51,567 nucleotides of DNA from a virus (Duplodnaviria > Caudoviricetes). A program made the translations under genes and the position numbers. The stretch's first letter is position 1. Each line of letters starts with the position of its first letter. The notes beneath the pieces were generated by a model. The model searched no databases, was not told the origin of the DNA, and was given only the letters and a program-made list of their open reading frames with translations. Below are positions 1 to 51,567 of this stretch, one piece after another. The stretch covers positions 1-51,567 of IMG/VR virus record IMGVR_UViG_3300022913_000001; one strand, given 5' to 3'.

Positions 1-127
1 AAATGATGAGATTTTAGTTTCTGAATTAAAAGATTATATTGACTATTTAAAAAGCATTTATTCGTTAAACAACGAATTTAATTCAGCAATTAAAGCTTTA
101 GATGCAACAGAACAATCAAAAATGATT
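1..127 (+). repeat. 127-bp terminal direct repeat, identical to 51441-51567 (assembly overlap)
   Basis: aaatgatgag...caaaaatgatt occurs at both ends, and a reading frame runs through the junction. Confidence 0.95.
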
Positions 128-358
128 GATTTGTTAGATTTAAATAAAGACGAATTAAATGAAAATAATAAAACATTTAAAGCAATTTTAAATTTAATTA
201 AAGCTGTTTCTTCTTCGGAAACAACAGAACAAAAAAATATTAGAGAAAAAAATAATTATTTTGTAAAAAAAGCAATTACAGAAGTTTTAAATTTAAGAAT
301 TGATAAAACAAAAACAGAAGTTACCGATGCAATATCTACTATAAAAAACAAACCATAA
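1..358 (+). CDS. C-terminal part of the origin-spanning 239-aa lipoprotein that starts at 51079
   Basis: ORF 122..358 is in frame with the ORF from 51079 once the overlap is collapsed. Confidence 0.85.
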   Translation, partial: NDEILVSELKDYIDYLKSIYSLNNEFNSAIKALDATEQSKMIDLLDLNKDELNENNKTFKAILNLIKAVSSSETTEQKNIREKNNYFVKKAITEVLNLRIDKTKTEVTDAISTIKNKP

Positions 359-380
359 CCAACCCTTCCTTCCTTTTCAA

Positions 381-405
381 AAACCTCCGTTCTGGAGGTT
401 TTTTT
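381..405 (+). terminator. Rho-independent terminator
   Basis: AAACCTCC-GTTCT-GGAGGTTT followed by a T-run. Confidence 0.8.
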
Positions 406-412
406 GTATCTG

Positions 413-432
413 TGTTATAATTAATTATAACA
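413..432. promoter_or_regulatory. Perfect 20-bp palindrome TGTTATAATTAATTATAACA (genome-wide promoter/operator motif)
   Basis: Same or 1-3 mismatch motif at about 2492, 24930, 25016, 36749, 38861, 40884, 42522, 43467, 44645, 45801 and 48482. Confidence 0.85.
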
Positions 433-452
433 AACATCATTTACAAATTATT

Positions 453-1049
453 ATGAATTTAATTTTTTTAAAACAGCAGTATAAAAAATCAGTTGAGCGT
501 GAATCTCAAAATAAATCATCAAACCAAAAAGCTTTAGAAGAAAAAAACAAAAAGTTACATCTTGTTTTAGATTCTTTTACCGTTAGCTCCAAATCTTGCT
601 TTAATGCTAGGCAAATTGCAACTAAATGCAATATCAAATTTAAATTTTTAAATAAAAATTTAACTGAAAAACAGAAAGTTTTTTTGAAAAGAAAAACTGC
701 TAGATATTTAAGAGTTCTACTGAAGCATGATTTACCTTTTGGTAAAATTAAAATCAAAACAAAACTAACTACAAGGGAGCTTTGGATACCATTAAACAAT
801 AAGCCGCCAGAATATTCTAATGAAGAAAGTTTTTTTAAATTATCTAGAGGGTGCCTTAGTTCTACTCAAATACATAAAGAGGTTCATGGTTTTTTTCATA
901 GCAAAATTGACAGCAACAAAAAACACCTACTAAAATTAAAACGACAACGGTACATTAGGTTACTAACTAGAAGAGGCTGCGATCACAAAACTATTAAACA
1001 AATTTTTATTGTTCGTGGATCTTTTATTAAAACTAATGAATTATATTAA
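453..1049 (+). CDS. Basic hypothetical protein, possible HTH DNA-binding protein
   Basis: 198-aa Lys-rich ORF; its C-terminal LLTRRGCDHKTIKQIF resembles the HTH of the 1420..1812 protein. Confidence 0.6.
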   Translation: MNLIFLKQQYKKSVERESQNKSSNQKALEEKNKKLHLVLDSFTVSSKSCFNARQIATKCNIKFKFLNKNLTEKQKVFLKRKTARYLRVLLKHDLPFGKIKIKTKLTTRELWIPLNNKPPEYSNEESFFKLSRGCLSSTQIHKEVHGFFHSKIDSNKKHLLKLKRQRYIRLLTRRGCDHKTIKQIFIVRGSFIKTNELY

Positions 1050-1063
1050 AAAAGGATAATATT

Positions 1064-1426
1064 ATGACAACAACAAAACACTTTAACAAAAACACAGACA
1101 AGAGGATTACTTGCCCTTGTTGCCCTGAACAAGATGTTCTTCCAGCTGTATATATTGTATTAGAAATGATTAGAAACCACTTTGGTAGACCTGTTAAAAT
1201 CAACAGTGGCTACAGATGCATTAACTATAATAAAAAAATAGGTGGAGTGTCTAATTCAAAGCACACGAAGGGACTTGCAGTTGATGTTGTGGTTGTAGGC
1301 ATACCTCCAAAATTAGTTTATGAATTCTTAGATAATCTTTTTCCGAATTCTTTTGGATTGGGCTTATATAATAACTTTACTCATGTTGATGTTAGATCCA
1401 AAAAAGCTAGGTGGTCAAAATGTTAG
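1064..1426 (+). CDS. Peptidase M15A family endolysin (Zn D-Ala-D-Ala/L-Ala-D-Glu peptidase)
   Basis: CPCC, SGYRC..YN..IGG...S.H..G.A.D and GLGLY..FTHVDVR...ARW motifs. Confidence 0.88.
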   Translation: MTTTKHFNKNTDKRITCPCCPEQDVLPAVYIVLEMIRNHFGRPVKINSGYRCINYNKKIGGVSNSKHTKGLAVDVVVVGIPPKLVYEFLDNLFPNSFGLGLYNNFTHVDVRSKKARWSKC

Positions 1427-1812
1427 CAAATATTTATAATCAATGTAAAAAAATAAAACAGCATGAGAATGAGTTATCTAAATTAATTAGTGGCGGAATG
1501 CCTAGCAGATCTGTTAGAACAAAGCAGTTTTTAGCATCACAAGCAAAATGCAGGCAAATTGTTCAAAGCCACTGGGGTGAAATAATTAACTCTTATTACT
1601 CCATTCAACAAGTTTCGGCTCGGTTTAAATTTTCATTTAGGTTGATTAAATCAATACTAACTGAAACTCAAAAGCAGCAACTTAGAATTAAGTTTGAAAA
1701 AAAACTTCTTGATTTGTTAAAGCGTGGATGCTCTGTTAAAGAAATAGCTAAATTTTTTGAGGTTAGCACAACATTTATTAGACAAGAAATCATTAAATTA
1801 AAAAAAGGATAA
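1420..1812 (+). CDS. HTH-domain protein
   Basis: C-terminal LLKRGCSVKEIAKFFEVSTTFIRQEI helix-turn-helix pattern; ATG at 1420 overlaps the endolysin stop. Confidence 0.7.
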   Translation: MLANIYNQCKKIKQHENELSKLISGGMPSRSVRTKQFLASQAKCRQIVQSHWGEIINSYYSIQQVSARFKFSFRLIKSILTETQKQQLRIKFEKKLLDLLKRGCSVKEIAKFFEVSTTFIRQEIIKLKKG

Positions 1813-1815
1813 ATT

Positions 1816-2109
1816 ATGTTTGATTTAATTACAACAATAAACACACCTGCACTTATTCAAAAAGATGATTTAATTATCCGTCAATTAGTTACTGAATATG
1901 ACAACAAGGTTGCAGCTGCTAAAGCTGCAATTGAAACGATAAAAGACCCAAAGTTCTTTGATGAAGCTCAAGCTTTTGGTTTACTTTATGTTGCTGCAAC
2001 ACAGTACGCGTATTCATCACCTAAACCGATTTATGATGTATATAGATCTGAATATGAAAGGCTGGACGAAATAAACACGGTTTATCCCCGTGCTTACGGG
2101 GAACACTAG
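1816..2109 (+). CDS. Hypothetical protein whose last about 10 codons are CRISPR repeat sequence
   Basis: RBS AAGGA; the ORF ends TVYPRAYGEH*, which is the repeat at 2078-2106. Confidence 0.7.
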   Translation: MFDLITTINTPALIQKDDLIIRQLVTEYDNKVAAAKAAIETIKDPKFFDEAQAFGLLYVAATQYAYSSPKPIYDVYRSEYERLDEINTVYPRAYGEH

Positions 2110-2409
2110 ATTAGGTTTGATTTTCATTTTTAGCAGCGGTTTATCCCCGTGCTTACGGGGAACACAATTAATGATTTTTGCCAATCTATGCCAATAGCGG
2201 TTTATCCCCGTGCTTACGGGGAACACGGTTAGCGGTGATTTTAGAGTACAAACTCTGGCGGTTTATCCCCGTGCTTACGGGGAACACAGTTCCAGCGATT
2301 GCCTGCAAACTGCTGTATATGGTTTATCCCCGTGCTTACGGGGAACACTTCCGCAAGTTTCTTTTCTAATTGAGATGTGTCGGTTTATCCCCGTGCTTAC
2401 GGGGAACAC
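2078..2409 (-). CRISPR. Type I-E CRISPR mini-array, 6 repeats (GTGTTCCCCGTAAGCACGGGGATAAACCG on - strand) and 5 spacers, no cas genes
   Basis: 29-bp repeats at 2078, 2137, 2198, 2259, 2320 and 2381; unique spacers of 30, 32, 32, 32 and 32 bp; CCCCGT/ACGGGG hairpin; same frame as the E. coli I-E repeat GTGTTCCCCG...CGGGGATAAACCG. Confidence 0.97.
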
Positions 2410-2490
2410 TCTTAACGAAATTACAAACAAAATCAACAACTTAAAAGCGTGCTTAAATGTTACCGAATTGTTACAGCGTATTTTCACTAA
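2410..2490 (-). promoter_or_regulatory. CRISPR leader with IHF site
   Basis: AATCAACAACTTA at 2431-2443 matches the IHF consensus WATCAANNNNTTR; TTCGGTAA (- strand, 2460-2467) resembles the I-E upstream motif. Confidence 0.8.
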
Positions 2491-2500
2491 GTGATAATTA

Positions 2501-2529
2501 ATTATAACAACTAATTTGACTATTTGCAA
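2501..2529 (-). promoter_or_regulatory. Sigma70-type promoter driving the pre-crRNA
   Basis: On the - strand, TTGCAA-17 bp-TATAAT with an extended TG, inside the phage palindromic motif. Confidence 0.8.
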
Positions 2530-2544
2530 ATTATATATTACAGT
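2516..2544 (+). promoter_or_regulatory. Divergent sigma70-type promoter for the Sel1 operon
   Basis: TTGACT-17 bp-TACAGT; predicted start near 2551. Confidence 0.65.
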
Positions 2545-2550
2545 ATAAAA

Positions 2551-2610
2551 ACTGGCTTAGGAAACGGTCGCCTTGCACCCCCTAAGCGTCGATAGCAATA
2601 TCGGCAAGGC
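2551..2610 (+). ncRNA. Candidate structured pseudoknotted 5' leader RNA, family unknown
   Basis: GC-rich island with crossing helices 2555-2561/2581-2587 and 2570-2576/2604-2610, plus a CGATA-GCAA-TATCG GNRA hairpin. Confidence 0.55.
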
Positions 2611-2654
2611 ATATCAAAACACCCCTCAAATTTCATTCATAGAATAGGAGATTT

Positions 2655-3116
2655 ATGGATACAGAAAATCAATTTAATAAAGCAATCAAGCTCTTAAAAC
2701 AAAAAAAATATACAGAAGTTTTTGATATACTTTTGAAGCTAGCTAATCAAGGACATGCTCCAGCTCAATTTCAGCTTGGCAAAATGTATGATTTAGGTAA
2801 AGGCGTAGATTTAGATCATCAGAAAGCTATTGAGTGGTACGAAAAATCAGCCGATCAAGGTTATATTAATGCTCAATTTAGCCTAGGTTCTTCATATTAT
2901 TTGGGTATAGGCGTAGAGCAAGACTACAGGAAAGCTGTTGAATGGTACACCAAAGCAGAAGAGCAAAACGATGCAGATTATAGCAAAGACGGTAAATTTT
3001 ATACTGGCGTAGACTCCATAGAATCGTTTAATTGGCACAAAGAAGCTGCAATTTCTGGGAAAAAATCAGCGTATTTTTATTTACTGGTAGATGGAGACGC
3101 AGCAAATGACTCATGA
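2655..3116 (+). CDS. Sel1-like repeat (SLR) protein 1
   Basis: AQFQLGKMYDLGKGVDLDHQKAIEWYEKSADQG repeats; RBS AGGAG. Confidence 0.93.
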   Translation: MDTENQFNKAIKLLKQKKYTEVFDILLKLANQGHAPAQFQLGKMYDLGKGVDLDHQKAIEWYEKSADQGYINAQFSLGSSYYLGIGVEQDYRKAVEWYTKAEEQNDADYSKDGKFYTGVDSIESFNWHKEAAISGKKSAYFYLLVDGDAANDS

Positions 3117-3753
3117 AAAGATGAAAGCTAAATTTAATGAAGCAGCTGCACTTCGTAAAAAATGGGAATATGAAGCAGCTTTTAATATTTTTTCTGAATT
3201 AGTAAATTATGCCCCAGCTCAAAACCAATTAGGCGAAATGCATCAAAAAGGTTTGCATGTAGAGAAAGACTACAAAGAAGCTATCAAATGCTTTACTAAA
3301 GCTGCTGATCAAGGTTTTGGCAAAGCCAATTACAATCTAGGAGTTATGCATGAAGAAGGCGAAGGCGTAGAGAAAGATAAACAAAAAGCTTTTGATTACT
3401 ACAAGCTAGGAGCTGATCAGTGTTGTGTTGAATCTCTGCACCATCTAGGATACGCATATAAAAATGGCTGGTATGGTGTAAAACAAAACTACAAGAAAGC
3501 TATTGAATATTTTACCAAAGCAGCTAATCAAGGTTATTCTTACTCTCAATATGCATTAGCTATGATGCATCACCTAGGAGAAGGTGTAGATAAAGATGAT
3601 AATAAGGCTCTTGAATTATTTAAACAAGCAGCCGAGCAAAATTATCCAACAGCTCAAGTAATGATTGATGAGATTAATAAGGAGCCGCATTGTTTTTCGA
3701 TAATGCAAAAAGAATATGATGAAGTTAAAAGGAAAAGAAAAAATGACTGCTGA
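3106..3753 (+). CDS. Sel1-like repeat protein 2
   Basis: About 4 SLRs (ANYNLGVMHEEGEGVEKDKQKAFDYY...); probable start ATG 3106 after GGAG. Confidence 0.93.
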   Translation: MTHEKMKAKFNEAAALRKKWEYEAAFNIFSELVNYAPAQNQLGEMHQKGLHVEKDYKEAIKCFTKAADQGFGKANYNLGVMHEEGEGVEKDKQKAFDYYKLGADQCCVESLHHLGYAYKNGWYGVKQNYKKAIEYFTKAANQGYSYSQYALAMMHHLGEGVDKDDNKALELFKQAAEQNYPTAQVMIDEINKEPHCFSIMQKEYDEVKRKRKNDC

Positions 3754-4690
3754 AAAAATAGAAGCTCAATTTGATAAAGCAATGGGGCTTTACAATCAAG
3801 GAGACTACAAAGACGCTTTTGATGGTTTTTTAAAGTTGGCTAATCAAGGACATCCAGAAGCTCAAAATATGTTAGGCAACATGTATGACAGGGGCGAAGG
3901 AGTAAAAATTAACGACAAAAAAGCCATTGAATGGTACACTAAAGCAGCCGAGCAAGGCGATGTAGATGCTCAATTTAATTTAGCTTTTATGCATAGAAAC
4001 GGTATTGGCACAGAAGTTAGTCACAAAGAAGCTGCAAAGTGGTACACTAAAGCAGCCGAGCAAGGCGATGTAGATGCTCAATATAATTTGGGCAAAATGT
4101 ATGAATTAGGCGAAGGTGTAGAACAAGATTACGAGCAAGCTGCTTATTGGTACACCAAGGCAGCTGATAAAGGACATATATACGCTCAAACCGACCTAGC
4201 TGATATGTACAAGCAAGGCTACGGTGTAGAGCAAGATTATAAAAAAGCTTTTGATTTGTATAGCAAAGCAGCCGAGCAAGGAAGCTCCAGCGCTAAAAGA
4301 GGGTTAGCTAGCATGTATTATAACGGTAAAGGCGTGAAACAAGATAAGCAAAAAGCCAGAAAATTGCATCAAGCAGCCGACAATAAACTAGTTCAAAATG
4401 CCAAAACCTTTGTTAATTCAGACAACAACGGAACTGAAAAAAATGTATCGGACCTAGAGTTTTACGGCAATAAAGATTCATTTCAGTTAATCTGCAAGGC
4501 AAGCTCTCAAGCAGAAGGCTGGATGAAGTCAACTAAAGCTATGGAAATCAAAGGCGTTGGATGCTTAGTGCAAGTTTCTACTCAACACGGAGCGAGTGTT
4601 GCTGAAGCATTGACTTTTGTACCAGAAATAAAAATAGCTTGGATAGATGACAGCGATCATTCTAAAGGGCGTAAATTAGTAAAAATATAG
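3743..4690 (+). CDS. Sel1-like repeat protein 3 fused to a C-terminal Acb4-like (anti-CBASS sponge) domain
   Basis: About 5 SLRs, then from about 4403 NVSDLEFYGNKDSFQLICKASSQAEGWMKSTK...GCLVQVSTQ...VAEALTFVP. The Sel1 call is firm; the Acb4 call is from recalled family motifs. Confidence 0.75.
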   Translation: MTAEKIEAQFDKAMGLYNQGDYKDAFDGFLKLANQGHPEAQNMLGNMYDRGEGVKINDKKAIEWYTKAAEQGDVDAQFNLAFMHRNGIGTEVSHKEAAKWYTKAAEQGDVDAQYNLGKMYELGEGVEQDYEQAAYWYTKAADKGHIYAQTDLADMYKQGYGVEQDYKKAFDLYSKAAEQGSSSAKRGLASMYYNGKGVKQDKQKARKLHQAADNKLVQNAKTFVNSDNNGTEKNVSDLEFYGNKDSFQLICKASSQAEGWMKSTKAMEIKGVGCLVQVSTQHGASVAEALTFVPEIKIAWIDDSDHSKGRKLVKI

Positions 4691-4696
4691 GAAAAC

Positions 4697-4963
4697 ATGG
4701 AAATTAAAAAACTAACTCCAGCAGATTTAGAAAGCCACATAGACAGCGCAAAAACTGAATTCATACACCGAGGAACATTAACTATATGCATTCTAACTTT
4801 GCATAATGATTTTTATGTTGTAGGTGAGTCTGCATGCATGAATAAGGCAGATTACAACAAGGATGTTGGCGAAGCAATGTCGTTGGGTGATGCTACCAAT
4901 AAAATATGGCAACTATTAGGGTTCCATTTAAAGCAAACAAAATACGAACAGGAAACCAAATAA
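4697..4963 (+). CDS. N4 Gp49 / Sf6 gp66 family protein
   Basis: TLTICILTLHNDFYVVGESAC...YNKDVG...A.NKIWQLLGF pattern. Confidence 0.8.
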   Translation: MEIKKLTPADLESHIDSAKTEFIHRGTLTICILTLHNDFYVVGESACMNKADYNKDVGEAMSLGDATNKIWQLLGFHLKQTKYEQETK

Positions 4964-5214
4964 TGAAAACATTTAAAGCAATCAAAAAACCGATACCAAT
5001 TGAAGTTATTCAGATTACAGAAAACAACATTGCTGATTGCAAGAAGTTTACTAGTGGCGATTTCTCTATGATTGATGATCAGATCACTATTAAAACCCTA
5101 GAGGGAACTATGACAGGTAAGATGGACGATTACATTATCAGAGGGGTTCAGGGAGAATTCTATATCTGCGATCGCGCTATATTTGAAGCAAGCTATGATA
5201 AACTTGACAGTTAA
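4963..5214 (+). CDS. Conserved small phage protein (KKP...TLEG...DYII.G..GE.Y.C...F..SY; PGDYG-like)
   Basis: Motif recognition; ATG overlaps the upstream stop (TAATG). Confidence 0.75.
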   Translation: MKTFKAIKKPIPIEVIQITENNIADCKKFTSGDFSMIDDQITIKTLEGTMTGKMDDYIIRGVQGEFYICDRAIFEASYDKLDS

Positions 5215-5232
5215 TTAATAATCCAATATTAT
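5204..5232 (+). promoter_or_regulatory. Near-consensus promoter followed closely by a terminator
   Basis: TTGACA-17 bp-TATTAT; 10-bp inverted repeat at 5236-5259. Confidence 0.65.
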
Positions 5233-5271
5233 ATAAACAAAGAACCATAGTTCTTTGTTGATAAAAAAATT

Positions 5272-5303
5272 AGGTTTCGTTTGTAGTCGAAGCCTTTTTT
5301 TTT
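5272..5303 (+). terminator. Rho-independent terminator
   Basis: AGGTTTCG...CGAAGCCT followed by a long T-run. Confidence 0.75.
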
Positions 5304-5330
5304 GCCTAAAATTTATAATTGTTCTATAAT
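5302..5330 (+). promoter_or_regulatory. Promoter of the LuxR-like gene
   Basis: TTGCCT-17 bp-TATAAT; RBS AGGAGG before 5362. Confidence 0.65.
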
Positions 5331-5361
5331 CTAGTTATACAAAACTAGGAGGGTATATATT

Positions 5362-6159
5362 ATGATTACTGAAAAACAAGAAAAGTCTATTAATTTATTA
5401 TCAGATGTATCTCAAACATTACTTACCAAAATTAACAATACAGGCATACCAGATGCAAACCTGCTGTCTTTAGCTTATTTTAATTTAGATGAAAACACAT
5501 ACACTCATGGTACGACTTGCAAAGGGTGGGGGCTTGATAACTTTGAGTCCAATGTTTTAAATACTACAGAAGGCTTGAGCAAAGTAATTAAAGACAAATA
5601 CGATCTTATCTCTAACACTGAATGGGAAAATGTAGCAAAAGATTCTTTTGAGAAAGATCCAAAAGTTAATGCAGACTATCCAGATATAGCCAAGTTTATT
5701 AAAATTAAGAGCGGTTACATTGGTGTTTGCCTTAAAGCTAAAGGTGTTAAATGTAACGATGAGAAAATACTGCATCAGTTATGTTATGAAGGACTTCATA
5801 TGTTGAAATCAATAGATAGATCCAGAATTGAGCATGCTGCAATTGAGATTAGTCCAGAAAACTTAATTGAACTAAGAAAAAATTATGCTAATGATACAAG
5901 GATTCTTGAAGAAAAAGAAAAGATATTTAACGGCACTAATGCCTTTAACCGTTTGCCAAGTCTTTTTATTGATGGTATAAAGTTAAGCAGCACGGAATTG
6001 TTAATAGTGCATGCTTTAACTGAATGCTGGTCTACTGAAAAAAGAGAAATAAATCATATCAGCAGAAGTGCAGTTTCTACATTTAAAAACAAAATCAAAA
6101 ATCAATTTGGTGCTTTTGATGAATTTGTTAGGTTTTTACAGTTCCGCAATATATTATAA
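5362..6159 (+). CDS. Putative transcriptional regulator with a C-terminal LuxR-type HTH
   Basis: LSSTELLIVHAL...S.....I.HISRSAVSTFKNKIKNQFG matches the GerE/LuxR pattern; N-terminal about 200 aa unassigned. Confidence 0.55.
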   Translation: MITEKQEKSINLLSDVSQTLLTKINNTGIPDANLLSLAYFNLDENTYTHGTTCKGWGLDNFESNVLNTTEGLSKVIKDKYDLISNTEWENVAKDSFEKDPKVNADYPDIAKFIKIKSGYIGVCLKAKGVKCNDEKILHQLCYEGLHMLKSIDRSRIEHAAIEISPENLIELRKNYANDTRILEEKEKIFNGTNAFNRLPSLFIDGIKLSSTELLIVHALTECWSTEKREINHISRSAVSTFKNKIKNQFGAFDEFVRFLQFRNIL

Positions 6160-6264
6160 TTGTTGCAATTTGCAAAAATTAATCTATTGTTTTATATTAC
6201 AAGAATAGACAAAAAAATAACAATTCTTAAAACATTAATTTAGCTAATAAGTCATAATTTATTT

Positions 6265-7767
6265 ATGGCTTGGGCAGGAGGCAAGAATAGGAGAGATAAA
6301 CCAAGTCATTATAAGGCAATCATGAGCAAGAAAAAAAAGAAAAACAAACAAAGTAAAAAGCAAAACAATAATAATAACATTTCTGCTATTTATGGCGATA
6401 ATAGACGCAGAAGTTCAAGTTACACTGGTTTTAATCAATCTATCTATTCTAAATACAATGAACGCTATTCAGATAAATGGCAGATCTATTCTAGTTCTGC
6501 ATTTGCTCAAGCTTTAGTTGACAGAAAAGTCAACGACTCCATTAGAAACGGCATCAATTTTACATCATCAGATGCAACCGATCTAAACATTGATTTTAGA
6601 AAATCAAACCTATTAGACCTAATTAAAAGAGCCACAATAGAGTCTCGAATCTTTGGCGGTGCTGCAATTGTAATTGTAGAGCCAGACAAATCTCTTACGG
6701 ATGAATTTATACCAGAACTAGTTACTCCAGAATCTCAAATCATATACCATGTTTTTAACTCTGAAATTGTCAATTTAGGCGGTGATGTTCAATATAATAT
6801 ATTAGACCCCGAGTTAATTAATTCAGAGTTCTACTATATACAATTTACTAATTCACCTAATGCTAGTGACAACAATGCAGGCATTGGCAATAAAATTCAC
6901 AGAAGTAGAATAATTAAGTTTCATGGATCCGAGCTGTTATCACCGGATCTACTTACTTCATATTCTAGAATTGGTAATAATTTTTTATCTGGCAATCATT
7001 ACTTGGGTTGGGGTCGTAGTATTATACCGCCTCAATTATACGCACAAATAGAACAGTTTGATGATGTAATGGTGAAGTTATCTAAAGTAATTAAAAAAAG
7101 TAATGTGGATATTATTATTAACAAAGACCTTAGTGACGCTGGAGGGTCTGACGATTGCGACTTAAGCCGAGAGTTAATTGAATCATTTAATAGACTACAA
7201 GACGAACAGGATGCAGTGTTTCTTGCTGGAGATGCTAGTTATGATAGAAAAAGTGCCAACCTTAGCGGTTATAAAGAAGTTATGGAGTTAATGGTTCAAT
7301 ATATAACGATTCAGGAAGGCTACCCGTTAACTTATTTCCTTGGATCGCCGACACCTGGATCATTTTTAAACGGCGGCTCTCAAGATATGCAAGCTTATCT
7401 TGCAGCTGTTGCAGATATGCAAAATAAAATGAGAGCTAATCTAGATAAGTTATTGGTTATTTGGCAACTTCAAACTTACGGCAAAATATATGATGATTTG
7501 GATTATGAGTTTAATCCTTTATTCCAATCTAATCCAAAAGAAAAAGCCGAGCTAGATCAAATTGTTGCTAATACTTTAACTGGTTTATACAACAACGGTC
7601 TAGTACCAGCTAAAAACGTATTAGAAACGCTAAAAGAAAAGACAAGCATACATATTAATGATAAAAACATAAAAGAGGCAGAAGAGGCGGAAAACCTTGA
7701 TAATGAGCGTCTAAAAGAAGAAGAAGTAGCTCAAGAGAAAGCCGAAGAACAGGCGGAAAATGATTAA
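6265..7767 (+). CDS. Portal protein (DUF1073 type)
   Basis: SRIFGGAAI, KIHRSRII.F.G, GWGRS, YP.T..LG..P and YEFNPL motifs; first head gene. Confidence 0.9.
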   Translation: MAWAGGKNRRDKPSHYKAIMSKKKKKNKQSKKQNNNNNISAIYGDNRRRSSSYTGFNQSIYSKYNERYSDKWQIYSSSAFAQALVDRKVNDSIRNGINFTSSDATDLNIDFRKSNLLDLIKRATIESRIFGGAAIVIVEPDKSLTDEFIPELVTPESQIIYHVFNSEIVNLGGDVQYNILDPELINSEFYYIQFTNSPNASDNNAGIGNKIHRSRIIKFHGSELLSPDLLTSYSRIGNNFLSGNHYLGWGRSIIPPQLYAQIEQFDDVMVKLSKVIKKSNVDIIINKDLSDAGGSDDCDLSRELIESFNRLQDEQDAVFLAGDASYDRKSANLSGYKEVMELMVQYITIQEGYPLTYFLGSPTPGSFLNGGSQDMQAYLAAVADMQNKMRANLDKLLVIWQLQTYGKIYDDLDYEFNPLFQSNPKEKAELDQIVANTLTGLYNNGLVPAKNVLETLKEKTSIHINDKNIKEAEEAENLDNERLKEEEVAQEKAEEQAEND

Positions 7768-8599
7768 AAGGGGGCAGCTTAGCCTATTTAAAACCATTAA
7801 ATCTATCTTTGCAGAAACAAACGATGCTGTGTCTAAAATAATGCACGGATTTAAAACAAAATCAAATAACGAAATTTCAGAAAAGAAATTGCAAAAATAT
7901 GTATTTCAAAGCTTTGGTGATTTATTGGCAGAAAGAGCAAGCAAAAAATATAAGAAAGAAGTCTACAATCAACTTGCAAGACCTACTCAATTATCAGAAC
8001 AAGAATCAACTAAAGCATTTGTAAAAGATATTAATAAACATATCGGTATTAGTCGCAAAAAAATAATTCAAAAAGACAAACTTCAAGACTTTACTAAAAA
8101 CAAAACTTTAGAGATTGCCTCATTAATAACTAGAATGACAGATGAGAACATCCAGACAGCTCAAAGAATCATTAATGCCGGTATGAACGCAGGTAAATTG
8201 CCATCTGCAATAGAAAACGATTTATCGGAAAATCTACCTGATGTTAATGCAAAAAGAGCTAAATTAATTGCTAGAGATCAATATGCTCAAATTAATTCAG
8301 CAGTTACAATAAAAAGAGCAACACAAGCTGGAATTAAGTTTTTTTACTACCAAACTGCAAAGGATGATCGAGTTTCTGGCAAACCGAGCGGAAAATACCC
8401 TGACGCTAAAATTAAATGTTATGAAATATCTAAACAGGATATCGGCTATGGTGAGGGCATCTATTTATATGAAAAAGGAGCTACTTGGAAACAAGAAAAA
8501 CACCTTTATCCAGGTAGTGCGCATATTAATTGCCGATGCAACATGCGTCCTCAAATTGAAAATGTAAATTATGATCCATTGGAGAAAAAACAAATATGA
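7760..8599 (+). CDS. Minor head protein (Mu gpF/SPP1 gp7 family)
   Basis: RAKLIARDQ, TAKDDRV and PG..HINCRC motifs. Confidence 0.9.
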   Translation: MIKRGQLSLFKTIKSIFAETNDAVSKIMHGFKTKSNNEISEKKLQKYVFQSFGDLLAERASKKYKKEVYNQLARPTQLSEQESTKAFVKDINKHIGISRKKIIQKDKLQDFTKNKTLEIASLITRMTDENIQTAQRIINAGMNAGKLPSAIENDLSENLPDVNAKRAKLIARDQYAQINSAVTIKRATQAGIKFFYYQTAKDDRVSGKPSGKYPDAKIKCYEISKQDIGYGEGIYLYEKGATWKQEKHLYPGSAHINCRCNMRPQIENVNYDPLEKKQI

Positions 8600-9672
8600 C
8601 GCAAAAATTTATTGATGGAGCGGTTAAACTAAGCCCAAATAAGGTTGTTGATGAGTATGGGAACTTACATGGTAAATGCATTGCAGCTGTTCCAACTACA
8701 TATGAATACATGGGTAACGAATTACATTTACCTTCATTAGACTCAAAAAAAACATATAAAGTACAGAAAACAGAAAGCGAGCTTCGTAAATCGGTTGATT
8801 CTTATAAAAATAAGTTCATCAATTTTGGCGATCATTTACCAGATGCTTTCTTTACACCGAATACAGACAAAGAACATTATGCAGGGCATATAAAGGATGC
8901 CAAATATATAGATGGAGTTGGCATAGAGGTAGATTTTGTTATTCATGATAAACAGGTAATTAATCATCTATTATCAAATAATAACGTCGAGGTATCGCCA
9001 GCTTTTTCTGCAAATATAGATACAGTTAATGGGCAATTACATCAAACAGATATTAAAATTAATTCATTAACTATTATTGATTCAACACTGGGTGTTGAAG
9101 CTAGGGGTGGCAGTCAATGCCGTGTGATTGATTCAAAACAGACAGGAGACCATATGGATCCAAAAGAAACGCAAAACAAGTTGATTGATAAACTTGAAAT
9201 TGAAAACAAAGAGCTAAAAGCAAAACTTGAAGCAAAAGACAAAAGCTTTGCAGATAGCAAAGTAAATGTTTCTAAGCTTGAAATTGAAAACAAAGAGCTA
9301 AAAACAGAAAATGCCAACTTAAAACAAGAAATTGTTGATGTTGAAAAAAATTCTTTTATTGATTCAATATCAAGTAAATTAGATTTTACTGATTGTAAAA
9401 ATGCAGCTGCATGTAAAGCAAAAGTTCTGCAAAACGAAAACTATTTAAATGTTGATTACAGCAAGCAAGATTCAAGTGCTATTAACGCGTATTGGAACGC
9501 ATTTAGCGATAGTAAACAGTCTAAAACAGAAAATGCCAACAAGAGCATTAACAGCGTAAATGATGAATTAAACACTACTTATGCGGACTCTAATAGTTTA
9601 AATGACAATCCAGCAGATGATTTTTATCAAAAAGCATTACAGAAAAAATACAATAAAACGGGAGGCAAATAA
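8596..9672 (+). CDS. Prohead protease/scaffold (DUF2213 type)
   Basis: YEY.G.EL, H.P, EVS.AF and ARGG..CRV.D motifs followed by a coiled-coil scaffold. Confidence 0.85.
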   Translation: MTQKFIDGAVKLSPNKVVDEYGNLHGKCIAAVPTTYEYMGNELHLPSLDSKKTYKVQKTESELRKSVDSYKNKFINFGDHLPDAFFTPNTDKEHYAGHIKDAKYIDGVGIEVDFVIHDKQVINHLLSNNNVEVSPAFSANIDTVNGQLHQTDIKINSLTIIDSTLGVEARGGSQCRVIDSKQTGDHMDPKETQNKLIDKLEIENKELKAKLEAKDKSFADSKVNVSKLEIENKELKTENANLKQEIVDVEKNSFIDSISSKLDFTDCKNAAACKAKVLQNENYLNVDYSKQDSSAINAYWNAFSDSKQSKTENANKSINSVNDELNTTYADSNSLNDNPADDFYQKALQKKYNKTGGK

Positions 9673-10202
9673 TGATAGCTCCAAACGAACAAACCTTTTT
9701 TAACAAAGGCGTAGATAACTACAAAACAAAACATGACATAGGCTCCGAAGGTCAGGATGTCACCCAAGGCACCAATGCTGGTGTTAGAGCGTATGCAAAC
9801 GCTACTTCTAATTCTGTTCCTTTTGGTAGATTTATTGCAGCTGATTCAGATCGTAAAGCAATCGATTTAACCAAAGAAACTAACATTAGAAACATTGTTG
9901 GATTAACTTTACAGGATCCAAGTACTCCAGTTTTTGAAGATGGCACTACTGCATATCCAGTTGGAAGAATGATGAGAGTTATGGAAGTTGGGCAAGCTTA
10001 TGTTCGCGCTGTTACTCAAACTGAATTTAGTGGACCAGTATATTTATATGTTGAAGGTGACAATGTTGGTCGAGTTGGTGGCGTTGCTTCTGCTGAAGAA
10101 GGGAATACAACTATTGAGCTAAAAAGCTGTTTCTTTGAGCAAGATGTTGCTGCTGGAGAAATAGTAACAATTAACATACAGAAACTAAGAACAGGAGCGT
10201 AA
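9672..10202 (+). CDS. Head decoration/cement protein
   Basis: Lies between protease and MCP; VPFG and VM..G...V motifs. Confidence 0.7.
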   Translation: MIAPNEQTFFNKGVDNYKTKHDIGSEGQDVTQGTNAGVRAYANATSNSVPFGRFIAADSDRKAIDLTKETNIRNIVGLTLQDPSTPVFEDGTTAYPVGRMMRVMEVGQAYVRAVTQTEFSGPVYLYVEGDNVGRVGGVASAEEGNTTIELKSCFFEQDVAAGEIVTINIQKLRTGA

Positions 10203-10203
10203 T

Positions 10204-11364
10204 ATGGGAGCTGCACTTAATATATTTGATATTGATGTTATACCAATTAAAGAAAACATCATGAAGGACTCAAAGTTGTCCAATGTCATTAAAGAACATG
10301 TTGGGAAATTTGGTTCTAATCGATCTAAAAGCCAATATATTGATTCAATATTTCACAAAGGGTACCTAGATGTAGCCGCTAATGGCGGGCTTAAAGGTGT
10401 AAAAATTAATGATATTCATTTTAACGACACTACTGTTAGCGGAAACTTTTTTAGACAAGCTTTGTCATATGTTTTTTCCGAAATAGTCCAGCAGGAAATT
10501 GCACCTACTGAATACGGTCAATTTGGCATCTTGAGCTTAAAACAAATGCCTAAAACAGCTAAAGAAATCATTAGAATAGCAACAAAGGTTAAAGGCGACA
10601 TGGTTGTTGGGACTCTTGGTACTAACACTAACCCGACAATCAATATCGGCATTGAGCAAATCAAAACCCCTATACTTGAATACAGCACTGCTATAGAAGC
10701 TAAAGAGTCTGATCTTGATTACTTTAGAGAATATGGTTTGAACTTTATGGCTAACGCCGCAGCTGGAGCATTTGAAATTGCAGAGCTAGAACTAGATAAA
10801 ATGTTGTTTACTGGTGAACCTATAATAGGTACTACAGGGCTGTTAAATAATGGCGTTGTAGCAACAAAAGTTGAAGATTCCAATATTTACGGCTTAATAG
10901 CATCTAAAGATGCTGACGGTATTAAATCTATTTTTTCTAAAGGAATTGATTTAATCAATAATCGTGAAACTAACAACATGATTATTCCTGATACTATTAT
11001 TGTTCATCCTGAATTATTAAAAGAGATGAATAGAACTAGAGTTACAGATATTCAAAAGGACGCTACTAATGTAAATTTAGTATCTATGTTAGAAGAAGAT
11101 TTGAAAGTAACATTTAAATCATGCCGTAGATTAGATAAAATTACGGGCGATGATGAATACGAGCGTATTGTTATAGCAAGATTGGGTGGATTAACAGCGT
11201 CTAAATCTCTGATCTCTGCTTTTGTTGGCACACCTTTTACAATGGAAGCCCCGATTCGTGAAAGACAAAGACAAATAGTAAGCGATGCTTATCAAAGCTT
11301 TAGTGCTTTAAATATTGCAGACCCTAAGGTTATAGCTTACATGGATGTTAAGGTGGTGGGATAA
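10204..11364 (+). CDS. Major capsid protein (DUF2184-like, HK97 fold)
   Basis: 386 aa; F.G......GLLN and PDTIIV.P motifs; synteny. Confidence 0.85.
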   Translation: MGAALNIFDIDVIPIKENIMKDSKLSNVIKEHVGKFGSNRSKSQYIDSIFHKGYLDVAANGGLKGVKINDIHFNDTTVSGNFFRQALSYVFSEIVQQEIAPTEYGQFGILSLKQMPKTAKEIIRIATKVKGDMVVGTLGTNTNPTINIGIEQIKTPILEYSTAIEAKESDLDYFREYGLNFMANAAAGAFEIAELELDKMLFTGEPIIGTTGLLNNGVVATKVEDSNIYGLIASKDADGIKSIFSKGIDLINNRETNNMIIPDTIIVHPELLKEMNRTRVTDIQKDATNVNLVSMLEEDLKVTFKSCRRLDKITGDDEYERIVIARLGGLTASKSLISAFVGTPFTMEAPIRERQRQIVSDAYQSFSALNIADPKVIAYMDVKVVG

Positions 11365-11768
11365 TGTTTAAAAATATTTCTAATAAAGTATTAATTTACA
11401 CATGTGAAAACACAGGCGAAACAATTACTCTGGAGCCAGATAAAACTTCTGAATTTGGAAATGATTATTTAATTAGACAAAAATTGCTTTGTGATATTGG
11501 TGGTGGCGTTTGTGAAAAAGTCGATGCTTCAGCAGATCTCAAAAAACAAGTTAGGACTTTAAAAGGTCAATTAACTAAAGCTAATAAAAAAATTGCAGAT
11601 CTTGAAGCTAAAGTTAAAGAACTTGAATCTGATGCTACTGCTACATCAGAAGCATTAGGAAATTTAGCTGATGAGTTAACCGAAGAATTAACCGAAGAAG
11701 CAACCGAAGAAGCAACCGAAGAAGCAACCGAAGAAGCAACCGAAGAAGCAGCAGCTAGTAATGATTGA
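11364..11768 (+). CDS. Hypothetical virion-associated coiled-coil protein with TEEA repeats
   Basis: Follows the MCP gene; acidic repeat tail. Confidence 0.7.
   Translation: MFKNISNKVLIYTCENTGETITLEPDKTSEFGNDYLIRQKLLCDIGGGVCEKVDASADLKKQVRTLKGQLTKANKKIADLEAKVKELESDATATSEALGNLADELTEELTEEATEEATEEATEEATEEAAASND
11679..11750 (+). repeat. 12-bp tandem repeat ACCGAAGAAGCA x5 plus 1 variant
   Basis: Read directly; in frame, encoding TEEA. Confidence 0.95.
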
Positions 11769-12150
11769 CTTTCAAGCAGTTTTTGAAGATTTTAAGCACT
11801 ATTTTGGCGAAGATGTAACCGATACTGATAGAAATATCAGTATCGCTATTAACCAAGCTAGAAGTACTATTGATGGGCTTAAATTAGGCAATTATGATTA
11901 TAATCGTGAAATCTATGAACCATCTGTTTTAGCGGAATCTTTATTTAATTATGCAGCTCATAAGCTAACAGTTAATAAAACTATTCGAGCAGCTAAAGAG
12001 ACAACAGCTGAATCTATTGGGCAAAAATCGGCAACTTATGCGGAAACTCAAGGCAGCAATGTTGAGAAAAGCTTAAGTACTACTCGCTATGGTCAAAGAT
12101 ATTTGGAATTAACCAAAAGAGCCAGAATACTAGGAGCTTCAATTTGTTAG
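11761..12150 (+). CDS. Head-tail adaptor (DUF4054-like)
   Basis: YAAHKL, S.G..S..Y and T.YGQRYLEL motifs. Confidence 0.8.
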   Translation: MIDFQAVFEDFKHYFGEDVTDTDRNISIAINQARSTIDGLKLGNYDYNREIYEPSVLAESLFNYAAHKLTVNKTIRAAKETTAESIGQKSATYAETQGSNVEKSLSTTRYGQRYLELTKRARILGASIC

Positions 12151-12575
12151 ATTTAGAAAAAAAACTACAGGAACTGCAAGGAAAAACTATTAAAGTGGGC
12201 GTTCCTTCGTCAACTGCACCGTATGAAGATGGGATATCTACGGCGGTGGTTGCAGCTGTTCACGAGTATGGTTCGTTAACTAGGCGTATTCCTGCTAGAC
12301 CTTTTCTTAGACCAGGTGTTGCAAATGCAATTCCTAAAATAAACAAATTGCTACAAATAAAGTTGTTAGATTTTGTAAGCGGTAGCATTAACGCCGATGG
12401 CGTATTTGCTTTAGTGGGCGAGGTTGCTCGTAGTGAAATAGTCAGAATGTGGGATAATAACAACTGGTCGCCATTAAAAAGTAAATCAGCACAAAAAGCA
12501 GTTGAAAAAGGCGATAGACAAATACTTCTGGATACGGGTCATCTTAAGAACTCAATAACATATCAGGTGATATAA
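12144..12575 (+). CDS. Neck/tail completion protein
   Basis: A.VHEYG...IPARPFLR and L.DTG.L.NSITY motifs; TTG start. Confidence 0.82.
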   Translation: MLDLEKKLQELQGKTIKVGVPSSTAPYEDGISTAVVAAVHEYGSLTRRIPARPFLRPGVANAIPKINKLLQIKLLDFVSGSINADGVFALVGEVARSEIVRMWDNNNWSPLKSKSAQKAVEKGDRQILLDTGHLKNSITYQVI

Positions 12576-12901
12576 TGGAATTTTATAATAGCCAAGTAGC
12601 TGTAAAAAAATATTCTGTGGAATTAGTTAAAGGTCAAAAGCAAATAACAGAAGTAAGTTCTGTAACTGTATTTGCTGATATTCAAACAACAACTCCACAA
12701 CAAAAATATTTAAACAATGGATTAACTTCTAAAGATAAGTTTTTTGATATATTTTTTGATAATTTTTATGACTTTTCAGACGGTAGAGATGGAGAATCGT
12801 CTGTAATTATTCAAGGCGAATTAAAATATAAAATCATTGGAAAACAACTGGACACAGATAACAATTATTCATATGCAATAGCGGTATTAACTAATGATTA
12901 A
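12575..12901 (+). CDS. Putative head-closure protein
   Basis: Size and synteny only. Confidence 0.55.
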   Translation: MEFYNSQVAVKKYSVELVKGQKQITEVSSVTVFADIQTTTPQQKYLNNGLTSKDKFFDIFFDNFYDFSDGRDGESSVIIQGELKYKIIGKQLDTDNNYSYAIAVLTND

Positions 12902-13355
12902 CAGCGAATCTGAACTAAAAGGTTTTATATTTGATATAATCCAAACCGTAACTAGTTTAGAAGATAAATACATTATATACGCTAATCAGGTTCTAGATTA
13001 TCCAAAGAAAGAAAGTTTTGTTGTTATTAACTTTTCTATTGAGAACAGTCCGCTAGCGTCTGTAGTTGCTGAAAATGGTGCTGTAATTAGCAAAGTAATA
13101 ATTGCTTGTAATGTTTACGGCTCTAGGTTTTTAGCTGATAGAATTTTTAACGCAAAGCAGCTGTTTGATTTTAGTAATAGTACTATTGTTTCTGTTGAAA
13201 ATGGAGAAAATCCAGTTAATAGAACAGAACTAGAAGCTGGTGGATATTTGCAACGATTTGATACATCGTTAATATTGCATTTATTTATAAATCATTCTAT
13301 TGCAGATCGTGCAATTGGAAAAGAATTGGGAGAAATAAACATTGAAAATCAATGA
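12894..13355 (+). CDS. Putative tail terminator protein
   Basis: I.ANQ...P pattern; lies just before the sheath gene. Confidence 0.6.
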   Translation: MINSESELKGFIFDIIQTVTSLEDKYIIYANQVLDYPKKESFVVINFSIENSPLASVVAENGAVISKVIIACNVYGSRFLADRIFNAKQLFDFSNSTIVSVENGENPVNRTELEAGGYLQRFDTSLILHLFINHSIADRAIGKELGEINIENQ

Positions 13356-14526
13356 AATAATTAAAATTAACCAAGATGCGGTTATTAATAGCATTGTTGC
13401 TGGGAATCTGTCGTTAATTGCAATAGTGCAAGTAAGTGAACTAGCGGGAATTGCTGCAAATACTTCAACAACTGTCTCTAGTTATAATGATTTAACAGTA
13501 ATAGTTGCACCAACGGATGAACAAAATTTAAATCCAGGCACAGAGGTCGATGCTATTGGTCGTGCGTGGTTTGGTAATGAAGGCGGTGATTTGAAAATAT
13601 TTGCTGTTGCAGATGATACAAACGCAACCGCAGCTTTAAACGAATTATTTGAATCTAGACAGTACTTTGATTCAGTTATTTTTAGTAAAAAAATAGCAAT
13701 TAGTCCAGAAGAGCTGGTAACCATATCGCAAACAGTTAAAATTAATAACAAGATTTTAGGTTACACAGCTAACCAAGCACCAACTGCAACTGATGAAAAT
13801 GTAACTGAATATGAAGATATGTACGAAAAGCTAAATGAAGATAGCACTTGCTTATCTTTTTCTTCTTTAGCAGTGCAAACAGCTGATTCAATCAATAATT
13901 ATTTATTTGCTGCAATTATGGCTAAATTCAGCCAAATAGACAGAGCTGGCGTAAATACATCACAAACAGTTTACTTTGCTGACGCAAATGGATTATCTGT
14001 TAACTCTGATTTATCTAATGCTGAAATCAAAAAACTTACTGATAATAATACGCTGCATGTTGACTCTACTCAATCAGGTGAAACAGTTACGAAGCCATTT
14101 TTCTATAGCATTAATATGGCTGATAAAAAAACACACATTACTACACGGATTAACAGCACTGCGTTAATGAATGAGATACAAGCCAAATCTTTGAGTTTTT
14201 TACGAACTGCAAAACCTTCATACAAAGCAATTGGTTTTGGTAAATTAATTTCAATTGCAACTAGTGCGTTAATTAAATACCACAGAAACGGCTCTTTAGC
14301 AGAATATACAGCTGCTGAAATAGACAGCAATCCAGAATTTAACAAGCTAAGCAGCAAACAAAAAACGAACCTTTTAAACTACGGATTTGCTATTCCAACT
14401 ACAGCTGAATCATTTAATCCAGATGATAAAGAAAGAGCTGAAAACCGTTATCCAGCAATTGATATATGGGCTAGGTTTTCCTCTGGCGTTGGCTCGGTAG
14501 TATTTAATTTTAAAGTGACTCAATAA
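13342..14526 (+). CDS. Tail sheath protein (DUF3383-like)
   Basis: 394 aa; C-terminal RAENRYP.I.......G.V..V pattern; synteny. Confidence 0.75.
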   Translation: MKINEIIKINQDAVINSIVAGNLSLIAIVQVSELAGIAANTSTTVSSYNDLTVIVAPTDEQNLNPGTEVDAIGRAWFGNEGGDLKIFAVADDTNATAALNELFESRQYFDSVIFSKKIAISPEELVTISQTVKINNKILGYTANQAPTATDENVTEYEDMYEKLNEDSTCLSFSSLAVQTADSINNYLFAAIMAKFSQIDRAGVNTSQTVYFADANGLSVNSDLSNAEIKKLTDNNTLHVDSTQSGETVTKPFFYSINMADKKTHITTRINSTALMNEIQAKSLSFLRTAKPSYKAIGFGKLISIATSALIKYHRNGSLAEYTAAEIDSNPEFNKLSSKQKTNLLNYGFAIPTTAESFNPDDKERAENRYPAIDIWARFSSGVGSVVFNFKVTQ

Positions 14527-14538
14527 GGAGCAGCAAAA

Positions 14539-14946
14539 ATGAAAACTTTTGATGTTAGACGCATACAAATAATAGTTGATGGTGATGCAATGGTTGATGG
14601 TGAAAACACCACGGATTTGCCTCAAACTGGAGCGTTTACTATTAATTATGATAAAACTGATCTAATTGTTAGACAGGATGGTTTAAACGGCGAGTATGTA
14701 GAGCAAAAAGCACATAACAACTCTGGTGAAGTTGTGATTCCTTTGCTAAGAGGTTCAAAGAATATAGAGGCAATAGTTTCTAGGTTTAAAACTCCAGTTG
14801 CTGTAATGGAAATAACACTTCCTTGCGGATTGGTTTTAACTTTTGAGGGCGTGTCGCTTAATAGATTTGAGCCAATAGCTGATTTAGAGCTAGGAACAGA
14901 TTCACACGCATTAAGACTGAAAGCTTATAACATAGATATACAATAA
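14539..14946 (+). CDS. Tail tube protein
   Basis: Follows the sheath gene; G..G......N.SG...I.L..GS pattern. Confidence 0.75.
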   Translation: MKTFDVRRIQIIVDGDAMVDGENTTDLPQTGAFTINYDKTDLIVRQDGLNGEYVEQKAHNNSGEVVIPLLRGSKNIEAIVSRFKTPVAVMEITLPCGLVLTFEGVSLNRFEPIADLELGTDSHALRLKAYNIDIQ

Positions 14947-14959
14947 AATAGGAGATATT

Positions 14960-15346
14960 GTGAATAAATTTAAATCTAAAATAAATGAAAAAGTAACATG
15001 TAACTTGCAAATAAATAGCATATTGAAGCTTTATCGCTTACTTCATGGCGGTATTGATTTAGCTAATAATGCTAATTATGGATTGTGTTTATTAAAAAAT
15101 TTGGATCAAAAAACGCAAAATGTTTCTGAATTACTAGAAATACTTTATTTAATACCAAAAGTAGATGAAGTGATTGATATTATTATTTCTGGCTCTAAAA
15201 TTGCAGATGCTAACGGCAATCCTATGCAAGCAAACAAATCTTCTTTAGGTTTAGATTTACATCTATTTGTTATAGAAGTGATTGATTTTTTTTTAATAGA
15301 TCACTACCGCAAGGTCAAAACTATGAAATTATCGGATCAGCAATAA
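14960..15346 (+). CDS. Tail assembly chaperone; -1 frameshift extension to 15456 likely
   Basis: Between tube and tape measure; T9A run at 15286-15295; the -1 frame is open to TAA 15454-15456. Confidence 0.7.
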   Translation: MNKFKSKINEKVTCNLQINSILKLYRLLHGGIDLANNANYGLCLLKNLDQKTQNVSELLEILYLIPKVDEVIDIIISGSKIADANGNPMQANKSSLGLDLHLFVIEVIDFFLIDHYRKVKTMKLSDQQ

Positions 15347-15448
15347 AAGATTGTTGGAGCAAAGATGCTAAGTTTAAGTTTTGTAATACATTTCTGGAGC
15401 TGCAATCAGCTAGTTGGATAGAGTTTTGCGAATATTTGGAGCTAATTA

Positions 15449-16660
15449 ATGAGTAAAGATGCAACAATTAAAATAAAACTAGATACTGCATCTGCATTGA
15501 AGGATCTAAAAAGCTTTCAATCAGAAGTTGAATCGGGTTTAACTGCTAGTGTTCAATTGCCGCCTGCACCTGCGGCAAATGCTCCAACTATACCAACTGC
15601 AACTTTACCGCCTGCAACTGCACCTAATGCACCTACTGCACCGCCACCAGCAGCATTGACTTCTAAACCAGAAGATAAACCAGAAGAAGGGGGTAAGCCA
15701 AAGCCTAAGCCAGAGGACGACAATCGCAGCGGTTTATCTAAGGTTTTATTTTCACTAAAAGAATCAGTAGTAAAAAACACCAAACAACTTAAAAACGCAG
15801 CTAAAACAACCGCTATTGATACAGCAACAACAGGCGGATTTAATAGAGCTTCACTTAGAGCAGCAGGAGCAATTGGCGGAACAGTTTTAGCAGCTGGATT
15901 AATAGCACGAAGTGTAGCTAATAGAGGTTTATCTAATGCTCAAACATTAAGCGACCTAAAAGCTTCTGCTATTGATTCTAGTTTGTTTCAAGGGTTAGAT
16001 AGGTCGTTGAAATTTGCAGGCTCTAAAGAAGGAGCAGGGGCTGGATTAATTGGTGCGTTGCGAAGCCTTAGAGAACAAGTTTTAACTGGTTCAGTTCCTG
16101 AAAGTTTAACTGGAGCAATTGCAAGAAAAGCAGGACCTAGCCAAGTGCGTCCAACTCTTCAACAATTTGGAGCAGCTGAAACGGATCAGCAATTACTAAA
16201 AGCATTGTTTGATTTAACAAAAGCAACGCAGTCTTCTGGATCGCCAAACGCAAATAGAAAAACAAGTGAACTGTTAAGTCAAATATTTCCAGATGCAGGA
16301 GCAATAAATCTATTTAAATCAATAGATTCATTTGACACGCTAAAACAACAAATAGATGCTAATACAGGTAGCTTAACAGAGTCCGAAGCCGCATCAAAAA
16401 TTTTAAAAAATAGTTTTACAAAGTTTGAAAACTTTGTTGATGATTTAAATGACAAAATGTTAGCTGGTCTTAGCAAACTGGCAAGTAAAGATTATCAACA
16501 AGAACTGCAACAGCAATTTAATCAAAACATGCAAAATTTAACCGCATCAATAAAACAGCTAGCTAATGTTAGTAAAAGCAACAATAACATCTCAACAACA
16601 ATGCCGCTTAACAACAATACGCAACCGCAGCAAAACAGAATACCTAGGAGCAAACCATGA
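15449..16660 (+). CDS. Tape measure protein (short, with Pro-rich insert)
   Basis: Ala/Gly-rich helical protein in the canonical position. Confidence 0.7.
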   Translation: MSKDATIKIKLDTASALKDLKSFQSEVESGLTASVQLPPAPAANAPTIPTATLPPATAPNAPTAPPPAALTSKPEDKPEEGGKPKPKPEDDNRSGLSKVLFSLKESVVKNTKQLKNAAKTTAIDTATTGGFNRASLRAAGAIGGTVLAAGLIARSVANRGLSNAQTLSDLKASAIDSSLFQGLDRSLKFAGSKEGAGAGLIGALRSLREQVLTGSVPESLTGAIARKAGPSQVRPTLQQFGAAETDQQLLKALFDLTKATQSSGSPNANRKTSELLSQIFPDAGAINLFKSIDSFDTLKQQIDANTGSLTESEAASKILKNSFTKFENFVDDLNDKMLAGLSKLASKDYQQELQQQFNQNMQNLTASIKQLANVSKSNNNISTTMPLNNNTQPQQNRIPRSKP

Positions 16661-17331
16661 GCTTCTTATCATTAGCAATAGATAAAGTAATTAAGGCTGT
16701 TGATCCTAAAACTACATTGCAAATTGGCGATAGTGCATTAGTATTTGATGCCGTTTTGTTAGAAAAGGTTCAACAAACATATCAGCATTCCACATATCCA
16801 TCTCAAGTTGGAGATTATTCAGATAACACAGGATACAGGTTGCCTTTGCAATTGCAATTAACTGTAGCTCATGGTGATCAAATATCTAGTACAAATGATT
16901 TTATATTAAGCAACTTATCAGCATTAGCAGCAACAAGTGGATTAATTACACAAGAAACATTAAGGCAAGGGCTAGTGTTTTTTAATGCATCTAAAGATAT
17001 CGGCAAATTGGATAATTTAAGTCAGTCCACTAGGAGTTCTCGAGCTGTTGTAAACCTATTAAACATGGCTAAAGGACTGGTTACTTTTAAGCTTCAAACG
17101 GCTAAAGCGACTTATAAAAACATGGCTATTAGTTATGTATCTTATGAGAACGCAGCTGAAAACAATGGAGCAATTAATATTGATATTGGATTCGTTGAGC
17201 TTCGGCAATACTCCGAACCAAATGGATATGATCCAAGTCAGATGTTAAGCAATTCTATTACTCAATTAAGAATGCAAGACATCAAAAAAGCTGGAAAATA
17301 TGTTTTTAATAGGATAAGGAGCTTATTGTGA
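16657..17331 (+). CDS. Baseplate/tube initiator protein
   Basis: FDA.L.E......STYP...G...D and T....YKNM.I motifs. Confidence 0.7.
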   Translation: MSFLSLAIDKVIKAVDPKTTLQIGDSALVFDAVLLEKVQQTYQHSTYPSQVGDYSDNTGYRLPLQLQLTVAHGDQISSTNDFILSNLSALAATSGLITQETLRQGLVFFNASKDIGKLDNLSQSTRSSRAVVNLLNMAKGLVTFKLQTAKATYKNMAISYVSYENAAENNGAINIDIGFVELRQYSEPNGYDPSQMLSNSITQLRMQDIKKAGKYVFNRIRSLL

Positions 17332-17603
17332 TAATTGAATTACCTAACAATCAATCAGCGTTTAATATTGATTTAGCTATTGACGATACTCAATATGTGT
17401 TAAAATTTAGATACAATTGCATAGCCAGCAGGTTTTATGCAGCTTTATTTAATCAGGATGAACAAATAACAACTAGTGTGGCTTTAACTCCAGATGCGGA
17501 TTTATTAAAAAGTGTTGATTTTCTAGTTTCGTTAAAATATATAGACAACAAAGTTCCAGCATACGGAGAATTAACTGGGAAGTTGGAATTGCTTGATATC
17601 TAG
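17328..17603 (+). CDS. Small baseplate protein
   Basis: Q.F.I.L.....Y.L.FRYN pattern; synteny. Confidence 0.65.
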   Translation: MIIELPNNQSAFNIDLAIDDTQYVLKFRYNCIASRFYAALFNQDEQITTSVALTPDADLLKSVDFLVSLKYIDNKVPAYGELTGKLELLDI

Positions 17604-18456
17604 GAGGGCAAGCTTGAAAGAATACAAAATATTTGTAAATAACACTTTGATTGCTGAAACAGGCAATAACCATCCACTGCAAATAGAAGGTAAGATAGAA
17701 ATAAAGTCTGCTGGTGGAGTTTTGGAAATGGAGTTATCTGTTTACAATTTAAGTCAAAAAAATAGAAAGCTAGCATCTCAAAATCCAGTTAATACTATTA
17801 TTTTAGAATTAAATGGCACTGTGGTATTTGATGGCGAAATCATTAATAACACCACGCAAAATCTAAATTATACCGATATTGTTACGACCTATTACTGCAA
17901 AGAGTACAACGGAGCTAGATTAAATCAGGTTATTTCAGTTTCTGTTAGGATTTCAACATTAAGCGGCATTTTATCAGAATTATCAAGAAAAGCGGGTATT
18001 CCTGTAGTTAATAACGCATCCGATCAAGCTGCTTTACGATTTACCGCAGTTGGTTCAGTTAAAGAGATTCTAGATCAAGTAAAAGCGGAATATGGTATTA
18101 ATTACAGCATTAGCAATAGACAAATCAGGATTTGGGATGCTGGTGGCTCTTTTGCTTTAGAGCCTGTATTAATACCGCCAAATGAAATAGCTATTAATGG
18201 CTTAACTTTAGGTTTAGGCACTGGAACAGGTGTTTTATTTGTTCAATTCAAACTTCGCCCTGAATTACAGTCTGGCGATAAAATTCAGATAAATAATACT
18301 GATTACCTCAAATTAACTGGTAGCGTTTACACTGTTCAACCTGAAAGAAATGTTATTACAAGTGAAGATGGAACATATACCATTGATGAGATGGTCCACA
18401 CTTTTAACTATTATTCATCGCAGCCATTTGAAACAACAATTAGGGGTTTATTTTAA
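17593..18456 (+). CDS. Baseplate hub protein
   Basis: LSVYNLS and VFDG.I motifs; L.PEL..GD.I; synteny. Confidence 0.7.
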   Translation: MISRRASLKEYKIFVNNTLIAETGNNHPLQIEGKIEIKSAGGVLEMELSVYNLSQKNRKLASQNPVNTIILELNGTVVFDGEIINNTTQNLNYTDIVTTYYCKEYNGARLNQVISVSVRISTLSGILSELSRKAGIPVVNNASDQAALRFTAVGSVKEILDQVKAEYGINYSISNRQIRIWDAGGSFALEPVLIPPNEIAINGLTLGLGTGTGVLFVQFKLRPELQSGDKIQINNTDYLKLTGSVYTVQPERNVITSEDGTYTIDEMVHTFNYYSSQPFETTIRGLF

Positions 18457-19133
18457 TGGAAAATTTAACCGATGAAGAAGTGGTCAACTTAATTTACAAC
18501 AATCAAACACGCCTTAACACTATGTTAGATGCAGTTGTTACTGCTGTTAATGGCGATAATACGGTTGATTTAAGCACCAATTTAAAAGGGCAAAGCATTG
18601 CCTTGCATTCAGTTCCTTTATATCAATTTAATACAATTCATGTCTCTATTGAATACGCTATTAGCGTTGGTACTCAAGGGGCGGTTTTGTTCTTTCAAAG
18701 AGATGTAGAAAGAAAAGCAAACAGAATGCATTCATTGCAAGATGGCTTTTTTATTCCTGCTTTTGCTAAAACTTCAACAGTTGCTACTGGTATTAAAATA
18801 CAGCTAACAGAAACAGAAGCAAAGATAGAAAAGGATTCAAAGTCTATTTTAATAGATGATAACGGCATTAAGCTTGATACTGGATCTGTAACATTAGAGT
18901 TAAGCGACAAGATTGTTGTAAAAGGAGATTTAGAAGTGCAAGGGAAAATAACCGCTACAGATAATATTGAATCCAGTGCCGATGTTAAAGCTGGAAGCGT
19001 TTCATTGAAAGATCATACTCACACAGGGTTTGGAAAATTGGGCGTTATTGTTACTCCAGGCACTTTACCTATTCCAGTTATTGATAGTCCAACATCAACC
19101 CCTGTAACAATTGATGTAGGAAAACCAACATGA
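18456..19133 (+). CDS. Baseplate spike (Gp138/gpV-like)
   Basis: G..G.VLF.QRD and R.HSL.DGFFIP motifs; beta-helix repeats; SLKDHTH metal-binding tip. Confidence 0.85.
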   Translation: MENLTDEEVVNLIYNNQTRLNTMLDAVVTAVNGDNTVDLSTNLKGQSIALHSVPLYQFNTIHVSIEYAISVGTQGAVLFFQRDVERKANRMHSLQDGFFIPAFAKTSTVATGIKIQLTETEAKIEKDSKSILIDDNGIKLDTGSVTLELSDKIVVKGDLEVQGKITATDNIESSADVKAGSVSLKDHTHTGFGKLGVIVTPGTLPIPVIDSPTSTPVTIDVGKPT

Positions 19134-19462
19134 TTACAAGAAACTTTAAAGAAGATGGCGAATTAATAACAGCAGGCACGCAGTTTGTTTCAGGAAGAGA
19201 CGCAATAAAAATTAAATTAATGCGATTAGTTAGAATGATTAAAGGTGAAGACTCGTTTGATCTAACTAGAGGTCTGGATTTTAAATACATAATGCAGCTA
19301 GCTTCTAGATCTGAATCATTATACGCCAGACATATTACCGATTATATACAAGAGAACATGCCAGAGGTTAGGAGCGTTATCTATGTTAAAACCAATAAAG
19401 ACAAGCAGCAATTACAGGTTGAATTGGCAGTTGAAACCGCCGAGGGAATAATTGAGATATGA
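19130..19462 (+). CDS. Baseplate wedge/sheath initiator (gp25-like)
   Basis: L....GE..FD...GLD motif. Confidence 0.7.
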   Translation: MITRNFKEDGELITAGTQFVSGRDAIKIKLMRLVRMIKGEDSFDLTRGLDFKYIMQLASRSESLYARHITDYIQENMPEVRSVIYVKTNKDKQQLQVELAVETAEGIIEI

Positions 19463-20763
19463 AAAAAACACAACGAGAACTATTTGAAGAAATTCAAGCA
19501 AAATTAACAGAAATCAATCCTGATTGGGATATTGGCTCTAGCAGCATTGATTATCAAGCACATCAAGTTTTATCTGAATTAATAGCGGATGCGTACGATT
19601 ATGCAGAAAGGGCTGCTAATTCATTAGATATAGATTCTGCTGATCTGGCTCAATTAAGAAACATAGCGTATACATTAGGACTGCCGTTAAAAAACCAAAC
19701 CAGCTCAACAACCCGTGTTGACTTTTCTCCAAAATCAGACAATGAAATATTAGTACCCGCTGGTACCAGAATATTAAACTCTACTGGCGATATTTTTGTG
19801 TTAAGAAATTCAGCTGTTGCAAAAAAATATTTTTCTACCAACAGTGAAATTTATTCTTTGCAGCTAGGACCAATAGGCGTAGAAAGTGACATGTATGTTT
19901 TTGAAGATTCGGCATTAAACGAAATTATGCAAATATACAGGAATCCAAATGCTGATTTTGTTTCTGGTTTAAAATTAGAAACAGAATTAGAGTTAAAAAA
20001 CAGAATTAAATCAACCGCTGCTAGAAATGGAATAAACACAGTTGATGCGTTAAAAGCTAGGTTGCAGGAAGAGTCGTTAATTAAAGAAGTAATTATTTAC
20101 ACAAATAGAAATGAATATCCTATTGATATGGATGGTAATCAAGTGCCAACAGGTACTTTTGATTCTCTTAATGCCAGATCTACATTAATTTTAATTGATT
20201 TTAATTATCCAGAAGACAGCCAAGAAGAATTTGTTACAGATGAAATGCAGGCAATAGCTTGGGCTGCAATTGCTGAATCATATTCGGTTGCAGAAAATCT
20301 AAATAGTGGCAACGATAGCATGATGACACCAGCAGAATATACGGGCGATCATGTAACAGCAGAACAACAATCAATAAATAGTGCTGGCGTAAATAGAATA
20401 ATTGGAGGCAGCAAGACAACCGTAACTTTTTATGCGGTTTCTCGATACTATGTTGAATTAGAAATTGTAATACGGGCTCCAAGATCCTATCTTTCAGAAG
20501 CATCTATACAAAAAGTTAAAGACTCTATAATGCTGTATAGTCAAGGAGGTTATGCAAGCATTGGTTTGCGAAATAAACCCTATGCTATTGGCGAGCCTGT
20601 TAACGAATTTGATTTTTATTTACCTGTACAAATAGCAATAGCAAACTTAGAACGCACTGAGATTGATCAAGTTACAATACCTCAAAGTAACCAATTAATT
20701 CCATTTCCAAAAACAACGTTAGCAATTTTTAAAGAAGCAAATATTTCAATCACGGTGATATAA
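19459..20763 (+). CDS. Baseplate J-like protein
   Basis: VPAGT and G...ET..EL.NR motifs; C-terminal IGE.V. Confidence 0.85.
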   Translation: MKKTQRELFEEIQAKLTEINPDWDIGSSSIDYQAHQVLSELIADAYDYAERAANSLDIDSADLAQLRNIAYTLGLPLKNQTSSTTRVDFSPKSDNEILVPAGTRILNSTGDIFVLRNSAVAKKYFSTNSEIYSLQLGPIGVESDMYVFEDSALNEIMQIYRNPNADFVSGLKLETELELKNRIKSTAARNGINTVDALKARLQEESLIKEVIIYTNRNEYPIDMDGNQVPTGTFDSLNARSTLILIDFNYPEDSQEEFVTDEMQAIAWAAIAESYSVAENLNSGNDSMMTPAEYTGDHVTAEQQSINSAGVNRIIGGSKTTVTFYAVSRYYVELEIVIRAPRSYLSEASIQKVKDSIMLYSQGGYASIGLRNKPYAIGEPVNEFDFYLPVQIAIANLERTEIDQVTIPQSNQLIPFPKTTLAIFKEANISITVI

Positions 20764-21243
20764 ATGAGCAGTCAAGACCAATTAGAAACAAATCAAAAAT
20801 TTATAAATAGATTTGATTTTATCAATGACTTAATTAACGACATAAAAAACCTAGATAAAACCTATTCATTACAAGCTACTGGAAGTCAATTAGATTCACA
20901 AGGAAAGTTGTTAGGGTTAATTAGAGCTGGATTAAATGATGCGGATTTTAAATTTATTATTGCAGCAAAAAGGTCGGCATTATTAACAGATTGCACCATT
21001 GCCAGCTTGGAGTTGGTTATTGCTGGAATAGTGCAAAATGAGTTCCAAATTGTCGATAATAGATTAAATAATGTTTTGCAGTTAAATATTGCAGGAGAGT
21101 TAACGCCAGAGATTCGAGCTTTGCTACTGGAATACTTACCTAGAGTGAACAGCGTTTCTTGGGAAATAAATGAATCAGCATTTATAGCTAAATACGGCAC
21201 TGCTAAATACGGCACAAATAAATACATAAATCCAATTACATAG
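20764..21243 (+). CDS. Baseplate wedge protein (DUF2612-like)
   Basis: ATG.QLD..G.L.G..R..L.D..F motif. Confidence 0.75.
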   Translation: MSSQDQLETNQKFINRFDFINDLINDIKNLDKTYSLQATGSQLDSQGKLLGLIRAGLNDADFKFIIAAKRSALLTDCTIASLELVIAGIVQNEFQIVDNRLNNVLQLNIAGELTPEIRALLLEYLPRVNSVSWEINESAFIAKYGTAKYGTNKYINPIT

Positions 21244-21251
21244 GGGGCAAA

Positions 21252-22241
21252 ATGAGAAAAGTAAATGAACAGCAGACAACTTTTGAGCAAGGGGGGTTTG
21301 ACGGCAGTGGCTTAGTTGTAGACGGCGACGCCAACAACCCTAATGCAGGTTCTACCGTTAAATCATGGGCATTAAATGATATTATTGGTGCTTTTGCTGC
21401 AATATTAAAAGCAGCTGGCATTGCGTCATTTAACGGACAACCTGAAACAGAAGATAGTTCTCAGGTTTTAGCTGCAATTCAGCATTTAATAAATAGTAAG
21501 ATTAATATACTAAATCAAAATGTTTCTAGTTTAATTGACAATGCTGCAAAGATTAACGCAGAAAATGCTTTTGCAGAAAAAAATATTTTTAAAGATCAGC
21601 TTGTAGCAGAAAACGACGCTTTTTTTAACAAAGAAATTTTTAAATATATTGACAACCAATATAAAAAAGTTATCGATGAGTCTTCTATTCTTGCTTACAA
21701 CTACATGAATACAACTGATGTAACTAATCTAATTAATTCTAAAATTGAAGGATTAAAACAGGAGATTGGGGCAAAATACGCAGCATTAGCAGGCAATAAT
21801 ATATTTACTGGAGCTAATGCATTTAATGGAGTTATGGCAACTAATTCAGCGGTAAATCATCAAAGCTTGCCGAACTATAGAGGCTCTTCATTAGTTGATC
21901 GCTCATATCTAAGCGGAAAAAACTACGCAACTAGAAGTTATGTTTCAAGCTCTGTTTCAGAAAAAATATCTGTTGATACAACCAGTAGCTCTAGCGAAAC
22001 TTATTATAATGTTGGTAGTATTTTTTGGGGTAGATATAACCCCTCTTATGACCATCCTGATTTAAATCAACGGGTTTATGTTAGAAGACTAAACAATTAT
22101 TTGATAGAAGTTACATCTAGTTATACAAGTAATGCTTTTTCTGGCACTTGGCGTGCTAAAGGTGCTATTGATGAAGTTGATTTGGAAGGAAGTAGCTCAA
22201 AAGATTCGGCTACTCTTGTTTTAGTACAGAGAGTATCTTAA
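21252..22241 (+). CDS. Tail fibre protein
   Basis: N-terminal DG......GS.....LN...Q.L.AI fibre anchor; N.FTG.N.F repeats; C-terminal GTWR..G...L..RVS. Confidence 0.8.
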   Translation: MRKVNEQQTTFEQGGFDGSGLVVDGDANNPNAGSTVKSWALNDIIGAFAAILKAAGIASFNGQPETEDSSQVLAAIQHLINSKINILNQNVSSLIDNAAKINAENAFAEKNIFKDQLVAENDAFFNKEIFKYIDNQYKKVIDESSILAYNYMNTTDVTNLINSKIEGLKQEIGAKYAALAGNNIFTGANAFNGVMATNSAVNHQSLPNYRGSSLVDRSYLSGKNYATRSYVSSSVSEKISVDTTSSSSETYYNVGSIFWGRYNPSYDHPDLNQRVYVRRLNNYLIEVTSSYTSNAFSGTWRAKGAIDEVDLEGSSSKDSATLVLVQRVS

Positions 22242-22568
22242 ATGACAACAAAAATCGCAGGAGGCGAAGAAATGGAAAGTAACAATAACTACATGCATAA
22301 AGAAGCAGTGCAGCAGATGTTTAAAAGACTCGAGGAAAAAGCGGATATGACAAATGAATCCATAGCAAAAACATTAGATGAATTAAGTAAAAAAGTAGAC
22401 GCTATGCAAAAAGATATTAACGAGCTTAAGATTGAATCTGAAAAAAGAAAAGCGTTCAAGTCTTTTTTTTACAGCAAGGAATTTATTATTGTTGCTTTAC
22501 TGATAATAGGAGCAATTACTGGAAGCAACGATATAATTAAGCCTTTATTTGGGCTTTTATTTGGTTAA
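22242..22568 (+). CDS. Coiled-coil protein with C-terminal TM helix (possible holin/XhlA-like); start may be 22272
   Basis: Hydrophobic FIIVALLIIGAITG segment; located after the fibre gene. Confidence 0.5.
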   Translation: MTTKIAGGEEMESNNNYMHKEAVQQMFKRLEEKADMTNESIAKTLDELSKKVDAMQKDINELKIESEKRKAFKSFFYSKEFIIVALLIIGAITGSNDIIKPLFGLLFG

Positions 22569-22591
22569 TTAACTTAAAAACAGGAGGTAAT

Positions 22592-22666
22592 ATGAATATT
22601 AGTAAAGGGCGAAAATTAGCAAAAAGTAGTAAAAGTAATCAAAATATAAGGAGCTTGCCATTATGA
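22592..22666 (+). CDS. 24-aa basic micro-ORF (MNISKGRKLAKSSKSNQNIRSLPL)
   Basis: Strong RBS AGGAGG; its stop overlaps the terS start (ATGA). Confidence 0.5.
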   Translation: MNISKGRKLAKSSKSNQNIRSLPL

Positions 22667-23103
22667 TCAACCAAGAATTAAAAGACATCAGCTCTCAATT
22701 AAAACATAAACAGCAACTCTATTTAAATGCATTAATTCTTGGTAAATCAGAATCAGAAGCAAGAAGAGCAGCAGGTTACAAAAAAGAGCCAAAAAGCGAA
22801 TTATTAAAAAGAGCCATCGCTATTCTGCAAGAAGCAAATCTAGATCAAGCTTTAACAGAAAGAGATAAAGCTATTAATTTTAATCATAAATTACTAAATA
22901 AGTTACAAGAACTATATAAATCCCTTGGTCGTGCAAACTATGAAAAATCAGAACCAACTGCTGTAATTAGAGAAATGAGGCAGGTGCAAGCGGAGATTAG
23001 CAAGCTGCAAGGTCTGTATATTGAAAAAGAAGAAGAGAAGCAAGGGATTACTCAAGAGCAAGAAGCACTCTTTAACAAAGATATCGACTCATGCACGGAT
23101 TAA
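22663..23103 (+). CDS. terS: Terminase small subunit
   Basis: KQ..Y......G....EA.R.AGY N-terminal motif, KL.GLY.EK; directly upstream of terL. Confidence 0.8.
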   Translation: MINQELKDISSQLKHKQQLYLNALILGKSESEARRAAGYKKEPKSELLKRAIAILQEANLDQALTERDKAINFNHKLLNKLQELYKSLGRANYEKSEPTAVIREMRQVQAEISKLQGLYIEKEEEKQGITQEQEALFNKDIDSCTD

Positions 23104-24899
23104 AGCATACAGACTGGAGCGAATTATCGTTAAATTCCAAGATTAAAGTTAAACAAAAAAGCGAACAATCTTTAATTAACTTTACCCGTATTTGGTTTAA
23201 GATTATAAAACGGCAAGATTTTATTCCTAATTGGCATCATTATGTAATATGTGATTATCTGCAAGATATAATAACTGGTAAAAATCTTGTTAACCTTGTT
23301 CTTAATATTCCTCCAGGAGCAGGCAAAACAGAGTTGGGCTGCATTAATTTTCAGGCTTATTCTCTTGCTCTTGCTCTTGCTGGAAAAATCAATCATTTTA
23401 GATCTTTAAATATTTCTTTTAACTCCGATCGTATATATGAAAGCTCTACTGAAACTCAACATATAGTATTTAGCGATCAGTTTCAGGAGTTATGGGGCGG
23501 TAAAAAAGGAATAGGTAAAAACAACCATTGGACAATGAAAAAGGGCGAGCAGTCAATTGGCTCTGTTCATAGTGCGGTTGCTGGTGGTAAAATCACAGGG
23601 GGTCGAGCTGGATATATGAATGACTGCTTTAGCGGAGCTTTGGTTTTAGATGACATACAAAAACCCGACGACGCACTTAGAGAGGTTGAGCGAAACCGCA
23701 CTAAAAAGCGTTTAACCAATACTATATTAAGCCGAAGAGCCAAAGAAGGAGAGCGGCATTTTACGCCTATTATCAATATTCAACAAAGGCTTCATGAGGA
23801 GGACGCAAGTGGTATTGCTCTTTCTGGTGGTATGGGCATTCCTTTTACTAAAATAGCTATTCCAGCAGTAGTAACTCCAAGCTATATTGATGAACTAGAG
23901 CAAGATAGACATAAAGAAAGGTTTCAGAAGTATATTGATAACGCACCTTTTATTACTGTTGATGGAGTGCGTCATTATAGTTACTGGCAAACAAAAGAAA
24001 GTATTGATGGCTTGTTGCGGCTTAAAAAGATCGACCCCTACACTTTCTACAGCCAAAAACAGCAAGATCCTCAAAGCATGGATGAGAAGTTATTTGATAT
24101 AGACAAGGACCTATACAAATATGACGAATTACCAAAACTTGAACAAAGGAAAGTTATCATTGATACCTCAAGCGGTAAAGAGGGCGATTACTATGATAAG
24201 AATGTGTTTTTGTTTGTTGGATATACTAGAGATAAAGTTTACATTTTAAACAGTATCCGTGGTGATTTTTCACCTGATTTTATGAAACATATGGTTTGGG
24301 CTTTGCTGACTGGACAGCCTCCAAGGGTTTTTGGAGAAAAAGAGCAAGCAGCGTTAGATAAAGAAATAGTTGATAAAGGTGTTGATTTTAAATACCTGCA
24401 AACTTTTAAAGAAACGGATCCGCTATGCTCTCAACCTTTTACGGAACTTATTGTTGAGGACAAGCAAGCTGGGCAGGGATTAATTGTTGATATTATGAAA
24501 AAATATAAATTGCTTAATGTTAGAGATAGAAAGGTCAAGCTTAAACCAGTTACTCCAAACACATCCAAGCTTGTTAGACATCAATCTGCTGCACCTCATA
24601 TTAGAGCGGGTGATGTTCTGTTTCCAAGAAAAGGTGGTGACTATTTTTATTATTACTCTAACCCTAATAAAAAAATATTTGCAACCGATGGTAAGTGGCT
24701 TCATGAAATGATCGAGGAACTAAGGAAGTTAGATATTGCTGTTTTAGAAAACAGGCATACCAGAGTGAAGAATATGAACAAAAATAAATTTGATGATCAA
24801 TACGATTGTATTATGTATTCAATTGAAGATAAATTTTGCGACACTAGTGGTAAAATGTCAAAACAAGAATATCTTAATAAATTTTACAGAAGAAGGTAA
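23091..24899 (+). CDS. terL: Terminase large subunit
   Basis: NIPPGAGKT (Walker A), ITGGRAG, LVLDD.QKP, IQQRLHEED, nuclease IDTS, VEDK..G and DDQ.D motifs. Confidence 0.95.
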   Translation: MHGLKHTDWSELSLNSKIKVKQKSEQSLINFTRIWFKIIKRQDFIPNWHHYVICDYLQDIITGKNLVNLVLNIPPGAGKTELGCINFQAYSLALALAGKINHFRSLNISFNSDRIYESSTETQHIVFSDQFQELWGGKKGIGKNNHWTMKKGEQSIGSVHSAVAGGKITGGRAGYMNDCFSGALVLDDIQKPDDALREVERNRTKKRLTNTILSRRAKEGERHFTPIINIQQRLHEEDASGIALSGGMGIPFTKIAIPAVVTPSYIDELEQDRHKERFQKYIDNAPFITVDGVRHYSYWQTKESIDGLLRLKKIDPYTFYSQKQQDPQSMDEKLFDIDKDLYKYDELPKLEQRKVIIDTSSGKEGDYYDKNVFLFVGYTRDKVYILNSIRGDFSPDFMKHMVWALLTGQPPRVFGEKEQAALDKEIVDKGVDFKYLQTFKETDPLCSQPFTELIVEDKQAGQGLIVDIMKKYKLLNVRDRKVKLKPVTPNTSKLVRHQSAAPHIRAGDVLFPRKGGDYFYYYSNPNKKIFATDGKWLHEMIEELRKLDIAVLENRHTRVKNMNKNKFDDQYDCIMYSIEDKFCDTSGKMSKQEYLNKFYRRR

Positions 24900-25015
24900 C
24901 CTTATTATTTCTATTAAAAAAAAATTACTTTATAATTAATTAAAATATTTTCTAAAGTAAAAAAAATTTAACAGATTCTTGAGGATCTATTATTTAATGC
25001 AAAATTATAAAAATC

Positions 25016-25034
25016 TGTTATAATTAATTATAAT
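25016..25034 (+). promoter_or_regulatory. Palindromic promoter/operator motif copy
   Basis: TGTTATAATTAATTATAAT followed by RBS TAAGGA; a weaker copy lies at 24930-24945. Confidence 0.75.
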
Positions 25035-25055
25035 AAATTAAATAAGGATAAAATT

Positions 25056-25982
25056 ATGAATAACTTTATAAATGATAGAATCACAGATCTAACAAATTGG
25101 GGTAACAACAACGGAGCAGCTGAAAGACTTCAAAATGCATTTAATAAAAATACTAATCATGTGATTAGCTTTAGCGGTGGTCGTACTTCTGCATATCTGG
25201 TTTATAGATTACTGCAAATAGTTCCTAATGCTGCGGTTGTGTTTTGCGACACAGGTGCAGAGCATCCAGAAACATATAAATTTATAAGAAGATTTGCTGA
25301 AAACTTTAATGTAGATATTACTTGCCTTAGGGCTGTTGTTAATCCTGAAAAAGGAAAAGGGATCACATATAAAGAAGTGGTAATAACGGACATTAAGCAT
25401 GATCTAGAACCTTTTAAAGCAGTAATGCAGAAATATTCAACACCATATATAGGAGGTGCGTTTTGCACTGATAGAATGAAAGCCACTCCGTTTAAAAAAT
25501 ATTGTGAAGACAAGTGGGGTAGAGGTAATTACAAAACTTGGTTAGGTATCCGAATAGATGAGCCTAAAAGGATTAGAAAGAGTGATGATTTTTTATATTT
25601 AGCTGATATTTGTGATTATGAAAAGCAAGATATTTTAAACTTTTGGAAGAAGCAACCTTTTGATCTTGGCATTCAACACCATCTTGGCAACTGTGTGTTC
25701 TGCATTAAAAAGAGTTGCGGCAAGGTTGCTTTAGCTGCTAGAGATGAACCTAAATTAGCTAAGGATTTCATTAAAATAATTAACATTGCAGCTGATAGAC
25801 CAAGTAAAGAAGATAAAAGGGTTATGTATAGAAGCCATAACACTTTAGAATCTATTATTGATCAATACGCTGATTATAGTAGAACTGATATCATCGGTAG
25901 ATTAAAAAACTCACATCAGTATCAAAGTGAATGCAGTGAGTCGTGTGAAGCTGTTGGCGAACAGCTTAAGTTTGATTTTTAA
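25056..25982 (+). CDS. PAPS reductase-family (PP-loop, Cys-rich) protein
   Basis: VISFSGGRTS, DTG.EH..TY.F, FCT..MK..P, GIR.DE..R and GNC.FC.KK motifs. Confidence 0.88.
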   Translation: MNNFINDRITDLTNWGNNNGAAERLQNAFNKNTNHVISFSGGRTSAYLVYRLLQIVPNAAVVFCDTGAEHPETYKFIRRFAENFNVDITCLRAVVNPEKGKGITYKEVVITDIKHDLEPFKAVMQKYSTPYIGGAFCTDRMKATPFKKYCEDKWGRGNYKTWLGIRIDEPKRIRKSDDFLYLADICDYEKQDILNFWKKQPFDLGIQHHLGNCVFCIKKSCGKVALAARDEPKLAKDFIKIINIAADRPSKEDKRVMYRSHNTLESIIDQYADYSRTDIIGRLKNSHQYQSECSESCEAVGEQLKFDF

Positions 25983-25992
25983 GGAGAAGCAT

Positions 25993-26247
25993 ATGTTTAG
26001 AATTAAATTTTTAAAAAAACTTGCCGATGTATTATTTTATATCGGTAAATTTGATGCAGCTATATCGGTATTAGAAAAGCTGACAAATTTATTTGATAAA
26101 ATAAAAGATAAAAAGAAATTCAATGTGAGAAAAAAAGCTTTCATTTCTGATTGCCATGGAATGCTTGCGGCATTATATGAGAAGCAAGGGTATTCAAAAA
26201 AGCAGATTAAAAAAATGCGCATAAAGTCAATGGCTGTATTATACTAA
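25993..26247 (+). CDS. Hypothetical protein (TPR-like helical hairpin)
   Basis: RBS AAGGAG; LA.V....G.FD.A...LEK pattern. Confidence 0.6.
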   Translation: MFRIKFLKKLADVLFYIGKFDAAISVLEKLTNLFDKIKDKKKFNVRKKAFISDCHGMLAALYEKQGYSKKQIKKMRIKSMAVLY

Positions 26248-26276
26248 TTAATAGCATAAATAAAAAAGGATATATT

Positions 26277-26483
26277 ATGATTACTTTAAATGATTTAAAA
26301 ATTATTTCTGATTTGAAATCAACAAAAGAAGAACGGAGAGCAGCTGAAGCTTTTCTCGAGGATTTGTTTGAATGCAATTGTCATGATTGCACTGTTAGGT
26401 ACTTTACAATGCTAGATGTTGTTGCAAAAATAAAATATAACCAAATTAGCCAAGAGCAAAAATTGAGTTTTAAAGTTCATTAA
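26277..26483 (+). CDS. Hypothetical protein with CxCxxC
   Basis: RBS AAGGA; 68 aa. Confidence 0.6.
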   Translation: MITLNDLKIISDLKSTKEERRAAEAFLEDLFECNCHDCTVRYFTMLDVVAKIKYNQISQEQKLSFKVH

Positions 26484-26501
26484 CCAATAAATAGGAGATA
26501 T

Positions 26502-26771
26502 ATGTATTGCACTAAAATAAAATCAGGAAGAATTATTAGATTATTGCATAAAAATATTAAAACTGATATTGTAATAATTGATATAAATAGACAGGAAAAA
26601 AACGTAAAGCTTAGGATTAACGATAATGATTATTTATTATGTAAAAATGATAGGTTATCAAAGAAAGCTTTTACTATAGTTTTGATGGATGTTGTAAATG
26701 GATATGTGAATAATCCAGTTGCAGACATAGGAATTTCAGCCGATAGATCGGTTAAAATATCCAAACATTAA
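26502..26771 (+). CDS. Divergent CsrA/RsmA-like RNA-binding protein
   Basis: Beta-strand pattern K.G..I.L...IVIIDI....VKL.I and C-terminal IGISADRSVKI (cf. CsrA IG..AP..V.V); adjacent GGA hairpins. Confidence 0.55.
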   Translation: MYCTKIKSGRIIRLLHKNIKTDIVIIDINRQEKNVKLRINDNDYLLCKNDRLSKKAFTIVLMDVVNGYVNNPVADIGISADRSVKISKH

Positions 26772-26772
26772 C

Positions 26773-26805
26773 GCAGGATGCAGGCGTAGGATACCGCTAA
26801 GGAGC
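26773..26805 (+). promoter_or_regulatory. Three GGA-containing mini-hairpins (CsrA-type sites), the last on the RBS
   Basis: GCAGGATGC, GTAGGATAC and GCTAAGGAGC. Confidence 0.65.
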
Positions 26806-26812
26806 TACAAAT

Positions 26813-29800
26813 GTGCAGGTCATACTAACAACTAAATACCAGAAATTAAAAGATCTAGTAGACAGTGTTTCTACTAGCTATAAAATTCAGGTTACCGCAG
26901 GGCGAGTTTTAGCCCTCGAATCAACAATCGCCCCCGAACCATCATCAAGTGATGGCAATTCTTTCGGATTAGGCGAGTTTTTCACTTCAACAGCAGAACA
27001 AGGAGACCTTTATGTACGGGGGACGACCAGTCAAACCACAATAAATGTTATTGCAACATCGTCATTTAGTGCAGGAATAGCACCATTTACAGGTGCAACA
27101 GGTACCACAGATGGCGGAGGCTCTGGCGGTAGTGATTCAGCCGTTGAAGTCAAAGTAAAGTATGAGAGCAACCCAAACACAAATGCTTTTACCGATGATG
27201 AGAAAGAGAAATTAAGCAAATTAAGCGAGTCTTCCTTTGAAATATCGGGCATCACTCACAACTATAATAATAATCAATTAACAACAAGTATTACAGACAC
27301 TAACGGTACCGTTACTTCTAATTCTGTAACAATTGAAGCAGCAGATGTTGACGATGTAACGGGCGTGTCTATGGATTTGGTTGATGGCACTATATCAACC
27401 ACATTGACTAAAAAGAACGGCGGCGTTGTTAGCTCAATTCCAATTCCTTTACCTGAATCAAATGATGCAAAATCAATAGAAAATACCATTGCTTCAGGAC
27501 AGCTCAAAACCATCATCACTCTAACAGATGATACCGTATTAGAATCAACCCCAGTTAATTTACCAACAGGCGGTGGCGATGGTGGCGGAGTTACTCCAGA
27601 GCAATTAGATGAAGCAATAGCTGGAGCTAATGAATATGCAGATCAAGGGGATGCTACAACACTATTATCAGCCGAATTTTTAGCGGTTGAAAGCAATGTA
27701 TTATCTATTGAAAATGGCAAACTAAAATCAGTCATATCACAGGTTGACGGCACTAATATTGAATCTAATGAAGTAACTTTACCTACAGGTGGTTCAGTCA
27801 ATATAGATGCACCAGATAACACAGTAGTTAAAGTAATTGGTGGCGAGCTGGTGGCATCTGGTGTTATTGAACAAAACGGCAGTATACAAATAGCCCCATC
27901 TTCTGTTGAATTAGGTGCGCATAGATTATCTAGTATTGGTGACTCATTAGGCGTTAAGAGCTTAGCTACAGATCAACAAAGAGCGTTACTTTTCCAAGAT
28001 ATAACCAATGGCATTACTCAACGACCATATGTATATAAAATGATAAGCAATGCTTGGGAAAATGTAGAAAATATACCCAATAACACAGGCTCAATTACTA
28101 AAGCTAAGCAGATAATACAAGGTTTTGGTGCAGAAGGTTATTACATTATTAAGCCTGGAAGTTTGCTTTTTGAAACTGCTGAACCTACTACTGATTTTGT
28201 ATTTACCATATATGATTTTGATAAAAAAATATTTGAAAAAAAATATAATACTGAAAGTTCTAACGAAAAACTACTAATACATGATGCAATTATATTAGAT
28301 GGTGCAGCAGAGATATCTTTCTCAGTTACTGATTTAGAAGGCAACCCGATAGCTTTAAAAGGCTCCGAGGCAATAGATACTCAAAGATTTGCCTTTATAG
28401 TAAGAAATGCCGAGCGAGCTTATCTAGCTTACCAAGGCGAAGGTGGCGATGGCGGCGGCGGTACTGGAGATGTTACTCAAGAGCAATTAGATAATGCTAT
28501 TTTAGAAGCTAAACAGCATGCTAATCAAGGCGATGAAACAACTTTAGAATCTGCTAGAGAATTTGATATAAAATCATCTTTCTTGAGTTTAACCGACACT
28601 AATAAATTAAAAGGGCAAATCCATTTAAATAATGGCACAGTATTTAATACTAATGATATTAATTTGCCTGTAGCAGATATTACTAAAGCCGAAACTGAAC
28701 AAATGGTACACGATCGTACTGTATTTGGTAATGTTCTGAAAATAGAAGGCAACTATTTAACCAGCACAATTCAGTTAAATAACGGCATGCATATATTTTC
28801 TGACATTGTCAGTTTGCCAGATGGTACAGGTGTATCTCTACAGCAAGTAAGAGACATTGTAGACGACGAGACCAAAGATAAAGTTAGTCAAACAAAAGCC
28901 ACGATCGATTCTCTTTTACAAATATATAGTTTTGATAAAAACGATATGTATGCAGGATTGATCATTGCAGACAACCCCGATACTTTTAGTGACGATTACA
29001 GTGGGTTTATCATTGATAATGATGCTGGAGAAATTGGTTTTCGTTACATATTTAGAGAGGACGGAGAATTTTCGCAAAATACATCTGCTAAAATTATTAA
29101 AGACGAAAATAGATTTATATTCACTAATGTACCTAAAGTAAATGATATTTTTTTAGCTGACAGAGAATATGTTGACACCAAATCGTTTTTAACAAAAGTT
29201 GATCTTACTTTAAATGATAATATTATTGATTTAAATGAAGATTATACTGGGCAGAATGTTTTTGTACATGGCTCAGGTTTAGATTCAGGTTTAATATTAG
29301 ATGCTGCTAACTATAAAGATTATGAATTAATACAAATAACTAGGGCTAGCGATTACACTAATGCTGCTATACCTGTAACAATTAAAGAAGCAGATAAAAC
29401 AACACAATATTTAGTGCAGGGAACAACAACATTTGGTGTTTTTAACGGGCATTGGTTGATCTTAAGCGACGCTTCTGTTACTTTAGCAGAGATTAGCCAG
29501 CGTGCTGGTTTTCAGCAATACATCCAAATTAAGGCTGGTCAAGGCATGACTTCAAGCATTGATCAATTTGGTGTAATGACGCTTAATGTAGTTGGCGGCG
29601 GTGGTGGCAATCCTTCGTTTGAGATACCTGATAATACTGTACCTGTTATTGTTGATAAATTACCTGTTGCCAGTGCTATATCTGTAGAATTTGATCAGCT
29701 TATATCACCATATGGGCAGCAAATAGCAGGTCATATACTGGATTCTCGTGGTGAAGTATTGGCTACTAATAGTCATGCTAATGTTACTCAACCGATAGAT

Positions 29801-31837
29801 ACTATAGGTCGATATTCTAATCCTAAAATATTTAAAGAAGTCGAACTTGAGCAGCCATCTACATTTATTAATACTAGCATGCACGATGAGGCGATCGTAC
29901 ATCCTAGCGGACAAGAGATTGTTGTTCATAGTGAAGATTATAGTTACATACGCACAGAGCCTGACGCCATTCATTTTAGAACAGGTAAAATTATTCAGGG
30001 CTGTTTATTTTCCATATTAGATAATATTGGAAATTTAATTTATAAACATAAATCAAGCGAAACGCACAACTCTAATGCCGTAGTGTATATCCAATGCCCA
30101 AGTCTGACTTTAAGAGCTAACAAATCATACTTTTTTATAGTTACAGATTTAGAGGGCAACCCAATACCTTTGCTTGGCTCTGGTGATGTTCAGTCGTGGG
30201 TATTTAATTACCGCAATTTAACGCAACATGAGCTGTTAACAGATCAAGATTCAGTATTACCAGATGTTGCATCATTTATGCATCTTAAAACGCTGCAAGT
30301 AACCGATTTAACCGAATCATCTGGGATTACTTTTAACAGTAATGGTACTCTTGAAGTTAACGGTCAACTTAATATGCAAAACAAGCATATTCTTGAGCTA
30401 TCAGCAGCAGAACACGACCATGAAGCAACTAATCTAGGACAAGTAAAGTCTTTGATTGCTAATGCTGATTTTACTGGAAATATAAGCGTTGATGGACAAG
30501 AAGTTGAAGATATTCAGCTTAACGAAGATGCTTTTGTTTACAGCTACAATCCTGTAACTAAAGTTTTACACTTAGATACTAAGCAAAGCGGTGGCGGTAG
30601 TAGTACGGCTGATGGCACTGTAAACCCAATTGTTAGTGTAGACCAGATGGAAGGTTATTTAGTTGAGTTTGCTACAGCAGACGGTAAGTTTATTCGATCA
30701 TCTAATGTAAAATGGGCTGATATTCAAGCTGAACATGAACGCATTTGGGATAAGCTCGATCCTGCTTATAAAACAGCGATCACAGCTCAAACAGAGGCGG
30801 CGGCAAACACTCTAACTATTAGTCATACAAAACATGATTTGAGCCAACTTGAACGCAAAGTAACGCATAACCGCCTTACAAATGACGATCAAGCTTTGCG
30901 TATTGGGGAGCTACAAGTTGAGGATGCTCGTCAAGATAGGCATTTGAACAATCTCGACATAGATCATCAAAAAACTAAATCTACAGTAAGTAACCATCAA
31001 GTTTCATTAGATAGTGCTAATAGCAATATTGCTTCTTTACAATCACAGCAGGAAACTATTAATACAGAGCTATCTGCTTTAAATGCAGAAGTGCAAACGA
31101 TCACAGCATTACCTTTAGAAAGATTAGCTAAAGGCGAGTTTGAAACTAGTTTATATATAGCAGACAGTTTAGATTCGTTAACGGACACTTCTCATTTTAT
31201 AACTCCTTATGGTTCTGAAATAGATTTTCCTGCAACTCCATCACAAAGAACTGTAGAGCCTGCATATTCTATTAAGTTAAAAGTTGACGGAGTGAGCCAT
31301 GAAGCCTTAAAGCTTACTGCAACGGCAATCAGAGCTGGCACAAAACCTATTAAGGATGTGGTTGATGGTGTAGATGCTCAAGATGCAGCCACAGTAAATC
31401 AATTAGTTCCTATTAATGAAGCTATTTCTAAAATTCACGACCGTTTAAGCGTGATCGAGGCAATGCTTGGGATTATTAGTCCTCCAGCAGAGCAATTTCC
31501 TGTTTATGTTGGACGAATGGTTGAGGAAAGCACCAAAGATGCAGCAGTCATCAAAAGCATGGGGGTTGTATCAGGCGTGACAGAATCGACTTTGTTAACA
31601 ACTGATTATGTGGTGCCAGGGCATATAGCAACGCCAGAGTTACAGTTTAGTTACAGCGTGATTGCATATCCTAAAGGCGTGGTAAATCCTGATCCTATGT
31701 TTGTTGTGTATAACGGTTTACCAAAAGGCAGTCGCGAACACTACGAGCTTGTCATTGATGGCGTTATGTACATTGTGTTGCATAATCAATACCCAGATAG
31801 TTCAACAAATCCAATTAGTTACAAATTAGTCCAGTAA
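26813..31837 (+). CDS. Giant (1674 aa) fibre/adhesin-like structural protein
   Basis: Gly linkers, internally duplicated domains, coiled coil, and DAATV.QL / EATNLGQV fibre motifs. Confidence 0.7.
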   Translation: MQVILTTKYQKLKDLVDSVSTSYKIQVTAGRVLALESTIAPEPSSSDGNSFGLGEFFTSTAEQGDLYVRGTTSQTTINVIATSSFSAGIAPFTGATGTTDGGGSGGSDSAVEVKVKYESNPNTNAFTDDEKEKLSKLSESSFEISGITHNYNNNQLTTSITDTNGTVTSNSVTIEAADVDDVTGVSMDLVDGTISTTLTKKNGGVVSSIPIPLPESNDAKSIENTIASGQLKTIITLTDDTVLESTPVNLPTGGGDGGGVTPEQLDEAIAGANEYADQGDATTLLSAEFLAVESNVLSIENGKLKSVISQVDGTNIESNEVTLPTGGSVNIDAPDNTVVKVIGGELVASGVIEQNGSIQIAPSSVELGAHRLSSIGDSLGVKSLATDQQRALLFQDITNGITQRPYVYKMISNAWENVENIPNNTGSITKAKQIIQGFGAEGYYIIKPGSLLFETAEPTTDFVFTIYDFDKKIFEKKYNTESSNEKLLIHDAIILDGAAEISFSVTDLEGNPIALKGSEAIDTQRFAFIVRNAERAYLAYQGEGGDGGGGTGDVTQEQLDNAILEAKQHANQGDETTLESAREFDIKSSFLSLTDTNKLKGQIHLNNGTVFNTNDINLPVADITKAETEQMVHDRTVFGNVLKIEGNYLTSTIQLNNGMHIFSDIVSLPDGTGVSLQQVRDIVDDETKDKVSQTKATIDSLLQIYSFDKNDMYAGLIIADNPDTFSDDYSGFIIDNDAGEIGFRYIFREDGEFSQNTSAKIIKDENRFIFTNVPKVNDIFLADREYVDTKSFLTKVDLTLNDNIIDLNEDYTGQNVFVHGSGLDSGLILDAANYKDYELIQITRASDYTNAAIPVTIKEADKTTQYLVQGTTTFGVFNGHWLILSDASVTLAEISQRAGFQQYIQIKAGQGMTSSIDQFGVMTLNVVGGGGGNPSFEIPDNTVPVIVDKLPVASAISVEFDQLISPYGQQIAGHILDSRGEVLATNSHANVTQPIDTIGRYSNPKIFKEVELEQPSTFINTSMHDEAIVHPSGQEIVVHSEDYSYIRTEPDAIHFRTGKIIQGCLFSILDNIGNLIYKHKSSETHNSNAVVYIQCPSLTLRANKSYFFIVTDLEGNPIPLLGSGDVQSWVFNYRNLTQHELLTDQDSVLPDVASFMHLKTLQVTDLTESSGITFNSNGTLEVNGQLNMQNKHILELSAAEHDHEATNLGQVKSLIANADFTGNISVDGQEVEDIQLNEDAFVYSYNPVTKVLHLDTKQSGGGSSTADGTVNPIVSVDQMEGYLVEFATADGKFIRSSNVKWADIQAEHERIWDKLDPAYKTAITAQTEAAANTLTISHTKHDLSQLERKVTHNRLTNDDQALRIGELQVEDARQDRHLNNLDIDHQKTKSTVSNHQVSLDSANSNIASLQSQQETINTELSALNAEVQTITALPLERLAKGEFETSLYIADSLDSLTDTSHFITPYGSEIDFPATPSQRTVEPAYSIKLKVDGVSHEALKLTATAIRAGTKPIKDVVDGVDAQDAATVNQLVPINEAISKIHDRLSVIEAMLGIISPPAEQFPVYVGRMVEESTKDAAVIKSMGVVSGVTESTLLTTDYVVPGHIATPELQFSYSVIAYPKGVVNPDPMFVVYNGLPKGSREHYELVIDGVMYIVLHNQYPDSSTNPISYKLVQ

Positions 31838-31848
31838 GGGGAACAAGT

Positions 31849-34473
31849 ATGGCAATTAATATAGTTGACGAACTGGTATCGTTGATACCAATTAACGCAA
31901 TAAACGGTAAAGATGTTTCTAAAACAATCCTTGTTGATGTTAATGAAAATCCAATATTCATGAAGAATCGAGCTGTGTTACGCACAGCTGAAAAAAGGTT
32001 TGATATTTATGATGATAATGGACAATTATCATTTGCTATTCCTTTAAACGATTTTGATGACGCTGAAATACTGGCAGCTATTACCAGTATTAACGCCAGT
32101 ATTACTAAATTAGAATCAGATGTAGCAGAAGCAGGAACTACGGCTAATAATGCTAAAGCCCAGAGTGAGTTAAACAAGGAAGATATTGTTACTCTTACGA
32201 CCGTGGCTAATGCAGCAGATTCACTTTCTAAAAGCAACCAATCCAATTTAAACGAACTATCGACAACGGTTGGTGGTAATGCTGCTGCAATATCGGCTAA
32301 TACTAAAGGCATTGAAAACAATACTGCGGCTATTGCAGGCAAAACAGATCAAACAGACCACGATTCATTAGTTACAGCTGTTAGCAGCAAAGCTGAACAA
32401 AGTGAGCTAGCAACTGTTAAAGCTACTGCTAATGAAGCTAATGCATTGGCTAAAACAAACCAAGGCTCTATAACAACTATAAACTCTACTATAGGAGATA
32501 TTGAGACAGAGGTTTTAACTACTAAACAAATTGCTCAAAAAGCTGAGCAAGATGTAAATACTTTGGGTGTAACTGTTGGTAATAATACTACTCAAATAAC
32601 CAATAATACCAAAAACATTGGTGATAACACCACGGCAATTGATAGTAAAGCTAGTCAAACTGATTTAAATGCTGTATCAGCTACAGCAAATGCAGCAGAC
32701 TCAAGAAGCCAATCCAATGCTAGTAGTATTACTGGACTCAATTCTGCTGTTGATAATAACACCGCAACTATTGCTACAAAAGCTAATCAAAGTGAACTAA
32801 ATACTGTGGCAGGCACAGCAGGTGCAGCAGACTCAAGAAGCTTGTCAAATGAAGCAAAGTTAGCTGGCAAGGTCGAAACTGACTCAGATGCTTCTGTAAA
32901 TTCTTTGCATAATAAAACTGGTAATTACAACAGTGATGATAATTTCGACTTAAAAGTAAACGGCACAAATGTTCTTTCGGCTACTCAATCTGCAATATAT
33001 GCTAAAAAAAATCTAGTGTTTCAAGGCGATAACGCACTTATCAAAGGTTTAACCAATGCCGTTGAAAACAAAGATGCAATGAATAAGCAAAGCGTTGAGG
33101 CTTTAACTAATGCTTTAAGTGGTCGTATTGATCAAATTGCAGAGGGTGCAGGTGATGAGTCTGATTATATAAGCGTCCATGGATTCGATGGGCTGGTTTT
33201 TGAAGGACAAAATTTATTAGATTTTATAAAATCTAAAAATGGAGATACTGAATGCCATATTGTATTTAATGCGATAAGGCACGCAACTCCAGCGGCAAAT
33301 ACTGACGCAGCTCAATGGGTGATGCGTGAATACATTCATAGCGACCATCCTTTTTGGAATTTTTGCCCGACTAATATCAGGTTAAAAGACGGGCTTGTAA
33401 ATATCCAGCATACAAGCATTTTAGGAGTCAATGTAACTATTACCACTGAAAGTGAAATCTTATGCAAACAGATGCATTATAACTTTGGTACTGGTAGCAA
33501 TGGTCGAAGGAATGATTGGCAAATTTGGCATCCTAGAGTTAAAGGGTATGAAGGATTTAACATCGGGCAGGTGTTGACAGACACGGATGTTACTTGGTCT
33601 GTTTCTTCTAATGTTAGAACTAACATGCAAAGATTACGAGATGCAATACCGAATGGGTGTACTTATATAGGTTGGCATAATTATCAATCAAATAATAATC
33701 GATACAAAATTATTGCTAAAGGCAACAGCTCTAGCATAGAAGGTACAAGTGGATCTTTTATTATTTGGCGACATGGAGGCACAAGCAGCACATCAGGTTT
33801 ATATATTAACTCTGCAAGCACATCAGCAGAGGGGTGGGCTAGATCTTATATAGGTAACGCAAATGCCTGGGTAACATTTGGTAAACAGGAAAATAAAAGC
33901 ACAGCCACACGATTTGAAGGTGTTGATCAAATAACAATACCTTTTTATGAAGAACCGCCAGAGCTAAACCTTTATGTTATAGCCAGTTTTACCAATGATT
34001 TACTCCAAACTAAAGCTATAGATGCTGATGGTGAATATCTTAGCGTTGGGCGTTATGGTGTTAATTGGGATGGTACTTGGACTAGAGATGAAGCGTATCA
34101 TACTGCATATTACAAACAATCATCTAACACCTACATAGCATTCAATTACTCAACGCTAAAATGGAATAAATTTGTAGCCGCAAAGAGTCACGAAGCAGTT
34201 GGATTACAAGCAATTAGTTCCTTAATCTCTGAATTTAGCGAGAGATCTCAATTTCCACATCATGGTGACATTTACACCAATTTTGGTGATCTAGACGATT
34301 TACCTTATGAGCAAATCACTCAACCAACAATAGTGCATGATAACACCGCAAAAACATCAAAAATTAATTTTGGTGCAGCTAGATGGGGATATATCGAGGG
34401 CGGCGGCGTTCCAGATACTTCTGGTGAATATCCAGACGATGGTATGGATCCGATTGAAACAATTGAGGAATAA
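31849..34473 (+). CDS. Fibre protein with trimeric coiled-coil stalk and C-terminal globular domains
   Basis: N..I..NT..I..KA.Q..L repeats; DAMNK motif. Confidence 0.7.
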   Translation: MAINIVDELVSLIPINAINGKDVSKTILVDVNENPIFMKNRAVLRTAEKRFDIYDDNGQLSFAIPLNDFDDAEILAAITSINASITKLESDVAEAGTTANNAKAQSELNKEDIVTLTTVANAADSLSKSNQSNLNELSTTVGGNAAAISANTKGIENNTAAIAGKTDQTDHDSLVTAVSSKAEQSELATVKATANEANALAKTNQGSITTINSTIGDIETEVLTTKQIAQKAEQDVNTLGVTVGNNTTQITNNTKNIGDNTTAIDSKASQTDLNAVSATANAADSRSQSNASSITGLNSAVDNNTATIATKANQSELNTVAGTAGAADSRSLSNEAKLAGKVETDSDASVNSLHNKTGNYNSDDNFDLKVNGTNVLSATQSAIYAKKNLVFQGDNALIKGLTNAVENKDAMNKQSVEALTNALSGRIDQIAEGAGDESDYISVHGFDGLVFEGQNLLDFIKSKNGDTECHIVFNAIRHATPAANTDAAQWVMREYIHSDHPFWNFCPTNIRLKDGLVNIQHTSILGVNVTITTESEILCKQMHYNFGTGSNGRRNDWQIWHPRVKGYEGFNIGQVLTDTDVTWSVSSNVRTNMQRLRDAIPNGCTYIGWHNYQSNNNRYKIIAKGNSSSIEGTSGSFIIWRHGGTSSTSGLYINSASTSAEGWARSYIGNANAWVTFGKQENKSTATRFEGVDQITIPFYEEPPELNLYVIASFTNDLLQTKAIDADGEYLSVGRYGVNWDGTWTRDEAYHTAYYKQSSNTYIAFNYSTLKWNKFVAAKSHEAVGLQAISSLISEFSERSQFPHHGDIYTNFGDLDDLPYEQITQPTIVHDNTAKTSKINFGAARWGYIEGGGVPDTSGEYPDDGMDPIETIEE

Positions 34474-34475
34474 AA

Positions 34476-34703
34476 ATGATACTTAACGGAAAAGTAATTA
34501 GAGATGTTGGCGGCATTGAGATCACTAAAAGCAGCGAAAACCCAAGATACGCCATAACTCTACAACGAGGCAATTTACTAGCTAATAACGCTAAATTAGA
34601 GGCTATAGCAACCGCTAAAAGTGAGTTAGAAACACAGAGATTTATCAATGCTGTTTTTGCAGCAAACCAATACCCAAATCAACCACAAGTGTATATATTT
34701 TAG
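34476..34703 (+). CDS. Hypothetical protein
   Basis: RBS GAGGA; in the operon. Confidence 0.65.
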   Translation: MILNGKVIRDVGGIEITKSSENPRYAITLQRGNLLANNAKLEAIATAKSELETQRFINAVFAANQYPNQPQVYIF

Positions 34704-34711
34704 GAGCTGAT

Positions 34712-35149
34712 ATGACAACAAAAACAGTAGTTTACATGAATGAAACAAATATTGATTGGACTGCAAGGTTCATTGATGGTGAAGAGAGATCAATATTTAA
34801 TATATTAAAAAACAACAAATCACAACGAGCCACTATAACAATGCAAGATAATGCATTGCAAAAATTCGTATTTGGCGATTTTACTTTATCTGAATTAAAA
34901 GAGATTCAGCTGGTGGCTACCGTTGAGATCAATGGTGAAGTGGAAAAACAGGTGCTTGATTTTATTTACAGCGGTGGGCATTGGGATGTAATCCGAGCTT
35001 TTTACGGTGCTGAATTACCAATAGAAATAGCTGTGAATGCAGCTGATACCACAAACAACGATTACTTTTCTATCGATATTATCGGTAGCGGGTTGGGCAA
35101 CGATACTGCTCAAATTAATATATTTGCTCGAAGCAAGTTAACTAGTTAA
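34712..35149 (+). CDS. Hypothetical beta-rich protein
   Basis: RBS AGGAG; in the operon. Confidence 0.7.
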   Translation: MTTKTVVYMNETNIDWTARFIDGEERSIFNILKNNKSQRATITMQDNALQKFVFGDFTLSELKEIQLVATVEINGEVEKQVLDFIYSGGHWDVIRAFYGAELPIEIAVNAADTTNNDYFSIDIIGSGLGNDTAQINIFARSKLTS

Positions 35150-35167
35150 TTAAACGGAGAATATAAT

Positions 35168-36148
35168 ATGGCTCATTTAACAGAAAGACGCCCTGATTTA
35201 AAGCAAGTAAACCAAGTTTTGCAATTAGGCAATAGCTCAAACGGAACAGTCCTTAGATCAGAGTTAGAAGGAGTTCTTAAAGTATGGAAGCAAAATTTAA
35301 CTGATCTTGGTACAATTAAAGCAAGAGCAGGTGTTGAAGCTGATGATGTTGTCATCATGGAGCAATACAACGAGTTGTCCGCAAAAATTGCACAAATAGA
35401 AATAGTGCTTGCATCTGATGACGAAACGCTAAAAAAATTCCAAGATATGGTTGATTTTGTTAAAAATAACAGAACAGACATCGACAGTATCACCAGTATT
35501 GCTAATGCAGGTATTGCAGCTGTACAAGCTGATGTTGATCAAAATGAAATCGACAGCGATGCAGCTGATGCGGCTTTAGCAGCAAGAGCAACCGCACTAG
35601 AAGCATTCAAAGCGTTATTTGATAGCGCTATCAGTATTGTTCAGGACGGTGCTAATTGGGATACAATCATCAAACACGATTTGAATGTTAATGGCAATAT
35701 TCAATCTAATGGAACCCAGATATTTAACAGCACTACAAAGGAATTAAAGAATGTTGCTAGTGTTGATTCTGGTACAGATGCAGTGTTATCCGCTACTGGT
35801 ATAGCTTACACCGATACATTAGCTGCAAAGCATGCTATGAGATACAAAAAAGTTCTGCATTCAGACAGTGCTTCTGCTTATTTTGGATCTATAGTTAAAG
35901 CTGATATGTTTGTTACTAAAGTAACTATCAAGGTCAATACTGCTTTTGATGGTGGTGCTACATTGTCTATTGGCGACGACAACGATCTTACTTTGTTTGG
36001 CGATTTAGTTGCTGCTGATATGGGTAGTGTTGGTGTTTATTCGTTACCAATAATCATGAAAATGACTGCTGATAAACAACCTAAATATACTGTTTCTGGT
36101 TCACCTACTCAAGGTGACTTGGAAATATTCCTAGAAGTTTCTGCATAA
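35168..36148 (+). CDS. Putative virion structural protein (coiled coil plus C-terminal beta-sandwich)
   Basis: DD.TL..FQ..VDFVK.N and V.TAFDGG..LSIG motifs. Confidence 0.6.
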   Translation: MAHLTERRPDLKQVNQVLQLGNSSNGTVLRSELEGVLKVWKQNLTDLGTIKARAGVEADDVVIMEQYNELSAKIAQIEIVLASDDETLKKFQDMVDFVKNNRTDIDSITSIANAGIAAVQADVDQNEIDSDAADAALAARATALEAFKALFDSAISIVQDGANWDTIIKHDLNVNGNIQSNGTQIFNSTTKELKNVASVDSGTDAVLSATGIAYTDTLAAKHAMRYKKVLHSDSASAYFGSIVKADMFVTKVTIKVNTAFDGGATLSIGDDNDLTLFGDLVAADMGSVGVYSLPIIMKMTADKQPKYTVSGSPTQGDLEIFLEVSA

Positions 36149-36183
36149 AAAAAAACCCTAGGTTTTAACGCCTAGGGTTGTTC
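36148..36183. terminator. Bidirectional terminator between convergent operons
   Basis: A-run, AACCCTAGG-loop-CCTAGGGTT, then T-rich sequence. Confidence 0.8.
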
Positions 36184-36198
36184 CTTTAAGGTAGGTTG

Positions 36199-36714
36199 TT
36201 ATTTATTTTTATTAGCAATCTTAAGTAAAGACTCGGTTAGCTTTTCTCTTTTCTCATGCTCACCGCTATCACCTGTTAAAGCCAATTTTAACCAAGCAGA
36301 GAAGTCTGCCAATAAATACCTATGATTTTCAAAACCAAAATCTTTTGCAAAGTCTTGCATTAAAAACAAAACGTTTCGGAGTGTAACAGTGCTATCAGGC
36401 TTGTTTTTAATCTTGGTGTTGTATTTTATGCTCAACTCAAGATCAGAGATTAATACATGAAGCAAACATTCTGCTTGCTTAAAGCTAGCATCGGCACATG
36501 TCTCAAGCTCACGATCTAATCTTTTAATAGAAAAGTTTTGATTTAACATTGCCCAATCTGCCAACAACCGATTTCTTTGTTCAGGATTTGCTGCTTTAGC
36601 TTTGTTAATAATTGCCAACTGAGCGTTTTTGTGAGCAAGCATCATTTCAAAATGCTGAATTTTTTTAGTAACAGTTGACTCTGTTGCAATGATGTTTTGT
36701 AATTTAGTGTTCAT
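36199..36714 (-). CDS. Hypothetical helical protein
   Basis: RBS TAAGGA, own promoter cassette. Confidence 0.75.
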   Translation of the reverse strand: MNTKLQNIIATESTVTKKIQHFEMMLAHKNAQLAIINKAKAANPEQRNRLLADWAMLNQNFSIKRLDRELETCADASFKQAECLLHVLISDLELSIKYNTKIKNKPDSTVTLRNVLFLMQDFAKDFGFENHRYLLADFSAWLKLALTGDSGEHEKREKLTESLLKIANKNK

Positions 36715-36748
36715 AATATTATCCTTATTTAATTTTGTTTAACTTAAT

Positions 36749-36787
36749 TGTTATAATTAATTATAACAGGTTTATTTATTAATGCAA
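36749..36787 (-). promoter_or_regulatory. Repeated early promoter cassette
   Basis: TTGCAT-16 bp-TATAAT with extended TG, inside the 20-bp palindrome. Confidence 0.8.
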
Positions 36788-36841
36788 GTATTAATGCAAA
36801 AAAAAATTTAGGCGTTAACCTAGGGTTGTTCTTAAATTGTT

Positions 36842-37921
36842 TTATGCAAAATAACCCACTTTAAAAACAAGAGCAATACTTGATAAAACAAATTTTAAAA
36901 AAGAAGAAAACTTTATATTAATTTCATTTTGATATTTTTCTTCTATTAACTCTTTGTTTTGATTTGCAATTTTTATATTTTCACAAGTAGTTCTAGCTTG
37001 ATCAACTTCTCTTTTTTCAAAATCGTTTCTAGGAGCTATGTTGTCTAATATCTCAATAGCTTTGTTATGATTTAATGCTGTTCCTTTACCTTCTGCATGC
37101 ATACGAGCTAAATCAAATTTAGCATCCATCCTGCCTTTCTTTGCTGCTTTTTCATACCAATAAACTGCTGTTTGATAATTTTGCAACAATGTTTCTTTTT
37201 TTTCATAAAATCTAGCTAAATTATATTGAGCTTCTGCATGCCCTTGCTCTGCTGCTTGCGTAAACCAATAAACGGCTTTTTCAAAGTCTTGCTCTACGCC
37301 TTCTTGACCTTCATCATACATTTCACCTAGGTTGGATTGAGCTTGAGCATTCCCTTGATCAGCTGCCTTGGTGTACCACTTAACAGTTTCTTTACTATTT
37401 TGCTTTACACCGTAGCCTATTTTATACATAAAACCTAAACAAGATTGCACCTTTGCATTGCCTCGTTCAGCTGCTTTAATAAGCCATTCAATAGCTTCTT
37501 TGCGGTCTGTTTCTACAAATTTGCCTTCGTAGTACATATTAATTAAATTATTTTGAGCATTTGCATCACCTTGATCAGCTGCTTTAGTCCACCAGCTAAA
37601 TGCTTTTTTAAAGTCTTGCTCTACACCTTCGCCCACATAATATAGCTTACCTAAAACATATTGAGCATTAATATAACCCTGATCGGCTGATTTTTCGTAC
37701 CATTCAACAGCTTTTTGGTAATTTTGATTTACGCCTTCTTTGCCTTTCTCATATATAACGGCTAGATGATATTGAGAGTAAATAAACCCTTGCTCTGCTG
37801 CCTTGGTGTGCCACTCAATAGCTTTTTGGTAATTTTGCTTTACTTCATACATAAAGCCTAAATCAAATTGAGCATTTACATCACCCGCTTCGGTTTTCTC
37901 TTCTAATTCTTTTATATCCAT
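36842..37921 (-). CDS. Sel1-like repeat protein 4 (about 8 SLRs, hydrophobic C-terminus)
   Basis: Repeated A...LG.MY..G.GV.Q...KA..W..KAA.QG; ends FLKFVLSSIALVFKVGYFA. Confidence 0.93.
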   Translation of the reverse strand: MDIKELEEKTEAGDVNAQFDLGFMYEVKQNYQKAIEWHTKAAEQGFIYSQYHLAVIYEKGKEGVNQNYQKAVEWYEKSADQGYINAQYVLGKLYYVGEGVEQDFKKAFSWWTKAADQGDANAQNNLINMYYEGKFVETDRKEAIEWLIKAAERGNAKVQSCLGFMYKIGYGVKQNSKETVKWYTKAADQGNAQAQSNLGEMYDEGQEGVEQDFEKAVYWFTQAAEQGHAEAQYNLARFYEKKETLLQNYQTAVYWYEKAAKKGRMDAKFDLARMHAEGKGTALNHNKAIEILDNIAPRNDFEKREVDQARTTCENIKIANQNKELIEEKYQNEINIKFSSFLKFVLSSIALVFKVGYFA

Positions 37922-37929
37922 AACCTTTC

Positions 37930-38280
37930 CTATTTCTGCAAAATCTTGTAAGTAACCTTATTCTTCGACCCTCTGTAAAAAAACTGACATTCAAGCATAT
38001 CTTTTTCACCTACAATTGGTCTAACGGCAACATGAAACAAAGCAATGGACTTAAAGTGTTGCTCTGGAAAGTTGTAGTAATATTGACGATAAAATTTGTT
38101 TTGATTACCATCCCAAGCAGTTAGATGAATAAATTCACCACGAATCATGCATTTATCGTTTATGCTTTTCATGTTGTTAGCTAGCGTCACCTCGATGACA
38201 CATTCGGACGATACTTTAATTACAATAATACGATCATTAGGTATATCGTATTTAGTGTTGGTTTTAAGTTCAGACATCAT
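37930..38280 (-). CDS. Hypothetical protein
   Basis: 116-aa ORF in the operon. Confidence 0.65.
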   Translation of the reverse strand: MMSELKTNTKYDIPNDRIIVIKVSSECVIEVTLANNMKSINDKCMIRGEFIHLTAWDGNQNKFYRQYYYNFPEQHFKSIALFHVAVRPIVGEKDMLECQFFYRGSKNKVTYKILQK

Positions 38281-38288
38281 GTTGCGTA

Positions 38289-38837
38289 CTACTCTCCAGC
38301 TTTGTATTTACGAATAATATAAAGTGAATCATTGTTTGCAGTTTGTACAACCCATTGTCTTTTTGTGTTTTCAATTGCTGTACTTATTAAACTACAGTTA
38401 ATGTTAGTAGCTAATAAATTAACTACAATATCGTTTTCCTTAGAAAAAGAACATATAATATCTTCTAAAAAAGCAACTGGTTTGTCGTTTAAACCATCAG
38501 ATTCATATGAATAAACACGGGGTACACTAGGTGAAAACGCTTCTGGGTTGTGGTGCTTACTAAACACTAAAACATCTTCAAATTGTCTACCATTTAACCA
38601 AATAGCTCTATAACATAAAGGCAACTCTTTTTCTTGATGTTGAATAAAATCTTTTCCATATTCAGTTTTAGCAATTACAACAGCAGTTCCTCCAGGGCGA
38701 AGTAATTTTAATGATTCTTGCATTATTGGTTGAGCGTAAGGGCGAAAAGTCATTCTAGAATCTGGTGCTACGGTAGTAAATTCTACCGCATTAATTAAAA
38801 CTAAATCTGCTTTGTTTTCGTTTTTTTGTGTTTTCAT
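38289..38837 (-). CDS. Degenerate N6/N4 DNA methyltransferase-like protein
   Basis: LKLLRPGG, E.VLVFSK and KPVAFLE.II..FS.END.V resemble beta-class MTases, but DPPY and F.GSG are missing. Confidence 0.6.
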   Translation of the reverse strand: MKTQKNENKADLVLINAVEFTTVAPDSRMTFRPYAQPIMQESLKLLRPGGTAVVIAKTEYGKDFIQHQEKELPLCYRAIWLNGRQFEDVLVFSKHHNPEAFSPSVPRVYSYESDGLNDKPVAFLEDIICSFSKENDIVVNLLATNINCSLISTAIENTKRQWVVQTANNDSLYIIRKYKAGE

Positions 38838-38857
38838 AATATTCCTTTTGTTGTTTA

Positions 38858-38899
38858 AGTTATTATAATTAATTATAATAACTTTATTTATTAATGCAA
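38858..38899 (-). promoter_or_regulatory. Repeated early promoter cassette (26-bp palindrome at 38858-38883)
   Basis: AGTTATTATAATTAATTATAATAACT plus a TTGCAT -35 box on the - strand. Confidence 0.8.
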
Positions 38900-38912
38900 A
38901 TATCTATTTAAA

Positions 38913-39257
38913 TCAATCATCCGATCCAGAACTGCTTGAACTGCTTGAGCTGCTTGAGCTGCTTGAGCTGCTTGAACTGCCCGAATCCCCTACGCTAGTA
39001 GGTAAATACAAAGGGCTATACGGATTATAAGGGCTATACCAATCACAATCACTACTGCTGTTATGATCACAGCCACGAGAACGAGTTGTAGAAGCAGTAG
39101 CCTTTCCTTTAGAGGTCGGCTGAAGCTTTTCTTCTTCTTTTTCCTCTTCCTCTTCCACTGGATCGCATTCATTAGGCAACACAGCCCAACCAATCCAAAA
39201 CAACACAATTGCTGCATAAATTAAAATTATTACAAAAGTTATTCCTGTTTCTGTCAT
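38913..39257 (-). CDS. Membrane-anchored low-complexity protein (poly-E, poly-S; 9-bp tandem repeat at 38932-38976)
   Basis: N-terminal TM helix; CTGCTTGAR x5. Confidence 0.7.
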   Translation of the reverse strand: MTETGITFVIILIYAAIVLFWIGWAVLPNECDPVEEEEEKEEEKLQPTSKGKATASTTRSRGCDHNSSSDCDWYSPYNPYSPLYLPTSVGDSGSSSSSSSSSSSSSSSSSGSDD

Positions 39258-39270
39258 TTTTTATTTTCTC

Positions 39271-39699
39271 CTATATAAATTTACGAATAAGCCATACTAA
39301 CCATCGAGCATCAAAAGCTTTCTTTTTAGTGATGATTGTTAAAGGGTTGATGAGCGGACGATGAATGGAAAATCTCACATAAACATAGCCGTTTTTTTTA
39401 AAAGCATTGATAGATTTATCGACTAACCAGTATTGTCGAGACTCATCTAGTTCTGGTAAAATATTTTCAATACAATGCTTAGAATCCTTTAAGCCTAAAC
39501 CAACAAAATCGTTTTCTTTAAATTTCACATATCCAGATTTGTTGTAAATCTCTTTTTCTTTAAATGAAATTATTGAGTGAGTGTCTTCATCATAACCGTA
39601 GGTTAAGCCAAGAACATGCTCATGCCTTAAACAGATCACAATCGGTGTTGTAACCAACAATGCAATCCATAGTGGAATGGTCAGAATTAGTGCTTCCAT
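39271..39699 (-). CDS. Hypothetical protein with N-terminal TM helix
   Basis: Hydrophobic first 25 aa; directly downstream of the Panacea gene. Confidence 0.7.
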   Translation of the reverse strand: MEALILTIPLWIALLVTTPIVICLRHEHVLGLTYGYDEDTHSIISFKEKEIYNKSGYVKFKENDFVGLGLKDSKHCIENILPELDESRQYWLVDKSINAFKKNGYVYVRFSIHRPLINPLTIITKKKAFDARWLVWLIRKFI

Positions 39700-39712
39700 T
39701 ATTATTCCTGTT

Positions 39713-40198
39713 TTATAATGATTGATAATAGTTTTTAACTACATCATGTTGTATAGCTGTTGATTTAAATTGATTAAACCAAGGAACTTCTTTTTCATGT
39801 GTTATAGAAACTAAAACAGACGCTTTTAAGCGTCCATATTCTTGCCAGCACTTGTTTAAAACATCCAGTATCTCTTTATCTTTATTTTTGTATTCTGGCT
39901 CTATTTTGCCTTCATTAGCTGTATCTGAATCATAAAAATAAGATAATGAATCTATAGAGTCATAACCATAGCTTTTAAAAGAGTGGTATGTTTCTAAATG
40001 AACAGGTCCATACTTCCAAGCATGGAAGTTACTGTTGGCACCTATTAAGTTTTTTTCTAGTATAGCTAAAGTCCATCCGTAGCCAATAAACATTAGTTTT
40101 TGTAATTTAAAATTAGTAATAGCCAATCCCTCTAATTGGCTATTTTTAATAAAAAAGTTTGATAGCTTGTAATGCTCTTGAGAGCCAAGAATATCCAT
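39713..40198 (-). CDS. Panacea (DUF4065/SocA/GepA) antitoxin-domain protein
   Basis: ITNFKLQKL.F..YGW.LA, F.AW.YGPV...Y..FK.YG and L...TH....PW motifs. Confidence 0.88.
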   Translation of the reverse strand: MDILGSQEHYKLSNFFIKNSQLEGLAITNFKLQKLMFIGYGWTLAILEKNLIGANSNFHAWKYGPVHLETYHSFKSYGYDSIDSLSYFYDSDTANEGKIEPEYKNKDKEILDVLNKCWQEYGRLKASVLVSITHEKEVPWFNQFKSTAIQHDVVKNYYQSL

Positions 40199-40836
40199 TA
40201 AATCCTCAAGTTTGCATTGTTGTAATCAGATGGAGCCATGCTAGATAAATCAATTAACTCTCGTTTTCTATAATACAAGCTATTGTTTGTTAAGTTTTGA
40301 ATTAAATGCGTATTTTTTTGCGTTTTGGTTATTACAATCCTTTCAGATTTACTTAAAAAAACAGTTAATGCCCAACCTACTTTTAATTTGCGAAAAGTTT
40401 TTGATTTACTATGATAAATGCAAGAATCATGAATAATCAGATCGTCACGATATAGAAAAAAAGAAAATGTATCATGAACAACATGAGGTAGTTCAAGAGG
40501 TAAGTGGTTATAATGAAGCATAGAATATTTTCCTGGAGTGCGGTTATCATTTGAATTTCGAAAAAATGCATTATCAACAACATACATTATGGCTACAATT
40601 AGGAATGCAAATACAGCTGATAAAAGCCAATCTGTGATTGTAATCTGGTGATTGCTTGTCATTGCATCACTTTCTTCTTTAAGCTGCTCTTCCTCTTCTT
40701 TATTAGCTTTTGATGATTTGTTTAATGTCTTATAGACGCTAGTAGCAACAAGAGCTTTTCCGGGGCTAATTCCCATAGTATGCAGACTGTATGCATTGCA
40801 AGAAATAATTGACAAAATTAAAAAAAATTTATTCAT
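40198..40836 (-). CDS. Putative membrane protein (signal peptide plus TM)
   Basis: MNKFFLILSIISCNAYS; WLLSAVFAFLIVAIMYVV. Confidence 0.7.
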   Translation of the reverse strand: MNKFFLILSIISCNAYSLHTMGISPGKALVATSVYKTLNKSSKANKEEEEQLKEESDAMTSNHQITITDWLLSAVFAFLIVAIMYVVDNAFFRNSNDNRTPGKYSMLHYNHLPLELPHVVHDTFSFFLYRDDLIIHDSCIYHSKSKTFRKLKVGWALTVFLSKSERIVITKTQKNTHLIQNLTNNSLYYRKRELIDLSSMAPSDYNNANLRI

Positions 40837-40883
40837 TATTATTATTCCTGCAATCTTTCCTTTGTTATTTAAAATAATTAAGT

Positions 40884-40963
40884 TGTTAAAATTAATTATA
40901 ACAGGTTTTAAGATGATTGCAAGTATTAAGTAAAAAAACCCTGCCGAAGCAGGGGTTGTTGTT
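40884..40963 (-). promoter_or_regulatory. Terminator plus promoter cassette
   Basis: CCCTGC-CGAA-GCAGGG hairpin with an A-run, then TTGCAA-16-TATAAT in the palindrome; near-identical to 43467-43548. Confidence 0.85.
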
Positions 40964-42492
40964 TAATCTAGTTCTAGCGTAATGCCGTCAATTTTTACAT
41001 TATCCAAAAACAGCTTGCATATAACCCAAGAGGCTGCCTTTGCTTTTACTTCATCACAGCCGTTTAGTTTAGCCACCAGCTGGTTTGTAATTGACTTATA
41101 CAGCTTGTTAGCGCTTTCTTTAGATAAGCCAGCTACTTTTTCCGCTTTAGCTTTTTCAATTGCTTCTCTTTCCGCTTTAGTTTTTTCAGCTGATTCAATC
41201 TTAGCTTGAGTTAATTGGCTGTTTAGATGACTTAATCTGTTTTTAACTTGATCAGTAATAATTAAAAGATCATCTTTGTGGTTATGGATAGACTCAATAG
41301 CCTGATTAACATTATCAACAGTTAAAATAGGAACATAAGATAAGCGTTCTAGCAACTCTATAGCTGCTTGTCGTTTCTTTTCTTCTGAGAACTGCTTGCC
41401 TTGATTAAGTATTAAAGAGTAATGCTCCTCTAAAACTTTTAAAGCTTTAGCAATCTCTGACTGAATAGTAATATCGCTATCGCCATATTCACTTGGTTGA
41501 ACCGAAAGCAAGAACTCCTTCTGCTTTTTCATCTCTTGCAACAATTCTCTTGCATGGTCTATGCTGTGGGCTGATTGCAAGTTACTACTAATGTTTTTTA
41601 TTTTATCCAATAAATCCACAACTGCTTGGGATGCAGTGTTTTTTTGCTCTGCTAAAGATGCTTGCTCTATCAAGCTGTTAATTTTGCTTAAGCCGTACTC
41701 TTTAGCTTCTTTAGCTGATTCAAGCAAAAACCCAAACTCATCTTGATTAACAAGTTTAGCTTCTAGCTGTTTTTTTAGCTGTTGAAGATTGCTACAGCTC
41801 ATGTTGTCAAGAAGCTTGCCACCCTCACTAAATGGCTTGCTATAAGCTCTAATTTCCGCAATTTTTTCTTCAAAAACTTTGCGGTTAGCTTCTGATATCT
41901 CAAGCTCTCTGGTTTTCTTAAACTCATCTAACCAATCCAAAACAACAATCTTTTTTTGCCTTAAATCAGATGCAAGATACTCATCATCTGCTATCTCTAA
42001 TGCAACTAGTTTGTCTCTTAATTTATCTATAATAGATAGAGACAAGGTTGGAGCAATTACCCCGCCATCTTCTATATTGGTTCGAAACTTTTCTATTTCA
42101 GCAAGCTTCTCTTCATGTGCTGCAACTCTAGCTTCTTCGGCTGCTTTCCATTCAGCAACAGGAGCTTTAATTGATGCTGATATAGCGTCAACATCTGTAA
42201 CAAATTGCTTAAGAGCTGCTTTATAAGCTTTAACATCAACTTCCATCTCTGCAATTTTTTCTTTTAAAGCTTTTTGTATTGCTACTTTGCTAGAACCAAC
42301 TTTTTTCGCTAATGAGTTTCTAGCTTTTCTAGTGGATTCTTGGTTTATATCCATTGCATCTAGTTTAGTTATTTCAGGAGCAACCGCTTCTTGTAGCGCA
42401 ACCATGACTGATTGCAGTCCGTTTTGAACCACTGTAACGCTAGTGGTTTCAATCGTTTCTAATACAATTAGATCTTTTTTTGTTTCGCTCAT
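40963..42492 (-). CDS. Long coiled-coil early protein
   Basis: Probable start MSETKK at 42492 after AAAGGA; RK.R.SLA.KV..SK motif as seen in phage recombination-region proteins. Confidence 0.75.
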   Translation of the reverse strand: MSETKKDLIVLETIETTSVTVVQNGLQSVMVALQEAVAPEITKLDAMDINQESTRKARNSLAKKVGSSKVAIQKALKEKIAEMEVDVKAYKAALKQFVTDVDAISASIKAPVAEWKAAEEARVAAHEEKLAEIEKFRTNIEDGGVIAPTLSLSIIDKLRDKLVALEIADDEYLASDLRQKKIVVLDWLDEFKKTRELEISEANRKVFEEKIAEIRAYSKPFSEGGKLLDNMSCSNLQQLKKQLEAKLVNQDEFGFLLESAKEAKEYGLSKINSLIEQASLAEQKNTASQAVVDLLDKIKNISSNLQSAHSIDHARELLQEMKKQKEFLLSVQPSEYGDSDITIQSEIAKALKVLEEHYSLILNQGKQFSEEKKRQAAIELLERLSYVPILTVDNVNQAIESIHNHKDDLLIITDQVKNRLSHLNSQLTQAKIESAEKTKAEREAIEKAKAEKVAGLSKESANKLYKSITNQLVAKLNGCDEVKAKAASWVICKLFLDNVKIDGITLELD

Positions 42493-42521
42493 AATAATAT
42501 TTCCTTTGTTGTGTATGAACT

Positions 42522-42603
42522 TGTTAAAATTAATTATAACAGGTTTTAAAATGATTACAAATTTTAATGCAAAAAAAAAACCCCACATGAAGCGGGGCTT
42601 GTT
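42522..42603 (-). promoter_or_regulatory. Terminator plus promoter cassette
   Basis: CCCC...GGGG hairpin with A10; TGTTAAAATTAATTATAACA. Confidence 0.8.
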
Positions 42604-42616
42604 AGGTTGGGGTTAA

Positions 42617-43438
42617 TTAAAACGGTTCTTCGTCAAGATCATCTTCATAATCAACGCTTTCGGCTTTGTTGCTTTGTTTTACTTTTGCATTAATAATTTT
42701 ATTTTGATTAACTGGAGGAGGAGTGTTAACTGGAGGCGGGTTGTTAACTTGATTTTGCTCTGGCTCAAAATAATCTTCATCTTCATCAGGAACATCAAGA
42801 CCTTCAAGAGGAATGTTTTTAAAAAGCTTTTTGATAGCAGTTTTTTCCCACATTTGTTCTTCCCAAGTTTTCCAAGGGCTGTTGCTACTGTTACCGCTTC
42901 GACTAGTATTCTTGCATTTAATAATATAACTTTTAGGGCAAATAGCGTAAATAGTTACGGTTTTGTTGCCTCTAATTATTTCAGCTAAAGCATATGCTAG
43001 TTTCATCTCACCACGCTGAAATTCATCTAAATTGTAATCAATTTTATGAGTTAATTCGTTAGTTACTGGATTGTAATCAAACTTATCTTTTTCACGAACA
43101 ACAAAAGCCTGAATGCGTGAAATGTTAGGGTTGCGGTATGCTAAAGTAATCAACCCTTGAGCCATGATAACTAAAGAAGCTCTGCCAGCAAATGGAACTA
43201 ATGCTGCTTGCTTTCCGTCAACTGGAATATTTAAAGCAAGAGCGTCTTTGCAGGTTGCAATTAATGACATTGGATCAACATTATTTTTTAAACTAGGGTT
43301 TTTTATTAACGCAGAGCTTAAACTAGCCACTGCCTTTTTCATTTTTGTTGCATCGTTTTCAAAAAACGACAACAAACCGCTTTCTGTTGCAGCTGTTGTT
43401 AACGCATTTTTAGTATTCCAAGTGATTTGTGTTCCCAT
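42617..43438 (-). CDS. recT: RecT-family single-strand annealing protein
   Basis: A.LVPF......I...GLI.LA.R, VV.E.D.F and SPW....E.M..KT.IK motifs; acidic EEPF tail. Confidence 0.9.
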   Translation of the reverse strand: MGTQITWNTKNALTTAATESGLLSFFENDATKMKKAVASLSSALIKNPSLKNNVDPMSLIATCKDALALNIPVDGKQAALVPFAGRASLVIMAQGLITLAYRNPNISRIQAFVVREKDKFDYNPVTNELTHKIDYNLDEFQRGEMKLAYALAEIIRGNKTVTIYAICPKSYIIKCKNTSRSGNSSNSPWKTWEEQMWEKTAIKKLFKNIPLEGLDVPDEDEDYFEPEQNQVNNPPPVNTPPPVNQNKIINAKVKQSNKAESVDYEDDLDEEPF

Positions 43439-43466
43439 AATTTTTCCTTATTTGATTTGGGTTAAC

Positions 43467-43548
43467 TGTTAAAATTAATTATAACAAGTTTATTTATTAA
43501 TGCAAATATTAAGTAAAAAAAAACCCTGCCGAAGCAGGGTTTGTTGTT
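43467..43548 (-). promoter_or_regulatory. Terminator plus promoter cassette
   Basis: AAACCCTGCCGAAGCAGGGTTT hairpin; palindromic motif at 43467-43486. Confidence 0.85.
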
Positions 43549-44615
43549 TAGTCTATTTCAACTTCTTCTAATGCTCGGTCGCATTCCACTATGTATTGCC
43601 AGAGCGTTTTGTTATGAAGTGTGTCAAAGGTAAATGCAAATTCCATTTTCTTATCTGTACCTACATAATCACAAGCTCTCTTTAGCAAATCAATAAAAGG
43701 GTTTTCTTCGGAACAAGAAGAACAATCAGATCGTGTTGTGGATTTTAAATAATTCTCTATATCAGATACAGAATCAAATTTTGAAACAATCTCGTCCTGA
43801 ATATAATTAAAAACAAAATTGTGAAACTCGGTTAGATCGTGTTCAAATAAGTATTTAACATTAATTGGTTTTAGCTTGACCTCAACAATTTTTAAGTCTT
43901 CTTTTTCCTTAACTGGAGTTTCTTCTTTAACAACAACTGGGGTTTCAACAACAACTGGAGTTTCTTCTTCTTCCTTAAACTCTATATTAGCAGCCCACAA
44001 CGCATCGCTTACCTTTTCTAAAACTTCTCTTTGATTATCGTAATTATTGTCAAACTCACGCAGGTAATCCTCTATTTTGCCTTGAGATCTGGCAAGGTCT
44101 TCTGCTGCATTTAGCTCATTACCGCCGTCACACAGACTGTCTTCTCCGACCATTTTATAAACAAAAGTTCCAACATCAACGCATACTTTGGCTTTGATAT
44201 GATTATTAATATGATAACTGTCAATTGAATTAATAATACGCGGATGGTAATTATTAACACCAAACGGCTGTTTGTAGTTTTCAGGATCTACAATAGAGCC
44301 AACATATTGCAGAATTTTTTCAATTGTGTCGTTATAACTCCAAAAATCTTCATTGTTTACAGCAGCTTGAGTTAGAAAAGTGGCTTTATGATTTATATCA
44401 CCATTTAACGCAGTAGAGATGTTTAGAAGATAATGCATAATGGCTTGGGTGTATGACTCATAGTCTTCATGGTAATCATTAAAACGAAACCTTTCTAAAA
44501 TCTCATCAGAGATCTCAATATCTTCTAATTTGTCATCAATTTCAATATCAGTTTTAAATTCAGTTTTAAAGTAATCTTGCAGCAATGCAAACTCGTTGTT
44601 TATATTAAATTTCAT
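43548..44615 (-). CDS. Acidic hypothetical early protein
   Basis: 355 aa, D/E-rich, ETPVVV repeats; own promoter and RBS. Confidence 0.75.
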   Translation of the reverse strand: MKFNINNEFALLQDYFKTEFKTDIEIDDKLEDIEISDEILERFRFNDYHEDYESYTQAIMHYLLNISTALNGDINHKATFLTQAAVNNEDFWSYNDTIEKILQYVGSIVDPENYKQPFGVNNYHPRIINSIDSYHINNHIKAKVCVDVGTFVYKMVGEDSLCDGGNELNAAEDLARSQGKIEDYLREFDNNYDNQREVLEKVSDALWAANIEFKEEEETPVVVETPVVVKEETPVKEKEDLKIVEVKLKPINVKYLFEHDLTEFHNFVFNYIQDEIVSKFDSVSDIENYLKSTTRSDCSSCSEENPFIDLLKRACDYVGTDKKMEFAFTFDTLHNKTLWQYIVECDRALEEVEID

Positions 44616-44644
44616 AATTTTTCCTTATTTAATTTTGTTTAAAC

Positions 44645-44683
44645 TGTTAAAATTAATTATAACAGGTTTTAAGATGATTGCAA
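44645..44683 (-). promoter_or_regulatory. Promoter cassette overlapping the 3' end of Sel1 gene 5
   Basis: TGTTAAAATTAATTATAACAGGTTTTAAGATGATTGCAA, identical to 40884-40922. Confidence 0.85.
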
Positions 44684-44971
44684 ATTTTCTTTTAAGATTT
44701 TTTGAGCATGTACATCACCCTGCTCGGCTGCTTTAGTGTACCATTCAATGGCTTTTTTGTTATCTTGCTTTACTCCTTGACCTTTTTCGTACATTTCACC
44801 TAGATTAAATTGAGCATCTACATTTCCTTGATTAGCTGATTTAGTAAACCATTTAACAGCTTTTTCATAACTTTGCTCTACGCCTTCTCCTATATCATAC
44901 ATAGTACCTAAATTAACTTGAGCCTCCGCACCCCCTGCTTCGGCTTGTTTTTTTAATTTCTCTATGTTCAT
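44669..44971 (-). CDS. Sel1-like repeat protein 5 (2 SLRs)
   Basis: AQVNLGTMYDIGEGVEQSYEKAVKWFTKSANQG. Confidence 0.92.
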   Translation of the reverse strand: MNIEKLKKQAEAGGAEAQVNLGTMYDIGEGVEQSYEKAVKWFTKSANQGNVDAQFNLGEMYEKGQGVKQDNKKAIEWYTKAAEQGDVHAQKILKENLQSS

Positions 44972-44988
44972 AATTATTCTCCTTTTAT

Positions 44989-45777
44989 TTATAACTCTAT
45001 TAGTTCATCTGGATAATCGGTAAATATACCAGTGTTGCAAGCGTCTGCATAAATGCTCTTGGCTTTATTCCAAAGCTCCACGCCTTCTTGCAATAAACTG
45101 TTTGATATACGGCAACAGCGAATGCCGTGATGTTCTGCACCATTAACAACATGATAATCGGTCTCTACAAATATCAAAACATAACTAGCAGTTTTGCCAG
45201 TGTTAATTCTAACTGATTCGAGGTACGCTGCAGCTTGCATGTGATAATTAGAATCTATAATGTATTTTCTTAAATTTCCTTGTAATTGATATGTACCAAT
45301 TGTTTTTAGATCCACAATAGAACAACCATCACCCCAATCTCTATAAGCATCAAGCTTGCATTTGATATCAATGCCATAATCTGGGCAAGTGTGAGTACTT
45401 GTTATTTCAGTTGTTGTTCCTGCTAACCATTGAGATGCAGTGTTATGGTTACGGATGCATTTAACCATCTGCGTAGCGGTGTCAAAAGCGTCTTTACTTA
45501 CTCTTATTTTACCTAGGCTTGCAATGTGTTCGTTTCGTGATTTTCCTTTGTAATTCTCAACCATATATTTGCCGTCAATAGCTTCTGGCGTTAATAGTAA
45601 TTCATGGACTAGCGTACCCAAGTTAAATTTTTCTCTTGGATCTGGTTTCTTCATAATAGCTGCAATTGAACCTCTATTGATGATTCTGGATGCTTTACTA
45701 TAAGACAAAGCCCCATTATTATTATTAGAATTTTTTAGTAATTTTATAAACTCTAAGTCACTGATTTTTTTTAGCAT
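44989..45777 (-). CDS. RecE/exonuclease VIII-like PD-(D/E)XK exonuclease (DUF3799)
   Basis: LS.S, GT.VH..LL.P, KC..D, IVDLKT and Y..QAA.Y motifs. Confidence 0.88.
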   Translation of the reverse strand: MLKKISDLEFIKLLKNSNNNNGALSYSKASRIINRGSIAAIMKKPDPREKFNLGTLVHELLLTPEAIDGKYMVENYKGKSRNEHIASLGKIRVSKDAFDTATQMVKCIRNHNTASQWLAGTTTEITSTHTCPDYGIDIKCKLDAYRDWGDGCSIVDLKTIGTYQLQGNLRKYIIDSNYHMQAAAYLESVRINTGKTASYVLIFVETDYHVVNGAEHHGIRCCRISNSLLQEGVELWNKAKSIYADACNTGIFTDYPDELIEL

Positions 45778-45800
45778 TTATTTGATTATTTGTTAATTTA

Positions 45801-45820
45801 TGTTATAATTAATTATAACA
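45801..45820. promoter_or_regulatory. Perfect palindrome at the divergence point between the early and replication operons
   Basis: TGTTATAATTAATTATAACA in the 70-bp gap between divergent genes. Confidence 0.85.
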
Positions 45821-45847
45821 GGTTTTATAAAAAACAACAGGATTATT

Positions 45848-47509
45848 ATGAAAAAATTAGAGCTGCGAGATTATCAAAAAGCAGTTATTAAAGAAACAAT
45901 ACAGTGCATAAAAGATAAGAATGAGCAAAAAAAACAATTGCAGGCGATGGAACAAACTCCAGAGGTGCGAGACAAACTGGTAAAGTTAAAAACTGACAAC
46001 ATATTACTTCAATTGCCAACAGGTGCAGGCAAAACAATCATTGCTACACAGTTAGTCGATATGTTTAGTAAGAAAGGTATCAGTGTTTTCTTTATAGTGC
46101 ATCGCAAAGAGTTAGTAGAGCAAACTGGCGATACTTTTAGTAAATACGGATTAGAGCATGGAATCATATCTGCAAAATCTACACCTAGGTATCACAGGCG
46201 TGTTCAGGTTTGCAGCGTGCAAACACTAGCTAATAGGCTTGACAGCATAGACAAACCGGATCGGTTAGTTATTATTTGGGATGAATGCCATCACATTGCG
46301 GCTTCTTCGTATAGAAAAATATTTGATTATTATAGTAGGGCTTTTAGTATTGGTTTATCAGCTACTCCAAGAAGATTGGATAATGCTGCATTAGCAAGAT
46401 ATTTTGATCGACTTTGCACTTTAAGCGATGTAATTAAAAGATATTTTAACCCTGAATACAGCCGTAGTTCTGTTCGTTGGTTAATAGACCAAGGCAATTT
46501 GTCGGATTACAGGTTATTTGCAGTGCCTTCTGTTAATAGAGATGATATTGATACTGTTGGCGGTCAATTTGTTGTTAAAGATGCTTCCGATAAAATGAAT
46601 GACAACATCATTGCAGGGCAAATAGTAGAAACATGGAAGAAGCATGCAGAAGGGTTAAAAACAATTGCTTTTGCAGTGGATGTAGATCATGCAGTAGGGT
46701 TGAGTAACTCCTTTAATAAACATGGCGTACCTGCAACATATGTTACGGGTAAATGTAAGGACCGTGCGGAAAAACTCCAGAGATTCGCTGAAGGTGATTT
46801 TGATGTTGTTGTTAATGTAGCGTTGTTTGATGAGGGTTTTGATATAGCTTCCGCTTCTGGTTTAGATGTTACTGTTAAATGCGTTATTAGTGCAGCCCCA
46901 ACTAAATCATTAGCCAAATGGTTGCAGATGTGTGGTAGAGCATTAAGAGCAAGTAAATGTGGTAAAAAAGCTATCATTCTTGATCATGCTCAAAACTCAT
47001 ACAAGATGGGCAAAGTTGAGCTTGGCTCACCTGATGTAGATCACAACTGGTCATTAAAAGGCGGTGAGATTAAAGAGGCTGGGGTCACCATTTGCGACGA
47101 GTGCCATTTTGCATACAAAATTGTTTTAAGTAGTTGCCCTGAATGTGGAGCAGAAAGAAAGAAACAGGAAAGAGACGGCGGAAGAAGTGTTAGTCAAGAT
47201 GATGACTTAGAACTAGTTGAGATGACTCCAGAAAGAGTTGCGGAAATAAAGAATAAAAAAGAGATTGATTTTCTTAACTGCAAAACGGTTGCAGAAGTAT
47301 TGAAAGTAGAAAAAATGCCAATTAATCAAGCAATCAGAAAACTAAATTATATTAAGGCAAAGCACAGAAGTATTTTACATATAACTAATCTAACAAAAGG
47401 CTGCAAAGCTTGGGATATACAGCTACCAGAATACGGCGACATTAGAATAAAAACTAATGACGAATTAAAGGACATTGCTTTAGATATAGAAGGAAGAATA
47501 GCAGGATGA
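45848..47509 (+). CDS. SF2 DExH helicase (RadD/YejH-like) with Zn ribbon
   Basis: LRDYQ, LPTGAGKT, DECHH, SATP, EGFD, QMCGRALR and CxxC...CPEC motifs. Confidence 0.93.
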   Translation: MKKLELRDYQKAVIKETIQCIKDKNEQKKQLQAMEQTPEVRDKLVKLKTDNILLQLPTGAGKTIIATQLVDMFSKKGISVFFIVHRKELVEQTGDTFSKYGLEHGIISAKSTPRYHRRVQVCSVQTLANRLDSIDKPDRLVIIWDECHHIAASSYRKIFDYYSRAFSIGLSATPRRLDNAALARYFDRLCTLSDVIKRYFNPEYSRSSVRWLIDQGNLSDYRLFAVPSVNRDDIDTVGGQFVVKDASDKMNDNIIAGQIVETWKKHAEGLKTIAFAVDVDHAVGLSNSFNKHGVPATYVTGKCKDRAEKLQRFAEGDFDVVVNVALFDEGFDIASASGLDVTVKCVISAAPTKSLAKWLQMCGRALRASKCGKKAIILDHAQNSYKMGKVELGSPDVDHNWSLKGGEIKEAGVTICDECHFAYKIVLSSCPECGAERKKQERDGGRSVSQDDDLELVEMTPERVAEIKNKKEIDFLNCKTVAEVLKVEKMPINQAIRKLNYIKAKHRSILHITNLTKGCKAWDIQLPEYGDIRIKTNDELKDIALDIEGRIAG

Positions 47510-47865
47510 ATGAAAACACTTTAACAAAAAAAATAATGCTGGCACTACCAAAACTAGTGCGAGTATTTAGGAATCATGTTGGAACAGTTAAGGACCAAAG
47601 AGGCGTTTGGCATAAATTTGGATTAATGCCAGGCAGTGCAGATTTAATTGGTTATGCTAAAATTAAAATTACACCAGATATGGTTGGCAAAACTATACCA
47701 GTTTTTACTTCATTAGAGGTAAAAACGGATAAAGGAAAACAGCATGAAGCTCAACTTAAATGGCAAAATGCCATGCATAACGCAAATGCAATTCATGGGG
47801 TAGTAAGAAGCCTCGAAGATGCAGAACAAATAGTTAACAACTGGAAACAGGAGCAAGAGAAATAA
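47506..47865 (+). CDS. VRR-NUC domain nuclease
   Basis: FRN.VG, G..G.ADLIG, LEVKT..G.....Q..W and VVRS motifs. Confidence 0.9.
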   Translation: MNENTLTKKIMLALPKLVRVFRNHVGTVKDQRGVWHKFGLMPGSADLIGYAKIKITPDMVGKTIPVFTSLEVKTDKGKQHEAQLKWQNAMHNANAIHGVVRSLEDAEQIVNNWKQEQEK

Positions 47866-48281
47866 TGGAAAATCAAATAAAAAAAGTAAGATTTTATTTA
47901 AAAGTAAATGAAATTACACAAACTAAGGCAATGGAAATTTTTAACACTAGCAGACCTCTAATTGTTAGAGCATCTAATTGGACAGACTATCAAAGACTAA
48001 AAATTTATACTGGAGCAGTAGATGGTTTAATTAAAGCTATTTTAGATAAGTTTGAAGGTAGAATTAGTGATGATAAGATTATCTTTTGCAAGGCGTTAAT
48101 ACATGCATTAGATATTAAGGCAGCTAATTTAGCTAAAGAGCTTGACTGTAGTGAGGCTGTCATGAGGAATGCAATTAATGGAGCCAGTAAAACCGCGTTT
48201 AAGCGGTTTTATGATCATGTTTTAAAAAGAACAGATGCAAAAAACCTGTTATCTCTACTAAATATTAATGCTCCATTATAG
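47865..48281 (+). CDS. Putative double-HTH (XRE/Cro-like) regulator
   Basis: ITQTKAMEIFNTSRPLI and IKAANLAKELDCSEAVMRNAING. Confidence 0.6.
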   Translation: MENQIKKVRFYLKVNEITQTKAMEIFNTSRPLIVRASNWTDYQRLKIYTGAVDGLIKAILDKFEGRISDDKIIFCKALIHALDIKAANLAKELDCSEAVMRNAINGASKTAFKRFYDHVLKRTDAKNLLSLLNINAPL

Positions 48282-48464
48282 GAGCATTATAGCCTCAAAT
48301 ATAGCTGCAAACACCAAGTATGCAGCTGCTAAATAACACCAAGTTCTTACTTCTTCTTTTGCAAGTTTCTTGTAAGCTTCACAGTTTTCGCCAGGCAACT
48401 TTCTCATATCATCGTTAATAGCAGATATCGATCTGAATTTAAGTTTGTTTAAAATATTTTTCAT
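48276..48464 (-). CDS. Small protein with C-terminal TM helix
   Basis: RBS AAGGAG; preceded by a motif copy at 48482-48499. Confidence 0.6.
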   Translation of the reverse strand: MKNILNKLKFRSISAINDDMRKLPGENCEAYKKLAKEEVRTWCYLAAAYLVFAAIFEAIMLL

Positions 48465-48518
48465 AAATTATCTCCTTTAAAATAAAATTAATTATAACAT
48501 ATTTTATATTAATTATCC

Positions 48519-48538
48519 TGTGGATAACCTGTGGATAA
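48519..48538 (-). promoter_or_regulatory. Two tandem perfect DnaA boxes (TTATCCACA)
   Basis: TGTGGATAA at 48519-48527 and 48530-48538. Confidence 0.85.
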
Positions 48539-48563
48539 CTTTTATTTTTATCTGTTAAGATTA

Positions 48564-48652
48564 TTTCTGCAAATGCAGAGTTTTGCAGAAGTTTTGCAAA
48601 GTTTTGCAAAGTTTTGCAGAAGTTTGCAGAAAAAAAAACAAATTTTGCAGAA
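48564..48652 (+). repeat. Iteron-like TTTGCA(G/A)A repeats (about 6) upstream of the initiator gene
   Basis: gttttgcagaa gttttgcaaa gttttgcaaa gttttgcagaa gtttgcagaa ... ttttgcagaa. Confidence 0.8.
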
Positions 48653-48746
48653 AAAAAAACAAAAAAAATTACTAAAAAACTTGCTAAAAAAAATAAAATT
48701 AACTAAATTCACTTCTAATCAACAAAGAATTATGGAGCATGTCAGC

Positions 48747-49568
48747 ATGGATTATTTGAACATTAATATACCTAAATTGCATGAAATTTTATTTACATTA
48801 ACCAGCGAAGAAAAAGCAGCTTTTATTTTGCTATGCACGCACTATTTTAAAACAGAGAAGCCGATATCTAATGATTTAAAAAGATTATCAAAACTTTTAA
48901 CAATCAATAACTTAGAGGTGTTAAAAACTGTTCTTGACTTGCATTTTGAATACGATGAAGAGTCTGAAACATACGATTGTGAGCTATTAAGACAAGCGTT
49001 ATCTACCGCTCAAAACAACCAAAAAAGGAAGCAAGAAATAGCAAAAGTTAGAGCTGAGGCAGCTAGGAAAAAAGCTGAAAAATACAAGCTTGTTAAAAAT
49101 ATTTCTGCAAATGCTCTGCAAAACTCTGCAAATGCACCACTAAATATAAATATAAATAATAAAGATAAATATAAAAACTTAGAAAAAAGTAACCAAAAAA
49201 GGAAGCCGAATTTTTCGGAGGCAGATTTTTCTTTTGCTAAGCATTTGCAATCCTGGATTGCAAACATATCCTCAATAGCAGGTGAAAAATTTAATCTTGA
49301 CAAATCGGCAAACGATATTAGACTGATTAGGGAGAGAGACAAGGTTAGCTTGGAGGAGCTTAGCAAGATAGTAGGATTTGCATTTAGTGGTAATTGGTGG
49401 ACTGATAAAATTACATCCACTAAATTTTTAAGAAACAATTTGGGAAAGATACAAGCTCAGATGAACGGAACATCTGCAAAGCAAAACAACAGCAACAGCA
49501 ACAGCACGGATAGCAGTAGCATTAAATCAGTTGGTAAGCACACAACCACTAAAGCGACAACATTCTAG
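48747..49568 (+). CDS. Replication initiator (DUF1376/YdaU-like N-terminus)
   Basis: LT.EE.AA...L...Y..TEKP...D..RL motif; probable start 48747 after GGAG; upstream of the DnaC-like gene. Confidence 0.8.
   Translation: MDYLNINIPKLHEILFTLTSEEKAAFILLCTHYFKTEKPISNDLKRLSKLLTINNLEVLKTVLDLHFEYDEESETYDCELLRQALSTAQNNQKRKQEIAKVRAEAARKKAEKYKLVKNISANALQNSANAPLNININNKDKYKNLEKSNQKRKPNFSEADFSFAKHLQSWIANISSIAGEKFNLDKSANDIRLIRERDKVSLEELSKIVGFAFSGNWWTDKITSTKFLRNNLGKIQAQMNGTSAKQNNSNSNSTDSSSIKSVGKHTTTKATTF
49102..49180 (+). other. Probable replication origin inside the initiator gene
   Basis: TCTGCAAA x3 (inverse of the upstream repeats) followed by an AT-only tract; lambda-O-like layout. Confidence 0.65.
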
Positions 49569-49577
49569 GAGGAGCCT

Positions 49578-50264
49578 ATGGCTAACACACTATTTAAGCA
49601 GTTTGAAAAAAAAATGAAAGAGCAAGGGGTTAATATTTTGGACAAAGCAAGCTTGAAAGAAAAAGTTGCGGAAATTGACAGGCTTGAGAGAATTAGATTG
49701 GCAGAATTGAACAAAGCAGCTGAAATTAATTTGCCAGCTAGATTTGATTCTACAGACCTGAAAAGCATTACACCAGACAAGCAGCAAAAAAATCTTTATG
49801 AGTTTTGTCAAAAACTAGTTCAAGCAGTTAGCAAAAAGCAGGAAAAAAATGGAATCATATTAGGTAGTGTAGGTTCTGGCAAAACTATGTTTCTTAGCAG
49901 TGCTGTAAACGAATTAGGCACGCAAGGATTTAATGGTTGCTTAGTTACCTTAGCTGACATGTTGTTAGGCATTAAAGCTGCTCATTCGCTGTCTATGGCT
50001 GCTGTTTACGAGAAGATAAAACACTTTTCGGAGGTTGCTTTGCTTGTTCTTGATGAGATAGATGCAGTTAAGTTTACCGAAAAAGATTTTGAATTGCTAA
50101 ACACCGTGATCAACAATCGGTACAATTCTCGGCTATCTACTGTGGTTTTAAGCAATAAAAATATAGATCAAGTTAAAGAAATACTTGGCGATAGAATTAT
50201 TGATAGATTGAGAACTAATGGCGGTTGTCAATTATCTGTAGACATGAGGTCAAAAAGAAGTTGA
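49578..50264 (+). CDS. DnaC/IstB-like helicase loader ATPase
   Basis: GSVGSGKT, LLVLDE, IN.RY....T...SN and G.RI.DRL motifs. Confidence 0.9.
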   Translation: MANTLFKQFEKKMKEQGVNILDKASLKEKVAEIDRLERIRLAELNKAAEINLPARFDSTDLKSITPDKQQKNLYEFCQKLVQAVSKKQEKNGIILGSVGSGKTMFLSSAVNELGTQGFNGCLVTLADMLLGIKAAHSLSMAAVYEKIKHFSEVALLVLDEIDAVKFTEKDFELLNTVINNRYNSRLSTVVLSNKNIDQVKEILGDRIIDRLRTNGGCQLSVDMRSKRS

Positions 50265-50420
50265 CAATTTAGTTTTTTTTTTATAATATGAATTTGTAAC
50301 AGTTTTTTACCATATTGTTTTAGTAAGTCTTTTTCTGTTACCATGGTTTGTTATTATTTGTTGTAATCATGATATATCCTTAGCCTCTATTGATGTTTGT
50401 TTTAATAGAGGTTTTTTTTT
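50261..50420 (+). ncRNA. Candidate small RNA of about 125 nt (promoter plus structured region plus terminator)
   Basis: TTGACA at 50261 and TATAAT near 50282; GTAACAG/CTGTTAC stem; terminator CCTCTATT...AATAGAGG-T run; no ORF. Confidence 0.45.
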
Positions 50421-50480
50421 GCTTTTTTTTTGTTTTTAATCTACATTTAAATTACCAACAATCAAAAAACTGGTATTTAA

Positions 50481-50684
50481 ATGCTGCCACTTATTACAAA
50501 ATCAGAGTTAGAGCTATTAATATCCGCATTTGATGTAAACACCTTGCTTGATAGCAAGAATTGTGAAGTTTTAGAAGATTCATTAAATCAAGATTCATCA
50601 CTAATCACATTAGCTTTTCCTTGTGGTGATTATCAAATCAAAACCATTAATCAAGAGGAAAAAGAAAATGCTTCTTTTATTTAG
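50481..50684 (+). CDS. Hypothetical protein
   Basis: 67-aa ORF, weak RBS. Confidence 0.45.
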   Translation: MLPLITKSELELLISAFDVNTLLDSKNCEVLEDSLNQDSSLITLAFPCGDYQIKTINQEEKENASFI

Positions 50685-50871
50685 TCATGTTTATTTAACA
50701 ACACAGTTCTACTCTAACAAAAAATTTATTAACAATTTTGGACTAATAATATTAATTTGCTATATGATATTTTTTGCCTTTTTGTTTGCAAGCACTACTG
50801 GATTTATTGCAGTCACTATTAATGTAATATTGTTTATTTTTAATTTTTTTGCGTTATTAGAGAAAATATAA
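50668..50871 (+). CDS. Small two-TM membrane protein
   Basis: RBS GAGGA; two hydrophobic helices. Confidence 0.55.
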   Translation: MLLLFSHVYLTTQFYSNKKFINNFGLIILICYMIFFAFLFASTTGFIAVTINVILFIFNFFALLEKI

Positions 50872-51078
50872 TGTTAATAATAATAACGCTACCTAGCAGC
50901 ACTATTAGAATTAAATACAATTATGATGTAACTTTAACAACTAAGGATGGAAAAAAAACACATTTCTGCAAAAGAAAATAATAATTATTTTGGTTTTTGT
51001 GTAATATAAAAACCTATTGTCTACAACCCTCTGTTTTAGTCTTTTTAAGAGGGTTTTTTTAAAAAAAGGAAAATATAT

Positions 51079-51567
51079 ATGAAAAATTTTATACCCGTAT
51101 TAGCAGTATTAGTATTTGTTACTGGATGCAATCTTAACGCAGATCACGCATTAAAAACTCTTGATGTTTCAAATTATACAGTTAAACCAGAAATAACTTT
51201 TAGCAATATTGAATTAAGAAATATAGATTTTATAAAAAAAAATAGCTTGTCTGGATGCAGCGATAAATCATTAATAGAAGATTGTTTGTCATTAATGGAA
51301 ATAAACAAATTAAAGAAATTTTCTAAAAAAGTTTTTGCTTTAAGCAATGCAAAAGCTTATGAAAAGCATGTTAATTACAAAGATGTTGCTAATGATGATT
51401 ACAAAGCAGATACAATTGCTCAATACAAAGATTCATTTAAAAATGATGAGATTTTAGTTTCTGAATTAAAAGATTATATTGACTATTTAAAAAGCATTTA
51501 TTCGTTAAACAACGAATTTAATTCAGCAATTAAAGCTTTAGATGCAACAGAACAATCAAAAATGATT
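51079..51567 (+). CDS. Lipoprotein (239 aa when joined to 1-358), absent from the ORF track
   Basis: RBS AAGGA; MKNFIPVLAVLVFVTG-C lipobox; open frame across the junction. Confidence 0.85.
   Translation, partial: MKNFIPVLAVLVFVTGCNLNADHALKTLDVSNYTVKPEITFSNIELRNIDFIKKNSLSGCSDKSLIEDCLSLMEINKLKKFSKKVFALSNAKAYEKHVNYKDVANDDYKADTIAQYKDSFKNDEILVSELKDYIDYLKSIYSLNNEFNSAIKALDATEQSKMI

What the first reader, a model, noticed from the sequence alone, without database searches (positions are those of the whole stretch)
2551..2610. Unrecognised pseudoknotted RNA at the 5' end of the Sel1/anti-defence operon
Seen: a 60-nt GC-rich island in AT-rich DNA begins at the predicted start site of the TTGACT-17-TACAGT promoter. 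GCUUAGG (2555-61) pairs with CCUAAGC (2581-87), and GCCUUGC (2570-76) pairs with GCAAGGC (2604-10). These two 7-bp helices cross. CGAUA-GCAA-UAUCG forms a GNRA hairpin, and ACUG/CGGU can close a first loop. The topology and the CCUAAGCG are reminiscent of pistol ribozymes, but the A-rich linker and GU cleavage site are absent. Inference: a new riboswitch, ribozyme or protein-binding leader, possibly coupling operon expression to a nucleotide signal.
Basis: partly seen in the sequence, partly recalled or inferred. Interest (0 to 1): 0.7.

Follow-up and report, generated by a model that had tools for sequence, protein, structure and literature searches.

The report
Orphan structured leader in marine phage
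A 60-base GC-rich, strongly self-pairing stretch sits just ahead of a Sel1-repeat gene cluster in a marine phage; it is probably a folded RNA leader, but it has no known relatives, so its function cannot yet be tested by comparison.

Summary
At 2551-2610 there is a 57% GC island in a 34% GC, complete 51.6-kb marine phage genome. It is the only such island outside coding sequence and the CRISPR array. Both 7-bp helices, their crossing and the GCAA hairpin are at the stated coordinates. Only 4 of 5000 dinucleotide shuffles of the island give two crossing 7-bp helices. The + strand folds better than shuffles (z -2.1 to -2.9); the - strand does not (z about 0).

No Rfam family matches, even at E<=10. 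No homologue turned up in the viral, metagenome, genome, phage or plasmid collections. Three other seawater runs carry the island unchanged where they cover it. Covariation is therefore untestable here.

A nested two-hairpin fold (-21 kcal/mol) and the pseudoknot are about equal in energy. The promoter is only a consensus match, and such matches are at chance frequency.

Best reading: a cis-acting structured 5' leader of a discrete Sel1 operon (2655-5214, terminator at 5272). Main rival: a - strand terminator or insulator upstream of the CRISPR promoter. The riboswitch and ribozyme readings remain unsupported speculation. Interest is modest.

The parts
2551..2610 (+). GC-rich self-complementary island (the finding); 57% GC
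2555..2587 (+). Hairpin 1. Outer helix H1 is 2555-2561 with 2581-2587 (7 bp). In the MFE fold an inner stem 2566-2568/2577-2579 plus 2570-2571/2575-2576 is added.
2570..2610 (+). Helix H2: 2570-2576 with 2604-2610 (7 bp, stacking -15.2 kcal/mol). It crosses H1. It excludes the inner stem of hairpin 1 and the two outer pairs of the extended hairpin 2.
2588..2605 (+). Hairpin 2: 5-bp core 2590-2594/2599-2603 with a GCAA tetraloop. On the + strand RNA alone it extends to 7 bp through a U-G pair (2589-2604) and a G-C pair (2588-2605).
2516..2544 (+). Sigma-70-like promoter match TTGACT-17-TACAGT (9 of 12). It predicts a start near 2551. Not statistically supported.
   Evidence: 4 matches in the region against 4.5 expected
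2610..2641 (+). 32-nt G-free, A/U/C-rich linker between the island and the ribosome-binding site
   Evidence: read
2646..2657 (+). Shine-Dalgarno AGGAG (2646-2650) and the ATG (2655) of the first Sel1 ORF
2655..5214 (+). Downstream operon: Sel1 ORFs 2655-3116, 3091-3753 and 3716-4690; ORF 4697-4963 (Phage_gp49_66); ORF 4906-5214 (phrog_419)
5272..5305 (+). Intrinsic terminator-like site (8-bp stem followed by a run of T) that closes the operon
2491..2508 (.). One copy of the phage's 18-nt palindromic promoter motif (one mismatch)
   Evidence: 12 sites against 0.18 expected
2501..2529 (-). Promoter TTGCAA-17-TATAAT (10 of 12, with TG) that drives the CRISPR array leftwards
2078..2409 (-). CRISPR mini-array without cas genes: six 29-nt repeats of type I-E kind and five spacers. 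Orientation is inferred from the recalled I-E repeat consensus.
2545..2587 (-). Rival reading: a - strand hairpin (2587 to 2555, -12.7 kcal/mol), then CAG, then UUUUUAU (2551 to 2545), ending 15 nt upstream of the -35 of the CRISPR promoter

Best explanation
The island is a compact structured RNA domain at or near the 5' end of the mRNA of a discrete Sel1-repeat operon. The layout is: promoter near 2516-2544, leader 2551-2654, ORFs 2655-5214, terminator at 5272.

On the + strand it folds into two abutting hairpins. These are H1 with an inner stem, and a GCAA-capped hairpin. A third 7-bp complementarity (H2) can convert this into an H-type pseudoknot of about equal predicted stability. A 32-nt G-free single-stranded linker then leads to the ribosome-binding site.

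Most likely it acts in cis on its own transcript. A hairpin about 4 nt from the 5' end would protect the message from 5'-end-dependent decay. It could also be the docking site of a protein that controls the operon. Which of these applies is inference.

Shown: the element's reality, its non-coding status on the + strand, its strand-asymmetric folding, and its orphan status.
Inferred: transcription from 2551, the fold and the function.
For: 1. It is the only non-coding, non-CRISPR GC island in the genome (against the ORFs).
2. Self-complementarity is far beyond composition: 4 of 5000 shuffles give crossing 7-bp helices and 1.4% give two 7-bp helices.
3. Folding is strand-asymmetric. The + strand has z -2.33, -2.11 and -2.89; the - strand has z -0.27, 0.02 and -0.38. 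The + strand alone gains the GNRA loop and the G-U pairs that extend hairpin 2 to 7 bp.
4. All three + frames are closed across it, and it lies between the nearest promoter-like sites and the first Sel1 start. Any transcript that expresses the operon must therefore carry it.
5. The other rightward copies of the phage's promoter motif sit 21-33 nt from a start codon. Here 146 nt intervene, so the island is an insertion specific to this unit.
6. The operon is a self-contained unit closed by a strong terminator.
7. The island is unchanged in contigs of two further runs that span it (X2 2521-2877, 0 differences; X4 2381-2710, 1 difference, at 2449). A third run covers its 3' part (X3 2580-2929, 0 differences).
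Against: - No covariation evidence is possible, because there are no homologues and no variants.
- Transcription is not shown. No RNA run holds the sequence.
- Promoter-like matches are at chance frequency.
- The nested MFE z-scores are only moderate: 1-3% of shuffles fold as well.
- All Watson-Crick helices exist equally on the - strand and in DNA.
- On the - strand the outer hairpin is followed by a short U run, in the slot where 4 of the 7 other leftward cassettes carry a terminator.
- No expression platform links the island to the ribosome-binding site. The weak hairpin around the site is independent of the island.
- The invariance in other runs may only mean that those are the same strain.
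Confidence: 0.4

Rival explanations
1. A - strand intrinsic terminator or insulator. It would belong to the terminator-promoter cassette that drives the CRISPR mini-array and would shield that promoter from leftward read-through. On this reading the + strand structure is incidental.
For: - Read on the - strand, the H1 hairpin (-12.7 kcal/mol, within the -11.5 to -14.6 range of three of this phage's own terminators) is followed by CAG-UUUUUAU. That run ends 15 nt before the -35 TTGCAA.
- In 4 of the 7 other leftward cassettes (36750, 40885, 42523, 43468) a U-run terminator element ends 9-10 nt before the -35. The 36750 hairpin folded weakly (-4.5 kcal/mol).
- GC-rich islands in AT-rich intergenic DNA are typically terminators (general knowledge).
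Against: - The phage's own terminators are short perfect 6-9-bp stems with 4-5-nt loops and 7-10 U directly after the stem. This one is a 33-nt irregular hairpin with a 3-nt spacer and 5 U. The tool's scan did not list it.
- The - strand MFE is no better than shuffles (z -0.27, 0.02, -0.38).
- There is no ORF of 90 aa or more on the - strand between 2655 and 36148 that looks like a gene whose transcript would need stopping. The six listed there lie inside longer + strand ORFs.
- It does not explain hairpin 2 or H2.
Confidence: 0.2
2. One reading: a new pseudoknotted riboswitch or self-cleaving ribozyme that couples the operon to a small-molecule (nucleotide) signal.
For: - Two perfect crossing 7-bp helices plus a GNRA hairpin.
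- The loops are sterically adequate for an H-type pseudoknot (8, 4 and 16 nt; read).
- The pseudoknot and nested folds are about isoenergetic, as expected of a switch.
- It has a 5' UTR position and matches no known family.
Against: - There is no conservation or covariation data at all.
- Riboswitch and ribozyme classes are normally recurrent, yet this sequence is unique in every collection searched.
- No terminator or anti-Shine-Dalgarno expression platform is coupled to it.
- The downstream genes are Sel1 repeats and unknown phage families. They have no metabolic or signalling link that would suggest a ligand.
- No Rfam ribozyme or pseudoknot riboswitch model matches at E<=10.
Confidence: 0.08
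3. A DNA-level element or a captured relic. Examples are a protein-binding or recombination site, or a fragment of a host repetitive intergenic (REP/MITE-like) element or gene brought in with the array or the Sel1 cassette, with no RNA function of its own.
For: - Its GC content is foreign to the phage.
- It lies at the junction of two probable acquired cassettes, the CRISPR array and the Sel1 genes.
- The helices are pure Watson-Crick and so exist in DNA too.
- Weak resemblance to the left arm of a roughly 170-nt multi-copy intergenic repeat found in 25 of 151 genomes of the family of the Shewanellaceae genome that shares the CRISPR repeat. The layout is the same: outer helix, inner hairpin, second hairpin, similar 3' tail.
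Against: - That resemblance is not significant. A profile of 12 copies hits the island at E=0.16 and 6.5 bits, and the repeat family was found by searching with the island itself.
- No match in the three genomes that carry the identical CRISPR repeat (best E 0.41).
- No match above chance in 401 genomes of that order (4 at E<=0.01).
- No match in the leader flanks of five host arrays.
- The - strand frames give no Pfam hit. The 32-aa - strand ORF has only two hits, at E about 6e-5, to 745- and 1074-aa proteins.
- The spacings of the long inverted repeats (19 and 27 bp) are unlike simple operators.
Confidence: 0.2
4. A chance island with no function.
For: - It was picked post hoc from a whole genome.
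- It is a single occurrence.
- The nested MFE is only moderately unusual.
Against: - 4 of 5000 composition-matched shuffles reproduce the crossing helices.
- A 57% GC stretch in non-coding DNA of a 34% GC phage should decay unless it is recent or selected (inference).
Confidence: 0.1

Closest known systems
Pistol self-cleaving ribozyme (Rfam RF02679)
   Same: A small RNA with a hairpin and a crossing helix.
   Different: No match to the family model at E<=10 on either strand. It is not a member.
HK022 put RNA (cis-acting antiterminator RNA)
   Same: Two stem-loops placed just downstream of a phage promoter and acting without a dedicated protein. From passages of PMC9378689: put RNAs are about 70 nt, have two stem-loops, and putL lies just downstream of PL. 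Here two abutting hairpins span 51 nt starting 4 nt from a predicted start.
   Different: - Shorter.
- No put sequence was on hand to compare.
- The operon is only 2.7 kb, and my scan found no + strand terminator-like site between the island and the 5272 terminator that closes the operon. It would matter only if read-through of the 5272 terminator into the structural genes is wanted.
Phage T4 gene 32 leader pseudoknot (translational operator); recalled, no call
   Same: A 5'-proximal H-type pseudoknot followed by an unstructured, purine-poor stretch that runs to the ribosome-binding site.
   Different: In T4 the regulated gene encodes the single-strand-binding protein that binds the leader. 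Here the downstream products are Sel1-repeat proteins with no known nucleic-acid binding. No sequence comparison was made.
5'-terminal stabiliser hairpins of bacterial mRNAs (ompA type); recalled, no call
   Same: A stable hairpin within a few nucleotides of the 5' end. The predicted start is 2551 and the stem begins at 2555.
   Different: A single simple hairpin suffices for that role. The extra crossing complementarity and the second hairpin are unexplained by it.
Intrinsic terminators of this phage's own cassettes
   Same: A GC-rich hairpin plus a U run upstream of a TTGCAA -35 on the - strand.
   Different: An irregular 33-nt hairpin, a 3-nt spacer and only 5 U, against perfect short stems with 7-10 U.

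Membership tests
Any Rfam 15 family (4227 models) | Score at or above the family's gathering threshold | tested here: not met
   0 matches in the whole window. At E<=10 there are 0 matches in 2545-2660. In 2400-2700 there are 2 weak matches (E 3.1 and 4.6), both at 2416-2531 and outside the island.
Pistol ribozyme (RF02679) | Match to the covariance model (hairpin-loop pseudoknot with its conserved nucleotides) | tested here: not met
   No match at E<=10.
Pistol ribozyme (RF02679) | Self-cleavage at a defined linkage | not testable with these tools
   Needs an in vitro transcript.
H-type pseudoknot riboswitches in Rfam (preQ1-I/II/III, SAM-II, SAM-V, fluoride, guanidine-III; names recalled) | Match to any of these covariance models | tested here: not met
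   No Rfam match of any kind over the island at E<=10.
HK022 put RNA | About 70 nt, two stem-loops (PMC9378689, passages) | tested here: inconclusive
   The MFE has two abutting hairpins spanning 2555-2605 (51 nt). This is a prediction only.
HK022 put RNA | Lies downstream of an early promoter and suppresses downstream terminators in cis | not testable with these tools
   The promoter is only a consensus match at chance frequency. The first strong downstream + terminator is at 5272.
HK022 put RNA | Sequence similarity to putL or putR | not tested
Intrinsic (factor-independent) terminator, - strand | Stable GC-rich hairpin | tested here: met
   -12.7 kcal/mol for 2587 to 2555 on the - strand.
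Intrinsic (factor-independent) terminator, - strand | U tract directly after the stem | tested here: inconclusive
   A 3-nt spacer (CAG) then UUUUUAU. The consensus scan does not list it. The phage's own terminators have 7-10 U abutting the stem.
CRISPR repeat-like RNA (solitary repeat, RNA anti-CRISPR or cr-like RNA) | Recognisable similarity to the repeat, including its stem | tested here: not met
   The best local match to the array's repeat is 9 of 10 nt. It is reached by 9% of 3000 shuffles, and the 3' half of the repeat stem is absent.
Protein-coding sequence | An open frame with relatives | tested here: not met
   The + frames are all closed. The 32-aa - strand ORF has no Pfam hit at E<=10. 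Among 1.84 billion proteins it has 2 hits at E about 6e-5, to proteins of 745 and 1074 aa.

The most novel reading that the evidence does not exclude
A previously unseen class of small pseudoknotted cis-regulatory RNA (a ligand- or protein-sensing switch, or a self-cleaving ribozyme) that gates a phage accessory operon placed back to back with a phage-borne CRISPR mini-array. It would be so far represented by a single lineage of marine phages.
Probability: 0.08. Interest if true: 0.75.

Novelty: new member of a known kind. Interest (0 to 1): 0.3.

Why it matters
If the island is a working leader RNA, it would be a compact pseudoknot-capable domain controlling a phage accessory operon that sits back to back with a hijacked CRISPR array. 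That would be a small, tractable model for how phages time or tune such cargo.

As it stands it is one orphan sequence. It cannot support a new RNA class until relatives or experiments exist. It is a candidate worth a cheap bench test rather than a discovery.

Tried and rejected
- **Rfam:** whole window at gathering scores and two local scans at E<=10. Nothing lies over the island.

- **Homologue hunts for the island.** All were empty or at chance level.
  - blastn against phages with a 1.2-kb query and a 116-nt query, and against plasmids.
  - Exact or N-gapped patterns in viral contigs, genome contigs and metagenome contigs.
  - Covariance model R1, built from the single sequence, run on the window and 20 loci. 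It gave only the island itself plus two hits at E 0.73-1.1.
  - BLAST in the 3 genomes that hold the identical CRISPR repeat (best E 0.41).
  - BLAST in 401 genomes of that order. Four genomes reached E<=0.01, about what chance gives for 401 genomes.

- **R1 on 151 genomes of that family:** 11 genomes had E<=0.01.
  - I examined the 8 loci that were fetched. Seven lie inside open frames of 224 aa or more belonging to unrelated genes. They share mainly the 14-nt palindrome of hairpin 2.
  - By bit score (33 or less) they are at chance level for about 1.4 billion bases searched.
  - The eighth (L031) is a roughly 170-nt multi-copy intergenic repeat, present in 25 of 151 genomes, with no Rfam family. 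A profile of 12 copies hits the island as the best place in the window, but only at E=0.16. I rejected it as evidence and kept it as a weak lead.

- **Relatives through proteins.**
  - The first Sel1 ORF has no relative above 48% identity (13 proteins at E<=1e-10 including itself).
  - It has 2 weak viral loci, neither with the island.
  - The portal protein finds one 3.5-kb viral fragment that does not reach the region.
  - The portal also finds an 86%-identical protein on a 51,225-nt contig.

- **The 18-nt promoter palindrome** finds 11 viral contigs with one site each. None is a relative and none has the island.

- **Sequencing runs.**
  - No RNA holder is listed.
  - Contigs of X2, X3 and X4 show no change in the island where they cover it.
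  - X3 has no cover for about 2532-2579, and X5 has none before 2686. I draw nothing from those gaps.

- **Ideas rejected.**
  - Remnant of a host cas gene or leader flank: no similarity to five host array loci.
  - Broken AraC-type gene on the - strand: read through with X at the stop, no Pfam hit at E<=10.
  - Micro-ORF of 32 aa.
  - Repeat-like RNA.
  - Self-targeting by the array's spacers: no match to the island. The best match elsewhere is 14 nt, at 6599-6612.
  - A second copy in the phage: the best other match is 11 nt.
  - put-like antitermination, kept only as a resemblance: the operon is short and is closed by its own terminator.

- **Papers.**
  - Search listings only.
  - Passages read in PMC4496710 (nothing on put), PMC11658703 (RNA antiterminators and insulators in mobile elements) and PMC9378689 (features of put RNA).
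  - No supplements were seen.
  - I did not find the island or a Sel1-linked RNA motif in print. That rests only on search.

Full report
**What the window is.** The window is a whole virus record of 51,567 bases with direct terminal repeats, rated 100% complete. It is 34% GC. Near-identical DNA occurs in contigs of seawater, marine and sponge metagenome runs from 16 studies.
- Portal and head genes follow from 6265.
- RecT, exonuclease, helicase and replication-loader genes lie at 42.6-50.3 kb.
- No integrase was seen among the 30 ORFs I scanned. That is not the whole genome.

**Surroundings of the finding.**
- Immediately to the left is a CRISPR mini-array of six identical 28/29-nt repeats at 2078-2409.
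- By the recalled type I-E repeat consensus the array is read on the - strand.
- The exact repeat occurs in four Xenorhabdus genomes and in a Shewanellaceae metagenome-assembled genome.
- The array is driven by TTGCAA-17-TATAAT (2529 to 2501, 10 of 12, with TG).
- That promoter is embedded in one of 12 copies of an 18-nt palindrome, of which 0.18 copies would be expected by chance.
- The palindrome marks the phage's terminator-promoter-RBS cassettes.
- To the right, a Shine-Dalgarno site and the ATG at 2655 open three Sel1-repeat ORFs, a Phage_gp49_66 ORF and a phrog_419 ORF.
- A strong + strand terminator at 5272-5295 plus a run of T closes them.
- The Sel1 genes therefore form a discrete unit of about 2.7 kb, and the island lies in its only possible leader.

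**The observation.**
- The island reaches 57% GC against a genome mean of 34% (sd 7%) for 60-nt windows.
- It is the only one of 20 high-GC runs that is neither in the array nor in a long ORF.
- The two perfect 7-bp helices cross. Among 11 crossing pairs in the genome it is the only GC-rich one.
- Crossing pairs as such are not enriched: Markov simulations give a mean of 6.15, and 18 of 100 reach 11.
- Given the island's own composition the arrangement is rare. 5.7% of 5000 dinucleotide shuffles have one 7-bp helix, 1.4% have two, and 0.08% have a crossing pair.

**Strand and fold.**
- The nested minimum-energy fold of the + strand has hairpin 1 (H1 plus an inner stem) abutting hairpin 2 (a GCAA loop, 7 bp with a U-G pair), at -21.0 kcal/mol.
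- It beats shuffles moderately: z -2.33, -2.11 and -2.89, with 1-3% of shuffles folding as well.
- It ranks fifth of 5151 windows.
- The - strand does not beat shuffles: z -0.27, 0.02 and -0.38.
- The pseudoknot (H1 + H2 + 5-bp hairpin 2) sums to about -32.6 kcal/mol of stacking and hairpin energy.
- I applied a recalled pseudoknot initiation penalty of about 9.6 kcal/mol plus small loop terms. This puts the pseudoknot near -21 kcal/mol as well.
- This is my estimate, not a tool result. The two folds cannot be ranked.
- Loop lengths of 8, 4 and 16 nt are adequate for an H-type knot (general knowledge).
- Downstream, 32 nt are free of G. The ribosome-binding site sits in a weak A/U hairpin that is independent of the island.

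**Is it known?** No Rfam 15 family matches on either strand, even at E<=10 in a 116-nt scan. It is not a pistol ribozyme, nor any catalogued pseudoknot riboswitch, by their models.

**Does it have relatives?** I found none in any collection I could search. Every search and its outcome is listed under Tried and rejected. The points that shape the reading are these.
- A single-sequence covariance model gave hits in 11 of 151 genomes of the Shewanellaceae family. Seven of the 8 loci examined lie inside unrelated long open frames.
- The eighth is a roughly 170-nt multi-copy intergenic repeat (25 of 151 genomes). Its left arm has a similar layout, but its profile reaches the island only at E=0.16. 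That is not evidence.
- The phage group itself is rare. One 3.5-kb viral fragment and an 86%-identical portal on a 51,225-nt contig are all I found.
- Contigs of three other runs show the island unchanged where they cover it. X2 covers 2521-2877 and X3 covers 2580-2929, each with 0 differences. X4 covers 2381-2710 with 1 difference, at 2449.
- So there is no variation on which to test pairing.

**Transcription.** No RNA run holds the sequence (no inference is drawn from this).
- The TTGACT-17-TACAGT promoter is a 9-of-12 match in a region where such matches occur at chance frequency.
- A second candidate is the + face of the palindrome: GTTACA-17-GATAAT at 2470-2498, also 9 of 12.
- That would start transcription near 2505 and place the island inside a leader of about 150 nt, rather than at its end.
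- At three of the other rightward copies of the motif (414, 25017, 45802) the start codon follows within 21-33 nt. Here it follows after 146 nt.
- The island is therefore an extra feature of this unit.

**The main rival.**
- On the - strand the H1 hairpin (-12.7 kcal/mol) is followed by CAG-UUUUUAU, which ends 15 nt before the -35 of the CRISPR promoter.
- In 4 of the 7 other leftward cassettes a U-run terminator element ends 9-10 nt before the -35.
- Those terminators are short perfect stems with 7-10 U abutting them. This element is irregular, spaced and U-poor.
- There is no plausible - strand gene for 33 kb to its right.
- The - strand fold is unremarkable.
- The reading leaves hairpin 2 and H2 unexplained.
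- I give it 0.2.

**Other ideas tested and dropped.** All were negative; details are under Tried and rejected.
- Coding sequence on either strand.
- A repeat-like RNA.
- A spacer target or a second copy in the phage.
- A leader for a phage CsrA-like protein.
- A host cas or leader remnant.

**Verdict.** It is a real, unusual and unique element. It is most likely a structured cis-acting 5' leader of the Sel1 operon (0.4). The mechanism, either 5'-end protection or a protein or ligand operator, is inferred rather than shown. The riboswitch or ribozyme reading stays possible (about 0.08) but has nothing specific in its favour. Without relatives or experiments the finding cannot be raised further. 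Interest: 0.3.

Noticed in passing
window 2078-2409 (- strand): The phage's CRISPR mini-array has no cas genes. Its repeat is letter-for-letter the repeat of arrays in four Xenorhabdus genomes and in a Shewanellaceae metagenome-assembled genome of 37% GC. This gives a clue to the host. The five spacers are 27-47% GC and have no strong match within the phage.
   Followed up: partly
window, 12 sites: 414, 2491, 24929, 25017, 36750, 38862, 40885, 42523, 43468, 44646, 45802, 48481: An 18-nt palindrome carries a TATAAT hexamer (12 sites against 0.18 expected). In the leftward early region it sits in repeated cassettes: a UUCG- or UUCAU-loop terminator with 7-10 U, then 9-10 nt, then TTGCAA/T, then the palindrome, then an RBS.
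   Followed up: partly
window 48499-48632: Two tandem copies of TGTGGATAA lie just after the palindrome at 48481. From memory this looks like the reverse of a DnaA box. The most stable + strand 62-nt fold in the genome is at 48561-48632 (-27.1 kcal/mol at 34% GC). Both are at the start of the replisome-organiser gene. This is a candidate replication origin.
   Followed up: no
window 2710 onward, run X4: A contig of run X4 matches 2381-2710 with one change. It then continues for 54 letters unlike the window, inside the first Sel1 gene. Either the Sel1 genes are mosaic between strains, or the assembly graph branches in the repeats.
   Followed up: no
L031 1490-1660 (G446) and loci L047-L076: A roughly 170-nt intergenic repeat occurs at 5 or more copies per genome in 25 of 151 genomes of one gammaproteobacterial family. 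Its 63-nt core is more widespread. It has several hairpins and terminal inverted repeats and matches no Rfam family. It looks like a MITE or REP-like element.
   Followed up: partly
   Followed up: partly
window 2541-2636 (- strand): A 32-codon open frame runs through the island on the - strand, and its stop overlaps the + strand -10 hexamer. It has no Pfam hit. Its only two hits are marginal, to long repetitive-looking proteins. It is probably not a gene.
   Followed up: yes
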